Assembly (NCBI GenBank): GCA_965206595.1
Contig: OZ242214.1
Coordinates: 5,088,001-5,152,000, forward strand
Length of the DNA: 64,000 nucleotides
Direction of reading: 5' to 3'
From: Candidatus Latescibacterota bacterium
Lineage (GTDB): Bacteria > Latescibacterota > UBA2968 > UBA8231
The translations under genes were made by a program, and so were the position numbers. The notes under the pieces are model-generated. The model worked only from the letters and a program-made list of their open reading frames with translations. It searched no databases and was not told where the DNA came from. The stretch's first letter is position 1, and each line of letters opens with the position of its first letter. Shown piece after piece: positions 1-64,000 of this stretch.

Positions 1-580
1 ACGGATTGGTATACACAAATATACCAAGAATCCCTGATTATCGGGGCTGTGAGAGGGGGGTTTTTATGAAGGAGTCAAACCTTCTCTTCTTTGCCCGGGG
101 AACCGGGCCGGGTGTTTTCAGCCCCTCCGAATACGTCGCCCTTGCGTTTCTCAACCTCCTGAGCTATTCCGGAATCGCCGCGGTGACGATGCTGCACGTC
201 GAAGGCTGGAAGATGGCCGGAGCGCTGCGCACTGGCGCCGCTCACATCGGGGCCGCCGTGGCGGTGGGCTTACTCGCGGGCCTGGCCTGTGGTTTCTGGT
301 CGATGCTTGAACTGGTGTACGATCCGGGGATCTTTACCCTTGATCGCCACGGCGGTGCCCGTTCGGCAGCCCGCCTGGGCCGCTACTACCACTATTTGTA
401 CTCCGAGGCGGGAACCCGACCGGCTGGTCCCGACCTAATCAGAATGGGCGCCGTGGCAGCGGGATTCGCCGTCACTGCAGCTCTCTCCTTTCTGCGCACC
501 CTGTTCACCCAACTGCCGTTTCACCCCGCCGGATTCGTCTACGGAACCGGTATCGGCAACCTGATCTGGGGGTCGGCGCT

Positions 581-2008
581 GGCATTGTCCCGATCTTAGT
601 TGAAACAGCACAGGCTCCTCTCGCTACCTTGGTACGGGAAGTTTTTTCCGGAAAACCTCGTATCAGGTAACAGAAAGGAGCCTGCCATGAGCAAGCTATC
701 AGGACCCCGGAAGCAGGTCAAACGCAGCCTGGAAATCGGCCCCGTGAATGCGGAGGCCGCCGCCCTTACCGGCGATCTGGATACGCGCATCGAGGGGATC
801 CAATGCCTGATTCCTTTGGGTCTGCAAGCCGTCGCCGAGGAACTGCAACGGGCGGTCGAGGAGTTGGCCGGGCCGCGCTATCAGCGCAAGGGGGCCGAGC
901 AGCCGGTGCGCCGCTGGGGATCTCAGTCCGGATCGGTGTATCTGGGCGATCAGAAACTGAGGGTCGAAGTGCCGCGGGTGCGCAATGTGGCCAGCCGGAC
1001 CGAGGTGCCGCTGGCGGCCTACCCGGCCCTGCAGAGGCCCCGGAACCAGGACGAGGGTCTGTTGCTGCGCGTGTTGAAAGGGATCGCCACGCGCGACTAC
1101 GAGGCCTGCGCCGAGGCCGTCCCGGCCGCCTTCGGCCGGTCCGGTTCCTCGGTGTCGCGCCGCTACGTGAAAGGCACGGCGCGAAAGCTGGCCGAATTCC
1201 AGGAGCGATCCCTGGAAGGATACGATCTGGTGGCGCTGTTTCTCGACGGCAAGAGCTTCGCCGACGAAGAAATCCTCATCGCCTTGGGCGTCACCCTGGA
1301 CGGACACAAGATTCCGCTGGGCTTCGTGCAGGCGGCCACCGAGAACGAGCGCGTCTGCCGGCGCTTCCTGTCCGATCTGGTCGAACGGGGCTTGCAGTAT
1401 GAAGCCGGACTGCTGGTCGTCCTCGACGGCGGCAAGGGACTGTACAAGGCGGTGCGGTCGGTGCTGAAAGGGCATGCCTGCGTGCAGCGCTGCCAGTATC
1501 ACAAGCGCCAGAACGTCGTCTCGTATCTGCCCAAGAGCGAGCAGGCCCGGATCCGTCACAAAATGGAAGCGGCCTACGGGCAAGCGACGTACGAGGAGGC
1601 CAAGGCTGCCCTGGAGGCGCTCAAACCGGGCTTGGAGCTGACGAACCAGTCCGCCCTGCACAGCCTCGAGGAAGGCCTGGAAGAGACCCTCACCCTGCAC
1701 CGCTTGGGAGTGATGCCGATGTTGAAGAATTCCTTCCGTACCACCAACTGCATCGAGAACGTCAACGGTCTCCTGGGGCAGTTGACGCACAACGTCCGGC
1801 GCTGGAGCAACTCATCGCAGCGTCACCGCTGGGTAGCCACGGCGCTGTTGGACATCGAACCGCGTCTGCGCCGGGTCAAGGGCTACCGTCACTCACCGAC
1901 GATGCGGCACGCCCTGCAGGCCGAGCTCGGTATCAAACAGCTCGCTATGACGGGCTGATCTATTCAACCGAGCCTGTGCTTTGTTTCAACTGAAAATGGG
2001 ACTTGCCC
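581..2008 (+). mobile_element. IS256-family insertion sequence (1428 bp)
   Basis: Imperfect terminal IRs (ggcattgtcccgatcttagttgaaac..agcacaggctc vs reverse complement gggcaagtcccattttcagttgaaac..agcacaggctc); 8-bp direct repeat tcggcgct at 573-580 and 2009-2016; encloses one transposase. Confidence 0.95.
687..1958 (+). CDS. IS256-family (Mutator-like) DDE transposase
   Basis: Motifs LFLDG, VVLDGGKGL, QRCQYHK, RTTNCIE; aaggag RBS before ATG 687. Confidence 0.93.
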   Translation: MSKLSGPRKQVKRSLEIGPVNAEAAALTGDLDTRIEGIQCLIPLGLQAVAEELQRAVEELAGPRYQRKGAEQPVRRWGSQSGSVYLGDQKLRVEVPRVRNVASRTEVPLAAYPALQRPRNQDEGLLLRVLKGIATRDYEACAEAVPAAFGRSGSSVSRRYVKGTARKLAEFQERSLEGYDLVALFLDGKSFADEEILIALGVTLDGHKIPLGFVQAATENERVCRRFLSDLVERGLQYEAGLLVVLDGGKGLYKAVRSVLKGHACVQRCQYHKRQNVVSYLPKSEQARIRHKMEAAYGQATYEEAKAALEALKPGLELTNQSALHSLEEGLEETLTLHRLGVMPMLKNSFRTTNCIENVNGLLGQLTHNVRRWSNSSQRHRWVATALLDIEPRLRRVKGYRHSPTMRHALQAELGIKQLAMTG

Positions 2009-2251
2009 TCGGCGCTTATCGGATGGGCGGTCAAGGTTCTCGTAGTCCGTTACGGAGGAGCTGTGCAGTATCGCCGCCTGCGCCCCTTCTTCATGGGGCT
2101 GATCCTGGGAGACCTTTGGATGCGCCTGATGTGGGCGGCGGTTTCCCTGCTCGGTGAGCCCGGAGGCGGCTACCGCATTTGACAACCGAAGTCGTTCAAG
2201 GGTAACATTACATTTTTACTGCTCCAAAGGGCGGCGTATATTCCTCCTCTA

Positions 2252-3472
2252 ATGAATTTGAATTCGCCGGTACGCAAAGCTCGCGCAGAAATATTGCGGA
2301 GGCTTCCACGGTTTACCCCGTCCGTGTCAGGGGGGATCGTCCTCGCCCTGTTCGCCTTGGGGCTGTCCCTGCCCGATGCATGGGCCGAGACCAGCGAACC
2401 CGTAGCCTCAGACAGCCTTCGCAAATACCGGTTTCTCGCAAAAACCGCGCGCGAAAAGAATCAGACTGAAGACGCCCTGCGATACTACGGGCAGGTAGTC
2501 CACTACAAGCCCGACGATCTCAAAGCCCATTTTTTCAGCGGCAGCCTGCTCGCAAACAAGGGAGACACGGCGGCAGCTAAACGGCACTTGCTCATCTGTG
2601 TCGCCCTCGACTCCCTGCACGTCAACACCAACGTGCTGTTGACGCAACTCTACCTGCGCCAGGAAGATCCCGATTCGGCCTGGGTGTTCTTGGAGCCCGT
2701 TCTCGACATCAAGCCCGCAGTCTCGAAGTACCGCAGGTTCAGGCGCCAAATCGCGGATCTCCATCGCATCCAGGGAAACCACAAAGCCGCTATTTCTCAC
2801 TACGAAGCGCTGGCCGCCAACAGCGAAGTCGACGCGCGTCAGATTTTCGAGCTGCTCTCCCAGTTGCACGAAGCCAGTGGCGACACAGAGCAGGCCCTTG
2901 CCTGGAGTTCGCGCGCCTTGTCCTCCCCGGCCTCCGAAACGAGTCCGTCCACTATTGAAATACTCAGCCGCGTGCTGGAGCTGCAGGCCAGCAGCGGTGA
3001 TCGTTCAGGTGCCTACGAAACGCTCAGACAGTTGGTGCGCCTCGACTCGCTGAGCAGGTATTCCTACTTCGACCGCATGGCTGCGATCGCTACCGATGCC
3101 GGCGATCTTTCGCAGCAGATGGAAGGGCTCGAGGGCATGGTCGAAGCCCAACCACATGACCTGGGCCCATTGGCTACATTGGTCGAACTCCACCTGAAGG
3201 GCAGCGATTTCAACGCTGCTTCGACTTGGCTGCGTACGGGCCTCGAGGTCGACAAAAAGGACGGCCACTTGCTGCTGCTTCAGGGTGAGCTGTTGATACT
3301 GCAAGGAGACGAAGACGCGGCAATTGACGCTTTCGAACGGTCGCGACAGGATCCCGAGTGGGAAAAAGTCGCGCAACAGCGCATCTTGCAGCTACGACCC
3401 CCGGAAACTGAAGAAGAGAAGCTGAAACGGTCATTCTTCGGAGCAAGTGACGAAGACCAAACCGGTGGCTGA
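2252..3472 (+). CDS. Tetratricopeptide-repeat protein, probably exported
   Basis: Hydrophobic signal-like N-terminus followed by repeated TPR-like helical pairs; first gene of the exbB/exbD/tonB run. Start uncertain. Confidence 0.75.
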   Translation: MNLNSPVRKARAEILRRLPRFTPSVSGGIVLALFALGLSLPDAWAETSEPVASDSLRKYRFLAKTAREKNQTEDALRYYGQVVHYKPDDLKAHFFSGSLLANKGDTAAAKRHLLICVALDSLHVNTNVLLTQLYLRQEDPDSAWVFLEPVLDIKPAVSKYRRFRRQIADLHRIQGNHKAAISHYEALAANSEVDARQIFELLSQLHEASGDTEQALAWSSRALSSPASETSPSTIEILSRVLELQASSGDRSGAYETLRQLVRLDSLSRYSYFDRMAAIATDAGDLSQQMEGLEGMVEAQPHDLGPLATLVELHLKGSDFNAASTWLRTGLEVDKKDGHLLLLQGELLILQGDEDAAIDAFERSRQDPEWEKVAQQRILQLRPPETEEEKLKRSFFGASDEDQTGG

Positions 3473-3518
3473 ACAGTCGCCAAACGGGCCAACGCAGGCC
3501 TCGAGCTGAGGAGAAATT

Positions 3519-4145
3519 ATGCTGTGGGAACTGTTTCAGGATGGCGGATGGGCGATGTATCCTCTGGTAGTGCTGCTGGTGCTCGGAATCGCCATTGCCA
3601 TCGAAAGACTGGTCAACCTGAGCCGAGCAGGGATCGACGCAAACGCCTTTTTCCAGAACCTTGAGGAGGCCCTGAGGTCTGGCGGGCCCGACGAGGCCGC
3701 ACGGATCTGTTCGGAAACGCGAGGTCCCGTAGCCTCGGTCATCCACGCCGGTTTGTTGCGAATGCACCGCGGCATCGATCACGTGGAAAAAGCGATCGAC
3801 AATGCCGGAGCAGTGGAGATGGCTTTCCTCGAACGAGGTATGGTCTGGCTGTCCACGGTCGCCAACCTCGCTCCCATGATCGGCTTCCTCGGGACAGTGA
3901 GCGGGATGATCGGCGCTTTCCAAGCGATCGAAAGGGCCGGCGATGTTGAACCGTCCATGGTTGCTGGGGGAATTTCCGAGGCGCTAATCACTACGGCATC
4001 CGGTCTCATCGTAGGTATCATCATTCAATTTCTTCACAACTTTTTCGCTTCCAGGATCGACCGCATCATCGCCGACATGCAAGAGCACACTGCCGGTTTC
4101 GTCGACCTGCTGGCGGAGACGGGTCAGGCTGACGCCGCGCAATAA
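3519..4145 (+). CDS. exbB: MotA/TolQ/ExbB proton channel protein
   Basis: LAPMIGFLGTVSGMI and GISEALITTASGL motifs; gaggag RBS. Confidence 0.92.
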   Translation: MLWELFQDGGWAMYPLVVLLVLGIAIAIERLVNLSRAGIDANAFFQNLEEALRSGGPDEAARICSETRGPVASVIHAGLLRMHRGIDHVEKAIDNAGAVEMAFLERGMVWLSTVANLAPMIGFLGTVSGMIGAFQAIERAGDVEPSMVAGGISEALITTASGLIVGIIIQFLHNFFASRIDRIIADMQEHTAGFVDLLAETGQADAAQ

Positions 4146-4185
4146 AAGCGCGGCAGAGCCAACCCACTGACAGCGCCGGAATCGG

Positions 4186-4599
4186 ATGAACTGGAAACGA
4201 GGGCACAGAGTCCCACCGGAGATACCTACCGCCTCGATGGCGGATATCGCCTTTCTTCTGATTGTTTTCTTCCTTGTGACGACGACGATGAATCAGGACA
4301 AGGGCCTGTCTTTGCACCTGCCGCCGTTTGGTGAAAGCAAAGAGATCAAGCAGAAAAACATCTCCAACGTCTGGATCAACGAGCGGGACGAAATCGCCTT
4401 CTTCGAAAACGAAAATCTGACCTTGGTTTCTTTCGGTGATCTCCGAGGCCAGATACAAAGCCGACTCGCGGCCAACGACAAACTTATCATTTCGCTGAAG
4501 GCGGAACGCGGAGCCACGTATCGGATGTTTGTCGACGTACTCGACGAACTCAAACTCGCGGGTGCGACCCGCATCTCGATCGCGGAGCCTGAACAGTGA
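4186..4599 (+). CDS. exbD: ExbD/TolR biopolymer transport protein
   Basis: TASMADIAFLLIVFFLVTT transmembrane segment with the conserved Asp. Confidence 0.9.
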   Translation: MNWKRGHRVPPEIPTASMADIAFLLIVFFLVTTTMNQDKGLSLHLPPFGESKEIKQKNISNVWINERDEIAFFENENLTLVSFGDLRGQIQSRLAANDKLIISLKAERGATYRMFVDVLDELKLAGATRISIAEPEQ

Positions 4600-5015
4600 A
4601 GTTTAACCGCAAAGCAAAGGTCGCCAGTGTGATCCCGACAGCTTCCATGGCGGACATCTCTTTTCTGCTGCTGGTTTTTTTCATGGTGTCGACCGTGTTT
4701 GTCCGCTTCCGCGGCATTCCGGTAGAATTGCCCGACGCCAAAAGCGTCGAAAAGCTCGAGATGAGAAGGCATGTGACCAGCGTCTGGGTCAGCAGGGCCG
4801 GGTCCGTCAATATTGACGATCAGACGGTCCTGCTCGAACAGGTTGGGCAGCTCATCTACTCCAAATTGAGGATGAATCCCCGGCTGATCATCTCCATCAA
4901 GGGAGACGGCGAGGCCGAGTTCGGCGTCATCTCGGATGTTCTGCAGGAATTGCGCAAAGTTGAGGCATTGCGCGTCAATTTCGCCACCGACCGGGAGAAG
5001 CAGCCACAACCATGA
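4596..5015 (+). CDS. exbD: ExbD/TolR biopolymer transport protein (second copy)
   Basis: TASMADISFLLLVFFMVST; GTGA overlap with the previous gene. Confidence 0.9.
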   Translation: MKFNRKAKVASVIPTASMADISFLLLVFFMVSTVFVRFRGIPVELPDAKSVEKLEMRRHVTSVWVSRAGSVNIDDQTVLLEQVGQLIYSKLRMNPRLIISIKGDGEAEFGVISDVLQELRKVEALRVNFATDREKQPQP

Positions 5016-5698
5016 CCAGCGCCGGTATCCCGCAGCGGCCTTGGAAAATGCCGCGACGAAAAGCGCCTGAAGCGGATCTCCGGCAGACCTACCGCAAGGC
5101 CTTCTGGCTCTCCGTTGCCGCCTCCACCGCAGCCAATGCCCTGCTATTTTTCATTTTTCCATCGTTCGAAGTCGAAGCCTTCGAAAAGTCGCAAGCCCCG
5201 GTCATTATCGAGCTGGAGCAGATACCTGAAACCCGCCAGGAACGACGACCGCCGCCGCCACCACGACCCGTCGTCCCGATTCCCACCGACAGCGAAGACA
5301 TTCCTGACGACGTTACCATCGAAACGACCGAACTCGACCTGTTCGACGATCTGGCACCTCCGCCCGAATTCGAGGAGCTTCCCAGCATGGAGGTCGAAGA
5401 AGAGGAAGAGGAGATTGTCGACCTCTGGAAGGTCGAGAAGAAACCGGTGCGCAAGAAGCAGGTTGACCCCGTATATCCGGTGATCGCCCAAAAGGCCGGT
5501 ATCGAGGGCTCGGTAACAGTCACCGTCTTGGTCGGCAAGGACGGCAAGGTCGAGGCGATCGGCCAGGTAGTCGGCAACGAAATCTTTCACGAAGCCGCCA
5601 AGACGGCCGCCCTGAAGACGGAGTTTACACCCGCGCTCCAGAACGACAAGGCCGTCAAAGTCTGGGTCAGTCTCCCATTCAAATTTCGCCTTAATTGA
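5012..5698 (+). CDS. tonB: Energy transducer TonB
   Basis: N-terminal TM, Pro/Glu-rich linker, TonB_C domain YPVIAQKAGIEGSVTV...F.PA.Q..K.VKVWV.LPFKF. Confidence 0.9.
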   Translation: MTSAGIPQRPWKMPRRKAPEADLRQTYRKAFWLSVAASTAANALLFFIFPSFEVEAFEKSQAPVIIELEQIPETRQERRPPPPPRPVVPIPTDSEDIPDDVTIETTELDLFDDLAPPPEFEELPSMEVEEEEEEIVDLWKVEKKPVRKKQVDPVYPVIAQKAGIEGSVTVTVLVGKDGKVEAIGQVVGNEIFHEAAKTAALKTEFTPALQNDKAVKVWVSLPFKFRLN

Positions 5699-5884
5699 GC
5701 CTTTGACAGCGTGATCCACGCGGTCATGGTGGCCATTTAGTATTTTATATCTCGGAGGTGCCCATGATGCATCGATTTTGGAAGCCACCGGGACCCCTCC
5801 AAGCATCTCCCCGCCGGTAGGGACACACACATCCCCGAATGACACCACCTCGCGCACTGCAACGAGGTGGTCGGGAGGTCGCAC

Positions 5885-6340
5885 ATGCGTTGCCCATTTT
5901 GCGATCATCAGGACGACCGCGTTGTCGACTCGAGGTCGTGCCGTCATGGCCAAGCCATCCGCAGACGCCGGGAATGCGTCAACTGCAATCAGCGATTCAC
6001 CACCTACGAATACATCGAACACGCGCCGCTGACCATCATCAAGCGTGACGGCAGTCGGGAGCCTTTCGACCGCGGCAAACTCCTCGAAAAGATTCGGCTC
6101 GCCTGCTACAAGACACCCGTCTCCAGCGATCAAATCGAAGAACTCGTCGACCAGATCGAAAGCGAATTGGGCAACCTCACCGAAAAGGAAATCCCGAGCA
6201 TTCAGGTTGGTGAGCTAGTCATGGATGCGTTGCGCAGTTTGAACGAAGTCGCCTATGTCCGATTTGCGTCGGTATATCGACAATTCAGGGACAAGAGCGA
6301 TTTCGTCCGCGAGTTGGAGCAGCTCTCGCCGGCCCCTTAA
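5885..6340 (+). CDS. nrdR: Transcriptional repressor NrdR
   Basis: MRCPFC...VVDSR...IRRRRECVNCNQRFTTYE zinc ribbon, ATP cone, VAYVRFASVYRQF. Confidence 0.98.
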   Translation: MRCPFCDHQDDRVVDSRSCRHGQAIRRRRECVNCNQRFTTYEYIEHAPLTIIKRDGSREPFDRGKLLEKIRLACYKTPVSSDQIEELVDQIESELGNLTEKEIPSIQVGELVMDALRSLNEVAYVRFASVYRQFRDKSDFVRELEQLSPAP

Positions 6341-6508
6341 GACCTTGGCGGCCCTCCTCCCCATTTCTCGAGGCGCCGCACTATACCCCTGCTCGGCCTG
6401 CAAGGGCAAGTTTTCCGCCTCCGTCAGGCATCCTCCACCGTAAAAATCGACGTTGTTGTAGCTCCCTCAGCCCCGCCCGGAGATCAATCCCGGTCTTTTT
6501 GAAATTCC

Positions 6509-6538
6509 TTGACACGCTCGAATCAAGGGCTGTATATT
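6509..6538 (+). promoter_or_regulatory. Sigma70-type promoter for nrdJ
   Basis: TTGACA (6509-6514), 18-nt spacer, TATATT (6533-6538). Confidence 0.65.
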
Positions 6539-6548
6539 CGAGACGTTT

Positions 6549-6564
6549 CCACAAGATCTTGTGT
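6549..6564. promoter_or_regulatory. NrdR box upstream of nrdJ
   Basis: ccacaagatcttgtgt contains the perfect palindrome cacaagatcttgtg and fits consensus acaCwAtATaTwGtgt; a degenerate second copy may start 31 bp downstream (6580-6595). Confidence 0.8.
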
Positions 6565-6744
6565 TCCGCTCGGTAGACAGCAGGAGATAATGTGGTTCCG
6601 GCGGAACTGATGTCTTCTAGAATTCTCCCCGCATAACCTCCTGTATATACTGAATCTTGGGACCTTTTGGGGCTGGCTGCTTTGGAGCTTGGCCCCAAAG
6701 GCGGAGCCCGTATTTTGCGCGCGATGCGCACAAGTGAGGGAAAA

Positions 6745-9141
6745 ATGTCGTCCAATATCTACGAATCAGGGGCCTCCGAAACCGCAGACGATACCGCGGC
6801 AAGGAAAGGCCATCGCCTCGAGGACTTACTGGCTCAGGTGGAAGGTCGCGGCTATAGGCGCAACGGCCACGACGACATTCTGAAAACAGCCGCAGACGCA
6901 GAGACCTACTATGCCGGTAATGATCTGGCGATCGATGTTCTGCGCAACAAGTACTTGGCTCCGGGAGAGACCGGGCCCCTGCAAATGTGGGACCGCATCG
7001 CCCGGGCGATGGCCTCAGTCGAAGAGGAGGAGGCGCACTGGTACAACCGCTTCTTCACCCTTCTTCTCGACTTCAAATTCATCCCCGGGGGTCGAGTTAT
7101 GCACGGGGCAGGCCGTGACGAGACCCGCCGAAAGCCTACGCTCTCCAACTGCTACGTCATTCCCATAGAACAGGACAGCCTCGAGGGCATTTACCGCTGC
7201 TTGAGTGAATCGGCGATGGTGTACCGGACCGGCGGCGGGGTCGGTACTGACCTGTCGTCGCTGCGGCCCAAGGGTGCACCGGTCAACGCGACCGTCGACC
7301 GGTCTCCGGGGTGCACCGCTTTCATGAACCTTTTGAGCGAGAGCACCAACGCGGTGTCGCAGGCGGGCAGGCGAGGTGCGCTGATGCTGACTCTACGGGT
7401 CGATCATCCCGACATCGAGGACTTCATTACAATCAAGAATGACGTTAACCGAACCAAGGTTCAGTACGCCAACATCAGCGTTCTGATTACCCACGAGTTC
7501 ATGGAAGCCGTCCTAGGCGACACGGACTTCGACCTCAGGTGGGGAGGGAAGGTGTATCGCACCGTACGCGCGCAGGATCTGTGGAACACCATCATCGCCA
7601 ATGCCCATTCCAGCGCTGAGCCCGGAATCATCTTCTGGGACACGATGAAGGAGTACCACAACGTCGAATACGCCAATCCGCTGACCAGCACCAACCCCTG
7701 CGGCGAACAGCCCTTGGCTTCGTACACTGCGTGCAACCTAGGCAATCTCAATCTGGTGAAGTTCGTCCGAGAAGACGGCACATTCGATTTCGAGGATCTG
7801 GCCGAAAGCACCCGGGTCGCGACCCGTTTTCTCGACAACGTCATCGATTACAACATGGATAATCACGCTCTTCCAAAGATCAGGGAGGCGGTGGAATCGG
7901 ACCGTCGCGTCGGGCTGGGTATCACAGGCTTGGCGGACGCCCTGGTACTCATGAAGCTGAGGTACGACTCGGACGAGGCGCTCGACACGGTCGAGAAGGT
8001 GATGCAAACGATCTGTTACTGCTCCTACGAGACTTCCATCGACCTTGCGAGCGAAAAAGAACCCTTCACGCTGTTCGACTGGAACGGCATTTCGCAAAGC
8101 AAGTTCATACAGAGTCTGCCGATGAGCATTCAGGACCGCGCAAAGAAATATGGCTTGCGCAACGCGACCCTGATCACGGTTCCTCCGGTAGGGACCGGGT
8201 CCATCGTCGCCCAGACGACTTCGGGCATCGAGCCTATCTTCTGCACCAGCTACAAGCGACGGGTCAAACAGGCAGACGGAGAATCTTTCCGCGAGTACAA
8301 AGTGTATCACCCGCTGATTCAGCGCCTCTTCGGCGACGACGAGAACCTGCCCGAATACGTCATAAGTTCACACGAAATCGATCCGTATTTTCGTGTAAGG
8401 ATGCAGGGGATCATCCAGAAGTACACCGACAGCAGCATCTCTTCGACGATCAATCTGGCGGAGGAAACAAGTGCGGAGACGGTGGCGGACATCTACATCA
8501 CCGCCTATAGGGAGGGCTTAAAGGGCGTAACGGTCTACAGGGAGGGAAGCCGCCAGGGAATCCTGCAGACCGAAGACAGTCAGGAGGAGAATCAGCCACC
8601 GCAGAAAGAGGACCCTCCTGCAGCCGAAGCCCCGGCGGCTTCCGGACGTAGCGAGCGCGGCTACCACCCGCGCCGCCGGCCGGCGGTCACTACCGGTGTG
8701 ACCGAACGCATCCGCACCGGGGAGGGCAACATTTACGTCACCATCAACGAAGACGATCAGGGACTGTGCGAGGTTTTCAGCACCATCGGCAAGGCGGGGG
8801 GCAACGCCGCCGCGCAATCCGAGGCGATCAGCCGCCTTATCTCACTGGCTTTGCGCTCCGGCATCGATCCGCAGGAAATCGTGAAGTCTCTGAAGGGAAT
8901 ATCCGGACCCACCCCGGTCTGGGAAGATGGCGAACTGATCCTGTCTGCACCGGACGCCATCGGCCGTGCTATCGAGCGGTATCTGCATCGTGGAGCGGAA
9001 CCTCGTGCCGAGTCCGCAGGCTCGGTTCCCGATGATACCAGGGAAACCAAATCGAGCGCCACCTGCCCGGAGTGTGGCTCGACAGTCGTGCACGAGAGCA
9101 ACTGCCTAAATTGCAAGCATTGCGGCTGGTCCAAGTGCTGA
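6745..9141 (+). CDS. nrdJ: Adenosylcobalamin-dependent (class II) ribonucleotide reductase with C-terminal TSCPD-like and Zn-ribbon region
   Basis: LSNCYV, RRGALM, TNPCGEQPL..ACNLG, PPVGTGS, SGIEP motifs; C-terminal SAPDAIG and CPEC..CKHCGWSKC; directly after nrdR. Confidence 0.95.
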   Translation: MSSNIYESGASETADDTAARKGHRLEDLLAQVEGRGYRRNGHDDILKTAADAETYYAGNDLAIDVLRNKYLAPGETGPLQMWDRIARAMASVEEEEAHWYNRFFTLLLDFKFIPGGRVMHGAGRDETRRKPTLSNCYVIPIEQDSLEGIYRCLSESAMVYRTGGGVGTDLSSLRPKGAPVNATVDRSPGCTAFMNLLSESTNAVSQAGRRGALMLTLRVDHPDIEDFITIKNDVNRTKVQYANISVLITHEFMEAVLGDTDFDLRWGGKVYRTVRAQDLWNTIIANAHSSAEPGIIFWDTMKEYHNVEYANPLTSTNPCGEQPLASYTACNLGNLNLVKFVREDGTFDFEDLAESTRVATRFLDNVIDYNMDNHALPKIREAVESDRRVGLGITGLADALVLMKLRYDSDEALDTVEKVMQTICYCSYETSIDLASEKEPFTLFDWNGISQSKFIQSLPMSIQDRAKKYGLRNATLITVPPVGTGSIVAQTTSGIEPIFCTSYKRRVKQADGESFREYKVYHPLIQRLFGDDENLPEYVISSHEIDPYFRVRMQGIIQKYTDSSISSTINLAEETSAETVADIYITAYREGLKGVTVYREGSRQGILQTEDSQEENQPPQKEDPPAAEAPAASGRSERGYHPRRRPAVTTGVTERIRTGEGNIYVTINEDDQGLCEVFSTIGKAGGNAAAQSEAISRLISLALRSGIDPQEIVKSLKGISGPTPVWEDGELILSAPDAIGRAIERYLHRGAEPRAESAGSVPDDTRETKSSATCPECGSTVVHESNCLNCKHCGWSKC

Positions 9142-9182
9142 AAAAAAAGGGCCTTGCCCTGACAACGCGGTCCTATAAATAA

Positions 9183-10628
9183 GGCTCGTCAGTAGAATTC
9201 GTGGGTGAATTGTGGCTCGGGTAAATCGCCAAGCTGATGGAATGAAGCGATTTGGAGTGCCTTGAAGGTGCGGCATCCGAATGCTTTTCTCCCTGTCAGA
9301 TTCCATTTCAGGTTCAAGCCCTCGACCATGCCGTTGTTGAACTGCTTCCTGGCCCTGAACCAATTGAGGATGAGCTCTTGGTGACGCCGCAGCATTCCGG
9401 CGATGTCTTTCATCGGTTCGATGTTGCTTCTCATCGTACGGAAACACCCGCGCTGGAGGAACTTCTCAGCCCACGCGGAGTAGGTGTAGTCCCAGAAGCG
9501 CTGGAAGTCCTCCTTGAGCAGGTAGGCTCTGACCGTCCGCAGGTTCATCTTCAATAGCTCCGACAGCTTCAAGCCTTGTGGGGGAGTCGCTGAGGTTCTC
9601 CTTGCGCTTCAGGAAGCACCAGCGGCTCTTGCTCAGGACCGGATCCTGGCCCTGTTCTTTGAGTCTGCGGGCCTCTTCGGCACGGACTTTGTCGAGGGCC
9701 TTGCTGAAGTGCTGCATGAGGTGAAAACGGTCGAGAATAGGTACCGCGGTGGGGAGCCGCTTGCTGATAACGTCGAGGTAGGCTTTCCAGATATCAGAGC
9801 AGATGACGGTAATCTGGTCGAGGAAACGGGTCGGCTCCTGCTCGCCGCCGGCTTCCTGCTTGCGCCGGTGCTCCTGCTCCCGTTCGGTAAAGCCGTCGTT
9901 CAAGGCCTTCTTCGTCCGCTTCTCGCCCATCCACAACAGGCGGCGGCGGTGGGGGTCGATCTGGTACAGCAACGTCAGATAATGAGGCCCCTTACGATAC
10001 TGGATTTCATCCACGCCGAGGGCCGTGACCTGGTCGAGGCAGCGATGAGCGAGCCCATAGTCCACGACGTACTGGACGGAGTGGTAGACCTTGTCCCAAC
10101 GGGTCCGGAAGGAACGCGCCACCTCGATCCACGACAGTTTTTTGGCCCCCTGGGCCAGGAAGCAGCGGTAGAGGTCGGTCAGGTGGTGCTTGCCCGTGCT
10201 CCAGGGGACCTTCTCGACGACCACCCGGCCGCAGGCTTTGCAGGCAACCCGGCGCATGCGATACACCAGAAAGACCGGAAACCCCCAGAGGGGAACAAAC
10301 TCGAACAGCCGGGCCTCGGGGGCCGTGTCATAGGTGGGGGCCAAGTGACCGCAGCCGCTGCACGCGCCCCGGGAGTTTTTCCGTGGCCTTATCCTCACCA
10401 TTATCCTTCCGTGCCGGTCAAAATGACTGCCCTCAAACACAAACCGCTTGAAGGTCGTGCACCGGTTTAGTACCGTGATCAGGCGCATCATTCCCTCCAC
10501 AGGTAGTTGGGTTCCGTCTTGGTGGACTGTCCCAACATACCGGGGGATGATGCGCCTGGGCTACCTGGCCTCCTCTATTCCCATCGCCGCAGCCTCCCCT
10601 CCTCACCCACAGATTCTCCAGAGGAGCC
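9183..10628 (-). mobile_element. ISL3-family insertion sequence (1446 bp)
   Basis: Terminal IRs ggctcgtcagtagaattcgtgggtga / ggctcctctggagaatctgtgggtga (21/26 identical); 8-bp AT-rich TSD ataaataa at 9175-9182 and 10629-10636. Confidence 0.95.
9189..10500 (-). pseudogene. ISL3 transposase, frameshifted
   Basis: Zn-finger CSGC/CKAC, LGVDE, CSDIWKAY, DRFH in ORF 9466-10500; NGMVEGLN in ORF 9189-9572; frames join if one base of the G5 run near 9580 is removed. Confidence 0.9.
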
Positions 10629-10634
10629 ATAAAT

Positions 10635-10675
10635 AAAAAAGGGACGTGATCCGACTTGATCGCGTCCCTTTTTTT
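10635..10675. terminator. Bidirectional intrinsic terminator
   Basis: A6-gggacgtgatc-loop-gatcgcgtccc-T7, between convergent nrdJ (beyond the IS) and the MBL gene. Confidence 0.85.
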
Positions 10676-10685
10676 CTCTCCGATT

Positions 10686-11444
10686 TCAATTCACATCGAG
10701 AACGAGTCCATCGTACGCCAACTCAACATTGTCGGGCAGGAAGACATTTGTTGCTTCGTGATCCAGCTCGTGCGCGATGTGCGTGAAGAAAGTCCGTCTC
10801 GGCTTCAGTTCGCCGACGACATCGAGCGCCTCTTCTATGTTGAAGTGGGTCGGGTGTTCGGTGTGTCGCAAGGCGTCGAGCACGAGCACGTCTAGATCGC
10901 GCAGTTGGGTCATGGATTCAGGCGGGATCCGATTGCAGTCAGTCACGTAGGCGAACTGCCCGATGCGGAACGCCAGCACCGGCAATCTTCCGTGATACAC
11001 GGTGATGGGATGGATCTGCAGGCCGAACAGCGTGATCGTACCGTTTATCACGTGCAGGTCCAGCCGTGGAAACGAGAGAGGATAAGGTGAATCGAAAGCA
11101 TAATCGAACACCCGGTTGATGCGCTCCAGGGTGTGGTTATCGGCAAAACAGGGCAGTGGTTCGTCGCGGCCAAAGCAGTAGCAACGCAGGTCGTCGAGTC
11201 CATGCAGGTGGTCGGCGTGACCATGCGTAAACAGGACGGCATCGAGGCGGCGAACTTCGTAACGAAGAGCCTGAGTGCGCAGATCAGGCGTAGTGTCGAC
11301 AAGAAGTACACGATCTCCAAACTCGATCACTATGGAACAGCGGAGCCGCTTGTTTCGGGGATTTTCCGACAGACAAACCGGGCAGTCGCAGCCGATGCGG
11401 GGAACCCCGACCGAGGTCCCGGTCCCCAACAGGGTTACCTTCAC
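10686..11444 (-). CDS. MBL-fold metallo-hydrolase (PhnP-like phosphodiesterase)
   Basis: LLGTGTSVGVP.IGCDC.VC, THGHADHLHGLDD, THIAH, AYDG. Confidence 0.92.
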   Translation of the reverse strand: MKVTLLGTGTSVGVPRIGCDCPVCLSENPRNKRLRCSIVIEFGDRVLLVDTTPDLRTQALRYEVRRLDAVLFTHGHADHLHGLDDLRCYCFGRDEPLPCFADNHTLERINRVFDYAFDSPYPLSFPRLDLHVINGTITLFGLQIHPITVYHGRLPVLAFRIGQFAYVTDCNRIPPESMTQLRDLDVLVLDALRHTEHPTHFNIEEALDVVGELKPRRTFFTHIAHELDHEATNVFLPDNVELAYDGLVLDVN

Positions 11445-12211
11445 TGCGGGCTCCGAGAATCTGCGCTCGGCAAAGTCAGCACATCGGGACCATCTTCGGT
11501 GACTGCAACGGTGTGCTCGAAGTGGGCGACAGTGGTCCCATCCCGCGTCGAAGTTGTCCAGCCGTCTTCGGCGACGACTACGTCTGGTTTACCCATACTG
11601 AGAATCGGTTCTATGGCGACGACGAAGCCCGGCTGCAACTTCGGTCCCCGCCCCGGGGAGCCATAGTTTGGAATGTGGGGAGCTTCGTGCAAGGCCCGCC
11701 CGATTCCATGGCCTCCGAACTCACGGACGACCGACATGCCGTTGGCCTCCGCCCGAGACTGGATGGCATGAGAAATATCCGATAAACGTCCGCGCGACCG
11801 GGCTTTGTTGATACCGTCATGAAGGGCGGCGCGAGTCGTGTCCAGAAGATGTTGCTGGGCACTCGTAATGGAGCCCACCCCGAGCGTAAAAGCCCCATCC
11901 CCGAAATAACCATCCAGCTTGACGCCGACGTCAACGCTTAGGATATCTCCCGTGTAAAGCGCTTCGGGCCGCGGGAATCCGTGCACCGCTTCGTCGTTTA
12001 CGGAGGCACATATGCTGGCGGGAAAGCCGTGATACCCTTTGAATGCGGGGTAGGCACCATGGTCTCGGATCGTTTCTTCGGCCAAACGGTCAAGTTCGAG
12101 GGTTGAAACACCGGGCCGTGCGGCTGCTACCAGCGCCTGCTGAACCAAAAACACGATACGGCAACTGGCACGGATCTTCTCGATCTCCTCCGGAGTTCTT
12201 ATCGCGACCAT
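11441..12211 (-). CDS. map: Type I methionine aminopeptidase
   Basis: SVNDEAVHG, VDVG..DGYFGD, GHGIG..LHE, AIEP, AHFEHTV. Confidence 0.97.
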   Translation of the reverse strand: MVAIRTPEEIEKIRASCRIVFLVQQALVAAARPGVSTLELDRLAEETIRDHGAYPAFKGYHGFPASICASVNDEAVHGFPRPEALYTGDILSVDVGVKLDGYFGDGAFTLGVGSITSAQQHLLDTTRAALHDGINKARSRGRLSDISHAIQSRAEANGMSVVREFGGHGIGRALHEAPHIPNYGSPGRGPKLQPGFVVAIEPILSMGKPDVVVAEDGWTTSTRDGTTVAHFEHTVAVTEDGPDVLTLPSADSRSPQ

Positions 12212-12375
12212 GGCGTCAAAGGTCCGGCCAGCCGATTGACGGCACCCGGGTATAATTCAACCGGAAATCCATTTGTGGTTGTTTTTAAGAAGGTTGTGGA
12301 ATTTTTGCAATTACGGAAAATGTGTGCGGACCGAAATTGCACCGAGGTTGCCGGAGGTTTGCTATGCTCTGAAGC

Positions 12376-12391
12376 GCTCTATATATTGAGA
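12376..12391. promoter_or_regulatory. Candidate NrdR box upstream of topA
   Basis: gctctatatattgaga matches the full core CwAtATaTwG of the NrdR consensus, about 100 bp before the topA ATG. Confidence 0.5.
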
Positions 12392-12489
12392 AAAATGTGG
12401 CAGCATTGGCAAAATTGAGGTGTCCGACTCAATATGCAGATTTTAGATCTTGATGGTTTAATGCCTATCAACAACTACGGCACAAGGTA

Positions 12490-14748
12490 ATGGCAAAATC
12501 ACTCGTTGTAGTAGAATCACCTGCAAAGGCGACCACAATCAACAAGATTCTCGGCAAGGACTACCTGGTCAAGTCCTGCATGGGACATGTGCGCGACCTG
12601 CCTCCAAAGGAGTTGGGCGTCGACGTCGACAACGATTTCAATCCCCGCTACGTCACCATCAGGGGCAAGGGAAAGATTCTGGCGGACTTGCGCAGGGCCG
12701 CCCGGACAGCGGACGAGATCTATCTCGCAACCGACCCGGACCGCGAAGGCGAGGCGATAGCCTGGCACGTTGCCCATGCAATCGGCAACAAGGATGACCT
12801 TCCGGTCAAACGCATCCTGTTCAACGAAATCACCCCGAAGGCAGTGCGCGAGTCGATCGCCAAGTCGGGAAAGCTCGACCTCAGAAAGGTCAACGCCCAA
12901 CAGGCACGCCGCGTGCTCGACCGCCTGGTAGGATACGAAATCAGCCCGTTGTTGTGGAAGGTTATACACGCAGGCCTGTCGGCCGGGCGGGTGCAATCGG
13001 TCGCTCTTCGTATGATCTGCGAGCGAGATGCTGAAATCAACGCCTTCGAGCCGCAGGAATACTGGACAATCGATGCCTTTCTCAAGCAGAGAAGTGATTC
13101 TGCCAAGCCTTCTGCCGACGACGAACATCCTGCCTTCACTGCGCGATTGCTGCAGCACCGCAACGAGAAGCTCGTCATATCGAACCAGGAACAGGCCGAC
13201 GCCATCGTTGCCGACCTGCGAAAGGCGGATTTCGCCGTCAAGCAGGTAAAGCGGAAAGAACAGCGGCGGCGGCCTTCGGCCCCCTTTATCACCAGCACCT
13301 TGCAGCAGGATGCAGCTCGGCGACTGCGCTTTTCCGTCAAACGCACCATGGCTGTGGCACAACAACTCTACGAAGGGATCGAGGTTCAGGGGGAAACTCG
13401 CGGTTTGATCACCTACATGCGAACCGACTCGGTGCGAGTCTCCGATGACGCCATTACCGAGGTCCGCGAGCATATCGGCAAGACTTACGGAGAGAATTAC
13501 CTTCCCTCGAAACCGAATGTTTACAAGACCCGACGAGGTGCGCAGGACGCTCACGAGGCGATCCGGCCCACCTACCTTGACCTGCTTCCCGGTGAGCTGA
13601 AAAACAGGTTGAAGGCGGACCAGGCCAAGCTTTACGACCTCATCTGGAAACGCTTCGTCGCCTCGCAGATGGGACCCCAGGTTCTCGATATCACCAGTAT
13701 CGACATTTCCGCCGCCGACTATCTACTGCGAACCACCGGGTCGCGTACGAAGTTTCCTGGGTTCTCCGTGCTCTACACGGAAAGCAGAGAAGATGAAGGG
13801 GACAGCGAGAAGGCCCAGTTGCCTCCCGGTATCGTAGCCGGACAGGAACTCGACGCCCTGAACCTGAAGCCGGAACAGCATTTCACCAAGCCTCCCCCTA
13901 GGTACTCCGAAGCATCTCTCGTAAAAGAGCTCGAGGCGAAAGGTATCGGCAGACCCAGCACTTACGCGCAGATCATAAGCACCCTGCAGAATCGGGAGTA
14001 CGTGGAAAACCTGGACCGCTACTTCGTGGCCACGGAGCGCGGACAAACGGTCAGCAAGCTTCTTATCGAGACCTTTCCCAACATCTTCGACGTCCGCTTT
14101 ACCGCAAAAATGGAAGACGAGCTCGACCGCATTGAGGACGGCAAGGAGAACTGGGTGGAGACGGTGCGCCAGTTTTATGGATCCTGGAGCGATTCCTTGA
14201 AGGATGCGAATTCGCGACGTCGCGAGCTCAAGCAGTCCCTGCAGGAAGAGACCGACATTGTCTGCGAGGACTGCCATCGCAAAATGGTTGTGAAGTGGGG
14301 CCGAAACGGCCGTTTCCTCGCATGCCCGGGCTACCCGAATTGCAAGAATACCAAACCTCTCGAACAGGATCAGGAGCAGGTCCGGACCGACGAAAAGTGC
14401 GAGCTCTGCAGCTCTCCAATGGTCGTCAAGACCGGGCTCTACGGACGCTTTCTCGCCTGCAGCGGATACCCCGATTGTCGCAACGTCAAACCGTACTCTC
14501 TCGGGATATCCTGCCCGGAGCAGGACTGTGGTGGCGAAGTGGTGGAGAAGCAATCCCGAAAGGGGAAGGTGTTCTACAGCTGCAATCAGTACCCGAATTG
14601 CAAGTTCGCCAGCTGGGACAAACCGGTGGAAGGGCCCTGTCCTCACTGCGAAGCGCCGCTCCTGTACGAAAAGAACAGCCGGAACGGGGCGCCGATGCTG
14701 CTCTGCCGCGTGTGCGAAAACCGGTTCGAAAACACTCCTGCCGCTTGA
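12490..14748 (+). CDS. topA: DNA topoisomerase I
   Basis: VESPAKA TOPRIM, ATDPDREGEAIAWH, SAGRVQS, catalytic ITYMRTDS, C-terminal Zn ribbons. Confidence 0.98.
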   Translation: MAKSLVVVESPAKATTINKILGKDYLVKSCMGHVRDLPPKELGVDVDNDFNPRYVTIRGKGKILADLRRAARTADEIYLATDPDREGEAIAWHVAHAIGNKDDLPVKRILFNEITPKAVRESIAKSGKLDLRKVNAQQARRVLDRLVGYEISPLLWKVIHAGLSAGRVQSVALRMICERDAEINAFEPQEYWTIDAFLKQRSDSAKPSADDEHPAFTARLLQHRNEKLVISNQEQADAIVADLRKADFAVKQVKRKEQRRRPSAPFITSTLQQDAARRLRFSVKRTMAVAQQLYEGIEVQGETRGLITYMRTDSVRVSDDAITEVREHIGKTYGENYLPSKPNVYKTRRGAQDAHEAIRPTYLDLLPGELKNRLKADQAKLYDLIWKRFVASQMGPQVLDITSIDISAADYLLRTTGSRTKFPGFSVLYTESREDEGDSEKAQLPPGIVAGQELDALNLKPEQHFTKPPPRYSEASLVKELEAKGIGRPSTYAQIISTLQNREYVENLDRYFVATERGQTVSKLLIETFPNIFDVRFTAKMEDELDRIEDGKENWVETVRQFYGSWSDSLKDANSRRRELKQSLQEETDIVCEDCHRKMVVKWGRNGRFLACPGYPNCKNTKPLEQDQEQVRTDEKCELCSSPMVVKTGLYGRFLACSGYPDCRNVKPYSLGISCPEQDCGGEVVEKQSRKGKVFYSCNQYPNCKFASWDKPVEGPCPHCEAPLLYEKNSRNGAPMLLCRVCENRFENTPAA

Positions 14749-15734
14749 GCAGTGCCGGCCGAGGCCGCGCACCCTTGGAAAGCGAACCTCTACCCGATTC
14801 TACAGCGCGATCCGAAGACGCTCCGAACCCCTCTGCGCCCCTTGAAGACGGCATCGCCCACTTTCTCGATCACCTGCAGAAGAGCGGCCGCCCCGCTTCG
14901 ACCATTGGCGCATACCGCTCCGACCTGAATCAGTTCGCCCTCTTCGTGCATCCGCGCACGGCAGACGCGTCGATCGGTTCCATCGACAGCGGACTGGTAG
15001 GCAAGTTCCTGTGCGAACAAAAACGGCAAAACAAACCTACAACCGCCCAGCGAAAACTTTCCGCGGTGAAATCGCTGTTTCGCTTTTTACAGCGCTCCGG
15101 CGTCCGCGATGACGACCCCGCAGCCGGACTGAGGGTTAGGACCAGACCGCAACCCGCAGAGCCCTGCCTCGAAAAGGAGGCCCTTGCCGAGGTGATCAAA
15201 AAAACGCCGGCCGACAGCTTCGCCGCGGTCCGCAACCGTGCTATCATCGAAATCCTGTACGGAGGTGGGTTGCGGCTCGGGGAACTGGTCGCGCTGAATC
15301 TGACCTCGCTGGAACTCGGATCGGGAATGTTGAAACTCGGCCCGCCGGACGCACCGAGGCTCGTGCCGATCGGTTCGCGTGCCGCGGTCACGATTAGCGC
15401 ATACCTGCTGTGCCGGGCGGACCTCCTGGTCGACAAGGAGATTGCCGATATCGACGCAGGCGCCCTCTTCCTCAACACCTCGGGAAAACGCCTTCACCGC
15501 AGGACAGTGCAACGCATCGTCGAACGCCTGCTGACGTTGGTGAACGGGGGCCGCCCGCGAACATTGCGGCGCGCCTGCGCCGACCACATGCTCGGAGCCG
15601 GTGCCGACGCCGTCGCCGTCGCCAAAATGCTGGGACGGAGAACCCCCGCTTCCGCCAACGTCTCCACTGACGATGAAAAGGTGCTGCTGGGCCTGCGCAC
15701 CACCTACGCAGGCAGCCACCCTCGATACCACTGA
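14745..15734 (+). CDS. XerC-like tyrosine recombinase homolog, predicted catalytically inactive
   Basis: Integrase N-terminal SAM-like domain (TIGAYRSDLNQF, QRKLSAVKSLFRFL), RNRAIIEILYGGGLRLGEL, C-terminal Y...HPR; Lys, both His and Tyr nucleophile substituted. TTG start overlapping the topA stop is inferred. Confidence 0.85.
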   Translation: MSSAGRGRAPLESEPLPDSTARSEDAPNPSAPLEDGIAHFLDHLQKSGRPASTIGAYRSDLNQFALFVHPRTADASIGSIDSGLVGKFLCEQKRQNKPTTAQRKLSAVKSLFRFLQRSGVRDDDPAAGLRVRTRPQPAEPCLEKEALAEVIKKTPADSFAAVRNRAIIEILYGGGLRLGELVALNLTSLELGSGMLKLGPPDAPRLVPIGSRAAVTISAYLLCRADLLVDKEIADIDAGALFLNTSGKRLHRRTVQRIVERLLTLVNGGRPRTLRRACADHMLGAGADAVAVAKMLGRRTPASANVSTDDEKVLLGLRTTYAGSHPRYH

Positions 15735-15839
15735 CCGGGACATCCTCGAAGACGAGTACCTCAGCCGCTACGTCCTGTGATTCCTCGATCCTGTCCGCCG
15801 GCCCGAGAACTGTCTTCCCCCGCCGGCGAGCCTCCCCGT

Positions 15840-17483
15840 ATGCCCCCCTGCATCCCGGATCCGGGACCACCTCGGCACTGGCTTCCCCTGCTCCTGGTCG
15901 CCGTCGCCTTCTCCGGAGTTCACTGTGCCAAGGTCGGCAGGCCACCTGGCGGGGAGGTCGACAGGACGGCCCCGGAAATCGTCGGCCATACCCCGGCGGC
16001 CGACGAAACGGAGGTGGCGGTGGAGAGCGCCATCGTTCTCCGTTTCAGCGAAGCAATGGATCGCAGGCGAACCGAGGAGGCCATCTTTATCGCTCCGCGA
16101 GTCGAGCTGCGCTTCCGTTGGAATGGTCGCACGCTTGAAGCATCCCCTGGCCGCCTTCTCGAGAAGCAGACCTACGTGATCACCGTCGGGACCGACACCA
16201 GGGACCGGCGCGGCAACTCGCTGCCGGAACCGTACACCTTCGCCTTCGCCACCGGGGCGGAATTGGATCAGAGGCGGCTCCACGGCCGCGTCTACGAGGA
16301 AGCGAGGCCTGCGGCCGGGGCCCGGGTATGGGCCTACGATGTCCGCCACTTCGAGGGACGCGTAGGCAGCGATCTCCCCGACTACCAGACGCAAGCCTCG
16401 CAGGACGGCTCGTACGAATTCAAACGCCTTTCCCCGGGGCGCTTCCTCGTGATCGCCTTTGGCGACAAAAACCGCAATTCGCGCCGGGACGCCGGCGAAT
16501 CCCTTGCCCTGCCCGCCCGCATTCACGACCTCTCGCAGAGCCAAGCTGTCCATGCAGGAGATCTGTTGATGGTCCCGGGACACCTGACCGCCCCCCGGCT
16601 GAAGCGGGCACAGCCCCTCGACGAGAACCGACTCCTCCTGGCCTTCGACCGCGAGGTGAACCCTCTGGACTCCGTAGTTGAAATCGATGGGATCGAGGTG
16701 CAGGCAGTCTATTCCAAGGCCCACGACCGAACCAGGCTGTACGTCCTCACCAGTCCCCAACAGGCAGGGGCAAAATACCGTTTCGCCAAGATCGTCGTCG
16801 AGAAACAGCAGATTTCGTGGGACCAGCCGTGGCGCGCCAGCACCCGAAAGGACAAGAAGGCTCCTTCCGTGGTCTCGGCAACCCCCTCGGAAATGGGAGC
16901 TGCCGGCGATTCACTGGTGATCGAGTTCGACGAAGGGATGTCCCCAGATACCCCCGCCGACGATTTCTGGATCGAGACCGACTCGACCACGTCAGTAGAC
17001 GGTACCTGGAGGTGGGAAACTCCGACGCGGTTGGTGCTGGTTCCGCACGAGTCCCTGAAACCGGGATCCTATTCCCTGCGCGGCCGGCTCGGACATCTGA
17101 GTGACAGCGGCGGCCTCGCCCCGTCCGACAGCCTCGTCGAGCTCCATTTCGAGGTGCTCCCCGCATCCGAATTGCCGTCTCTCTCAGGGACGGTCAGTGG
17201 GGAATCCCACCTCGATCTGAGCAAAGTGATGGTGATCGCCAGGCGTGTACCGGGTGAGGGCACCTACACCGCCGATTCCGACAGCAATGGAGCCTTCTCC
17301 CTCAAGGAGGTGCTCCCCGGAGAGTATTCGGTGATGGCATTTGCCGACCGCAACCGCAATCGCGTACCGGATGCCGGCACCCCGCATCCCTTCACGCCGG
17401 CTGAGGCCGTCTCGATCTCCGCGGACAAGGTGGTGGTTCGCAGGGGGCAATTGGCCGCAGGAATCGACCTCGAACTCAGGTGA
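15840..17483 (+). CDS. Ig-like (Big_5) domain lipoprotein with carboxypeptidase-regulatory-like domains
   Basis: Lipobox-like VHC followed by AKVGRPPGGEVDRTAP, FSEAMD and FDEGM Ig-like motifs, DxNxN loops. Start uncertain. Confidence 0.75.
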   Translation: MPPCIPDPGPPRHWLPLLLVAVAFSGVHCAKVGRPPGGEVDRTAPEIVGHTPAADETEVAVESAIVLRFSEAMDRRRTEEAIFIAPRVELRFRWNGRTLEASPGRLLEKQTYVITVGTDTRDRRGNSLPEPYTFAFATGAELDQRRLHGRVYEEARPAAGARVWAYDVRHFEGRVGSDLPDYQTQASQDGSYEFKRLSPGRFLVIAFGDKNRNSRRDAGESLALPARIHDLSQSQAVHAGDLLMVPGHLTAPRLKRAQPLDENRLLLAFDREVNPLDSVVEIDGIEVQAVYSKAHDRTRLYVLTSPQQAGAKYRFAKIVVEKQQISWDQPWRASTRKDKKAPSVVSATPSEMGAAGDSLVIEFDEGMSPDTPADDFWIETDSTTSVDGTWRWETPTRLVLVPHESLKPGSYSLRGRLGHLSDSGGLAPSDSLVELHFEVLPASELPSLSGTVSGESHLDLSKVMVIARRVPGEGTYTADSDSNGAFSLKEVLPGEYSVMAFADRNRNRVPDAGTPHPFTPAEAVSISADKVVVRRGQLAAGIDLELR

Positions 17484-17492
17484 TGCGGCGAA

Positions 17493-17843
17493 ATGCGCTA
17501 TCTCCAGGTCCTCGGGGCCTTTTTTGTTCTCGGCGTAATCGGGATCATCCAGTTCTCACGGCTTAAGCCGGAAGAAACCGGCGAGATCGAGTTGACGGCC
17601 CGATTGGAGGCGTTTTACCTGATGCAGGCAGAATACCGCAGGGAGCACCAGGTGTTTTTCAACCCGCAGGCGGAACCGTACCGCAGCCAGTTGTCCTGGC
17701 TGCAGGAATGCGACTGCGAGGTGCGCTGGAGCCGCGAGGCGTTTTCCGTCGTCGCCCGCGCCGACTTCGACGGCGACGGAATCAGCGGGGTCTGGTGCAT
17801 CGGCCACGGGAGCCCCGAGGTCGAGAAGCTGGGCGAGGACTAG
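17493..17843 (+). CDS. Small membrane-anchored hypothetical protein, pilin-head-like
   Basis: N-terminal TM, then AFYLMQAEYRREH and ARADFDGDG..GVWCI, reminiscent of type IV pilin heads. Confidence 0.55.
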   Translation: MRYLQVLGAFFVLGVIGIIQFSRLKPEETGEIELTARLEAFYLMQAEYRREHQVFFNPQAEPYRSQLSWLQECDCEVRWSREAFSVVARADFDGDGISGVWCIGHGSPEVEKLGED

Positions 17844-17868
17844 CGCCAACTTTCACGACGGCATGCCG

Positions 17869-18765
17869 CTACCGGTCCACCGGGTGCAGGTGTGGCTGCA
17901 CCCGCCCTCCTTTCGGGTAGGACCCGATAACCGCGACGCTCGCGGCGATTCCCTCTGCCTCGGCAAGCGCCTGATCGACCGGCTCTTCACCGACAGCCCC
18001 CGAAAAGTCGACGTACACGTCGTAGAGGTACGGCTCGCCGAGTCGTTTGCGCGACTCAACTCTGTGCAGTCGGAGCTGTCTCGATGTCAGGCAGGTCAGA
18101 ATCTCACCCAGATCCCGGGCAGAATCCGCAAGGCTGATCACGGCGCTGGTCTTCATGTCGTCACTGCAGCTTTTCTCTGGGGCTGCGGCGACCACGAGAA
18201 AGCGGGTGTAGTTGTCCCGGCGCGATTCGATGGCCGAGGCGAGGACCTTCATCCCCTGATCCGCGGCTGCCTGCGCCGGTGCGATGGCGGCATCCTCGAG
18301 CTGCCCGGCCTCCTTGATCATGGCTACGGCGCCGGCGGTATCGTACACATCGTACAGCTCGACACCGTCGAGGGTGGACAGGAACTCCTCACACTGGGAC
18401 AGCGCCTGTGGATGAGAAGAGATGCGGCGAATCCGCGACAGATCGCTGGCGGGGTTGCCGATAAGGCAGTGACCGATGCGCAACGCCAGCTCGCCGACCA
18501 CAGGCAGGGGACTGCGAAGGAACAGGTCCCAGACCTCGTGGATACTGCCGGCCAGGGAGTTGTCGACCGGCGCCATACCGAAAGCTGCACTGCCTCCCCG
18601 CACCGCCTCGAACAGCTTTTCGAACGAAAAGCAGGCCACGAGGTCGCAATTCGGGCCGAAGTATTCAAGAGCCGCCAGCTCGCTGTTGCTGCCTCTTTCT
18701 CCCTGTATGGCGACGCTCGTAAGCGGTGCGGAGGAGGGCACGGCTCGGGAAGAGGTCCGGGGCAT
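17869..18765 (-). CDS. pheA: Prephenate dehydratase (PDT plus ACT domain)
   Basis: VAIQGERGS, PVDNSLAGSI, SHPQALSQC, DNYTRF, ESR. Confidence 0.92.
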   Translation of the reverse strand: MPRTSSRAVPSSAPLTSVAIQGERGSNSELAALEYFGPNCDLVACFSFEKLFEAVRGGSAAFGMAPVDNSLAGSIHEVWDLFLRSPLPVVGELALRIGHCLIGNPASDLSRIRRISSHPQALSQCEEFLSTLDGVELYDVYDTAGAVAMIKEAGQLEDAAIAPAQAAADQGMKVLASAIESRRDNYTRFLVVAAAPEKSCSDDMKTSAVISLADSARDLGEILTCLTSRQLRLHRVESRKRLGEPYLYDVYVDFSGAVGEEPVDQALAEAEGIAASVAVIGSYPKGGRVQPHLHPVDR

Positions 18766-18767
18766 CG

Positions 18768-19562
18768 TTAAACGGCGATGGCCATCGGAATGGGAGGGTG
18801 CGGGCGGTACTTGACCAGCCTGAAGTCTTCGAGGCGAAAAGAGAAGATGTCCTGGTTGCGGTCCTCTATCACCATCTGCGGCAGTCGGCGTGGGTCGCGG
18901 CGCAGTTGTTCACGCAGCGACTCCACGTGGTTGTTGTAGATGTGAATGTCTCCGCCGGTCCACACGAAATCGCCGGGAACGAATCCGCACACTTGGGAGA
19001 GCATCAGCGTCAACAGGCTGTAGCTGGCGATGTTGAACGGCACTCCGAGCCCGACGTCGCAGCTGCGCTGGTAGAGTTGGCAACTGAGCTTGTTGCCTGC
19101 CACGAAGAACTGGAACAGACAGTGGCAGGGGGGCAGCGCCATGAGGTCGAGCTCTCCGGCGTTCCAGGCCGATACCACGAGCCGGCGACTGTGTGGGTTG
19201 GTGCGCAGCATCGCCACGAGCTGCCCGATCTGATCCACGGTCCGCCCGTCCGGGGTCGCCCACGAGCGCCATTGTTTCCCGTAGATGGGACCGAGGTCCC
19301 CGGAAGCGTCTGCCCATTCGTCCCAGATTCCGACACCGTTTTCGCGCAGGTAGGCGATGTTCGTGTCGCCCTGGAGGAACCACAACAGCTCGTGGATGAT
19401 GGCGCGAAGGTTCAGCTTCTTGGTGGTCAGGCATGGAAACCCCTCGCCGAGGTCGAAACGCATCTGGTGACCGAAGACAGCCAGGGTGCCGGTTCCGGTA
19501 CGGTCCGGTTTTTCGACTCCTTGGTCGAGAATGCGCTCGACCAACTGCAGGTATTGTTTCAC
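18768..19562 (-). CDS. thyA: Thymidylate synthase
   Basis: [32 protein letters not shown]. Confidence 0.98.
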
Positions 19563-19677
19563 AGGTTATTATGCCAGAAAATTGCCATTGAGAGTCGTCC
19601 ACAATATAGGAAAGCGAGGTCGACACGTCCGACACGGGGTCGCGTTCCGACCTCACAATCTGCCGCAAGTTCAAGTG

Positions 19678-19705
19678 TTGACAGCACTTCTAGAGCCAGT
19701 ATACT
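19678..19705 (+). promoter_or_regulatory. Sigma70 promoter of the tRNA pair
   Basis: TTGACA, 16-nt spacer, TATACT ending 11 nt before tRNA-Cys. Confidence 0.75.
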
Positions 19706-19716
19706 TGCTTTTCCGA

Positions 19717-19790
19717 GGCGGCGTAGCCAAGTGGTAAGGCCGAGGCCTGCAAAGCCTTTATCCCCGGTTCGATTCCGGGCGCCGCCTCCA
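19717..19790 (+). tRNA. tRNA-Cys (GCA)
   Basis: Acceptor ggcggcg/cgccgcc, anticodon arm gaggc-ctGCAaa-gcctt, T loop ggttcgattcc, encoded CCA. Confidence 0.97.
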
Positions 19791-19832
19791 TTTTTCCTTC
19801 CATACCGCGCACAGCCCTCGTGCGCACCCGGG

Positions 19833-19921
19833 GCCGGGATGGCGAAATTGGTATACGCGATGGACTTAAAATCCATTGGCCGTTTGCGGCCGTGCCGGTT
19901 CGAATCCGGCTCCCGGCACCA
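19833..19921 (+). tRNA. tRNA-Leu (TAA)
   Basis: Acceptor gccggga/tcccggc, anticodon arm atgga-ctTAAaa-tccat, long variable arm, ggttcgaatcc, CCA. Confidence 0.97.
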
Positions 19922-20071
19922 GAAAAAACCACTGCTCGCGAGCTTCGAAAACCTCTGAAAACGAGGCTCCGCTCCCCTTGCCGCCTGCCCTCGGCCAATC
20001 CGGCTTGGCGGCCGCCCAACCGTGAAACAGCTGCACTCACCCCTGCAACGGTAGAAAGCCGAGGCTTTGTC

Positions 20072-20541
20072 GTGGACAACCGGGTAGGGTTCTTCCTCAA
20101 CCTCGATCAGGGGGGCATGAGTGACGAGGAAGTCGTAGAGATGCTTGCCGAGACCGGGTATCGGTGCATCGAGTACGGACTGCAGCACCTCAACCCCCGA
20201 ACCAGGAGCCCGTCGCAGCTGCGGCAACTGGTGGCAATGACGGAAGCCGGAGGGCTGACGGTGCCGGAATGGGTGATTCAGCGCGAATTCGTACATCGCG
20301 ACGATGCGGTCCGCAGGGACGAGATCGAGCTGACGAGCGAGTGCATCCGCGCCGGCGGCGACCTGGGGATCGAGGTGGTCAACTGCTTTTCATCGCCATG
20401 AAGCAGATCGGCTACCAAGGCTGCCTCAGTGTGGAGTTCGAGGCGTTCGACTACTTCGACGTAATCCTGAAGAAAGACCTCACTCGCGCCGCGCAGCTGT
20501 TCTACCGCGATTTCCAGAGACTGAACGAACAGTTCGGGTAA
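20072..20541 (+). pseudogene. Sugar phosphate isomerase/epimerase (xylose isomerase-like TIM barrel), internally deleted
   Basis: N-terminus (LAETGYRCIEY...GGDLGIEVVNCF) is joined out of frame near 20390 to the C-terminus (AMKQIGYQGCLSVEFE); the central metal-binding part is missing. Confidence 0.7.
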
Positions 20542-20671
20542 AACGGGCCACCAGCTGACCGGACCGCGTGGCTGGAGATAGTGCCTGCCTGTTCCCGCAA
20601 GTACCGGATCCACGAACGAACCAGCATCCGGATCCCGGTGGCTGCTTCCACCTTGAACGCTCTCCGAAGGG

Positions 20672-21259
20672 CTACGGCTTTCTCGCCAGCAGCTGCACGA
20701 CCGCCTCCCGCCTTCCGTTTTCAACCTCGTTCTCCACTTCGGCGAAATGCAGCAGCTCCCAGCCGGCAAACGCACGCCACAATGCCTCCGGATCGACCAA
20801 GTGGCCGGGATTGCTCGGGCCCCAGCCGAATTTCGCCTGGGCCTTCGCATAGGTCTGAAACAGGTAATGGCCACCGCTCTTGAGCGCCGTCCTGACAGAA
20901 GGAAAAAGCGCCGGTTCGTGGAAGTAGAGGTTCGTCGCGAGATCCCATCTCTCCACACCGGCGTCGAAGGACAGCAGATCGGCTGCAATCGTCTCGACTT
21001 CGACGCCTCGTTCGCCTGCGAGTCGGCGGCACCACGCCAATCCCGCCGGGGAGATGTCGACGGCGGTCACCGCGAACCCCTGTTCCGCCAAGTAGACGGC
21101 GTTCCTGCCGGCCCCCGCCGCCAGGCACAGGGCGCGCCCCGGCTTCAGTTCCCCGACCGACCGCACGAGAAACGGCACCGGCTCCCGGTTGGGCTCGAAC
21201 CCCTCCGTTTTGTACCGGGATTCCCATTTCTCCTTGGGAGATGGTGACGGCAGTGCCAT
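20672..21259 (-). CDS. Class I SAM-dependent methyltransferase (TehB-like)
   Basis: KWESRY, ALCLAAGAGRNAVYLA, VTAVDIS. Confidence 0.88.
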   Translation of the reverse strand: MALPSPSPKEKWESRYKTEGFEPNREPVPFLVRSVGELKPGRALCLAAGAGRNAVYLAEQGFAVTAVDISPAGLAWCRRLAGERGVEVETIAADLLSFDAGVERWDLATNLYFHEPALFPSVRTALKSGGHYLFQTYAKAQAKFGWGPSNPGHLVDPEALWRAFAGWELLHFAEVENEVENGRREAVVQLLARKP

Positions 21260-21300
21260 ATTGTAGCAATCCTCAAACCGCTGCTTCAGGAGATAATCCC

Positions 21301-22557
21301 TTGGCCGCCAACCAGGCAACCATTTACTCCCGCGCCTTCTACGGCGACGAGGAAATCACCCTGACCTTTCCCGAGGGATGGGAGGTCACCGTGCTCGCTC
21401 CCGATGCGGCCCCCGCCCTCGGAGAATCCCAGCGCCGCGCGGCATTCGACCAGCCGATCGGGACGCCGCGGATCGCCGACATGGCGCGCGGAAAAAAGAG
21501 CGCCGCCATCGTCGTCGACGATCTCAGCCGGCCGACGCCGGCCAGCGAGCTGATCCCCTCGATACTGCGCGAACTTTCCGAAGCCGGCGTTCCCGCCGGT
21601 GAGATCAGCTTCGTCGTCGGATGCGGTTCGCACCGACCCCTGACCAGGGAAGAGATAGCCCTGAAGGTCGGGGCCGACATCGTCCGCGATTTTCCTGTCA
21701 CCTGTCACAATTTCATGAGCGGAAAGCTGCGCGGCATGGGGAACCTCGAAGATGGGACGCCCGTTTTCATCGATCCGGTCGTCGCCGCCGCCGACTTCAA
21801 AATCTGTCTCGGCGGCGTCTATCCGCACGGTGCGGTCGGGTTCGGCGGCGGTTCCAAGCTGATCCTCCCCGGCGTGTCGGGGTTCGCGACGATGTTCTGC
21901 TTTCACACCTACTACCCCGGCCGCGGCCAGGGTATCATCGAAAACCAGGGCGATCAGCGCGACGGGAGAGACGTCTCCGAAGATGTCGCCCGCCGTATCG
22001 GACTCGACGCCGTCGTAAATACCGTGCTCAATCACAGGCGGCAAGTGGCCGGACTGTTCGTGGGTGATTTTGTCGCCGCTCACCGCCAGGCAGCAGCGTT
22101 CGCCGGGAAAACGTACGGGACCGCCATCCCGGAGCAGGTACGGCGCCAGACCGATCTTCTCGTAGTCAACTGTTACCCTCTCGACTCCGACCCGATCCAG
22201 ACGGGCAAGGCGCTGTGGCCGCGGCGGTATTTCGACCGCACCTACACGGTCGCCATCAATCCCGCCTGCGACGGAATCTCCTACCACGGCCTGTACGACC
22301 GCCTGAACTACGAGCGCTTCCTGGAGAAAGAAAAGTCCCGGCCTTCGGCTGAATTCCCGCCGCCCCGAATCGGCAAACCGGACCAGACACTGGTCTGGTC
22401 CGAGCATTTTCCCGCTGCGGACTTCTACGAAAGACATCCTCAGGACATCCTCTTCCACGATTGGGAAAACCTGTTGTCCCAGCTGGCGGGCAGGCTGCCG
22501 GGCAAGGCGCGCGTCGCCCTGTTCCCATTCGCCAGCATCCAGCTCCTCGCCGACTGA
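21301..22557 (+). CDS. Lactate racemase (LarA)-domain protein
   Basis: IVVDDLSRPTP, GSHRP, YPH..VGFGGGSKLILPG motifs of the LarA superfamily. Start approximate. Confidence 0.85.
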   Translation: MAANQATIYSRAFYGDEEITLTFPEGWEVTVLAPDAAPALGESQRRAAFDQPIGTPRIADMARGKKSAAIVVDDLSRPTPASELIPSILRELSEAGVPAGEISFVVGCGSHRPLTREEIALKVGADIVRDFPVTCHNFMSGKLRGMGNLEDGTPVFIDPVVAAADFKICLGGVYPHGAVGFGGGSKLILPGVSGFATMFCFHTYYPGRGQGIIENQGDQRDGRDVSEDVARRIGLDAVVNTVLNHRRQVAGLFVGDFVAAHRQAAAFAGKTYGTAIPEQVRRQTDLLVVNCYPLDSDPIQTGKALWPRRYFDRTYTVAINPACDGISYHGLYDRLNYERFLEKEKSRPSAEFPPPRIGKPDQTLVWSEHFPAADFYERHPQDILFHDWENLLSQLAGRLPGKARVALFPFASIQLLAD

Positions 22558-22648
22558 GCGAAGCCTGCACGGCAATTCGGCCCAACCAACCGCAAAAAAC
22601 CATCGGGGGATCCAGGCAAGGCAGGGCGCCAAACCGTAGCAGCGGACG

Positions 22649-23595
22649 CTACTTCCGGTCTCCTGTGCCGTAGCCCCCGTCGAAGAACGTCTTGAGGCCG
22701 GGGTGCTCCTGGATGTAGCTCTTGAGCTCGAGCACGATGTTCTCCTGCAGCTGAATGCTGAGCCCGCCGTCGACAGGCAGGACCACGCCGGTGATGAAAG
22801 CGGCCTCCTCCGAGCAGAGAAAGGAGACCGCGTTGCCGATGTCCTCCGGCACCCCGGTGCGCCGCACCGGATACTGCAGCTCGTGCAGTCTGAATCCGGC
22901 TTCGTTTGCAACCTCCGACCACAGCTTCTCCAGGCCCTCGGTTACAATGTGTCCCGGGGCAATGGCGTTGACGGTGATTCCGAGCGGCCCGAAGTCGATC
23001 GCCATCTGGCGCGTGAGCCCGATTACCGCGGCCTTTCCGGTTCGTACACCATGGTCCCTGCCGCCTGCAGCAGACCGTGCACGGAGGAGATGTTGACGAT
23101 GCGGCCGACCTCCATGGGCGGGGGAGAGCCGTGGCGTAGCCCGCCGCCCGCCCACGGCCCCGGATCGAACCCGGACGGCGGACCCGAATCCGTCATCGCC
23201 GGCACCCCGTACTTGGCGCCGAGGAAATGGGCCATCACCAGCAGGTCCATTCCCTTCCGCCAGGAATCGACGTCCACCTCGAGAGCGCTGCCGTCGGAAA
23301 ATCCGATCACTCCGTAGGCGTTCTGAACGAGAATGTCGAGGCGTCCGTACTCGTCGACGGCGCGCTCCACCATGCTCCGGGCGACCTCTTCCTTCGATAC
23401 GTCGCCGCGCATGGAGGACGCCGCACCTCCCGCCTCCCGGACCCGCCCGGCGCTGGCATCAGCTCCGGCCTCGTCGATGTCCACGATGAGGACCTTCGAC
23501 CCGTCGGCAGCCAGTTTGCGGGCGATGCCGGCGCCTATTCCGGTAGCCCCACCGGTAACGATGGCTGCCTTGCCCTGGTGTTTCATCTTGTTCAT
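22649..23595 (-). pseudogene. SDR family oxidoreductase, frameshifted
   Basis: TGGATGIG and NISS in one frame; the YxxxK motif is broken (YE|TGKAAV) by one missing A near 23041. Confidence 0.85.
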
Positions 23596-23781
23596 GGTCC
23601 TTCCCTCCTTTTGGGGTCAAACTGTCCCGCTTCTCCTTGCAGCGGTCAAGCTCTTCGTGGCAACTCCGCCATAGTTTGGTTAGCCTGAAGGTCCCGTTGA
23701 ACCCATCCTGTCTGTGGCCTCCGCCGGAGAACTGGCCGCATCAACGGGCTTACTCCATCGCTTTCAGCCCGCCACGAATCG

Positions 23782-24683
23782 TTGAACGCTTCCAATCGCT
23801 TCGCGCCGGTTCTGGCTGCATCGAGCGCCTGCATCCTGGGCGGCACGATGGCCGTCGCCATGCGCTATCTGGTATCCTCCATCGAGCCGGTCACCCTCGC
23901 CATTTTCGCACCGGCGCAGGTGTCCTCTGTCTGTTGCCGGCGGCCTTGCTGACCCCGGGTCCCCGGTTCGCGCGGGGCGACCTGCTGCCGATTGCCCTCC
24001 TTGGAGTGATGTTCTTCGCGCTGTTCGGTCCCGGGTTCGCAACCGCCCTGAAGTACACCACCGCAACGCGTGCCGCCACCGAGATGGCCTTGGCGCCGAT
24101 CGTCACCCTGCTGGCTGCCGCGGCGATCGGACGCGAGTCGCTTACGCGCAACAAGCTGCTCGGGGCCCTGCTCTCCATCGCCGGAGTCGTCGTCGTCGTT
24201 AGTGAGCCGGCTTCTTCGAGCGCTGCCCAGGAAAGCCTGCGGGGAGACGCGATCGTCCTCGGGCTGGTCTGCCTGATCGCCCTTTTCAACACCTTGAGCC
24301 GTCCGTTCCTGCAGCGCTACCCACCGGTTCGCGTCACGACCTGCTTCATGGCTTGCGGATGGCTGGCGATGTTCTTGGTAGCACTGGCCGCGGACTGGAT
24401 CGAGCCGTTCCCGGAGCTTTCGGCCCTTCAATGGCTCGTTCTTCTCTACCTGGGCACCGTCGTCAGTGCCGTTCCCTCCTTCCTCTACCACTGGGCCCTG
24501 GGCAGAATCGAGGCAGGGCAGGTGACGGTGACTCTGGGGTTGAACCCGATTTCAGCGGCGTTTTTCGGAGTGCTGCTGCTCTCGGAGCCGCTCGCCTGGC
24601 AGCTTCTGGCCGGGCTCGTGCTGGTTCTGGCGGGGATATATCTTTCCGCCCGCCCGCTGGAGAAGAAACCCTCCCGACCTTAG
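23782..24683 (+). pseudogene. DMT/EamA family transporter, frameshifted
   Basis: Ten TM-like segments, PIVT...GRE and LNPISA..G..LL.E motifs; one T missing from the T-run near 23905. Confidence 0.8.
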
Positions 24684-24688
24684 CGACC

Positions 24689-25918
24689 GTGCCGGCCAGA
24701 CCAATCTGCTGTTCATCATCGCCGACCAGCTGCGCCACGACTTTCCAGGCTGTTACGGCGCCCCCTTCATCGCTAGCCCGAACATTGACCGCATCGCGGG
24801 CGAAGGGGTGCTTTACGAGCAGGCGTACAGCCCCCACCCCGTCTGCGTGTCAGCCCGCGTTGTCCTGCTGACCGGCTTGGACGCCGTCAAGACAGGGGTC
24901 ACCAACAACGGCCAGTTCCTGCGCCCGGATCACGCCGAAGCAGGTCTGCCTGCGTGGCCTCAGATGTTGCCTGCTGGACGGGTATTTCACCAGCGCCATA
25001 GGCAAGATGCATTTCTATCCCTGGGATGCGGCGTTCGGCTTCGCCCACCGCGTCATCTGCGAAGACAAGCGCTGGCAGCTTATCCAGGACGACTACTTCC
25101 ACTTTCTCGCCCGCCACGGCCACCGCAAGTACCACGGCAACGAGCACGAGGGGTATTTCGAGAACCGCGGGGCAATCGTCAGCCTGCTGCCCTGGGAGTG
25201 CTACTGGGACGGCTTCGTCGGCCGCGAAGCGGCCGCCTTTCTTCGCACCTGCGACAGCAGGGCCGTTCGCGGGGATGGTGAGCTTTCCGGGGCCTCACTG
25301 CCCGTACGACCCGACCCCGGAATACCTCGCCCGGTTCGACGAGGCGGACATGCCGGTCGCGGTTCCAGAAGTGGAGGGAGATCACCCCGAACCCCGTCCC
25401 TCAACGTCGAGGGCAACAAGCTGCCCTGGAACGGCGTCGATTACAGCGAGTTCACCGAGGCCCACAAGCGCAGGATCCGCGCCCATTACGCGGCGATGGT
25501 AAAGCAGATCGACGACCAGGCCGGTGAGATTCTGGCGGTCCTGGAAGAGAAGGGAACTCTCGATGACACGCTGGTTCTGTTCACCTCCGACCACGGGGAC
25601 AGCCTCGGCGACCACAACCTCAATGGAAAGGGAACCTTCTTCGAGGGCAGCTGCCACATTCCGCTCGTCGTAAAGCCGTCTCGAAGCGGAGACGCCCATC
25701 GTCTACCGCCTTCAAGCCGCTGCAGCGACTTGGTTTCCCTGACCGACGTCACCGCCACCCTGCTCCCTTTCGCCGGCGTCGACCTGCCGGAGTACATGGA
25801 CTCGCTGCCGCTGCCCGGCCTCGGCCTGCCCACGCGGCAACGCGACGCGCAGGGCCGGCTACGCCGGCTGATTTGCGCTGCCGGCACCGACCGTGAGAGT
25901 TTGGCGGGCGCCTCGTAG
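24689..25918 (+). pseudogene. Sulfatase, multiply frameshifted and truncated
   Basis: NLLFIIADQLR, SPNIDRIA, PVCVSAR, GKMHF, FPGPHCPYDP, FTSDHG, HIPLVV spread over three frames. Confidence 0.85.
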
Positions 25919-25949
25919 AATACCTTCTTACGCAACCGGCGGGGAGCCC

Positions 25950-27143
25950 ATGGACTTTTCCATCGACAGGAAACACGACGAGCTGCGCCATCGGGCACGC
26001 GAGTTCTGCGAGCGCGAGATAGTCCCCCATATCCGTGCATGGGACCGCGCCGGAAGTTTCCCGGAGGGCATTGTCGCAAAGCTTGGGCAAGAGGGATTTC
26101 TCGGGCTATGCATCCCCGAGTCCGAGGGGGGCAGGGGGCAGGATTACCTCGCACTCGGGCTGTTGTGCGAGGAGCTGGAGCGCGCCGACTCCGCCTTCCG
26201 GGTACTGCTCTCCGTTCACCTCGGGCTCAACACGCTGGCGCTCCTGCAATGGGGCACCGAGGAACAGAAACGGCGCTTCTTGCGGCCACAGGCGCAGGGC
26301 GAGAAACTCGCGGCCTTCGGGCTGACGGAACCGGAAGCCGGCAGCGACGTCGCCGCCCTCAGGTGCAGCGCCAGGCGTGAAGGAGATGCCTACGTCCTCA
26401 ACGGGGACAAGAGCTGGATCGGCTTCGCCGACGCCGCCGATCACTTGCTGATATTCGCCAGGACAGGTCCCGGGGTCGGAAGCAGCGGCCTCTCTGCATT
26501 CATAGTGGAGCGGGGCGCGCCGGGTCTGCGTACGTCGAGCATTGAGCACAAGCTCGGCGGACGCGCCGGCAACACCGGCCGCGTTTCGCTGCGCGACGTA
26601 GCAGTCTCCTTGGAGAACCGACTGGGAGGCGAAGGAGAGGGCTTCAAGATCGCGATGAGCGCCCTCGACAACGGGCGCTACACGGCGGCTGCCGGTGCCG
26701 TCGGGTTGATCGATGCCTGCCTCGAGGCAAGCGCAAGTTTCGCCCGCGGCCGGGCGGCTTTCGGACAGGCGATCGGCAGGCAGCAGCTCGTGCAGCGGAA
26801 AATCGCGAAAATGGTGGCCGGCAGGGACATCGGGCGCCTGCTCTGGCAAAAGGTCGGCTGGCTGAAAAACCAGGGCTGGCGCTGCACCCGCGAGGTCTCC
26901 CTCGCCAAGTGGATCAACTGCCGCAACGCCTTCGCTGCGGCCGATGACGCGGTGCAGATTCACGGGGCGCGCGGGTACAGCGACGAGTTCCCGGTGGAGC
27001 GTTACCTGCGCAACGCCCGCGGCTCCCGCATCTACGAAGGGACCGAAGAGATTCATCAGATCCTGCAGGCGGAATACGCCCTCGGCTACCGCGGGGACAA
27101 ACCCTTGGAACGGGAGCTTCCCGGGTTCGGCGGACCCGGCTGA
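25950..27143 (+). CDS. Acyl-CoA dehydrogenase family protein
   Basis: AFGLTEPEAGSD, LNGDKSWI, QIHGARGY, IYEGTEEI. Confidence 0.93.
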   Translation: MDFSIDRKHDELRHRAREFCEREIVPHIRAWDRAGSFPEGIVAKLGQEGFLGLCIPESEGGRGQDYLALGLLCEELERADSAFRVLLSVHLGLNTLALLQWGTEEQKRRFLRPQAQGEKLAAFGLTEPEAGSDVAALRCSARREGDAYVLNGDKSWIGFADAADHLLIFARTGPGVGSSGLSAFIVERGAPGLRTSSIEHKLGGRAGNTGRVSLRDVAVSLENRLGGEGEGFKIAMSALDNGRYTAAAGAVGLIDACLEASASFARGRAAFGQAIGRQQLVQRKIAKMVAGRDIGRLLWQKVGWLKNQGWRCTREVSLAKWINCRNAFAAADDAVQIHGARGYSDEFPVERYLRNARGSRIYEGTEEIHQILQAEYALGYRGDKPLERELPGFGGPG

Positions 27144-27160
27144 AACCCGGAAAGCACACC

Positions 27161-28789
27161 ATGTACGAAAGAGATCTGGAGCGACGACCCGCCAACTACG
27201 CGCCACTGACGCCCCTCAGCTTTCTGGCGCGGGCTGCCCAGGTATACCCCGCCAGGAAAGCGGTCATCTACGGCGAGCAGTGGCGGGACTTCGGCACTTT
27301 GTACGGCCGCTGCCGCCAACTGGCCTCGGCGTTGCGTAAAACCGGGATCGGGAGGGGGGACACGGTGTCGGTGCTGGCGCCGAACGTTCCCGCCATGGTG
27401 GAAGCCCATTTTGCCGTGCCGATGACCGGGGCCGTTCTCAACACGATCAACACCCGACTCGATGCCGCCACCGTGGCCTTCATCCTCACCCACGGGGAAG
27501 CCAAGGTGCTGCTCGTCGACAGCGAGCTGGCCTGTCTCGCCGCCGAGGCACTCTCCCGCATGCAGGGGAAACCGCCCCTCGTCGTCGCCATCGATGACGA
27601 GCTCGCCGGTGCGGATGGTGAGGGCGGGGCTGCCGGCGAGATCGAATACGAAGGGTTCCTCGCCCGCGGCTGCAGCGACTTCGCCTGGGAACCGCCCGAA
27701 GACGAATGGCAGGCGATCTCCCTCAACTACACCTCCGGAACCACCGGCAACCCCAAGGGAGTCGTCTACCACCACCGCGGCGCCTACCTGAACGCGCTCG
27801 GCAACGTCATGGCCCTGCAGATGAGTCCGCGCACGGTATACCTGTGGACGTTGCCGATGTTCCACTGCAACGGCTGGTGCCATCCGTGGGCCCTGGCCGC
27901 GGCAGGCGCCACCCAGGTCTGCCTGCGCAGGACGGAGCCGGCGGCGATCTTTGCCGCAATCGCCCGCTATGGAGTCACTCACATGTGCGGGGCCCCGGTG
28001 GTGCTCAGCATGCTCATCCACGCCCAGGACGAGGCGAAACAGCGCTTCGACCACGAGGTGCAGGTCGCCTCCGGGGGTGCCTCCCCCCCGAGTGCGGTCA
28101 TCGCCAGCATGGCCGGGATGGGGTTCCGGGTGCACCACCTGTACGGACTGACCGAGACCTACGGCCCGGCGACGTTGTGCGCCTGGCAGCAGGATTGGGA
28201 CGATCTCGACGAGAAGTCGCAGGCCGAACGGATCGCCCGTCAGGGAGTGGCGTTGCCGACCCTCGAAGAGGTGAGCGTGTGCGATCCCGAAAGCTTCGAG
28301 GAGGTCCCTGCGGACGGGGCGACAATCGGGGAGATCATGGTGCGGGGCAACACTGTGATGAAGGGGTACCTCAAGAACGGCGAGGCCTCGCGGGCGGCCT
28401 TTGCCGGAGGATGGTTCCACACCGGCGACCTCGGCGTCGTCCACGAGGACGGATACGTCGAGGTAAAGGACCGCTCCAAGGACATAATCATCTCGGGCGG
28501 GGAGAACATCTCGACCCTCGAGGTCGAGGAGGTCCTCTACCGCCACCCCGCGGTGATGGAAGCCGCGGTGGTTGCCCGCCCCGACGACAAGTGGGGGGAA
28601 ACCCCCTGCGCCTTCGTCGCCCTGGCGCCGTCAGCTGAACCGGTCACCGCCGACGAGCTCCTCAGGTACTGCCGCGACCACCTCGCTCACTTCAAGGCGC
28701 CCAGGACAGTAGTGTTCGGTGAGCTCCCAAAAACTTCGACAGGAAAGATCCAGAAATTCCTGCTGCGCGAGCGGGCGGCTGCCCTGTGA
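27161..28789 (+). CDS. Acyl-CoA synthetase (AMP-binding)
   Basis: YTSGTTGNPKG, YGLTE, WFHTGDL, KTSTGKIQK. Confidence 0.95.
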   Translation: MYERDLERRPANYAPLTPLSFLARAAQVYPARKAVIYGEQWRDFGTLYGRCRQLASALRKTGIGRGDTVSVLAPNVPAMVEAHFAVPMTGAVLNTINTRLDAATVAFILTHGEAKVLLVDSELACLAAEALSRMQGKPPLVVAIDDELAGADGEGGAAGEIEYEGFLARGCSDFAWEPPEDEWQAISLNYTSGTTGNPKGVVYHHRGAYLNALGNVMALQMSPRTVYLWTLPMFHCNGWCHPWALAAAGATQVCLRRTEPAAIFAAIARYGVTHMCGAPVVLSMLIHAQDEAKQRFDHEVQVASGGASPPSAVIASMAGMGFRVHHLYGLTETYGPATLCAWQQDWDDLDEKSQAERIARQGVALPTLEEVSVCDPESFEEVPADGATIGEIMVRGNTVMKGYLKNGEASRAAFAGGWFHTGDLGVVHEDGYVEVKDRSKDIIISGGENISTLEVEEVLYRHPAVMEAAVVARPDDKWGETPCAFVALAPSAEPVTADELLRYCRDHLAHFKAPRTVVFGELPKTSTGKIQKFLLRERAAAL

Positions 28790-28866
28790 GCCGGAAGCCC
28801 TTCGAGCCTGCCAGCTCTGCCGCGATGGGCTTCCCCGAACCGCAGCATCCCCCGAGAAAGGGGTGC

Positions 28867-29187
28867 TCAACCGGACAGCTCGGCGAGAACTTCCTCCATC
28901 GACCAAAGGCGCTCGGCATTTTCGATCAGTGCATCTATGATGAATGGATGCGCCTTGACCGTGCGGTTGTCGATGAACTCGAAGCCGGGGGACCAGTTGC
29001 CCTTGGTATCCCTCGTGTACATGCTGCTGTCCTCTATGACGGTAATCTCGCCGTCTCGGCCTTCTGCGCCTTTGTACCTGTACTGGGCCACGATCTTCCT
29101 CCCGTGATCAGCTCCTGTGCACTGCTGGATAACAAGCAAATCGCGTGCCAATAACACACCGAAAACTGTCTGATTCGCCCAACTCAT
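28867..29187 (-). CDS. Hypothetical protein (about 106 aa)
   Basis: Protein-like composition in an otherwise unexplained gap; no recognisable family; start uncertain. Confidence 0.45.
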   Translation of the reverse strand: MSWANQTVFGVLLARDLLVIQQCTGADHGRKIVAQYRYKGAEGRDGEITVIEDSSMYTRDTKGNWSPGFEFIDNRTVKAHPFIIDALIENAERLWSMEEVLAELSG

Positions 29188-29643
29188 TGTTGCACATGGT
29201 AGTTGGGGAAACACTCCGGGTGGCGACAATTCTCCTGCAGGATCCGAGAACCGAGGGTTGCACTCAGGAATCTGGTACGGGGTCATGCTTTTTCTATATA
29301 AGGAAGGGTTGCCGCATGCACCCGGTGATGGACCCATGCACTGGGGGACAGAGACCATGGAACCGGTCCCGGTGCCGGTATGCATAGCACGGCACACACC
29401 CCGTTTCCGGCAGGTTACAACCGGGGGCATCACGTTTCCCCGACGCACTTGCCCGCTCGATAGGCCGAGTGGCCGGAATGTGAACGGCGCCCGTGCTCGA
29501 TGTGAAATCCTTTTCCAACGGAAGCGCAAATTCTGTTTACGGTTCATGCCACAGAGTCTCCACCTCATGGTTTACCGCGTTCTCCTCCCGGCGCACATGG
29601 TGACTTTGAGCACCGGGCCCGCAACACTTTCTTTCCGGGTAAA

Positions 29644-29922
29644 ATGCCGAAAGTCGAAATATACTTGAGCCCGTTCTGCGGGTACTGCTGGAAGGTGCGC
29701 CTGATGCTTTGGCGAAAGGGGATTCGATATACCAAGATCCCCATTCGCTTCTACTTCGGCTTCAAGCTGCCGACCGCCAACTTCAAGGAAATGCTGCGTC
29801 GCAGCGATGGGGATCGCACAATCCCTCAGATCTTCGTCGACGGGAAGTACCTGGGAACCGAGGAGACCCTCGACGAGCTCGCCCGCCGCGGTGAGCTGGA
29901 AAAACGCCTGAGAGACGCCTGA
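29644..29922 (+). CDS. Glutaredoxin
   Basis: CGYC active site, RTIPQIFVDGKYLG, GEL. Confidence 0.88.
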   Translation: MPKVEIYLSPFCGYCWKVRLMLWRKGIRYTKIPIRFYFGFKLPTANFKEMLRRSDGDRTIPQIFVDGKYLGTEETLDELARRGELEKRLRDA

Positions 29923-29928
29923 GCGACG

Positions 29929-30700
29929 ATGGAGATTCTCGACTACAAGGCGGAAATGCTGGGTGAGGTCGCCAGTCTCTTCAATCGGGGCGTCGCCAAC
30001 GTGCCCAACTGCTGGGCGGTGGACGATGCTGATTTCGCCAAGGCGATCTCCGCGGCCTCAGGGGACGAATGCGACGATGGACCTCCCGTCGAAAACCAGG
30101 CTCTGTCCGTGGCAGCGGAAAGGAGGTTCGCGGCGCGTTCCCTCACCGAAGTCTGCGCCTTCGACTCGAGCTACCGCGACCGCTTCTACTGCTTTCCCCA
30201 CGCCTACCTCTCCGATCACCTCGACCACGTCAGCGCCCTGCTGCAGTTCTTCGGCTACCGGCTCACGGGGGGAGAGGTCTTTCTCAACGGACTCGACTAC
30301 GAAGCCGCCGAGCTGCCGCAGGTCGACCTCGACTTCGACCTCGCTGTAACCTGGCCCCGTGAAAGAGGCCGGCGCCCCGGCTCCCACGTTTTGGCGCACC
30401 GGGACGGGGAAACCATTGGTGAATGCAAGATCACCTGCGACGGGGACTACTCGCGCCACCCCGATGCCCAGGATTTCGGCTTCGTCGACCGGCTGGGGGT
30501 GGAGGAGCCGTATCAGCACCGGGGCCTGGGAAAGCTGTTGTTGTTTCATTGGCCGCAACGAGATGCTGGCAGTCGGATACCGCCACACCGCCATCAGCAC
30601 CGCCCGCCACAACAACCGCGCCTTTCTTTTCTACAGCAATCACGGATACCGCGTCGTCGACTGGACCTACCAGTTGAGCAAATCGCTCGACCCGGGATGA
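29929..30700 (+). pseudogene. GNAT N-acetyltransferase, frameshifted and probably internally deleted
   Basis: LGVEEPYQHRGLGKLL, then NNRAFLFYSNHGY in another frame (extra T near 30545). Confidence 0.75.
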
Positions 30701-30782
30701 GCCGGGCGACAGCGCCCCCGGCCGCTCCGGGGGAGGTCCGGGCTCATACGGGCCCCCGGCGGGTCTGAGTTGCGGTCAGCCG

Positions 30783-32031
30783 ATGGGCACCGGCGCTCAC
30801 GATCCGTACGCCGCCTTCCGGGTTGCGAACTTCCGTCGCTACCTGTACGGCCGCGTCGGCCTGGCGGTCGGCACCCACGTTCAGGGAATCGCCGTCGGCT
30901 GGGAGATGTACCAGCGCACCGGAGAGGCCCTAGCCCTCGGGATGGTCGGCCTCGTGCAGGCAGTGCCCTGGATGGTACTGGCCCTGCCCGCCGGGTACCT
31001 GGCGGATCGCTTCGACCGGCGGCGCGTGGCTCTGCTCAGCCTTACCGGCGCCAACCCTCACTTCGCTGGGACTGGCGGCCCTGTCGATTGCCGAGGGGCC
31101 GGTAAAGGCGATGTACGCCTTGTTGCTGCTCGATGCGGTTTCCAACGTGCTCGGAAGCCCGGCGCGCACCGCCCTGCTGCCCCAAATCGTGCCGCGTCCG
31201 GTCTTTCACAACGCCGTCACCTGGAACAGCAGCATGTGGCAACTGACCTCGGTGCTGGGCCCGGCTGCCGGCGGTCTGGTGATCGTCTGGTCTGTTCCCG
31301 CGGCCTATCTCTGTGCCGCCGCCGGCTCCCTCGTCTTCATCTTCATGTTCGGCCGCATCCGCCTGCAGCAGGACGACCGCGTGGCGGCCCCGACCTCCGC
31401 TGCCATGATTCTCGGGGGTGTCCGTTACATCTGGCGCTCGCGGCTGGTCCTCGCCGCGGTCAGCCTCGACATGTTCGCGGTGCTGTTCGGGGGCGCCGTC
31501 TACCTGCTTCCCATCTTCGCCAAGGACATCCTGGAAGTGGGAGCCGGCGGCCTCGGCTGGCTTCGCGCCGCCCCGGCGGCCGGGGCTTTCTGCATGGCTA
31601 TCCTGCTTGCCCACCTGCCGCCGATGCGGAAGAGCGGCCGCAATCTCCTGTGGTGCGTCGCCGGATTCGGGATGGCAACCATCATTTTCGGCCTGTCGAC
31701 GTCGTTCTGGCTGTCGCTCGCCATGCTGTTTCTCACCGGCGCCTTCGACCAAGTCAGCATGGTGATCCGCCACACCCTCGTTCAACTGCTGACTCCGGAC
31801 GAGATGCGAGGCCGTGTCGCCGCGGTCAACAGCGTTTCCATCTCCGCATCAAACAACCTCGGCGGCATGGAATCAGGTCTCGTCGCGCATTGGTTCGGCC
31901 CGGTTTTCTCGGTGGTCAGCGGCGGCATCGGTTCGCTCCTGGTGGTCGCCTTCACCGCAGCCGCCTCGCCCCGGCTGCGACGGTTCGGATCGCTGCGCGA
32001 CGTGCAGAGCGAGCGCCACCCGGTTTCTTGA
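30783..32031 (+). pseudogene. MFS transporter (MFS_3-like), frameshifted
   Basis: AGYLADRFDRRR in the first frame; LDMFAVLFGG and PDEMRGRV in the second; extra A near 31053. Confidence 0.85.
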
Positions 32032-32103
32032 CACCCCCGGGATCCGGCGGCGACAATAGTAGATCGATTCAGACAGCCACCTGATTACCCACCGACTATT
32101 CAA

Positions 32104-33213
32104 ATGAAAATCACCGGCGTACAGACCGTTCGAGTGCCGACGCTGCGCCACGCCGAACTGGGCCATCTCGTGCTCGTCCACACCGACGAGGGAATTACCG
32201 GCCTCGGTGAGATCGCATCCGACTGCCACCGCGACACCGTGGCACACGCGATCGGGCAGATGGACCTCATCGGGCGCGACGCGAGCCGCATCGAGTCGTT
32301 CTGGCTGTCGTTCGGAGTCCGCGATACGTTCTGGCGCGGCGGACCGATCTGGTACTCCGCGGTCAGCGCGGTCGAGCAGGCGCTTTGGGACATCAAGGGC
32401 CGGAAGCTCGGGGTTCCGGTGTACGAGCTTCTCGGAGGACGGCTGCGGGACCGCATCAAGCTCTACACGCACACCCGTTTCGGCGACACGACCCCCGGCG
32501 ATTTTGCCGCCTCCGCGGCCGACGCAGTTGCCGCGGGATTCTCCGCGGTGAAGTTCGATCCACTCGGCAACGCCCATCAGTCGATGAGCCCGCAGGAGAT
32601 GCGCCTCGCCGTCGACCGCGTACGCGCGACCCGCGAGGCGATCGGTCCGGACGCCGGCCTGCTGATCGAGGGGCACGGCCGCCTCAGTCCCAACATGGCG
32701 ATCCGCATGGCCAACCGCTTCGAGGAGTTCGACCCGTTCTTTTTCGAGGAGCCGGTCGCGCCTGAGAACATCGATGAAATGGCCAAGGTGGCGGCCTCGG
32801 TGAATGTTCCGATCGCCACAGGGGAGCGGCTCTACACCCGCTGGGGATTCCGCGACCTGCTCGAAAAACAGGCCGCCGACTACATACAGCCCGATCTATG
32901 CCACTGCGGCGGGTTCGCCGAGGGACGCAAGATCGCCGCCATGGCCGAGACCTACCACGTGCACGTGCTGCCCCACAATCCGAACGGCCCCATCTCGACC
33001 CTGGTCGGCCTGCACTTGGGCGCCTGCACCCCCAATTTCGAAATGCTCGAGTACCCGCGCCGTCCCGACGACGTGGTGCCTCTCCTGAAGGGTGTGCCGG
33101 AACCATCCGGCGGGCATATCGATGTGCCCGACGGACCGGGATGGGGTGTCGAAGTCGACGAAGAGGTGCTCGCGGATCTCGTTGCCCGCCAGAAAGGGAG
33201 CACCAATGCCTGA
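32104..33213 (+). CDS. Galactonate dehydratase-like enzyme (mandelate racemase subgroup, enolase superfamily)
   Basis: EQALWDIKG, KFD, EGHG, FEEP, TGERL, QPDLCHCGG, PHN. Confidence 0.88.
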   Translation: MKITGVQTVRVPTLRHAELGHLVLVHTDEGITGLGEIASDCHRDTVAHAIGQMDLIGRDASRIESFWLSFGVRDTFWRGGPIWYSAVSAVEQALWDIKGRKLGVPVYELLGGRLRDRIKLYTHTRFGDTTPGDFAASAADAVAAGFSAVKFDPLGNAHQSMSPQEMRLAVDRVRATREAIGPDAGLLIEGHGRLSPNMAIRMANRFEEFDPFFFEEPVAPENIDEMAKVAASVNVPIATGERLYTRWGFRDLLEKQAADYIQPDLCHCGGFAEGRKIAAMAETYHVHVLPHNPNGPISTLVGLHLGACTPNFEMLEYPRRPDDVVPLLKGVPEPSGGHIDVPDGPGWGVEVDEEVLADLVARQKGSTNA

Positions 33214-34252
33214 TACGTACAATGCCGCCATCATCGGCCTGGGGTTCATCGGCGGAGGGGACCAGATCTCGGGTGATGCCCTGGGGCAGCGCGTGGAGGA
33301 GCTCGACGGCACCCACTTCAGCGCCCTTTCGCAGCATTCCAGGATCGATCTGATCGCCGGCAGCAGCCGCGACGAGGGGCGGCGGAATCGTTTCGCCGAA
33401 CGCTCCGGGGGCTGCCGCACCTACGCCGACTGGAGGGAGCTTCTCGACCGTGAGCAGATCGACATCGCCAGCGTCGCCACCTATGCCCCGCAGCACGCAG
33501 AGGTCGCGATCGCCTGCGCCCGGTCCGGGGTGAGGGTGATCTACTGCGAAAAACCGGTTGCCCAGACCTTGCCCGATGCCGAGGCGATGCTCGAGGCCTG
33601 CGCGGCGTCCGGAACGCTCCTGGTCGTCAACCACAACCGCCGCTTCACCGCGGACTTCCGCTTGCTGCGCGACCGCATCGCCGCCGGGGATCTCGGCGAC
33701 CTCACCTCGATCTCGGTGCAATGGCCGGCAGGCAGACTGGGAAACGTCGGCACCCACGTCTTCGACGCGGTGCGCATGATCTCGGGCCGCAGGGTCGAAG
33801 CGGTGTCCGCCACCCTGGACCTTGCGGGAAAGCCGGACTGTCGCGGTCAGGATTTCAGGGATCCGGGCGGCTGGGGTCTGCTCCGCCTTGAAGGAGGGCT
33901 GATCGCCACGGTCGACGCCGCCGACTACGCAACCATCCCGATGCGCCTCTGCTTCAACGGCGTCAGGTCCAGGGCGGTCTCCGATTTCGAGGAGATTGCG
34001 ATCGATTTCGCCTCAGGCGGCGGCAGTAAGCGCCTCACCGCGCCGGGTCCAAAGCGGTCGGCCATGGACGTCGCCGTGGGGGAGATCGTCGACTGGCTCG
34101 ACGGCAGGGGACCCTTTCCCTACGACGCGCAAGAGGCTGTCGACACACTCGAAACCATCGTCGCCTTCCACGCCTCCCACGGCCGCGACGCCGCCTGGAC
34201 GGCGCTGCCCCTGCGGGGAGCCGACCGCGAGATCGTAGTCAACAGCGGCTGA
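33206..34252 (+). CDS. Gfo/Idh/MocA oxidoreductase
   Basis: IIGLGFIG, CEKP, NHNRR, GTHVFD. Confidence 0.9.
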   Translation: MPDTYNAAIIGLGFIGGGDQISGDALGQRVEELDGTHFSALSQHSRIDLIAGSSRDEGRRNRFAERSGGCRTYADWRELLDREQIDIASVATYAPQHAEVAIACARSGVRVIYCEKPVAQTLPDAEAMLEACAASGTLLVVNHNRRFTADFRLLRDRIAAGDLGDLTSISVQWPAGRLGNVGTHVFDAVRMISGRRVEAVSATLDLAGKPDCRGQDFRDPGGWGLLRLEGGLIATVDAADYATIPMRLCFNGVRSRAVSDFEEIAIDFASGGGSKRLTAPGPKRSAMDVAVGEIVDWLDGRGPFPYDAQEAVDTLETIVAFHASHGRDAAWTALPLRGADREIVVNSG

Positions 34253-34450
34253 AAGCGGCGGCCGGCCAGGGTGACCAAGGCCGCCAGTCTCACCCCCACT
34301 TCAGGTGCTCGATCTTGTGTCCTGTCCAGCTCAAATCCTGCCAATTCTTCCGCCGATTGATCCCCTCGGCCGCTGGATTTTGGCAATCTTTTTCGTGACG
34401 GGACACTCGCGGGCTACACCCAACCAAATCAAGAGGAGAAGGATACCGAG

Positions 34451-35173
34451 ATGTTTGGAAGAATAATCAACGAGCACGGGGAAGCGATCGATTATACCTG
34501 TCACGATGGCGGCGGGGACAGCCTTGCCGTATTAGGGCACGGCGTTACCGGAAACAAGGACCGCCCTTTCGTGAAAGCCCTTGCCGAGGGCCTGTCCGCG
34601 GCCGGCATTTCGGCGCTGCGCCTTTCGTTTTCGGGCAACGGCAGATCGGGCGGCCGCTTCCAGGACTGCACGATCAGCAAGGAGGTCGCCGATCTGGGAG
34701 CCGTCCTCGACGCTGTCGGGGACCGCCGCGTCGGCTACGTAGGTCACAGCATGGGGGGAGCGGTCGGCGTCATCCGCGCCAGCGAGGACGCGCGCCTGCA
34801 ATGGCTGGTTTCGCTAGCGGGCATGGTTCACACCGAAGCCTTCGCGCAGCGCGAGTTCGGCGACGTCTTACCCGGCTCCGGCTTCATGTGGGAGGACGAG
34901 GATTGTCCCCTGTCACAGGTCTTCATGGACGACATGGCCGCGATTTCCACCGTCGCCGACCGCGGTGGCGCGATCGGCGTTCCCTGGTTGCTGGTCCACG
35001 GCAGCGAGGACGACGTCGTGCCGCTCGAGGATTCGCGCGACATCGCTGCCCGTGCCGAAAAAACAAAGCCCCGCCTCGTCGAGATCGAGGGGGCCGACCA
35101 CGTTTTCAGCGATGGCGCTACCGAGGAAATGGTCGCGGCCGTGGTCGAATGGATTCAGGAATCGGCTGGATAG
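34451..35173 (+). CDS. Alpha/beta hydrolase
   Basis: GHSMGG nucleophile elbow, HGSEDDVV, GADH. Confidence 0.9.
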   Translation: MFGRIINEHGEAIDYTCHDGGGDSLAVLGHGVTGNKDRPFVKALAEGLSAAGISALRLSFSGNGRSGGRFQDCTISKEVADLGAVLDAVGDRRVGYVGHSMGGAVGVIRASEDARLQWLVSLAGMVHTEAFAQREFGDVLPGSGFMWEDEDCPLSQVFMDDMAAISTVADRGGAIGVPWLLVHGSEDDVVPLEDSRDIAARAEKTKPRLVEIEGADHVFSDGATEEMVAAVVEWIQESAG

Positions 35174-36000
35174 ACCTGCGCCGGGTCCGCGACCCATTTC
35201 TCGGTACCGCTTCTGGTCAATAGCACCCCATCCGACAGGGGGGTGAAATCGGTGCCCGTTTTCACTAACAGGTGCGGGTCTTTCCGGTACTCGGCGATGC
35301 CCTCCGCGAGCACGTCGCGAGCTCGGAGCAAACGGCATATCGCGTTGCCGGCCGTCCCCTTTCTCACTAGTCCCCGTCTTTCCAGCAGGCCCCCGAACTT
35401 GTTGAAGTCGTTGCCGGCAAATCCTTTCTTCGGGCTGAAGGCGCAGGTCGGCATGCTCCTGCGGGAACCGTCGGCCTCCACGATCTGTGCCTCGACCGGC
35501 ACCCACGTACGGTACGGCACCTTGACCATCTGCTCGACGACGTGAAACTGGGTGCAGCGGGTGTACGGCACGCCGAGCAGCAGGATATCGGCGTCGAGCT
35601 CGAAAAGCTGCCAGAAGGGGCCGTCGGCCGCCCACGCGGAGGCTCCATGGCGACAGGTTAGCTCGGCGCTCCGAGGTCCTGCCGCGGCGACGGAATGAAG
35701 GTAGTGCCGGCTGCGCCGGGCACCTGGAAGGCAGCGCACCTCCTCGGAAATCGCACCCATCTGCGAACGGTCCCGCCGCGGATCGAAAACCGGGCCGTCG
35801 GGATGGGAGAAAGTAAACGCCGGCACTGCAAGGGTGCCGTCGCTTCCGAGCGCCTCGCGGATCGCCGCAACCGCTTCAGCTGCGCCGCCGGCGACGCTAC
35901 CGATGCTGCTCAGCGAGCTGTGCACGAACAGCACCGAACCCCTGCGCACCCCGATTTCATCGAGGGAGGCGACGATCTGTTGTCGCGTTATTCCGGTCAT
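35155..36000 (-). CDS. AAC(3)-family N-acetyltransferase
   Basis: FVHSSLSSIG, GTLAVPAFT, MGAISE, LLLGV...HVVE. Confidence 0.85.
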   Translation of the reverse strand: MTGITRQQIVASLDEIGVRRGSVLFVHSSLSSIGSVAGGAAEAVAAIREALGSDGTLAVPAFTFSHPDGPVFDPRRDRSQMGAISEEVRCLPGARRSRHYLHSVAAAGPRSAELTCRHGASAWAADGPFWQLFELDADILLLGVPYTRCTQFHVVEQMVKVPYRTWVPVEAQIVEADGSRRSMPTCAFSPKKGFAGNDFNKFGGLLERRGLVRKGTAGNAICRLLRARDVLAEGIAEYRKDPHLLVKTGTDFTPLSDGVLLTRSGTEKWVADPAQVYPADS

Positions 36001-36113
36001 CGTATGATGTAGGCCATCCTGCTTGGGGACAACGCATTCCAGGTTCGCCCTCCGGCCGTTGGGATCCTTGCCTGCGCGGTTCGGGCTGCCGGCACAAAAC
36101 ATTGGAGTCACTC

Positions 36114-37211
36114 ATGGACAAACAGTATCGGGTCGGAATCGTCGGATGCGGCGGCATGGGCCGCTCGCATGCCCGGGCGTTTGCGGGCCTCGAGAAAACG
36201 TTGGTAGTTGCCGCCTCGGACATCGACGCCGAGGCGGCGCAGGCACTTGCCGTAGAGCATTCCATCCCTGCCGTCTACGACGACTACGGCGAGATGCTGG
36301 AGAAGGAGGATCTGGACATCGTCAGCGTACCCACCTGGCAGGGGGTGCGAGCCGAGATCACCGTCGCCGCCGCCCGGAGCGGCGTCAAGGCGGTGATCGG
36401 CGAGAAGCCGATGGCCGATTGTCTCGGCGGCGCCGACGACATGATTGAAGCCTGCGGCAGGCACGGGGTCAAACTGGCGATCGGGCATCACGGCCGTTAT
36501 ACGCCAACCCTGAACGAAATTCGCCGGCTGGTAGCCGACGGCGCCATCGGCGAGCCGACGATGCTGTACCATCGCGCCAAGCCGAATGCCGGGCTGCTCA
36601 ACACCGGGACCCATGCCGTCGACAGCTGGCGCTACATGCTGGGTGATCCGAAAACCGAGTGGGTCATCGGCAATTTCTCACGCACCACCGATCGCTGGGA
36701 ACGGCGCAGTCCCTGCGAAGATCTGTGCATGGGACTGGTCTGTTTTGCCGGTGGAGCCCGCGGGGTGTACGAAGGGGATCTGCCGGAGCCGGCCGCATCG
36801 ATGCCGGTGATTTCGGGCACCGAAGGCCAGATCCGCAGCGAAAACCAGGGCCCTATTCCGTCGGGGCGGATCTTTCTGCAACGCTTGGAGCACAGCTCGT
36901 GGATCGAGGTCGAACCTCCCCTGGTGGAGACGACGCAATACCAGGAGCTTATCGACTGGATCGAGGGAAAGGCGACCGACCACCGCGGCAACGGTCGCCA
37001 GGCGCGGGCAACGCTGGAGGTCCTGATGGGGATCTTCGAATCGCAGCGCACAAGAAACGTGGTCACCATGCCGTTGCGGACCCGCGAATGCCCGCTGGAC
37101 CTGATGATCGTCGACGGCAGCCTGCCGGTACTGGTTGAGGGGCGTTACGATCTGCGCCGGCCCTTCCCCGAAGAGTCGGACAGGAAACCAGAGGGGGTCG
37201 CGGGGAATTGA
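36114..37211 (+). CDS. Gfo/Idh/MocA oxidoreductase
   Basis: VGCGGMG, EKPM, GTHAVD. Confidence 0.9.
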   Translation: MDKQYRVGIVGCGGMGRSHARAFAGLEKTLVVAASDIDAEAAQALAVEHSIPAVYDDYGEMLEKEDLDIVSVPTWQGVRAEITVAAARSGVKAVIGEKPMADCLGGADDMIEACGRHGVKLAIGHHGRYTPTLNEIRRLVADGAIGEPTMLYHRAKPNAGLLNTGTHAVDSWRYMLGDPKTEWVIGNFSRTTDRWERRSPCEDLCMGLVCFAGGARGVYEGDLPEPAASMPVISGTEGQIRSENQGPIPSGRIFLQRLEHSSWIEVEPPLVETTQYQELIDWIEGKATDHRGNGRQARATLEVLMGIFESQRTRNVVTMPLRTRECPLDLMIVDGSLPVLVEGRYDLRRPFPEESDRKPEGVAGN

Positions 37212-37645
37212 TGGCGAGAAAAACCGCCTACCCGATGCCCGGCCCGATCGCCGGGGAGGGCGTCTTCTCAGGACCGCTGGCGTTTTCGAACGCCGTCCGC
37301 GCCGGCAGCGGTGATCTGCTGTTCGTGTCGGGCCAGCTAGCCTTCGACGACAACATGAACATTGTCGGCGCAGGGGACATGCGCGCGCAAACGAGACAGG
37401 TACTGCTCAACATCGGCAAGGCGTTGGAGGCGGCAGGTGCAACCTTCGACGATGTAGTGCGGGTCCAGGTTTTCGTCACCGATCTGAGCGATTTCCGCGC
37501 CATTCACGAGGTGCGCCTCGAGTTCTTCGACCGCGGCCGGCTGCCTGCCTCGACCCTGGTCGAAGTTGCCGGGCTCGCCCACCAGAACGCCATGATCGAA
37601 ATCGACGCCGTCGCCGTGGTCGGCCCGGAGGAGGCTGCCGTATGA
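37208..37645 (+). CDS. RidA/YjgF family protein
   Basis: LFVSGQ, PASTLVEV..L, IEIDAVA. Confidence 0.9.
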   Translation: MMARKTAYPMPGPIAGEGVFSGPLAFSNAVRAGSGDLLFVSGQLAFDDNMNIVGAGDMRAQTRQVLLNIGKALEAAGATFDDVVRVQVFVTDLSDFRAIHEVRLEFFDRGRLPASTLVEVAGLAHQNAMIEIDAVAVVGPEEAAV

Positions 37646-38472
37646 GAGAAGCGATGCATCTTTCCGACGAACAAATCCGGCAGTACCGCAACAAGGGGTA
37701 CGTCGCCGGCCCACGCGTTCTCGACGACAGGCAGATCGACAAGCTGAAGCGCCGAATCGACGGGCTGCTCGACGGCAGCGTCGACCACCCCGAGCACCTC
37801 ATGGGGGAAACGGTGAAACGCTCCCGCGCCAAGGGCCAGCTCCCGTCGCAGAAGATCGTCAACCTTTTCCGCCATGACCCCGTTTTCGCCGAAGTCCTGG
37901 CAAACGAGGCGATCGGCAACCTTGCCCACGACCTCGCCGCCGCCCCGGTGCGCGTCTGGGAAGACCAGATGACCTACAAGCCCCCGCGCGAGGAGGCGGC
38001 GGTGCTCGCGTGGCATCGCGACTACACCTTCTGGGACCACGTCGGTCCGCCCGAGCTGTTCACCTGCTGGATCGCCCTCGACGACGCAACCGCCGCCAAT
38101 GGCTGCATGTGCGTAATTCCGGGGAGTCACCGATGGGAGATGCCTTTCGGCCGGGAAGATGTCGATGTCGGCGACCCGCACTGGGTGCTCGAGCAGGAGG
38201 GTGTTCCGGAGGGGGCCGATCTCACCCCCGTTCCCTGCGAAGTGAAGGCCGGACACTGCCACTTCCATCACTGCAGAACCCTCCACGGATCCTACGGAAA
38301 CAGCACCGACAACCCCCGCTACAGCTACATCCTGCACCTCATGCCGGGGACCACGCGCCGCCTCGGCGACAGCTGGAACGAGCGCATGGCCCGCGTTGAA
38401 AACGTCGATGTCGGCGAGGTGGTGCAGGGCCCGCAGTACCCCGAACTGGCCGCGCCGGAGGCAAACCCATGA
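37642..38472 (+). CDS. Phytanoyl-CoA dioxygenase (PhyH) family Fe(II)/2OG enzyme
   Basis: WHRD, WIALDDA..ANGC..VIPGSH, TLHGS..N...R. Confidence 0.92.
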   Translation: MREAMHLSDEQIRQYRNKGYVAGPRVLDDRQIDKLKRRIDGLLDGSVDHPEHLMGETVKRSRAKGQLPSQKIVNLFRHDPVFAEVLANEAIGNLAHDLAAAPVRVWEDQMTYKPPREEAAVLAWHRDYTFWDHVGPPELFTCWIALDDATAANGCMCVIPGSHRWEMPFGREDVDVGDPHWVLEQEGVPEGADLTPVPCEVKAGHCHFHHCRTLHGSYGNSTDNPRYSYILHLMPGTTRRLGDSWNERMARVENVDVGEVVQGPQYPELAAPEANP

Positions 38473-39488
38473 ACGAGCTGAGAATCGGCGTTGCCGGACT
38501 CGGCCACGGGCGCACCCTTCTCGGGGCAAACGACCCGCAAGGCCGCGATCTGCCGGTGCGGGTGACGGCCCTGTGCGAGACCCGGCCGGAGCTCCTGGAA
38601 AGCATCGCGGGCGAGTACGGAATCGACCAGGCGACCACGGAGTACGACGAGCTCGTCGCCCGGGACGACCTCGACATCATCGGCATCTACACACCGGGAC
38701 CTTTGCACTCGGAACAGATCCTCAAGGCCCTCGACGCAGGCAAGCACGTCATGGTCACCAAGTCGATGGTCTACACCATGGCGGAGGTCGAAGAGGTCGT
38801 CGAGGCGGTCGACCGCTCGAGGCTGGTGCTCCTGGTTACGCAGACGATGCGCGGGCGCTACGACCTGATGGAGGCAAAGCGCGCCTGCGACACCGGGGAA
38901 ATCGGCGAGCTCTTTCTGGGCGAAGCCCATTACATCCACGACCTGCGGCCGGTGTACGACTACTCGCCGTGGCGCCTCACCATGCCGCAGGACCTCATCC
39001 TCGGCGGCGCCTGCCATCCGCTCGACCTGCTGCGCTGGTTTTTCGGCGATATCGAGGAGGTGCACTGTTACGGCCTGCGCAGCGGTGTGGCCCCGGATTA
39101 TCCCCAGGAGGACAACTTTGTCATCAACGTGCGCTTCGCCAGCGGCGCCATCGGCCGCGTCGCCGCCTTCCTGGGAATGGTGCATCCCCCGGGCATCGGC
39201 GGCATCAGCCTTACCGTGTACGGCACCAGGGGGACCATCCGCGACAACCGCAAGGCGCTAGATCCGCGAGGCCACGTTCCGAAGTCGGAACATACCGCCG
39301 AATTCCCCGGAGGCCGCGGTCACTACGGCGAGATGCAAGTGATAATGCGCCACATGGCGGACTGCGTTCTGAACGGGGCGTCGCCGTGGGTAGGCGTACG
39401 CGACGGAGCCCGGATCGTGTCGACGGGCCTCTCCTGTTGGGAATCTTTGCGAAGCGGGGCGCCGGCAAAGGTGCGCAACGAGTTCTGA
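38469..39488 (+). CDS. Gfo/Idh/MocA oxidoreductase
   Basis: VAGLGHG, TP..LH, GKHVMVTK (variant of EKP), CHPLD. Confidence 0.88.
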   Translation: MNELRIGVAGLGHGRTLLGANDPQGRDLPVRVTALCETRPELLESIAGEYGIDQATTEYDELVARDDLDIIGIYTPGPLHSEQILKALDAGKHVMVTKSMVYTMAEVEEVVEAVDRSRLVLLVTQTMRGRYDLMEAKRACDTGEIGELFLGEAHYIHDLRPVYDYSPWRLTMPQDLILGGACHPLDLLRWFFGDIEEVHCYGLRSGVAPDYPQEDNFVINVRFASGAIGRVAAFLGMVHPPGIGGISLTVYGTRGTIRDNRKALDPRGHVPKSEHTAEFPGGRGHYGEMQVIMRHMADCVLNGASPWVGVRDGARIVSTGLSCWESLRSGAPAKVRNEF

Positions 39489-39516
39489 CTACGCGCCCGG
39501 TCGTCACGGCGCACGT

Positions 39517-39705
39517 TCACCCCCGTTCGGACACCATCTGCCCGCCGACAGCCCAGTGATCCGATTCGTACTCTTCGATCACGACCATGGTACTCTCGCG
39601 CGGGGATTGGCAGATGTCGACAATGGCATCGGTGATGGTGGCGACAAGCTTCTTCTTCTGGTCATCCGAACGACCCGACAGCATCTTGACTTCGATGAAT
39701 GGCAT
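39517..39705 (-). CDS. 4-oxalocrotonate tautomerase family protein
   Basis: Catalytic Pro after Met, GRSDDQKKKL, WAVGG; aggag RBS. Confidence 0.92.
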   Translation of the reverse strand: MPFIEVKMLSGRSDDQKKKLVATITDAIVDICQSPRESTMVVIEEYESDHWAVGGQMVSERG

Positions 39706-39749
39706 GTTGCGCGTCTCCTTCCGGTGTGTAGTCTGCTGGTGCGGGAACG

Positions 39750-40094
39750 GTGAATGAAATGGATCGCGAGACAGTAATGCAGTGGCTGGGGAAGTTACGT
39801 GCGGGAACCCTCACCGAGAAGGATCTGGAGCATGTTCTCGGCGTCGAGCGAACGCAAAGGTTGCTCTACCTCCAGTGCCGGTCAACTGCCGTCGATTCCG
39901 AGGTCCTCGGGATGGCCATGGTCGAAAACGGAGAGCTCCTGGAGGGTCCGGAGAATCCCGGAGACTGGCCGTACGCATCGGTTGGCGAGGCCATGAGGGA
40001 CGGCTGGCGGATTCTGAAATTTCCTGAGCTCTCGTTGCAGCTGCACGAAGACAAGACCGTCGGCTTCGGCTGCGAATTCATCCTGGAAAAGTGA
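39750..40094 (+). CDS. Hypothetical protein
   Basis: Coding-like ORF with WPY.SV.EAM.DGWRI.KFP and EFILEK; function unknown. Confidence 0.65.
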   Translation: MNEMDRETVMQWLGKLRAGTLTEKDLEHVLGVERTQRLLYLQCRSTAVDSEVLGMAMVENGELLEGPENPGDWPYASVGEAMRDGWRILKFPELSLQLHEDKTVGFGCEFILEK

Positions 40095-40626
40095 ACCCTT
40101 CAAGCTGTTGGGTCGGCCATTTTTTGGACGCTTCTGGTCCATTCCCCGCCGGCAAAAGTCTTCATCGGCATGTTCCGCAAAAGATTCTCGATCTAGGGCT
40201 CTCGGAAGTAAAACGGCTCTGTGACTCGATTCGGGTCAGGTATGTAGCGGGTCCTCCAAGGAATCCGTATTATGAGCTGAACAAGGACGACTCCCCCTGC
40301 AACACGAGAATTTCCTCGACTCTACCAATGTTTCTGAAATTCTCAAGGAAGAACTGATTAGTTTGGCCTACCGCCTTTCGTGAGCCCTTATTGGAAACCG
40401 GCTCGCTGACCAGTTCCAGTTTCCAAAGCGCTTTGATGTGGGAACACTGTTTATGTACCGGATGAAACAACGCATCATGCGACTTCTGAAGGCCAAACAA
40501 GTGGGAGTGCCTCCCTCCGGTAACAGGAAACCGAAAAACTCGGCCAGATGGACAAAGCCATCCTCGGTCCGCCGTTTCCATAGCGCCGCGCACTCGCATC
40601 GGTGAACTCGCTCTCGCACTGAGTCG

Positions 40627-42934
40627 ATGACAACTCGGGCGATGACTCCTTCCTCGTTGGAACGCTACGTCACTGCCATTCTCCGCCTTCGGTGGCCGAT
40701 CGTTCTGCTCGCAACGCTGGTCATGCTGGTAACGGCAGCCGGTGTTCCCTTCCTCACCGTTTCGAACGACTATCGCATTCTGTTCAGCGAAGACAATCCG
40801 CAACTCGCCGCTTTCAACGCCTTGGAGAACACCTACTCGGCCTCCAACAGTGCGTTGATCGCCGTTGCGCCGGACGGGGGGCTCGGTCTTCACCCGCGAG
40901 GCGCTTGGCGCGATTGAACAGCTGACCGAAGGTGCGTGGCGCGCGCCCTATTCCAGTCGCGTCAACTCCCTTACGAACTATACCCACAGCGAAGCCTTCG
41001 AAGATGAACTCGTTGTGGCCCCGCTCGTGGAGGACGCCCATTCACTGAGCGATTCCGACGAAGCCCGAATTGAGAGGGTCGCCCTCGGGGCCCCCGAAAT
41101 TTCCGGACGCCTGGTCTCCCATGACGGAGGCACAGCCGGAGTGGCGATCAACTTCATCCTGCCGGAAAACCCGGATCAGGCAGTGGTCGAAATCACCGAT
41201 TATCTCGATTCGCTCCTGTCCGATGCCCGCACCAACCACCCGGACATCGATTATTTCATGACCGGCGATGTGGTCATGAACCGCACGTTCTCCGATGCCA
41301 CGCAAGACGACATGCAGACCCTCACTCCTGTCGTTTTCCTCATCATCGTAGGCGCGACAATCATTCTCCTGCGCTCGGTTCTCGCAACCGTGGCCATCGT
41401 CGCCGTGCTCCTGTTTGTCATCAACACCACCATGGGGTTCGCCGGCTGGAACGGCGTGGTGTTCAGCCCCACCAACGCGGGGGTGCCGATCATTGTCATG
41501 GTCATAGCCATCGCGGATTCAATCCACATCGTCACGAGTGTCCTGCTATGTATAAGGCGCGGTATGGACAGAAAAACGGCGATAGTGGAGTCGGTTCGTA
41601 TCAATGCCTATCCGGTATTTCTAACCTCGGTCACGACGGCGATTGGATTCCTCACGCTCAACGTCTCGGACTCTCCGCCATTTCACGTCTTGGGGAATTA
41701 CGTGGCGTTCGGTGTGTTATCCGCCTTCGCCTACACCATGACGTTCCTGCCCGCATTGCTCTCGATTCTGCCATTGCGCGCTTCCCATGCCCCGTCCGAA
41801 AAGACTGCTTTCTTCGACCGCTTCGCGGACTTTGTCATTGCCCGAAATAGATTCCTGCTTGGCTCCGTCACCTTGGTGGTGGTGGTCCTGATATTCGGGA
41901 TTCCGCGTATCGAGCTGAGCGACAACATGGCGCAGTACTTCGATGAACGTTACCAGTTCCGGCGCGATACGGACTTTGTCATTGAAAACCTTACCGGCCT
42001 GGACAAACTGGATTATTCACTGAACTCGGGCCGCGAAGGGGGCATCACCGATCCGGAGTATCTGCGCAAGGTTGGGGCTTTCGCCGAATGGTACCGGAAG
42101 CAACCGGAAGTGACCCACGTCCAGGCATTTTCCGACATCATGAAACGTCTCAACAAGAACATGCACGAGGACGATCCGGCTTTCTACCGCCTGCCTGAAG
42201 ACCCGAATCTCGCAGCGCAGTACCTGTTGCTTTACGAACTTTCCCTTCCCTTCGGCAGCGACCTCAACGACCGCATCGACGTCGCAAAATCCGCCACACG
42301 CCTGGTCGTCGTTACCAGGAATGCCTGGTCTCGAGATATACGGGAACTCGACAAGCGAGCCCAGGAATGGCTCCAGGGAAATATCCCTGCCTTTGCCCAC
42401 GAAGCATCCGGGCTCAGTGTCGTTTTCGCCCACCTGTCACTGCGGAACATCAACAGCATGTTGCGTGGCACGATCGTGGCCATGGCCCTCATTTCGGTTA
42501 TCCTGATTTGGGTATTCAAAAGCGTTCGGATCGGGCTCCTCAGTCTGCTTCCGAATTTCATCCCTGCCATCATGAGCTTCGGCCTGTGGGGTTATATCGT
42601 AGGCCATGTCGGTATCGCCTCTTCCGTGGTCATCGCCGTTGTATTCGGAATAGTCGTTGACGACACCATTCACTTCCTGAGCAAATATCTGAAGGCCCGC
42701 AGTGAGGGCCATTCAGCGCAGGAATCCGTGCGCTCCGCCTTCCACACCGTGGGACATGCTTTATGGACGACGACCGCGGTCTTGTCGGCGGGCTTTCTGG
42801 TGTTCGCCACATCGGGATTCGAGGTCAGTTGGGCACTCGGTCTTCTGGTCACGACCACCATCGTCTTCGCGCTTGCAGCGGACTTTCTGCTCCTTCCGAC
42901 TCTGCTGATAGCCATCGACCGGAGAAACCCATGA
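40627..42934 (+). pseudogene. MMPL/RND-superfamily lipid exporter, one frameshift
   Basis: Two RND halves with IAIADSIH and GIVVDDTIH TM motifs; N-terminal TM in ORF 40627-40917 joins the main frame at the G6 run 40876-40881. Confidence 0.85.
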
Positions 42935-43749
42935 ACTGCGCATGTTTCCCGGCGCTTCCGCTTTTCGCGTCTTGCCTGGTCATTCTGACTTCTCTTTGCG
43001 CGCCGGCACCCGCTCGTTCCGAAAGCTCCACTCCCGAGGAAACCGGGCTGCAAATCGCTCGCGATTCCCGCGCCCGCGAGGAAGGCTTCGGGAACTTTGC
43101 CGCCCGTCAAACCATGGTGCTGCGCAACAAGCACGGACAGGAGAGCCGCCGTCAAATCCGGGTAAAGGTTCTCGAAGTCCCAGAAGACGGCGACAAGAGT
43201 TTGTTTGTGTTCGACGAGCCGCGCGATGTCCAGGGAACGGCGTTGCTCATTCACGCGCACCGCGAAAGCGCGGACGATCAATGGCTTTATCTGCCCGCCC
43301 TGGAACGAGTCAAGCGCATCAGTTCGTCGAACCGGTCCGGCTCCTTCATGGGGAGCGAATTCGCCTATGAAGACCTGACCGCCCAGACCGTGGAAAAATT
43401 CACCTACCGCTACCTGCGCGACGAGCCTTGCGGCGATTTGACATGCACGGTCTCCGAACGCTTCCCCGTGGACAAGAAGTCCGGCTACAAACGCCAGGTG
43501 GTCTGGCGCGACAAGGACGAGCTACGCGTCCGGAAGGTCGAGTACTACGACCGCAAGAATGCCCATCTGAAAACCCTCACCCTGGGGAACTACGAGCAGT
43601 ACCTGGACCGTTACTGGCGCGCCGGCGAGATGACGATGGAGAACCTTCTGACCGGCAAGAGTACCGTGCTGACCTGGACGGACTGCCAGTTCCGGACCGA
43701 CCTCGACGACCGCGACTTCACACGGACGGGGCTGAGACGGGCCCGTTGA
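42931..43749 (+). CDS. Outer membrane lipoprotein-sorting (LolA-like) protein
   Basis: FDEPRDVQGTALL, DDQWLYLPAL.RVKRI, SFMGSEFAYEDL; ATGA overlap with the MMPL stop. Confidence 0.9.
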   Translation: MNCACFPALPLFASCLVILTSLCAPAPARSESSTPEETGLQIARDSRAREEGFGNFAARQTMVLRNKHGQESRRQIRVKVLEVPEDGDKSLFVFDEPRDVQGTALLIHAHRESADDQWLYLPALERVKRISSSNRSGSFMGSEFAYEDLTAQTVEKFTYRYLRDEPCGDLTCTVSERFPVDKKSGYKRQVVWRDKDELRVRKVEYYDRKNAHLKTLTLGNYEQYLDRYWRAGEMTMENLLTGKSTVLTWTDCQFRTDLDDRDFTRTGLRRAR

Positions 43750-45008
43750 TGCTGCTTTGGGCCGATCTGTTCCGCGTCGCTGCGGGCGCGGTCTCGATTC
43801 TGGCACTGGTCCTGACCACCGTTGCACACGCCGGAATCGGAATAGATCACCACCGGTTTTCCGGACGATCCAGCATCGAAACCCGATGGTTTCCCGAAAG
43901 GGCTGCTCATGTCGGCCAAGGCGGGCATGCCAGCGGATTTGTAGCGGCGCCAAAGTTTTACCTTGAGGACGCCGACGCCCGAAGCCTTACCCTGGCCCCG
44001 TTCTTTCGCTACGACAACTCGGACTTTCGCCGCACTCATGCCGATTTGCGCGAAGCCTACCTGCTGCTGTTCGGAGAATTCAGCGTTTGCGAATGGGAGC
44101 TGCGGGTGGGCGTAGGACAGGTTTTCTGGGGCGTCACCGAATCGCAGCACCTGGTCGACATCGTCAACCAGATCGACTTCGTCGAACACCCGAACGGAGA
44201 GGCCAAGCTGGGGCAACCCATGATCCATCTCACCTGGTCCGGTGAGTGGGGCGTAATGGAAATACTTGGTCTGCCCTATCACCGCGCACGCACCTTTCCG
44301 GGCCGGTCGGGCCGCCTGCGCCTTCCGCTCGTGGTTTCAGACGAGGATGTCGAGTACGAGAGCGAGGCTGAGGAACGGCACCTGGATCTCGCCGCTCGGT
44401 ACAGTCACAGCTTCGGACTCCTCGACATGGGTGCGAGTTTTTTCAACGGCACGAGCCGGGAGCCGTCTCTGCGGCCGGGCGCACCGGCCTTGGTTCAGCA
44501 CTACGCGCAAATTCGCCAGTTTGGACTGGACGCCCAGCTGACTGTCGGCTCCTGGTTGTTCAAGCTGGAGGGTATTCAACGCGCCGGTGCTATCAACCTG
44601 TCCGGCGAGGAAGAGGATTACGCTGCTGCCGTTCTTGGCGGGGAATACACCTTCTACTCAGCACTGGGCTCGGCCGCCGATCTCAGCCTGCTCGGGGAAT
44701 GGAATCACGATGGACGCGGCCCCAACGCTACCCCGAGCCGCTCACCCAATACGCTCGAGAACGATCTTTTCTTCGCCTCCCGGATTGCGCTCAACGATGT
44801 TCAGGGAACCGAAATTGTGGCCAGTATTCTGGGGGATGTGGACCGTGCCACGCGCGCAATGGCCGTGAAATTTGACCGTCGTTTGTCGGACCGGTGGTCT
44901 CTGCTACTGGAGACCATTTATATCCTCGGCACCGACAAGAAAGATCTCTTCAACTACTGGACAAGACGCGACAGCTTCGCCGACCTTGGGCTGACGTATA
45001 ATTTCTAG
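43749..45008 (+). CDS. Putative outer-membrane beta-barrel protein
   Basis: Signal peptide, DLREAY, FWGVTES.HLVD..NQ, terminal LTYNF beta-signal; TGATG overlap. Confidence 0.75.
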   Translation: MLLWADLFRVAAGAVSILALVLTTVAHAGIGIDHHRFSGRSSIETRWFPERAAHVGQGGHASGFVAAPKFYLEDADARSLTLAPFFRYDNSDFRRTHADLREAYLLLFGEFSVCEWELRVGVGQVFWGVTESQHLVDIVNQIDFVEHPNGEAKLGQPMIHLTWSGEWGVMEILGLPYHRARTFPGRSGRLRLPLVVSDEDVEYESEAEERHLDLAARYSHSFGLLDMGASFFNGTSREPSLRPGAPALVQHYAQIRQFGLDAQLTVGSWLFKLEGIQRAGAINLSGEEEDYAAAVLGGEYTFYSALGSAADLSLLGEWNHDGRGPNATPSRSPNTLENDLFFASRIALNDVQGTEIVASILGDVDRATRAMAVKFDRRLSDRWSLLLETIYILGTDKKDLFNYWTRRDSFADLGLTYNF

Positions 45009-45029
45009 CCGCCCGAAATCCAATCCCGA

Positions 45030-45983
45030 CTAGCCGGGGACGGAGGCCTTTTCGAGGCCGACCGGAAGGCTGAAACGCACGTTCTCGGCAATACCGTCCA
45101 TGGTCGAGATTTCCAAGTCGGCGTACTCCCCCAGCTGCTCGATCAGCTCGTGCACCAGTTCCTCGGGGGTCGAGGCCCCGGCGGTTATGCCGATACATTC
45201 CTTCCCCTGCAGCCATTCCGGATCGATCTTCGATGGATCCTCTATCAGGTAGCTCGGCACACCGCTGTCATTGCTGACTTCGCACAAGCGGTTCGAGTTG
45301 GAGCTGTTTTGCGCCCCCACCACCAGCACCAAGTCCACCTCTTCGGCGAGGGCTCGCACCGCGGCCTGCCGGTTCTGGGTCGCGTAGCAGATATCCTTTA
45401 CGTCAGGTCCGACGATATTGGGGAACCGCCGCCTCAGGGCTGAGATCACTTCCCGGGTATCGTCGACGGACAAGGTGGTCTGGGTGATGTAGGCGACCTT
45501 CTCCGGATCGCGCACCTCCAGAGTTTCCACCCCTTCCACATCGCTGACCAGAAGCACCGGTCCCGGTATCTGTCCCATGGTGCCCTCCACCTCGGGATGG
45601 CCCTCGTGACCTATAAGGATGATGTCGTATCCATTGCCAGCGTAGCGGCGTCCCTCCTTATGCACCTTGGAGACCAGGGGGCAGGTGGCATCGAGCGGCC
45701 GGAGACCGCGCACCGATGCATCCTCCTCGACCTTTTCCGATACACCGTGAGCGCTGAACACGGTGATTGCTCCATTGGGTATCTGATCTATCTGTTCAAC
45801 GAATCGCACCCCCTTGGCCTTGAGGTTTTCCACCACGCGCGGATTATGGACGATTTCATGTCGCACAAAAATCGGAGGGCCGTATTGTTCCAGAGCCGCT
45901 TCAACGATCTCGATCGCGCGCTCGACTCCGGCACAAAATCCGCGCGGTTGGGCTAATATGACTCGCATCTTTCTCTCTTTCAT
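45030..45983 (-). CDS. ispH: 4-hydroxy-3-methylbut-2-enyl diphosphate reductase
   Basis: [44 protein letters not shown]. Confidence 0.97.
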
Positions 45984-47119
45984 GGATGGCCCGGTACACT
46001 CTTCAAACTTCTGCCTTCAGGGCTGCTGCCTTCGCGGGAATCGGGATAAGGTAAGGACTTTCCCACGACCTGCATTTCCACGCCGGTGCGAGGCAGGCCT
46101 CGAGTCAGCACCTTGAAGAAGAGCTTCAGGGCGAGGTTCGAGCGCGCCAGGCTGCTGGTGACAACGGTGACCGCCCACACGCTCCGCCGTGAAATTTTAA
46201 CTTCCCGCCCATCCCTGAACGTCGGTTTCGAGTGAATCCGGCGCAGGGTAAGCACGGCCATCCCCAATGCCCAAAGGCAATGGCGGCGGATGCCTGTTTC
46301 GTGGTTCGGAATGATCAGAATGAACCGCAACGCGTTCGCAAGGTGGAGGCGGGCGATCGCCACCAGTTCGAACAGTCCTTCGATGAAGCCGGGGTCTTTT
46401 TGTCTCGCCGGCAGGGTACTCAAGTCGCAACCTGCCTCGAGGAAGATGTCGCGCGGCAGCCAGCACGCACCCCGGCGGCGGTCGTCCCATACATCCTTGA
46501 GGATGTTGGTCATCTGCAGTCCCTGCCCGAAGGAAACCGAAAGGGCGAGCAGCTCTTGGCGATGTTCCGCGATCTCTTCGGAGTATTCGCAGAACAGTTC
46601 GGTAAGCATCTCGCCGACCACACCGGCGACGTGATAACAGTAACGGTCGAGGTGTGGAAGATCATCCAGGCCATCGGGCGTCGCGTTCAGTTGAAACTCG
46701 GCCATTCCACGCGACATGATCGTCACGCAGCGTTCCAACGCGCTTCGCTGGGCAGGACCAAAAAAGTGGGCGATGCGGATGACCCGGGCGGAGTTGGCGA
46801 TCAGGTCATGTTCGCTTTCAGTAGTCGAGGAAGACAGCAAGGCGCCGAGCTCGCTCGCGAAAGGCTCCGGTTCTTCCCGGCCGGCAACGACCTCGACGAA
46901 ACGTTCGGAGAACGCCTGCTTCTGTATGGGGGACAGCACCGGCTCGTCCTCGATGGTGTCCGTGATTCGGCACAGCAGGTAGGCATTGCCTACCACGTCG
47001 CGCAGCGAGCCGGGAAGCTGTGGAATGGTGAGGGCAAAAGTCCGGGACACCCCTTGCAGGATGTCCGTCTGGTAAACGATATCGCTGTTCCTCATCTCCT
47101 TTGAGAGGGACGCCGTCAT
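45980..47119 (-). CDS. Squalene synthase (single-enzyme, FDFT1-type)
   Basis: Flap [35 protein letters not shown]. Confidence 0.85.
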
Positions 47120-47205
47120 CTCGGTTCTAGTCCCGTTTTCTGGTCAGTTCGCGCTCTGTGGAAATTTCTATTGTTCTGCGGACCGCGACCACTTTTTCGT
47201 AGGTG

Positions 47206-47772
47206 TCAGCCCTTTGCCACCGCCGGAATACCATACCGGTGAAGGGTGCTCTCCAGAGTCGGTCTTCCCAGGCGAATCCGTCGATCGTTCAGCAGATAGG
47301 AGAACAGGTACCCGGCGCCGAGCATGAGGATATCGATGAGGAAACAGTACATGACGGCCCTGTCTGGATACACGTCCTTCAAATACCCTACATACAATGG
47401 CCCGAAAATCCCGGCGGCCGCCCACGCCGTCAGGACGGCGCCGTAGATCGTCGACATCTTCTTTGTACCGAACACATCGAGAACGAAGGGAGGCATGGTG
47501 GCGAATCCGCCGCCGAAACAGAGCAGGACGTAGCAGACCAGGACCGAGAAAATCCAAGGGTTGGTTTCCGTCATGAGAATCCCGAAGACGACCATCTGGC
47601 TGGCCAGAAGTATCCTGAAAACCGTAACCCGGCCGAAGCGGTCGGAAAGCAATCCCCAGAAGAGACGCCCCAGGCCGTTGCAAATCGAGCTTACGGCAAT
47701 GAGCGTCGCGCCGTACTCGGCAAGCATCGTCGGCTCGATCGAGGTATCCGCCAATCCCCAGATCTCCTGGAG
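47206..47772 (-). pseudogene. Oxalate:formate antiporter (OFA) family MFS, C-terminal remnant
   Basis: NGLGRLFWGLLSDRFGR, FGGGFATMP, FGTK..IYG..LTAW.AAG. Confidence 0.8.
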
Positions 47773-47773
47773 C

Positions 47774-47908
47774 GTGACGCCGGTCGCAACGGTGGCAAAG
47801 TGGTTTCCCGACCGCAAGGGACTTGCCACCGGCATCGTGGTGATGGGCTTCGGGGTCGGCGCCTTTCTTCTCAGCAAGGGCCTGGCCCCGTTTTTGCTCA
47901 CGAAGTTT
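47774..47908 (+). pseudogene. Inverted internal fragment of an OFA transporter gene
   Basis: VTPVATVAKWFPDRKGLATGIVVMGFGVG, the OFA N-half signature, on the opposite strand abutting the C-terminal remnant. Confidence 0.8.
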
Positions 47909-47965
47909 CATTCCGTTTCCTCGCTTCCGGGAAACCCGGTATCCTGAAATCCTCCAGGGCCTCGG

Positions 47966-48424
47966 TCAGTGTAGATTCTGACGGATGAAATGCACGACTT
48001 CGGGAATGTGCTCGGTGGGGTCAACATCGCGCATGATCGCCGCCAGATTGCCGCCCGCGTCAATGACGAACGTCGAGCGCTGAAAACCCTTCCCGTCTTC
48101 GCCGCAAACCCCGTACGTGGCACAGACGGAGCCGTCCGTGTCCGACAGCAGGGGGGCGCTCAAATCATATTTTTGGATAAAGGCCTTGTGGCTGGTCAGG
48201 TCGTCTCGACTGATGCCGACCAGAACCGTTTCGAGGGCGTCGAACTCCGGTTTCGCATCACGGAAACCGATTGCTTCCCGCGTTCACCCGGGGGTATCGT
48301 CTTTGGGATAGAAGAACAGCACGACCTTGCGACCGCGGAGCTTGGTGAGGCTGAGGGTACCGCCGGTGCTGGCGGGCAACTCGAATTCCGGGGCCGGGTT
48401 TCCCGTCCGGACTTTAGCCGACAT
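47966..48424 (-). CDS. bcp: Selenocysteine-containing peroxiredoxin (Bcp/PrxQ), U47
   Basis: aggagg RBS; ...FYPKDDTPG-TGA-TREAIGFRD...RSTFVID...; both partial ORFs share a frame; the UGA at 48286-48284 is at the peroxidatic Cys. Confidence 0.9.
48248..48269 (-). promoter_or_regulatory. Putative bacterial SECIS hairpin
   Basis: On the coding strand cggtttc-cgtgatgc-gaaaccg, a 7-bp perfect stem starting 14 nt after the UGA with G in the apical loop. Confidence 0.7.
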
Positions 48425-48541
48425 TGCTAACCTCCTTTCCGAAGCCGACAATATAGGACACCCAACATAGCCTCCCAATGCGGTACCGGATGCAACGGCA
48501 GCCAACACCGCATGGAGACCAACCCCTGTGAGCGACGACCA

Positions 48542-49318
48542 ATGAGACTCACTTCCGAGCAGGTTTCCCGGTTCGAAGAGGACGGTGTTCTTGTTGTGGA
48601 AGATATGATATCTGCCGAAGAGGTGACCGAACTGCGACAGAGAACAAAGGAGATCGCCTGTGGGCGCGTGGACTTTCCCCTCGACAAGATCGAGTTCGAG
48701 CCGGGGGCCGAAAAATTGGGGCGCGAAATACGCAACCTGCGCAAGATCAACCACCCTTCCGGCAGCGACGGCTTTTTCCTCGACCACGCCCGCAAACCCG
48801 CCCTGCTGACGGCGGTAACATCCCTGCTGGGACCCGACATCAAGCTGTATGGCGATCAGCTGTTCGTGAAACCGCCAGGCGGGATCGAAAAGACCTACCA
48901 TCAGGATTCACCCTACTTCAAAATCGAGCCGATGGCCCTGGTTACCGCCTGGATTGCCCTCGACGACGTCACCCTCGACAACGGCTGCATGTGGGTGATA
49001 CCCGGCAGCCAGCGGAACGGGGCGCTCGATCACAGCGAGCCCTGGAGGGTGGGGGACCGCCTCGACATGCGAATTCCAGACAGCGCCATCGCCAAAACGG
49101 CAGCTGTGAACGGCGAGCGGCCGATCACCATGCGGGCGGGTGGCTGCTCCTTCCACCACTCCCTCATCCTGCATCGCTCCGGGCCCAACAGGACACCGCA
49201 TTTCCGCCGCGGCATGGCCACCCACTACATGACCGCCCGGTCGCGGTGGACGGGGGTGCCGGAGGACAAGCCTGACTACCCGCTGCTGATGGGCAGAGAG
49301 TACCCCGGCTGCGTGTAA
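48542..49318 (+). CDS. PhyH family dioxygenase
   Basis: YHQD, WIALDD..LDNGC..IPGS, LHRS..N...RR. Confidence 0.92.
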   Translation: MRLTSEQVSRFEEDGVLVVEDMISAEEVTELRQRTKEIACGRVDFPLDKIEFEPGAEKLGREIRNLRKINHPSGSDGFFLDHARKPALLTAVTSLLGPDIKLYGDQLFVKPPGGIEKTYHQDSPYFKIEPMALVTAWIALDDVTLDNGCMWVIPGSQRNGALDHSEPWRVGDRLDMRIPDSAIAKTAAVNGERPITMRAGGCSFHHSLILHRSGPNRTPHFRRGMATHYMTARSRWTGVPEDKPDYPLLMGREYPGCV

Positions 49319-49322
49319 TTCG

Positions 49323-50135
49323 GTGCTTGACGAGATGCCGAGCCATCTGAACACCGAACCGGCTCGATTCGGCGAACTAGGATACTGTCTGTTTCGCGAC
49401 ATCCTGACCGCGGAAGAAACCCTGCGCCTGCGCGCCATGCTCGACGAGGCCCTGGGGGATCCGCTGCCGCAACCTCCCGGCCGCGACAGCGCTATGGACC
49501 GGGACAACTACGTGGGCGAGCCCCACGTCCGGGACCTGCGCTGGCTCGACCTCTGCCGTCACTCCCGCGTCCTCGACGCCATCGAGTCGATCCTGGGACC
49601 CAACCTCATCCTTGTCTATTCCAGCGTCTTCATCAAGCTGCCCGCCTCCCCGGTGGAAGTGAGTTGGCACCAGGACAACACCTACTGGCCCAGCGTTCAC
49701 GGCACCGACGTCATCACCTTGTGGCTGGCCGTCGACGACGCCGACGCCGCCAACAGTGCCATGAAGGCGATCCCCGGCTCCCACCGCGGGTGGAAGGAGC
49801 TGGAGACGGTGGACTCTGGCGCCAACCAGATGCTGCGCAGGCGCGTGCCGGTGACGCCGCAACAGGAGGAGTCGGCGGTGACGCTCGAGATGAGCGCGGG
49901 CAGCTTGTCGATTCACGATTCCTTCCTTCTCCACGGCAGCGATGCAAACCGAAGCCGGCGGCGGCGGGCAGGGTATACGATCCGCTATTGCAGCACCGAC
50001 ACTGCCTGGGTCGATCTGGACAACCACCCTCATCCGGTATTCCTGGTGCGGGGTCAGGCCGGCCCTAGGGGAGATCGCTATACTTGCCTGCTTCCCGCCG
50101 TAGAGACGACCAGGGAGCTGCTGCGGAAATCGTGA
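49323..50135 (+). CDS. PhyH family dioxygenase
   Basis: WHQD, WLAVDDA, IPGSH, LHGSDAN..RR. Confidence 0.92.
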   Translation: MLDEMPSHLNTEPARFGELGYCLFRDILTAEETLRLRAMLDEALGDPLPQPPGRDSAMDRDNYVGEPHVRDLRWLDLCRHSRVLDAIESILGPNLILVYSSVFIKLPASPVEVSWHQDNTYWPSVHGTDVITLWLAVDDADAANSAMKAIPGSHRGWKELETVDSGANQMLRRRVPVTPQQEESAVTLEMSAGSLSIHDSFLLHGSDANRSRRRRAGYTIRYCSTDTAWVDLDNHPHPVFLVRGQAGPRGDRYTCLLPAVETTRELLRKS

Positions 50136-50179
50136 GCGCCGACGCGGCATCCGGGTACCGATCACTGCGACGTAGAAGC

Positions 50180-50332
50180 GGTACCGGGGGTCTTCCCCGC
50201 CTGTCGATGCCGGACGTGAATACCCCCCTGCCCGGAGGCATCGGCTACCACGTCCGCGAAGGCAAACACGACATCCGGCGATACGACTGGGAGCAGTACC
50301 TCGACTTCGCCGACCGGCACCTGGAGCGCTGA
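50180..50332 (+). pseudogene. C-terminal remnant of a CE15-like (glucuronoyl/acetylxylan esterase) gene
   Basis: GIGYHVREGKHDIRRYDWEQYLDFADRH resembles the C-terminus of these esterases; no N-terminal part is present. Confidence 0.65.
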
Positions 50333-50335
50333 CCG

Positions 50336-51049
50336 ATGCTGCTTCCCGATGTCAAGGCCCTGACCTTCGACGTCTTCGGTACTGTCGTCGACTGGCGGAC
50401 CAGCATTATCCGCGAAGGCCAACAGCTGATCAGGGAAAAGGGGATCGACGTCGACTGGGCGGCGTTCGCCGACGCCTGGAGGGGCGGGTACGAGCCGGCG
50501 ATGGACCGGGTGCGGCGCGGTCAGCTGCCTTGGACGAAGATCGACGCTCTGCACCGGTTGGTCCTAGACCGTCTGCTAGGAGAGTTCGGCATCCGGGGGT
50601 TGTCGGAAAGGGAAGTCGACCACCTGAACCGGGTGTGGCACCGGCTGGCCCCGTGGCCGGACGCGGTCGCAGGCCTGCAGCGCCTGCGCTCCCGGTACGT
50701 GGTCGCCGCCCTTTCGAACGGCAACGTCGCCCTGCTGGTCAACATGGCCAGGCATGCGCACCTGCCCTGGGACTGCATTCTGTCGGCGGAAAACGCACGG
50801 CACTACAAGCCCGATCCGGAGGTGTATGAAACCGCCGCGGAACTGCTCGATCTGCCTCCGCACCAGATCCTGATGGTCGCCGCTCACATTCACGACCTCG
50901 ACGGCGCACGCGCCGTCGGCTACCGCACCGCCTTGGTGCCCCGGCTCCTGGAGTACGGCCCCAACGGAAACCCCGACCGGGAAGCGGAACGGCCATCCGA
51001 CGTCACCGCGGCCGACTTTGCCGAGCTGGCGCAGCTTCTCGGCTGTTGA
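50336..51049 (+). CDS. Haloacid dehalogenase type II
   Basis: FDVFGTVVDW, LSNGN, YKP.PEVY, MVAAH..DL. Confidence 0.92.
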   Translation: MLLPDVKALTFDVFGTVVDWRTSIIREGQQLIREKGIDVDWAAFADAWRGGYEPAMDRVRRGQLPWTKIDALHRLVLDRLLGEFGIRGLSEREVDHLNRVWHRLAPWPDAVAGLQRLRSRYVVAALSNGNVALLVNMARHAHLPWDCILSAENARHYKPDPEVYETAAELLDLPPHQILMVAAHIHDLDGARAVGYRTALVPRLLEYGPNGNPDREAERPSDVTAADFAELAQLLGC

Positions 51050-51062
51050 AACTCGCCGTGGA

Positions 51063-51896
51063 GTGAAAATTTCCTTGATATCGATCGCCCTCGGTCTCGC
51101 CGGTATCTATGCCCTGTACTGCGGCGTGCTGTTCGCCGGACAGCGCGCCATGCTGTTTCCCCGGCACCAGATCTCGGAGCCGGCCGCGGTGGAGCTCGGC
51201 CCCTTCGGCGCGGAAGTGATGCAGGTCGAGACCGGTTTCGGTCAGGTGGAAACCTGGTTCTTCTCGCCGACCACCGGCGGCGACGGACCCTGGCCGACGG
51301 TGGTTATTGCCCACGGCAATACGGAGCTGATCGACCACTACCCGGCGACCTATCCCGAAAAATTCATGCGCTTCCTCGATCTGGGAATGGCGGTGTACCT
51401 GGTGGAGTACCCAGGGTACGGCCGCTCGGACGGGTCTCCTTCCGAGGCAACCGTAACCGAGGGATTCGTCGCCGCCTACGACAAGCTGATCGCAAGGCCG
51501 GACGTCGACGGCGAGCGCATCCTCCTCTTCGGCCGCTCCCTCGGAGGGGGTGCGGCCTGTGCGCTGGCGGCGAAACGGCCGAGCAGAGCGATGATCCTGT
51601 TCTCGACGTTTTCGAGCGTCCGCGACATGGCCGGCGAATTCATGATTCCCCGGTTTCTGGTCCTCGACCCGTTCGACAATCTGGGGGTTGTGCGATCCTA
51701 CCCCTGTCCGGTTCTCGTGCTCCACGGCACCGAGGACCGCTTGATCCCCTACGAGCAAGGGCGGAGATTAGCCGCGGAGGCGGCGCAGGGAACGCTGCTT
51801 ACCTACACCTGCGGCCACGGCGACTGCCCGACCGACTGGGACGACTACTGGAGGCAGGTGGCCGAATTCCTCCGCAAGGCCGATTTCATGGAGTGA
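51063..51896 (+). CDS. Alpha/beta hydrolase with N-terminal membrane anchor
   Basis: HGN, EYPGYGRS.G.PSE, GRSLGG, HGTED, CGH. Confidence 0.9.
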   Translation: MKISLISIALGLAGIYALYCGVLFAGQRAMLFPRHQISEPAAVELGPFGAEVMQVETGFGQVETWFFSPTTGGDGPWPTVVIAHGNTELIDHYPATYPEKFMRFLDLGMAVYLVEYPGYGRSDGSPSEATVTEGFVAAYDKLIARPDVDGERILLFGRSLGGGAACALAAKRPSRAMILFSTFSSVRDMAGEFMIPRFLVLDPFDNLGVVRSYPCPVLVLHGTEDRLIPYEQGRRLAAEAAQGTLLTYTCGHGDCPTDWDDYWRQVAEFLRKADFME

Positions 51897-51911
51897 AAAG
51901 GAGACTACCCC

Positions 51912-52769
51912 ATGCGATTTACCGCCGAGCAGGTGCAGGATTACCATCGCGATGGCTTTGCATTTCTCGAAGGCTTTCTGTCCCCTCGGGAAGTTCAGGA
52001 ACTTCTCGACGACGTCGGATCGATCTGCGCCGGCAACACCCTCGCAGACCACGACGAGGCACGCATGGAGATGGAGCCGAACCAGCCCCCGGACGGCAAC
52101 AGCGTGCGGCGTCTGTACGAGCCCTGCTCCCACTACCCGCGCTTTCGGGACCTCTCGCAGTCCGAGAAGCTCCTCGACTGCCTGGAGCAGCTCCTCGGCC
52201 CCGACATTCTCTTCCACTACAGCAAGCTCAACATGAAGCCGGCTGAAATCGGCTCGGTCGTAGAGTGGCACCAGGACCTTTCTTACTACCCCCTGACCAA
52301 CCGCGACTCGCTGGCGATCCTCTTCTATCTCGACGACACCGATGAAGAGAACGGCTTCCTGCGCATGATCCCGGGCCGCCACCGGGACGACCTTCTGCCT
52401 CATTCGGGGGACCAGTTCTTTCAGGGCCGCGTCACCGAATCGGTGGACGACTCCGGCGCCGTCGGCATCGGTGGAAGGGCGGGAACCGCCATCTTCATGC
52501 ACTGCATGACACCGCACGCCTCGGCCACAAACCGCTCCAACCGCCCCCGTCGCACCCTCATCCTCAGTTACCGCGCCGCCGATGCCTACCCTGTCTACAC
52601 CGGGAAAATGACCCACAAAACCGAGGCCTCGGTGCGGCTCGTCCGCGGCCAGCCCTTGCCGCTGGCCCGCTTCACGATGACCCACTTCCCGATGCCTCTA
52701 TACAAAGGGGGGGTGACCGCCTCGCTCTACGAGCTCCAGGGCCAGGCCCGGAAAGGTGAGACGGGGTAG
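51912..52769 (+). CDS. PhyH family dioxygenase
   Basis: WHQD, YLDD..EENG.L..IPG.H, PHAS..N.S..PRR. Confidence 0.92.
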   Translation: MRFTAEQVQDYHRDGFAFLEGFLSPREVQELLDDVGSICAGNTLADHDEARMEMEPNQPPDGNSVRRLYEPCSHYPRFRDLSQSEKLLDCLEQLLGPDILFHYSKLNMKPAEIGSVVEWHQDLSYYPLTNRDSLAILFYLDDTDEENGFLRMIPGRHRDDLLPHSGDQFFQGRVTESVDDSGAVGIGGRAGTAIFMHCMTPHASATNRSNRPRRTLILSYRAADAYPVYTGKMTHKTEASVRLVRGQPLPLARFTMTHFPMPLYKGGVTASLYELQGQARKGETG

Positions 52770-52804
52770 GGCTTCCGAAGGCCCTGCTCCACTCGCGGAA
52801 CGAG

Positions 52805-54343
52805 ATGGCCGATCCTGCCGGTAGGGGAGGTTTGCGCTGGTGGCCCGCGGCGGCAATCCTCCTTCTCTGTGCCGTCGGCCTGATTGTAAACGGCCTGCAG
52901 GACGTCCCTCACCGCCAGGGCCAGACCTTCGTCGCCTTTCAGATCCTTCTCCTGGGACTCCTCGCTCTCGTCGTCTGGTTGCTCTTCTTCTCGAGGCTGC
53001 CCTGGATCCGGCGGTGGCTGTGCCTCGGCATCGCCGCACTGCTGCTGACCCTTTTCGGGACGCTATTCCGCATCGAGGGGGTCAGCGGCGATTTCATCCC
53101 CATCCTCGCCTGGAGATGGTCCTTCGGCGGTCCCGGACTGCCATCCGGCGCCGCGGGGACAGTCGCGGAATTCAGCGCCAGTTACCCGCAGTTCCTGGGG
53201 CCCGCCCGCAATGCCCGCCTGCACGGCGTACATCTCGATCCGGGGTGGCAACGGCATCCGCCCAGGGAACTGTGGCGGCGCGAGGTCGGGGAAGGCTGGT
53301 CGGCCTTCGCGGTGGCGCGCGGGCGCGCCGTGACCCAGGAACAGCGCGGGCGGCTGGAAACGGCGGTCTGTTACGATCTGCTTTCGGGCGAGGTGGTCTG
53401 GGCCCACGCCGACAGCGCCCGGTATGAATCCACCCTGGCCGGCATCGGACCGCGGGCGACGCCGACGATCGCGGGCGATCGTGTGTACACCCTGGGTGCA
53501 ACCGGCATTCTCAATTCCCTGGACCTCGAGACCGGACGCCTGCGCTGGTCGCGGGACATCATCGACGACAACGACGGGAAAATCCCGACCTGGGGAATCA
53601 GCGCATCCCCCCTGGTTCTCGACAGCCTCGTCGTTGTCAGCGCAGGCGGTGTCGAAGACCGCTCGCTGGTGGCCTACCACGCCGACCGCGGCGACGTCGT
53701 CTGGTCAGGGGGGCGGGACCGCGCCGGGTACAGCTCCCCGTCGCTGGCACTGCTTGCAGGGCGCCGGCAGATCCTGGTCTTTGCCAGCAGGGCCGTGGTC
53801 TCGCATTCGCCGCTGGATGGCGAAGTGTTGTGGCGCGAGCCCTGGCCGGGCGGCACCGAGTGTGTCGCCCAACCCGTTCCGCTTCCCGACGACCGGCTCT
53901 TGGTGTCGAGCGGGTACGGCATCGGCTCCAAGTTGTACGCCGTCGCCTCGACCCCGGATGGTGGTCTGAACGCCTCCCTCAGATGGGAGTCGCCCCGTCT
54001 CAAGGCCAAGTTTACCAACGTCGTGTTCCGCGATGGTTTCATCTACGGACTCGACGACGGCGTTCTCGTCTGCCTCGATCCGGGTTCCGGCAAGCGGCGA
54101 TGGAAGAAGGGCCGCTACGGACACGGTCAGCTCATCCTGGTGGACGATCTGCTGCTGATCCAGGCGGAATCAGGAGAAGTGGTCCTTGTCGAAGCAAACC
54201 CGGAGCAGCATGTCGAACGGGCACGCCTGAAGGCGCTGAACTCGAAAACCTGGAACAACCCTGCACTTGCCGCACCCTATCTGCTGGTTCGCAACAATCG
54301 GGAGGCGGCCTGTTTCGAGCTTCCCCTGCAGGAAGGCGCATAG
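52805..54343 (+). CDS. PQQ-binding-like beta-propeller repeat protein with N-terminal TMs
   Basis: QFLGP.R, GPRATP, SASP, YSSP repeats, TWNNPAL....L.VRN. Confidence 0.85.
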   Translation: MADPAGRGGLRWWPAAAILLLCAVGLIVNGLQDVPHRQGQTFVAFQILLLGLLALVVWLLFFSRLPWIRRWLCLGIAALLLTLFGTLFRIEGVSGDFIPILAWRWSFGGPGLPSGAAGTVAEFSASYPQFLGPARNARLHGVHLDPGWQRHPPRELWRREVGEGWSAFAVARGRAVTQEQRGRLETAVCYDLLSGEVVWAHADSARYESTLAGIGPRATPTIAGDRVYTLGATGILNSLDLETGRLRWSRDIIDDNDGKIPTWGISASPLVLDSLVVVSAGGVEDRSLVAYHADRGDVVWSGGRDRAGYSSPSLALLAGRRQILVFASRAVVSHSPLDGEVLWREPWPGGTECVAQPVPLPDDRLLVSSGYGIGSKLYAVASTPDGGLNASLRWESPRLKAKFTNVVFRDGFIYGLDDGVLVCLDPGSGKRRWKKGRYGHGQLILVDDLLLIQAESGEVVLVEANPEQHVERARLKALNSKTWNNPALAAPYLLVRNNREAACFELPLQEGA

Positions 54344-54436
54344 CCAAGGCTGGTGGTTGTGAAGAGTCCTCGTTCGTCCATGCCCACCTGTCCACGAAGC
54401 GATTACTTCAACCCACTCGTACGGTGAGAGTCAAAA

Positions 54437-55672
54437 ATGAAGGTTACGGCCATCGATATTCACGAAATCCAGTTCAAGTACGTCGACTGGATCGCCTACC
54501 AGCTGAACCATTATTACGGCCCCTCGCGGCGCACGATCTACGAGGTGCAGACCGACGAGGGACTGGTCGGTCTGGGCGAAAGCGGAAATACGGAGCCGCA
54601 GGAAATCATCGACCAGTACATCGGCACCAACCCCTTCGACTGGATGGGAGACGAGACCTGTCTGGGTCTGGGCACGGCGATGTACGACCTGATGGGCAAA
54701 GCGGCCGGCGTTCCGGTCTACAAGCTGATCGGACAGAAGTACCGCTCCTGGGTCCCGGTCGGTAGCTGGACCGTGTCGACGCACCCGGAGCGCATGGCCG
54801 AAGCCGTCGAACAGTACTCCCGCCAGGGATACACCTGGCTCAAGTACCACCTGTCGCCGTTCGAGAACGTCTTCGACCAGACCGAGGCAATGCAGAAGGT
54901 GGCACCCCGGGGATTCCGCATTCACTACGACTTCACGATGCACGGCACCGACGATCACCTGCCCGACCTGCTCGAGCGCCTGTCGGAGTACGAAATCGCC
55001 GGCTGCTTCGAAGATCCGCTGCCCCCCGGTGACATCGACGGCTACATCGATCTGCGCGAGCGCAGCCGGCTGCCGATCGTGCTGCATCACTTTCCGCTGG
55101 GGGCGACCTACGAGATTTTCCGCAAGCCTGCCGATGCCTACATGCTCGGCCATGCCCGCATTGGCGACGCCATCCGCAAGGCCGGACTGTTCGCCGCCGA
55201 CAACAGTCCCTTCATGTTGCAGAACGTCGGGGGCAACATCACGAGGGCGATGACGGTTCACATGATGGCCGCTTTTCCGAGCGCCACCTTCCACTTCTTC
55301 AGCGACTGCGAAACCTGGAAGAGCGACGTCACCAACGAACGGCCAGTGCCGGTCAACGGGTTTCTGAAAGTGTCGGAAAGCCCCGGCCTCGGAGTGTCCC
55401 TCAACAGGGAGGAGCTGGACCGCCTGAAGAACCTCTCCCTGCCGCGGCAGGAGAAGTGGATCGTCAAATCGACGTTCGCCAGCGGCGCGCGCATGTATCG
55501 CATCGCCGACCCGGACCACTCGATTTTCATGGTGCGGCCCGACCTCAGCCGCATCATTCCCATGAGCTACGACTCGCCGATTTCGACCTCCTACTGGGAC
55601 GACGACGGCAGCCCCGAGTACCGGGCGATGTTCGCGCGCCTCGAGCGCGAACAGATGGTGCTGGAGAATTGA
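54437..55672 (+). CDS. Mandelate racemase/muconate lactonizing enzyme family protein
   Basis: TDEGLVGLGE, AMYDLMGK..GVPVYKL.G, KYH, FEDP, PGLGV. Confidence 0.85.
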   Translation: MKVTAIDIHEIQFKYVDWIAYQLNHYYGPSRRTIYEVQTDEGLVGLGESGNTEPQEIIDQYIGTNPFDWMGDETCLGLGTAMYDLMGKAAGVPVYKLIGQKYRSWVPVGSWTVSTHPERMAEAVEQYSRQGYTWLKYHLSPFENVFDQTEAMQKVAPRGFRIHYDFTMHGTDDHLPDLLERLSEYEIAGCFEDPLPPGDIDGYIDLRERSRLPIVLHHFPLGATYEIFRKPADAYMLGHARIGDAIRKAGLFAADNSPFMLQNVGGNITRAMTVHMMAAFPSATFHFFSDCETWKSDVTNERPVPVNGFLKVSESPGLGVSLNREELDRLKNLSLPRQEKWIVKSTFASGARMYRIADPDHSIFMVRPDLSRIIPMSYDSPISTSYWDDDGSPEYRAMFARLEREQMVLEN

Positions 55673-55716
55673 TCGGGGTCGCTGGAACCGGTAGGCCGAA
55701 GTAAGGAGGGCGGTTA

Positions 55717-56652
55717 TCAGCTGCCGCCAGAGAGCCAGTCACGGGGCTTGAGAAACTCTTCGTAGAGCCGCGATTCCGGCGATCCGGCCCCGGGGCGCCA
55801 GTCGTATCTCCAGCGCACCCGGGGGGGCATCGACACGAGGATCGACTCGGTCCGGCCCCCTGATTGTAGGCCGAACAGGGTGCCGCGATCGTAGATGAGG
55901 TTGAACTCGACATAGCGACCGCGGCGGTAGAGCTGAAACTCCCGCTGCTGCTCTCCGTAGTCGGCACGCCTCCGCTTTTGCAGAATCGGCAGGTAGGCAA
56001 CCAGGTACTGCTCCCCCACGCTCCTGATGAAGTCGAAGCTGTTTTCGAACCCGCCATCGTCAAAGTCGTCGAAGAACAGCCCGCCTATGCCGCGCGTTTC
56101 GCCGCGGTGCTTCAGGTAGAAATACTCGTCGCACCACTTCTTGAAGCGGGGATACAGATCCTTTCCGAACGGATCACACGCCGCGCGCGCGCAGCGGTGC
56201 CAGTGCACCGCGTCCTCTTCGAAGCCGTAGTACGGGGTCAAGTCGAAGCCGCCGCCGAACCACCAGGTTGGCTCGCGGTCCTCTTGGGGGAGGGCGACGA
56301 AAAACCGCAGGTTCATGTGGGATGTAGGGGCGTAGGGATTGCGCGGATGCACGATCGCCGAAATACCGACCGCGTCGAAAGCCCCGCCGGCCAGGTGCGG
56401 ACGCCGCGCGGAGGCCGAGGCCGGCAGCTGATCGCCGAGGACGTGGGAGAAGTTGACGCCTGCGCGCTCGATCGTCTCGCCGTCCTCGAGAACCCGCGTG
56501 CAGCCGCAGCCGCCCTGCGGGCGCTCCCATTTCTCCTCCGCGAAGGCGCCGCCATCCTCCGCCTCGAGCGCCTTTGTGAGCCTGTCCTGGAAATCGAGCA
56601 GGAATGCCTGGACAGCGGCCCTGTCGGGGACGGAATCGTCGCTTGGTTTCAT
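55717..56652 (-). CDS. hemF: Oxygen-dependent coproporphyrinogen III oxidase
   Basis: [60 protein letters not shown]. Confidence 0.97.
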
Positions 56653-56749
56653 GAGTTGATCGGCTGCTTTGTTTCAGCTACCCTTGCAGCTCCGTAGACT
56701 GCGTTCGACGCACCACACTGTCAACACGAAAACCGCCGCAACAGTCCGC

Positions 56750-57742
56750 ATGAAGATCGGCACCCGCATCAGTCCCGACTGGCTGGAACGTCCGGAGGAT
56801 CTGCGTTTCCTGAAGCAGACCGGAGTCGACTGCGTCGACATCACCATGCCGCTGGTTCCTGGCTATCGAGAAGCGGGCAGCCGTTTGAGCCGCGAGGGAA
56901 TCGACCAGTGTCTCGAGGTCATCGAGCGAGCCGGCCTGAAGGTCGAACGCATAAACAGCCTTCACGAGGAGACCCTCGACACCTTCCTGGGGCGCGACGG
57001 CTCCGATGTTGAACTCGACGCCCTCGCCCACAACGCCGAGCTGTGCGGGGAGTATCGGTTCCCCGTGCTCGGAGTCCAGTGCTTTCAGGCCCACCTGTTC
57101 GGCGGGCGCCCGCAAGAAACCGTGCACTGGGTCGAAGGGCGCGGAGGTTCCCGCTTCTTCCGCAACGACCTGTCGGAAGCGCTCGACTGCCCGGCGCCGG
57201 ATGGTGCGCCGACCCACGAGGAAATCTGGGAACGCACACTGAAGATCTTCCGAACTGTTGTTCCGATCGCCGAGAGCGCAGGCATCAAGGTGGCCATGCA
57301 CGGCAACGATCCTCCAGTGCCGCGCCTCTGGGGAGTACCGCAGATCCTCTACAACTTCGACGCCTTCGACCGGCTGTTCTCCGAAGTGCCGTCTCCCAGC
57401 AATGGCATGACCTTCTGCGTCGGTACTCGCTACGAGTCCGGGGAGGATGTGCTCGAGGGAATACGCCGCTTCGGCGAGCAGGGGAAGATCTTCCACGTCC
57501 ACTTCCGAAACGTGCACGGAACCATCCCCGAAAACGGCTGGTACGAGGAGCGTTTCCCCGACGAAGGAGATCTGGCGATGGCCGAGGTGGCCAAGGCTCT
57601 GTGGGAGATCGGATACGAGGGGGCCATCGACTACGATCACATCCTGAAACTGTCTACCGACGACGAGCACGGGCGCCAGTACCTTGCCTACTGCGTCGGC
57701 CACATGAAAGGGATTCTCGAAGGGCTCGCAGCCGGCAAGTGA
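56750..57742 (+). CDS. Mannonate dehydratase (UxuA)-like protein
   Basis: VPIAE.AGIK.AMH.NDPP, SPSNG.TFC.G, IFHVHFRNV, E.FPDEG, DH. Confidence 0.8.
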   Translation: MKIGTRISPDWLERPEDLRFLKQTGVDCVDITMPLVPGYREAGSRLSREGIDQCLEVIERAGLKVERINSLHEETLDTFLGRDGSDVELDALAHNAELCGEYRFPVLGVQCFQAHLFGGRPQETVHWVEGRGGSRFFRNDLSEALDCPAPDGAPTHEEIWERTLKIFRTVVPIAESAGIKVAMHGNDPPVPRLWGVPQILYNFDAFDRLFSEVPSPSNGMTFCVGTRYESGEDVLEGIRRFGEQGKIFHVHFRNVHGTIPENGWYEERFPDEGDLAMAEVAKALWEIGYEGAIDYDHILKLSTDDEHGRQYLAYCVGHMKGILEGLAAGK

Positions 57743-57769
57743 AAAGGGCGCGAAGAATCGAGCACTGCC

Positions 57770-59158
57770 ATGACCGATATCATCACTGACCTCAGAGACC
57801 CCCAGATTGTCGCCGGAGCGCTGCGGCGCGCCACCGGGGAGTACGTCGCCCGCCATCCACGGTCCCGCGCTATGTTCGAGCGCGCCCGTCAATCGCTGCC
57901 GGGCGGAAACACCCGCACCGGCGTCAACTACGCGCCGTTTCCTCTTTACGCCGACAGCGGCGAAGGTCCCTACCTGCACGACCTCGACGGACATCGGCTG
58001 CTCGATTTCGTCAACAACGCAACCGCGCTGATTCTCGGACACGCCCACGAGGACGTCGTCGCGGCGCTGCAACAGCAGGTCGCCCGCGGAACGGCTTTTT
58101 CCCGGCCGACTGCTCTCGAGGTGGAGATGGCGGAGCTGCTTCGAGAGCGCATGCCTGCATTCGAAAAAGTCCGCTTCTGCAGCTCGGGAAGCGAAGCGGT
58201 GCTCAACTGCCTGCGCGCAGCCCGTGCCGCCACCGGCAGGAGCTGGACGGCCAAGTTCGAGGGCGCATACCACGGTATCGACGACCATGCCCTGGTCAGT
58301 TACGCCGTTCCCGTCGGCCCCGAACTCGGGCCCGGCGACCGTCCCCGTTCGGTTCCCGGGTCGGAGGGATTGAACGCCGGCGCCGAGGACCATGTTCTCG
58401 TGCTTCCGTTCAACGACGCAGAGGCTGCGGAAAGGCTGATCGAAGCACATGCCGAAAAACTCGCTTCCGTCATTATCGACCCTGTCTCCACGGCAGCCGG
58501 CCTCACTCACCCTGTGGATGGGTTTCTTCAACGGCTCCGGGATATCACGAAACGCCACGGCATACTGTTGATCTTCGACGAGATCGTCAGCTTCCGGGCC
58601 GGCCCGGGGGGTGCGCACACCCTCTACGGAATCCTTCCCGATCTCGTCTGTCTGGGCAAGGTCATCGCCGGTGGAACAGCCGGGGCCGCGTTCGGCGGCA
58701 AAGAAGAGGTGATGGCCCTTTTCGACCCGGGATCCGGTTCCCCGCGCATCTGGCAGTCCGGTACCTTCAACGCCAACCCCATCGCCCTCACCGCCGGCCT
58801 CGTCACCCTGCGCACCATGACCCCGGAAGCCTACGCCGAGTTGCATGAGACGACGGATCGGATCGGCAAATCCCTGCAGTCCTTGTTCGACGAAATCGGC
58901 ATCGCCACCCGGGTGGTGACCATCGGGTCCTTGTTCCGGGTCTACTTCCTGCCTGAAGCCCCCCACAATTACCGCGAGGCCGCCCGGGACGATTCGGCCC
59001 TGCACCAGTGGCTGTTCCTCAGCCTGATCAACCGGGGCGTGTACTGGCGCAACAAGGGGATATGCGGCGTATCCCTTCCGACCGGGCCCGAGCACGTCGA
59101 CTTCCTGACCGATGCGGTTCGCGGCGTGCTGACCGACGGCGACGGTCCGCTGTCGTAG
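57770..59158 (+). CDS. Class III PLP aminotransferase (GSA-aminomutase-like)
   Basis: LPGG, DLDG..LLD, SGSEA, FEGAYHG, LIFDEI.SFR, PLP lysine in LGKVIAGG, SGTFNANP. Confidence 0.9.
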   Translation: MTDIITDLRDPQIVAGALRRATGEYVARHPRSRAMFERARQSLPGGNTRTGVNYAPFPLYADSGEGPYLHDLDGHRLLDFVNNATALILGHAHEDVVAALQQQVARGTAFSRPTALEVEMAELLRERMPAFEKVRFCSSGSEAVLNCLRAARAATGRSWTAKFEGAYHGIDDHALVSYAVPVGPELGPGDRPRSVPGSEGLNAGAEDHVLVLPFNDAEAAERLIEAHAEKLASVIIDPVSTAAGLTHPVDGFLQRLRDITKRHGILLIFDEIVSFRAGPGGAHTLYGILPDLVCLGKVIAGGTAGAAFGGKEEVMALFDPGSGSPRIWQSGTFNANPIALTAGLVTLRTMTPEAYAELHETTDRIGKSLQSLFDEIGIATRVVTIGSLFRVYFLPEAPHNYREAARDDSALHQWLFLSLINRGVYWRNKGICGVSLPTGPEHVDFLTDAVRGVLTDGDGPLS

Positions 59159-59167
59159 GAATCAGCC

Positions 59168-60667
59168 ATGTCCGGTCGTATTGCCGTTGGCTCCGTTCTC
59201 ACCGAGAGCAACCACATCGGCGGCTCCCCCATAGACCTCGACTGGTTCGAGCGCTACAATCTGCAGTACAGCGACGAAATGTTGAGCCTGGACTCCGGGG
59301 TAGTGGGAGGAGGGCTGACAGTATTGCGGGAGTCCGGCTGCGACATCGCCCCCTTGCTGAACGCCAGCACCTGCCCGGGCGGTTACCTCACCGCCGCCTG
59401 CTACGACACCCTCAAAAGCGAGCTGCTGCACAGGCTCCGGGATGCGCTTCCTGTCGACGGCGTTCTGCTGCTGTTGCACGGCGCTGCCGCCGCCGAAGGG
59501 TTCGACGACCTCGAGGGGGATCTGATCGCTTCGGTGCGCGATCGCGTGGGGGACGAGGTCCCGATTGTCGCCACCCTGGACCTGCACGCCCACGTGTCAG
59601 CTGCCATGGTTCGCAGTGCCGACGCGCTCGTCGCCTGGGAGACCTACCCGCACCGGGATGCGTTTTCCACCGGACAGCGCGGGGCCCGCCTGCTGGTCGA
59701 CGCCGTCGCCGGGCGCTGCCGCCCGACCATGGCGATGGCCAAAGTGCCGGTGCTCACCGGCGGAGTCCGCGGCTCCACTGCAGCGGACGAACCGTTCGGC
59801 CGCCTGATGAGCTTCGGCAAGCGGTTCGAACAGGCCGACGGAGTGCTTTCGGTCTCCGTTTTCCTCGTCCACCCCTATCTCGACGCTCCCGGAATGGGAA
59901 GCGGGGGCCTGGTCGTCACCGATGGCGACCTCGAAAAAGCGAAGAGGCTGGCGCAACAGATAGCAGATCGATACTGGCAGGCGCGGCGCGATCTCGAGCA
60001 GGAAACCCATTCCCCGGCCGATGCGATCGAACGCGGCCTGCAAACGGCAGGCGGTCCCGTGCTGCTCGTCGAAGCGGCCGATTGCGCCGGCGGCGGAGCG
60101 AGCGGAGACAGCGTTGCGACTCTCAAGGCGCTATTGGCCCTGGGAGACGATGCCCCGGATTCACTGGTTCCCGTCGTCGACCCGGAGGCCGCTGCCCGCT
60201 GTCACGTGGCGGGGGTCGGCACCGAACTCACCCTTGACCTCGGGCACCGCCTCGATCCCAAGTGGGGAAATCCAGTGCAGGTGAGGGGGCGGATCGTGCA
60301 CCTGAGTGACGGCAAGTTCCGTTATTCCGGCGGCATCTGGGACAACGTCGAGGGAGACATGGGCCCGAGCGCAGTGTTCGCCGTCGGCCGTATTCGCGTG
60401 CTTGTCAATACTCACGCCACCTACGACTGGGCGGACGAACAATTCCGCAGCGTCGGCATCGACCCGCTGACCGCCAAATTCGTCGTCGTAAAAAACCCCA
60501 TGAATTTCCGCAACGTCTACGTCGGTGTCGCAGCCGCCCTCTTCGTTCTCGATACCCCCGGCCCCACTCCCGCTTCGGTTCGCAACGTGGCTTTCCGGAA
60601 GCTCCTGCGCCCCTATTTTCCGGTGGACGTCGACATTCCTCATTTGCAGCCGACGATTCTCAGCTGA
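59168..60667 (+). CDS. M81 family metallopeptidase (MlrC-like)
   Basis: ESN, LLLHGA, DDLEGDL, LDLHA, TYPH.D, VVVK. Confidence 0.9.
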   Translation: MSGRIAVGSVLTESNHIGGSPIDLDWFERYNLQYSDEMLSLDSGVVGGGLTVLRESGCDIAPLLNASTCPGGYLTAACYDTLKSELLHRLRDALPVDGVLLLLHGAAAAEGFDDLEGDLIASVRDRVGDEVPIVATLDLHAHVSAAMVRSADALVAWETYPHRDAFSTGQRGARLLVDAVAGRCRPTMAMAKVPVLTGGVRGSTAADEPFGRLMSFGKRFEQADGVLSVSVFLVHPYLDAPGMGSGGLVVTDGDLEKAKRLAQQIADRYWQARRDLEQETHSPADAIERGLQTAGGPVLLVEAADCAGGGASGDSVATLKALLALGDDAPDSLVPVVDPEAAARCHVAGVGTELTLDLGHRLDPKWGNPVQVRGRIVHLSDGKFRYSGGIWDNVEGDMGPSAVFAVGRIRVLVNTHATYDWADEQFRSVGIDPLTAKFVVVKNPMNFRNVYVGVAAALFVLDTPGPTPASVRNVAFRKLLRPYFPVDVDIPHLQPTILS

Positions 60668-60668
60668 C

Positions 60669-61445
60669 ATGGTTTCCAGGCAGATACTGCTTGCGATGCT
60701 GTTCCCGGCCGTTGCCGCTGCCGAAGAGGAACGCCGGACAGCACCCATCCCCGAACCCAAAAGAGCGTCGATCAAACCGCCTCGTGTCGTGGTCACCCTC
60801 GACTATCCGCTGGCTCGCGAGGGAACCGACCGTCTGACCGCGGCAGTGCCGGAGCTTCTCGCGTTTTTCAACGCCGAAATGGGTGGCCGTTTACCGGTCA
60901 CCTGGCGCGAGGAAAGCATGGCAGATCCGCAATTCGCCGGAACTTTGTTGATATACCTTACCGGCAACGCGGCTGATCTCACTGCTTCCGAGACGGCCAA
61001 ATCCAGGCTGGGACAGTACCTGAAAGGTGGCGGCATGCTGTTCGCGGAGGACGTCAGGCCGACCAACCTGCCGGCATGGCGGCGGCGCGGTGCAGGTCTG
61101 GAAGGCACGCCCTTCGACCGCCAGCTCAAGCAATTGATGAAAGACCCGCAGGTGCTCGGAGACGCCGGGGCCAACTGGGAACCGGTTCCCAAGTCCCACT
61201 CGCTCTACGATTGCTACTTCCGCTTCTCGGACGGGCCGCCCCTGTCGGCAGCGCCGATGGGAATGGTCACCCAGCTCGAAATGCTGAAAATCCGCGGGCG
61301 TGTCGGCTTCATCTTCAGCGATCTCAGTATCACTTGGTCTTGGGGAAACCCCGCTGCCCAAAACCACACCCTGGCCACGCAGTTCGGCACCAACCTGCTC
61401 GTCTTTGCCATGACCCGGCAGGCTGCAGGGGCACCCCTCAGATGA
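60669..61445 (+). CDS. DUF4159-like exported protein
   Basis: Signal peptide, YLTG, L.QYL.GGGMLFAED, H.LYDCYF.F, GTNL.VFAM. Confidence 0.7.
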   Translation: MVSRQILLAMLFPAVAAAEEERRTAPIPEPKRASIKPPRVVVTLDYPLAREGTDRLTAAVPELLAFFNAEMGGRLPVTWREESMADPQFAGTLLIYLTGNAADLTASETAKSRLGQYLKGGGMLFAEDVRPTNLPAWRRRGAGLEGTPFDRQLKQLMKDPQVLGDAGANWEPVPKSHSLYDCYFRFSDGPPLSAAPMGMVTQLEMLKIRGRVGFIFSDLSITWSWGNPAAQNHTLATQFGTNLLVFAMTRQAAGAPLR

Positions 61446-62554
61446 GCCCCTATCGCGTCGCCATCATCGGCACCGGCCGCGTCGGTTTCCAGTTCAGCTT
61501 CGGCGATCTTCCCGACAATCACGCCGAGGCGGTCGCCCTGCACCCCCGCTGCGAGCTCGCGGCGGGGGTCAACAGGGGCCGCGAAAAACTGGAAGCGTTC
61601 GGCGACCGCTTCGGCCTCTCCGCCCTCTTCCACGACTACGAAGAGATGTTGGACCAGGTCGATCCCCACATCTGCATCGTCGCCACGCACCCGGAACTAC
61701 ACTGTGAAATGGTCGCCGCCTGCGCCGCGGCGCCGGCGACCAGGGCGGTGATCTGCGAGAAGCCGATGGCCCTTTCCCTGGGAGAGTGCGACCGCATGAT
61801 CGCCGCCTGCGAAGAGAACGATACCCTGCTGCAGATCAACCACAACCGCCGCTGGTCTCCAGAGTGGAACCTGGCCCACAGCTTGGTTCGACAAGGGGCC
61901 ATCGGAGAGCTCAACGCCATCTACTGCTACATGGATGGCTGCAAACCGACCCCCTCCTGGCGTAGCGACAACGAAGGCCCGCTGCTGCACGACGTCACCC
62001 ATTACTTCGACTTGATGGACCTGTTCGCCGGTGAGGTCGACTGGTTGTGCGGCATGGCCGAGCAGCGGCGGCGGTCCTGGGCGGTCGAGGACTTCACTGG
62101 TGCCTTCCTGAAATTCCGCAACGGCGCTACTGCTGTCTTTCAGGCCTCCGAGCTCACCGAGTACAGCGACAACGCCTTCGAGCTGCGGGGGTCGACCGGA
62201 GTCATTCGCATGATCTCCGAACGCGTGCAACTGTACCAGGCAGCGCCTGGGGATTACGAGCCGGACAGCGGCTTTCGGTGGAGTGCGCTACAACCCGCCG
62301 ACATCGGGCACCCGGAGCCGGCATCGAGCTATTCCGTGGCTTTGGACGAGCTGCTGGGGGCTCTCGATGCCGGAGGTTCGCTGCGAAGCGACGGCTTTGT
62401 CGGCAGACGCTCTCTCGAGATGGTGATGGCGATCTACGAGTCGCAGCTTGCCGGCAACCGACCGGTCCGGTTCCCGGTCGCCGAGGCAGAATCGGGAGTG
62501 GAGCGGCTTCGCGCCACCGGGTGGTTCGCGCCTCGAACCGATTCTGATTCCTGA
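61442..62554 (+). CDS. Gfo/Idh/MocA oxidoreductase
   Basis: IIGTGRVG, CEKPMA, NHNRR, THYFD. Confidence 0.9.
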   Translation: MSPYRVAIIGTGRVGFQFSFGDLPDNHAEAVALHPRCELAAGVNRGREKLEAFGDRFGLSALFHDYEEMLDQVDPHICIVATHPELHCEMVAACAAAPATRAVICEKPMALSLGECDRMIAACEENDTLLQINHNRRWSPEWNLAHSLVRQGAIGELNAIYCYMDGCKPTPSWRSDNEGPLLHDVTHYFDLMDLFAGEVDWLCGMAEQRRRSWAVEDFTGAFLKFRNGATAVFQASELTEYSDNAFELRGSTGVIRMISERVQLYQAAPGDYEPDSGFRWSALQPADIGHPEPASSYSVALDELLGALDAGGSLRSDGFVGRRSLEMVMAIYESQLAGNRPVRFPVAEAESGVERLRATGWFAPRTDSDS

Positions 62555-62924
62555 TCCGGTCCAGCGACGGTCGGATACAGCCTTCTGCCCTCGACCTGTC
62601 CTGATACCCCCTGGGGCCACCCCTTCGTCGCACCCCCCCGAAAGCCGTTCCCGAGGCTGGTTATCGGCAGACTCCTCCTTCAGGACGATTGACAGCTTGT
62701 TCGAAGGATGCCCGCAGCCAAGTCCAGAAATGGCGGTGAAAGCAACGCGAGGCAGAATCGATAGATCCGGGAAAGTGCGCAAAGCCTGATTTGCGGCAAG
62801 GGATTGCCGTAGTCCAGCCGGACAACGGCCTCTCAGCCCCTTTCTCCAGTCCTCCGGTAAAGACTGGTTTTGCAGGCATGGTTCCGGCTCCATCCGTGCT
62901 ACATACCGTGCAAACGCCTGGTAA

Positions 62925-63956
62925 TCAAGAGGCAAGGAATTCGGAACCTTCGGCTATGGGCGATGGGCGCGCGGCCCATCGCGTCGCAACGACGGCGTCG
63001 ATAAAAATCTGTCCGAGGTGGAAAGTGATGCACGGAATCGCCACCAGCCCCTTTACGTCGCTCGCCAGTACTTCTTCGGGGATGAGTGCCAGAACCGTCA
63101 TCGCCACGGGCAATGTTTTCTGGCTGGCGAGCAGCACCACCGCCTTGCGGGCGGCGGCCTCTACTCCCAGGGATCTGCAGACGGCGGCATTCAGAACCAG
63201 GTAAAGAGTGTGGATCGCCAGTCCGGCCGCTATGAGGACGACGAGGCTTAGAAAGGCGACCTGAGCCAGCGCCGCGGAGGACTCGCTGAACTTCATCCAG
63301 GGAACCGATATCAGGGCGAGGTTGCTGATCGACGTGATCCGGGACCGGTGCCTGCCAACCCACTCGGCGACAAACCGGCGCGCGTAACGGCCGGCCGAAA
63401 GGGGCAACAGGATTGTCAGGCAAAGCTTGACCAGCAGATCGACCGCCGTCAGCTCCACCTGTCCGACTGTCCCCAGAAGGTGGGCGAGCACGAACGGCAC
63501 CGTGAAAATTCCCAGAAGGTTGGTCGCCACGGTCAGCAGCAGCGCCAGGGCTACATTGCCGCGCGCCTGCTGCGTCAGTGCAATCCCGGACGACAAGGTG
63601 GTCGGCATGCAGCAGAAAAGGGCCAATCCGAGCTGGAAGTCTGCCTCGACAGGTACCTGGAAGGCGAGGACGACTCCGATTGCGGGGGTGACGAAAAGAA
63701 TCGATACAATGCCCCAACCCGATGCACGCCACGATGAGAAGGCGGCGCGGATATCGTCGGTCCGCAGCAGCAACCCCGAGCAGAAGAAAATGATGCTCAC
63801 GGCGACGTACTGGGTGGGCAGGGTGCCCATGAATCTTCCTGGTTCCGGCCATGCCAGTCCGACTGCCGCCGCACACAGCAAGCCGGCAGGCAACATCTGG
63901 CGCTTCAGAAACGACAGAATTTCTCGCATGCAGAGTAGCCGCTGATTCTCACCCAC
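62925..63956 (-). CDS. Bile acid:sodium symporter (SBF-like) family protein
   Basis: IFFCSGL.L, CMPTTLSSG..LT..A.GN, SQKTLP, H..QI; start may be ATG 63929. Confidence 0.88.
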   Translation of the reverse strand: MGENQRLLCMREILSFLKRQMLPAGLLCAAAVGLAWPEPGRFMGTLPTQYVAVSIIFFCSGLLLRTDDIRAAFSSWRASGWGIVSILFVTPAIGVVLAFQVPVEADFQLGLALFCCMPTTLSSGIALTQQARGNVALALLLTVATNLLGIFTVPFVLAHLLGTVGQVELTAVDLLVKLCLTILLPLSAGRYARRFVAEWVGRHRSRITSISNLALISVPWMKFSESSAALAQVAFLSLVVLIAAGLAIHTLYLVLNAAVCRSLGVEAAARKAVVLLASQKTLPVAMTVLALIPEEVLASDVKGLVAIPCITFHLGQIFIDAVVATRWAARPSPIAEGSEFLAS

Positions 63957-64000
63957 CGCGGCGAAAACGTCCCGGCCCGGCGAAGAACGAAAGAGATCGG

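Follow-up and report, generated by a model that had tools for sequence, protein, structure and literature searches.

The gene that follows topA in the window, i.e., in the whole 64-kb stretch of Candidatus Latescibacterota DNA that was analysed, encodes an XerC-like protein which, judged by its alignments and predicted structure, folds as a complete two-domain tyrosine recombinase and is dead for catalysis. By its substitution pattern, the gene is kept by purifying selection, and the lack of the catalytic Tyr is shared by half of the orthologues examined in the same family. The dead XerC now probably works as a non-cutting DNA-binding protein, and its most likely role, with a probability of roughly 45%, would be to pair with XerD at dif as a DNA-binding but non-catalytic partner.

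Gene, Frame, and Neighbors at the topA Locus

The plus-strand frame is open from position 14295 to the stop codon at 15732–15734, and the originally described intact frame of about 329 codons, overlapping the topA stop, is confirmed, with neither a stop nor a frameshift between 14745 and 15734 (Table 1). A start equivalent to the TTG at 14745 was called in nine of the 12 close homologues P0002–P0013 (P0003–P0009, P0011, and P0012), and gene callers placed the start of P0010 further upstream and the starts of P0002 and P0013 downstream. In 30 of the 35 loci examined in relatives (19/19 in one set, 11/16 in another), the gene directly 5' of the XerC-like gene is topA, and big5 is syntenic in 12/19 and 14/16 of these loci, as well as in outgroup families. 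The overlap of the XerC-like start with the topA stop suggests that both genes may be co-expressed. In a promoter scan, which provides weak evidence, promoter-like sites were found only 5' of topA (12359–12517), and none between topA and the XerC-like gene. Contigs from two metatranscriptome runs contain fragments from a close relative (90–99% alike), which cover positions 14369–14770 (~93%) and 14755–14964 (~98%) and might stem from DNA carry-over; no piece among these contigs bridges the topA/xer junction by at least 31 letters. Elsewhere in the window, a truncated ISL3 transposase frame occupies positions 9466–10500.

Table 1. Features of the topA–xerC-like–big5 locus, with positions counted in the window.
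Feature	Position	Strand	Basis or remark
topA, DNA topoisomerase I, 752 aa, upstream gene	12490–14748	+	Pfam Topoisom_bac 5e-126, Toprim, three Zn ribbons
XerC-like ORF, 329 codons, catalytically dead tyrosine recombinase	14745–15734	+	Frame, Pfam, HMMER alignment to XerD
TTGA overlap of XerC-like start TTG (14745) and topA stop TGA (14746–14748)	14745–14748	+	Sequence read
N-terminal extension, residues 1–31, predicted disordered	14745–14837	+	pLDDT <50 at residues 1–21; variable among relatives
Core-binding (SAM-like) N-domain, helices at residues 33–117	14841–15095	+	Pfam PF02899 residues 37–118; AF2 helices pLDDT >=92
AYRSDLNQF and AQRKLSAVKSLFRF, within core-binding N-domain	14910–14936 and 15045–15086	+	
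Catalytic-domain fold, residues 144–329	15174–15734	+	Pfam PF00589 residues 154–303; AF2 secondary structure
Arg I R177, retained	15273–15275	+	Alignments; kept in 34/36 family orthologues
Glu/Asp I E180, retained	15282–15284	+	Alignments
Beta-hairpin GPPDAPR; general-acid Lys position is A203 (15351–15353)	15339–15359	+	GKGNK reads GPPDA
DAGALFLN..GKRLHRRTVQRIVERL, family-specific block	15453–15530	+	Highly conserved in Tyr-less and Tyr-keeping orthologues alike
Box II PRTLRRACADH; His II is R272, next His is R276	15555–15587	+	Alignments
Arg II R275, retained	15567–15569	+	Kept in 36/36 family orthologues
LGRRTPASANVST; His/Trp III is R298 (LGH reads LGR), Tyr nucleophile position is S307 (15663–15665)	15630–15668	+	Predicted loop in place of Tyr-bearing helix
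YAGSHPR tail on last helix, C-terminal	15705–15725	+	Y321, H325, P326, R327 100% identical in 11 Tyr-less genera
568-aa Big_5/CarboxypepD_reg protein, downstream gene	15777–17483	+	Pfam; third member of conserved topA-xerC-big5 cluster

Domains, Predicted Structure, and Catalytic Positions

The 329-aa product matches the Pfam families Phage_integrase (PF00589, 2.3e-17) and Phage_int_SAM_1 (PF02899, 8.1e-13), both above the cut-offs, and its best relative of solved structure is E. coli XerD (1a0p, 7.1e-27; HMMER). With a core-binding SAM-like domain joined to a Phage_integrase domain, it belongs to the tyrosine recombinase superfamily by fold; it lacks the enzyme signature of this superfamily (R-K-H-R-H/W plus Tyr), of which only Arg I (R177) and Arg II (R275) are left. 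Its scores of 157.5 bits against the NCBIfam model of XerC (TIGR02224, cut-off 335.15 bits) and 161 bits against that of XerD (TIGR02225, cut-off 329.6 bits) place it under both thresholds. The AF2 model has a mean pLDDT of 85.9, and its top Foldseek matches are XerA, XerD, lambda Int, XerH, and Cre, with a probability of 1.00. Within this model, the block of residues 301–310 averages a pLDDT of 58, and no helix is predicted at residues 296–307.

The catalytic positions were set by HMMER alignment to XerD in combination with family alignments. All three readings of degenerate motifs against the XerC consensus, including GPPDA and PRTLRRACADH, which had led to the original prediction of a dead enzyme, are exact, and four of the six R-K-H-R-H/W-Y residues are indeed gone, namely the hairpin Lys, His II, His III, and the Tyr. 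Lacking the nucleophilic Tyr, the general-acid Lys, and both His residues, the protein is unable to cleave DNA, and strand exchange by it is excluded by the missing nucleophile. According to the accessible text of a study on Cre, every substitution of its Tyr abolishes activity, and substitutions of the Lys leave very weak activity at most (Gibb et al. 2010, PMC2943603); the same text gives the Tyr as conserved in 99.6% of tyrosine recombinases (PMC2943603).

Selection and Conservation

The 12 close homologues (75–99% identity) all keep both the frame and the degenerate motifs. Calculated with the stretch shared with topA left out, dN/dS within the genus of the window is 0.27–0.30, with bootstrap upper bounds of at most 0.52. 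Four other genera with orthologues that lack the Tyr nucleophile (Tyr-less) yielded values of 0.13–0.39, again with upper bounds of at most 0.52 in every pair, and orthologues that keep it (Tyr-keeping) values of 0.04–0.25, i.e., the Tyr-less values are about 1.5 to 3 times higher, where pairs with dS above 1 (g7, one g18 pair, g6, one g9 pair, and g16) are saturated and give rough ratios. dN/dS of the XerC-like gene is also higher than that of topA. The gene does not have the marks of a pseudogene, neither a disrupted frame nor a dN/dS near 1.

Across 11 Tyr-less genera, 81 positions in both domains are at least 80% identical, among them T53, Y57, D60, Q63, R103, K104, and R113 of the core-binding domain, and the Y..(A/S)HPR motif at the C-terminus is 91–100% conserved. 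The largest drop in conservation affects residues 291–310 (0.40 in Tyr-less vs. 0.74 in Tyr-keeping genera). As far as these alignments reach, the degeneration of the Tyr-less copies is concentrated in the catalytic elements. Among the representatives of 50%-identity clusters, the 11 with the best scores all lack the Tyr and have full length (292–347 aa).

These results answer the question raised about topA-adjacent relatives with conserved substitutions and a dN/dS below 1; an intact RKHRHY set in close relatives, together with neutral evolution of the present copy, would have spoken for recent decay, and neither is observed. The argument of the original prediction, that a loss of catalytic residues without decay of the reading frame implies selection for a non-catalytic role, is likewise supported by the conserved motifs, by dN/dS, and by the Tyr-less state of a whole clade of six genera.

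Distribution and Ancestry in the Family

In the family to which the window belongs, the Tyr is absent from 18 of 36 aligned orthologues, where the 18 Tyr-keeping rows include L096 (G052), which is 29% identical, does not lie beside topA, carries a canonical signature, may be a paralogue, and was left out of the tree. All 18 Tyr-less family orthologues, as well as G044, have a full-length open frame. At the nucleophile column, the Tyr-less lineages carry S, R, E, G, F, H, P, A, K, or a gap. On a topA tree, at least five separate changes are needed to account for the Tyr-less distribution, and the Tyr-less state is common to the clade of six genera with a branch support of 98%. In genus g10, topA is directly followed by big5 in 2/2 genomes, with no XerC-like remnant in between, i.e., the gene has been deleted. 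The XerC-like proteins of the family are 33–48% identical.

Sister families of the class have the same topA-xer-big5 synteny, with the signature RKHRHHY in six of seven cases and RNHRHHY in the seventh, so that loss of the Tyr outside the family amounts to 0/7. The present gene shares this neighborhood with the active-signature XerC genes of related families and qualifies as XerC by orthology; by synteny, it is the positional orthologue and a descendant of a canonical topA-linked XerC.

XerD, dif, and Recombinases Beside dif

The original prediction had raised a Xer/dif system with one active subunit, and an intact XerD and a dif site are both found elsewhere in the genome of the window. The XerD orthologue is a separate paralogue (G000:C1:6814161-6815075; 281.7 bits, XerD cut-off 329.6), and a canonical 11-6-11 dif-like site of 28 bp (G000:C1:1835978-1836005) coincides with the maximum of the cumulative GC skew. 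XerD is present in 40 of the 41 family genomes, with identities of 40–55%, and all 30 aligned orthologues share its R, R, H, and Y; the canonical hairpin Lys is missing in 30/30, so that the activity of XerD itself is not certain. The XerD-type arm of the site, TTATGTAAAnn, is conserved and the other arm variable, in genomes with dead or intact XerC alike. A prediction of a complex between XerD and residues 31–329 of the dead XerC, run without controls, gave scores of 0.30 and 0.18, the mark being 0.32, and speaks neither for nor against such a complex.

Next to dif, there is a further gene for an intact recombinase, which is Cre-like in the genus of the window and in G019. In other genera, this gene encodes a conserved, family-specific Xer-like protein, the third recombinase. 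The latter occurs in 30 of the 41 family genomes, and in a separate comparison in 20/29 family genomes vs. 0/31 genomes of sister families; it adjoins dif-like sites in at least 12 genomes and is, with identities of 57–82%, more conserved than XerD or the XerC-like protein. The search of the 41 family genomes did not find it in the window's own genus. It occurs in Tyr-less and Tyr-keeping genomes alike, so that within the family there is no clean association with the state of XerC. Cre-like recombinases occur in multiple copies in the genus (G000, 10 matches; G001, 15; G002, 5), and no dif was found within 1.5 kb of the Cre-like orthologue of G001 at up to two mismatches. The dif neighborhoods of the family contain recombinase cassettes and duplicated dif-like sites.

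A Proposed Non-cutting Partner of XerD and Its Alternatives

XerC and XerD form the textbook heterotetramer in which cutting is required of both partners, and each contacts its partner subunit with its C-terminal tail; E. coli mutants of either catalytic Tyr do not resolve chromosome dimers. The original prediction offered three roles for the dead XerC (a partner in a Xer/dif system with one active subunit, a chromosome-architecture factor, or a regulator), each of which is in keeping with the present data; the further recombinase gene beside dif is an added complication. As a partner of XerD, the dead XerC would bind the XerC-side arm of dif via its conserved core-binding domain and the two phosphate-contacting arginines, and might pair with intact XerD through the conserved C-terminal tail; its part in the synaptic complex would be structural or regulatory. 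XerD alone would then carry out strand exchange, and the remaining Holliday junction could be finished by the dif-adjacent recombinase or by a junction resolvase. In favor of this role are the presence of XerD and of a dif-like site, the retention of Arg I, Arg II, and the C-terminal motif, and a precedent for a catalysis-independent XerC in P. aeruginosa, as far as the accessible text describes it (PMC8609362). However, at least one genus (g10) does without the gene, the intact recombinase beside dif could make XerC unnecessary at that site, dN/dS is elevated relative to Tyr-keeping orthologues, and with XerD as the only catalyst a Holliday junction would remain, for which any means of resolution is purely hypothetical. 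A bolder version, which we regard as rather doubtful, is that a pseudo-recombinase has become a fixed component of the Xer machine of this family. XerD, the one catalytic Xer partner, would depend for its positioning and licensing at dif on the dead XerC as an obligatory subunit that does not cut, and the second exchange would come from the dif-adjacent recombinase, in a division of labor between three proteins, or from a junction resolvase. Loss of XerC chemistry would then have been favored at least five times, once the family ancestor had received a recombinase cassette flanked by dif.

Nearly as likely, and ranking just below the role as XerD partner, is a repurposing away from dif. A dif-adjacent recombinase that arose in the family ancestor (Xer-like, and replaced by a Cre-like one in the window's genus) would have taken over the job of XerC, and the freed, topA-linked XerC would now be a DNA-binding protein with another role, e.g., as a regulator or an architectural factor that is expressed together with topoisomerase I. 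The third recombinase, confined to the family in which XerC degenerates (18/36 inside vs. 0/7 outside), placed beside dif-like sites and better conserved than both XerD and the XerC-like protein, fits this scenario, as do the deletion in g10, the conserved tight linkage to topA, and the non-recombinase role implied for XerC in the accessible P. aeruginosa text (PMC8609362). However, the coincidence at the family level is a single phylogenetic event, the third recombinase neither separates Tyr-less from Tyr-keeping genomes nor was found in the window's own genus, and no result points to an alternative target or function; moreover, the scissile-phosphate contacts Arg I and Arg II and the partner-contacting tail are precisely what a subunit of a recombination complex would retain. 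An unlikely alternative gives the dead XerC the role of a gatekeeper, which occupies the XerC arm and blocks the XerC-first, FtsK-independent exchange used by mobile elements that integrate at dif, such that catalytic loss would be adaptive and could recur. Some integrative elements are described as relying on XerC catalysis alone, and the repeated loss of the Tyr on the topA tree suggests more than drift; the cassettes and duplicated sites near dif and the multi-copy Cre-like recombinases of the genus would be in line with such elements. Still, this idea is entirely inferential and presupposes XerC-exploiting elements in the phylum, and simple relaxation equally predicts repeated loss.

A recently inactivated pseudogene, drifting neutrally with a frame left open by chance, is very improbable. 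It could account for a dN/dS above that of topA and of the Tyr-keeping orthologues and for the NCBIfam scores far under the cut-offs of ~330 bits, but it is contradicted by the full-length frames of all Tyr-less family orthologues and of G044, by the upper bounds of dN/dS in every pair, and by the sharing of the Tyr-less state throughout a well-supported clade, and it also sits badly with the full-length, Tyr-less cluster representatives and the confident AF2 model. Least credible of all is a recombinase still active via another nucleophile or a residue supplied in trans. Trans cleavage occurs in Flp, and the C-terminal helix, which extends to the neighboring subunit, carries the invariant Y321, the only Tyr nearby. 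Yet Y321 is equally conserved where the normal Tyr is kept and is therefore a different position, which leaves no candidate for the alternative active-site Tyr that could have overturned the original prediction; the nucleophile column is occupied by varied residues among Tyr-less lineages, the Lys and both His are gone as well, and a Tyr this widely conserved, with no active substitution in Cre as described in the accessible text (PMC2943603), argues against a replacement.

Relation to Known Systems

Like XerC of the XerC/XerD-dif system (E. coli; in Bacillus, CodV, whose gene is likewise found near topA), the present protein has the two-domain Xer fold and occurs together with XerD and a canonical dif-like site; unlike it, it is without the catalytic Lys, both His (II and III), and the Tyr. 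It resembles a natural version of the engineered XerC-Y275F mutant class, with three further catalytic residues gone. A recombinase-dead xerC-Y272F strain of P. aeruginosa has an intermediate phenotype, milder than that of the xerC deletion, "implying another function of XerC" in the words of the accessible text (PMC8609362). That protein is an engineered mutant of an active enzyme, whereas the inactive state described here is natural, ancient, and recurrent. In the full-text literature searched, no description of a natural dead XerC was found, and the supplementary tables of a classification of tyrosine recombinases may list such subgroups.

The long-kept and recurrent natural occurrence of an XerC without chemistry implies that XerC has a selectable non-catalytic function, and that the resolution of chromosome dimers can be reorganized to rely on one active Xer partner or on a third recombinase. 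The family moreover offers a natural series (intact, Lys-to-Arg, Tyr-less, and deleted) in which structural and catalytic roles of Xer proteins could be told apart.

A departure from the scheme of two active recombinases is shared with the single-recombinase Xer systems (XerS/difSL, XerH/difH, XerA, and those of Legionellales). The gene of XerS immediately adjoins its own site, according to the accessible text (PMC5357621), and the present family likewise has a recombinase gene beside dif. However, single-recombinase lineages are without XerC and have atypical sites, whereas the present family retains an inactive XerC alongside an intact XerD, and its site is a canonical 11-6-11 dif. Crypton-derived genes are derivatives of tyrosine recombinases that were kept for DNA binding without recombination. 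The same is stated for the ALOG domain proteins in the accessible text of one report (PMC3537659). Both groups are eukaryotic, of mobile-element origin, and often reduced to one domain, whereas the present protein is a bacterial housekeeping Xer that has kept both.

A XerC orthologue without a catalytic tyrosine

In the single-contig, 7.05-Mb genome of the window (G000:C1:5088001-5152000), the open frame that follows topA was predicted to start at 14745; the codon there, TTG, overlaps the topA stop as TTGA, and gene callers picked an equivalent start in nine of 12 close homologues. The 329-aa product, P0001, carries the domain pair of Xer-type tyrosine recombinases (Pfam Phage_int_SAM_1, 8.1e-13; Phage_integrase, 2.3e-17), and the closest solved structure is E. 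coli XerD (7.1e-27). The NCBIfam XerD and XerC models score it at 161 and 157.5 bits, respectively, neither reaching the curated cut-offs of ~330 bits. Catalytic columns were assigned from an alignment with E. coli XerD and from family alignments (see table), and all three degenerate motifs named in the original prediction proved exact. In a confident AlphaFold2 model (48-sequence alignment, mean pLDDT 85.9), for which Foldseek matches include XerA, XerD, lambda Int, XerH and Cre, the expected Tyr-bearing helix (residues 296-307) is a low-confidence loop, while the final helix (308-324) remains. Cre depends on both its Tyr and its Lys, and the Tyr is conserved in 99.6% of the tyrosine recombinase family (PMC2943603); the XerC-like protein is therefore incapable of tyrosine recombinase action.

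The protein is an orthologue of XerC. A six-frame search of 40 relatives recovered two orthologues from the same genus (93% and 76% identity) and others from across the family (~33-48%). All 19 loci of a first set and 11 of 16 additional ones have topA directly 5' of the gene; the remaining five are two contig ends, two loci of genus g6, in which the downstream gene alone is retained beside the XerC-like gene, and locus L096, which may be a paralogue. In the same class outside the family, big5 (the downstream neighbour) and/or topA surround the gene in all seven loci examined, with a canonical catalytic signature in six and Lys replaced by Asn in the other. Given this shared neighbourhood and mostly canonical signature, the gene descends from an ordinary topA-linked XerC.

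Locations of genes, sites and catalytic residues
Feature	Location	Strand	Remark
topA	window 12490-14748	+	
XerC-like gene	window 14745-15734	+	stop codon at 15732-15734
big5 gene	window 15777-17483	+	568 aa, Big_5/CarboxypepD_reg
XerD orthologue	G000:C1:6814161-6815075 (= L002:1141-2055)	+	3' of uvrC
dif-like site	G000:C1:1835978-1836005 (= L008:2122-2149)		outside window, between leuS and mutL
Cre-like recombinase	L008:1105-2034	+	directly before the dif-like site
Third Xer-like recombinase	L074:1545-2486	-	
Third Xer-like recombinase	L091:1718-2680	+	
topA-big5 stretch, genus g10	L143:3744-4013; L144:3708-4046		without XerC-like gene
Arg I	P0001 R177		retained
Glu I	P0001 E180		retained
Hairpin Lys position	P0001 A203		motif GPPDA
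His II position	P0001 R272		
Arg II	P0001 R275		retained
His III position	P0001 R298		
Tyr nucleophile position	P0001 S307		

Selection and conservation

The frame and its degenerate motifs are retained in 12 of 12 homologues at 75-99% identity. Pairwise dN/dS (Nei-Gojobori, 200 bootstraps; ratios rough for five pairs with dS >1) is 0.270, 0.297 and 0.274 in the three pairs of the window's genus (dS 0.13-0.53) and 0.13-0.39 in the Tyr-less orthologues of genera g3, g7, g18 and g6, as against 0.04-0.25 in Tyr-keeping orthologues, 0.01-0.19 in topA and 0.20-0.46 in big5. Constraint on the Tyr-less gene is thus relaxed by a factor of perhaps 1.5 to 3 and resembles that on the downstream neighbour. 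Because the ratios are low and the bootstrap upper bounds do not exceed 0.52 in any Tyr-less pair, the gene is under purifying selection; the substitutions are conserved and dN/dS lies below 1, as the original prediction of a selected, non-catalytic protein implied.

Conservation is lost unevenly. When 11 Tyr-less genera are compared, identity is still 80% or more at 81 positions, among them motifs of the core-binding domain, Arg I, Glu I, Arg II, H281, residues 237-262 (a block particular to the family) and the Y..(A/S)HPR tail at the C-terminus; the fall is steepest at residues 291-310, the segment from His III to Tyr.

Repeated loss of the tyrosine within the family

The Tyr nucleophile is present in 18 and absent from 18 of 36 family orthologues, and genome G044 holds one further Tyr-less copy. 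Among the Tyr-keeping proteins, eight have the full signature, seven carry Lys to Arg and three Lys to Phe; Arg I is retained in 34 and Arg II in all 36 orthologues. A maximum-likelihood topA tree (31 rows, quick search), a gene tree standing in for the species tree, requires at least five changes of Tyr state, and, while gain and loss look alike on this tree alone, the canonical outgroups argue for loss. The window's genus belongs to a clade of nine rows and six genera (support 98%), all nine Tyr-less. Separate losses are placed in g7, in g3 (sister of Tyr-keeping g9, 95%), in g17 (grouped at 98% with g4 and g11, both Tyr-keeping) and in one g16 species (99%); genus g6, left out of the tree, is likewise Tyr-less. 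In both g10 genomes, big5 follows within ~300 bases of topA and the XerC-like gene is cleanly absent, with no trace of a remnant by tblastn.

When 1.84 billion cluster representatives were scanned without bias, the top 11 matches (292-347 aa) were all Tyr-less, as are 21 of the best 150; the catalytic signature RKHRHHY occurs in 113 of 152 aligned rows.

XerD, dif and neighbouring recombinases

The suggestion that XerD and a dif site might be encoded elsewhere in the genome, which has 13 Phage_integrase matches, was borne out by an XerD orthologue (one of these matches, 281.7 bits) and a single strong dif-like site, GATTTACATAA-GAAATA-TTATGTGAACT, of canonical 11-6-11 layout, at the maximum of cumulative GC skew. 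The skew is irregular and drifts upward overall, with one sharp maximum at ~1.85 Mb and a broad minimum at ~3.9-5.1 Mb; the window may be close to the replication origin. Of 41 family genomes, 40 hold XerD, the sole miss being a genome 73% complete. None of 30 aligned XerD orthologues departs from Arg I, Arg II, LGH and Tyr, yet all 30 have another residue, mostly Arg or His, in place of the canonical beta-hairpin Lys, and the hairpin loop in the window's genus has no Lys. Related dif-like sites occur at up to one mismatch in 22 of 41 family genomes (a reversed control pattern gave few matches); their XerD-type arm is conserved and the other arm variable, with dead and intact XerC alike.

The recombinase beside the dif-like site of the window's genome is a 309-aa Cre-like protein (best PDB match Cre, 1.7e-19) with an intact-looking active site. 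All three species of the genus keep this copy, the two sister species at 85-87% identity, and genome G019 has it at 64% identity beside dif-like sites; genomes of the genus carry several Cre-like copies (10, 15 and 5 matches). In most other genera the dif neighbour is a different, single-copy Xer-like recombinase of ~315 aa, present in 30 of 41 family genomes (57-82% identity), in none of 31 genomes of sister families, and not found in the window's genus. Two inverted dif-like sites often flank it, their XerD-type arms toward the gene, and it may form a cassette or an invertible module. Its family-wide arrival coincides with the family-wide relaxation of XerC, a coincidence that counts as a single evolutionary event; inside the family, Tyr-less and Tyr-keeping genomes are not told apart by whether they carry it.

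A chain deposited as "Ribosome-associated translation inhibitor RaiA" (PDB 9i5v chain 14, 401 aa) can be aligned with Xer-type recombinases from residue 6 to 273, its catalytic motifs being canonical; a ribosome-associated protein could here contain a recombinase-like region, or the annotation could be odd.

Possible roles of the XerC-like protein

The protein keeps what occupancy of DNA at a recombination site and contact with a neighbouring subunit would require: its core-binding domain, the two arginines that contact phosphate, and its C-terminal tail. Because these features are kept, and XerD and a canonical asymmetric dif persist, we favour, at a probability of roughly 0.45, a protein that would sit at dif as a non-catalytic partner of XerD. 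Following closely, as a tentative second, is a role away from dif, with which the deletion of the gene in g10, the additional recombinase at dif and the unusual XerD hairpin are in keeping.

A protective "gatekeeper" role is speculative and improbable. Neutral decay is effectively excluded, the dead gene being maintained by selection. Hidden catalysis, the least probable reading, is effectively excluded as well: the nucleophile column of the Tyr-less proteins holds S, R, E, G, F, H, P, A, K or a gap, and no conserved alternative nucleophile occurs among the Tyr-less family orthologues.

Precedents and further observations

Full-text literature searches found no natural catalytically dead XerC, nor do the available parts of Xer surveys and of a tyrosine-recombinase classification, supplementary subgroup tables aside, describe one; such a protein is of real interest for the field of site-specific recombination. 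The nearest precedent is an engineered P. aeruginosa variant, XerC-Y272F, in which a phenotype milder than that of the deletion implied that XerC has another function (PMC8609362); the present protein is natural.

Elsewhere in the window, an ISL3-family transposase frame (9466-10500, minus strand) matches only positions 1-130 of the 240 of the DDE_Tnp_ISL3 profile and probably belongs to an insertion sequence that is truncated or decayed. In two RNA libraries with the label sponge metagenome, contigs carry fragments of topA and of the opening 220 bases of the XerC-like gene (90-99% alike to window 12400-17500), and this stretch is found in whole or in part (shares 0.25 to 1.00) in eighteen other runs, of unrecorded kind, from seven studies.
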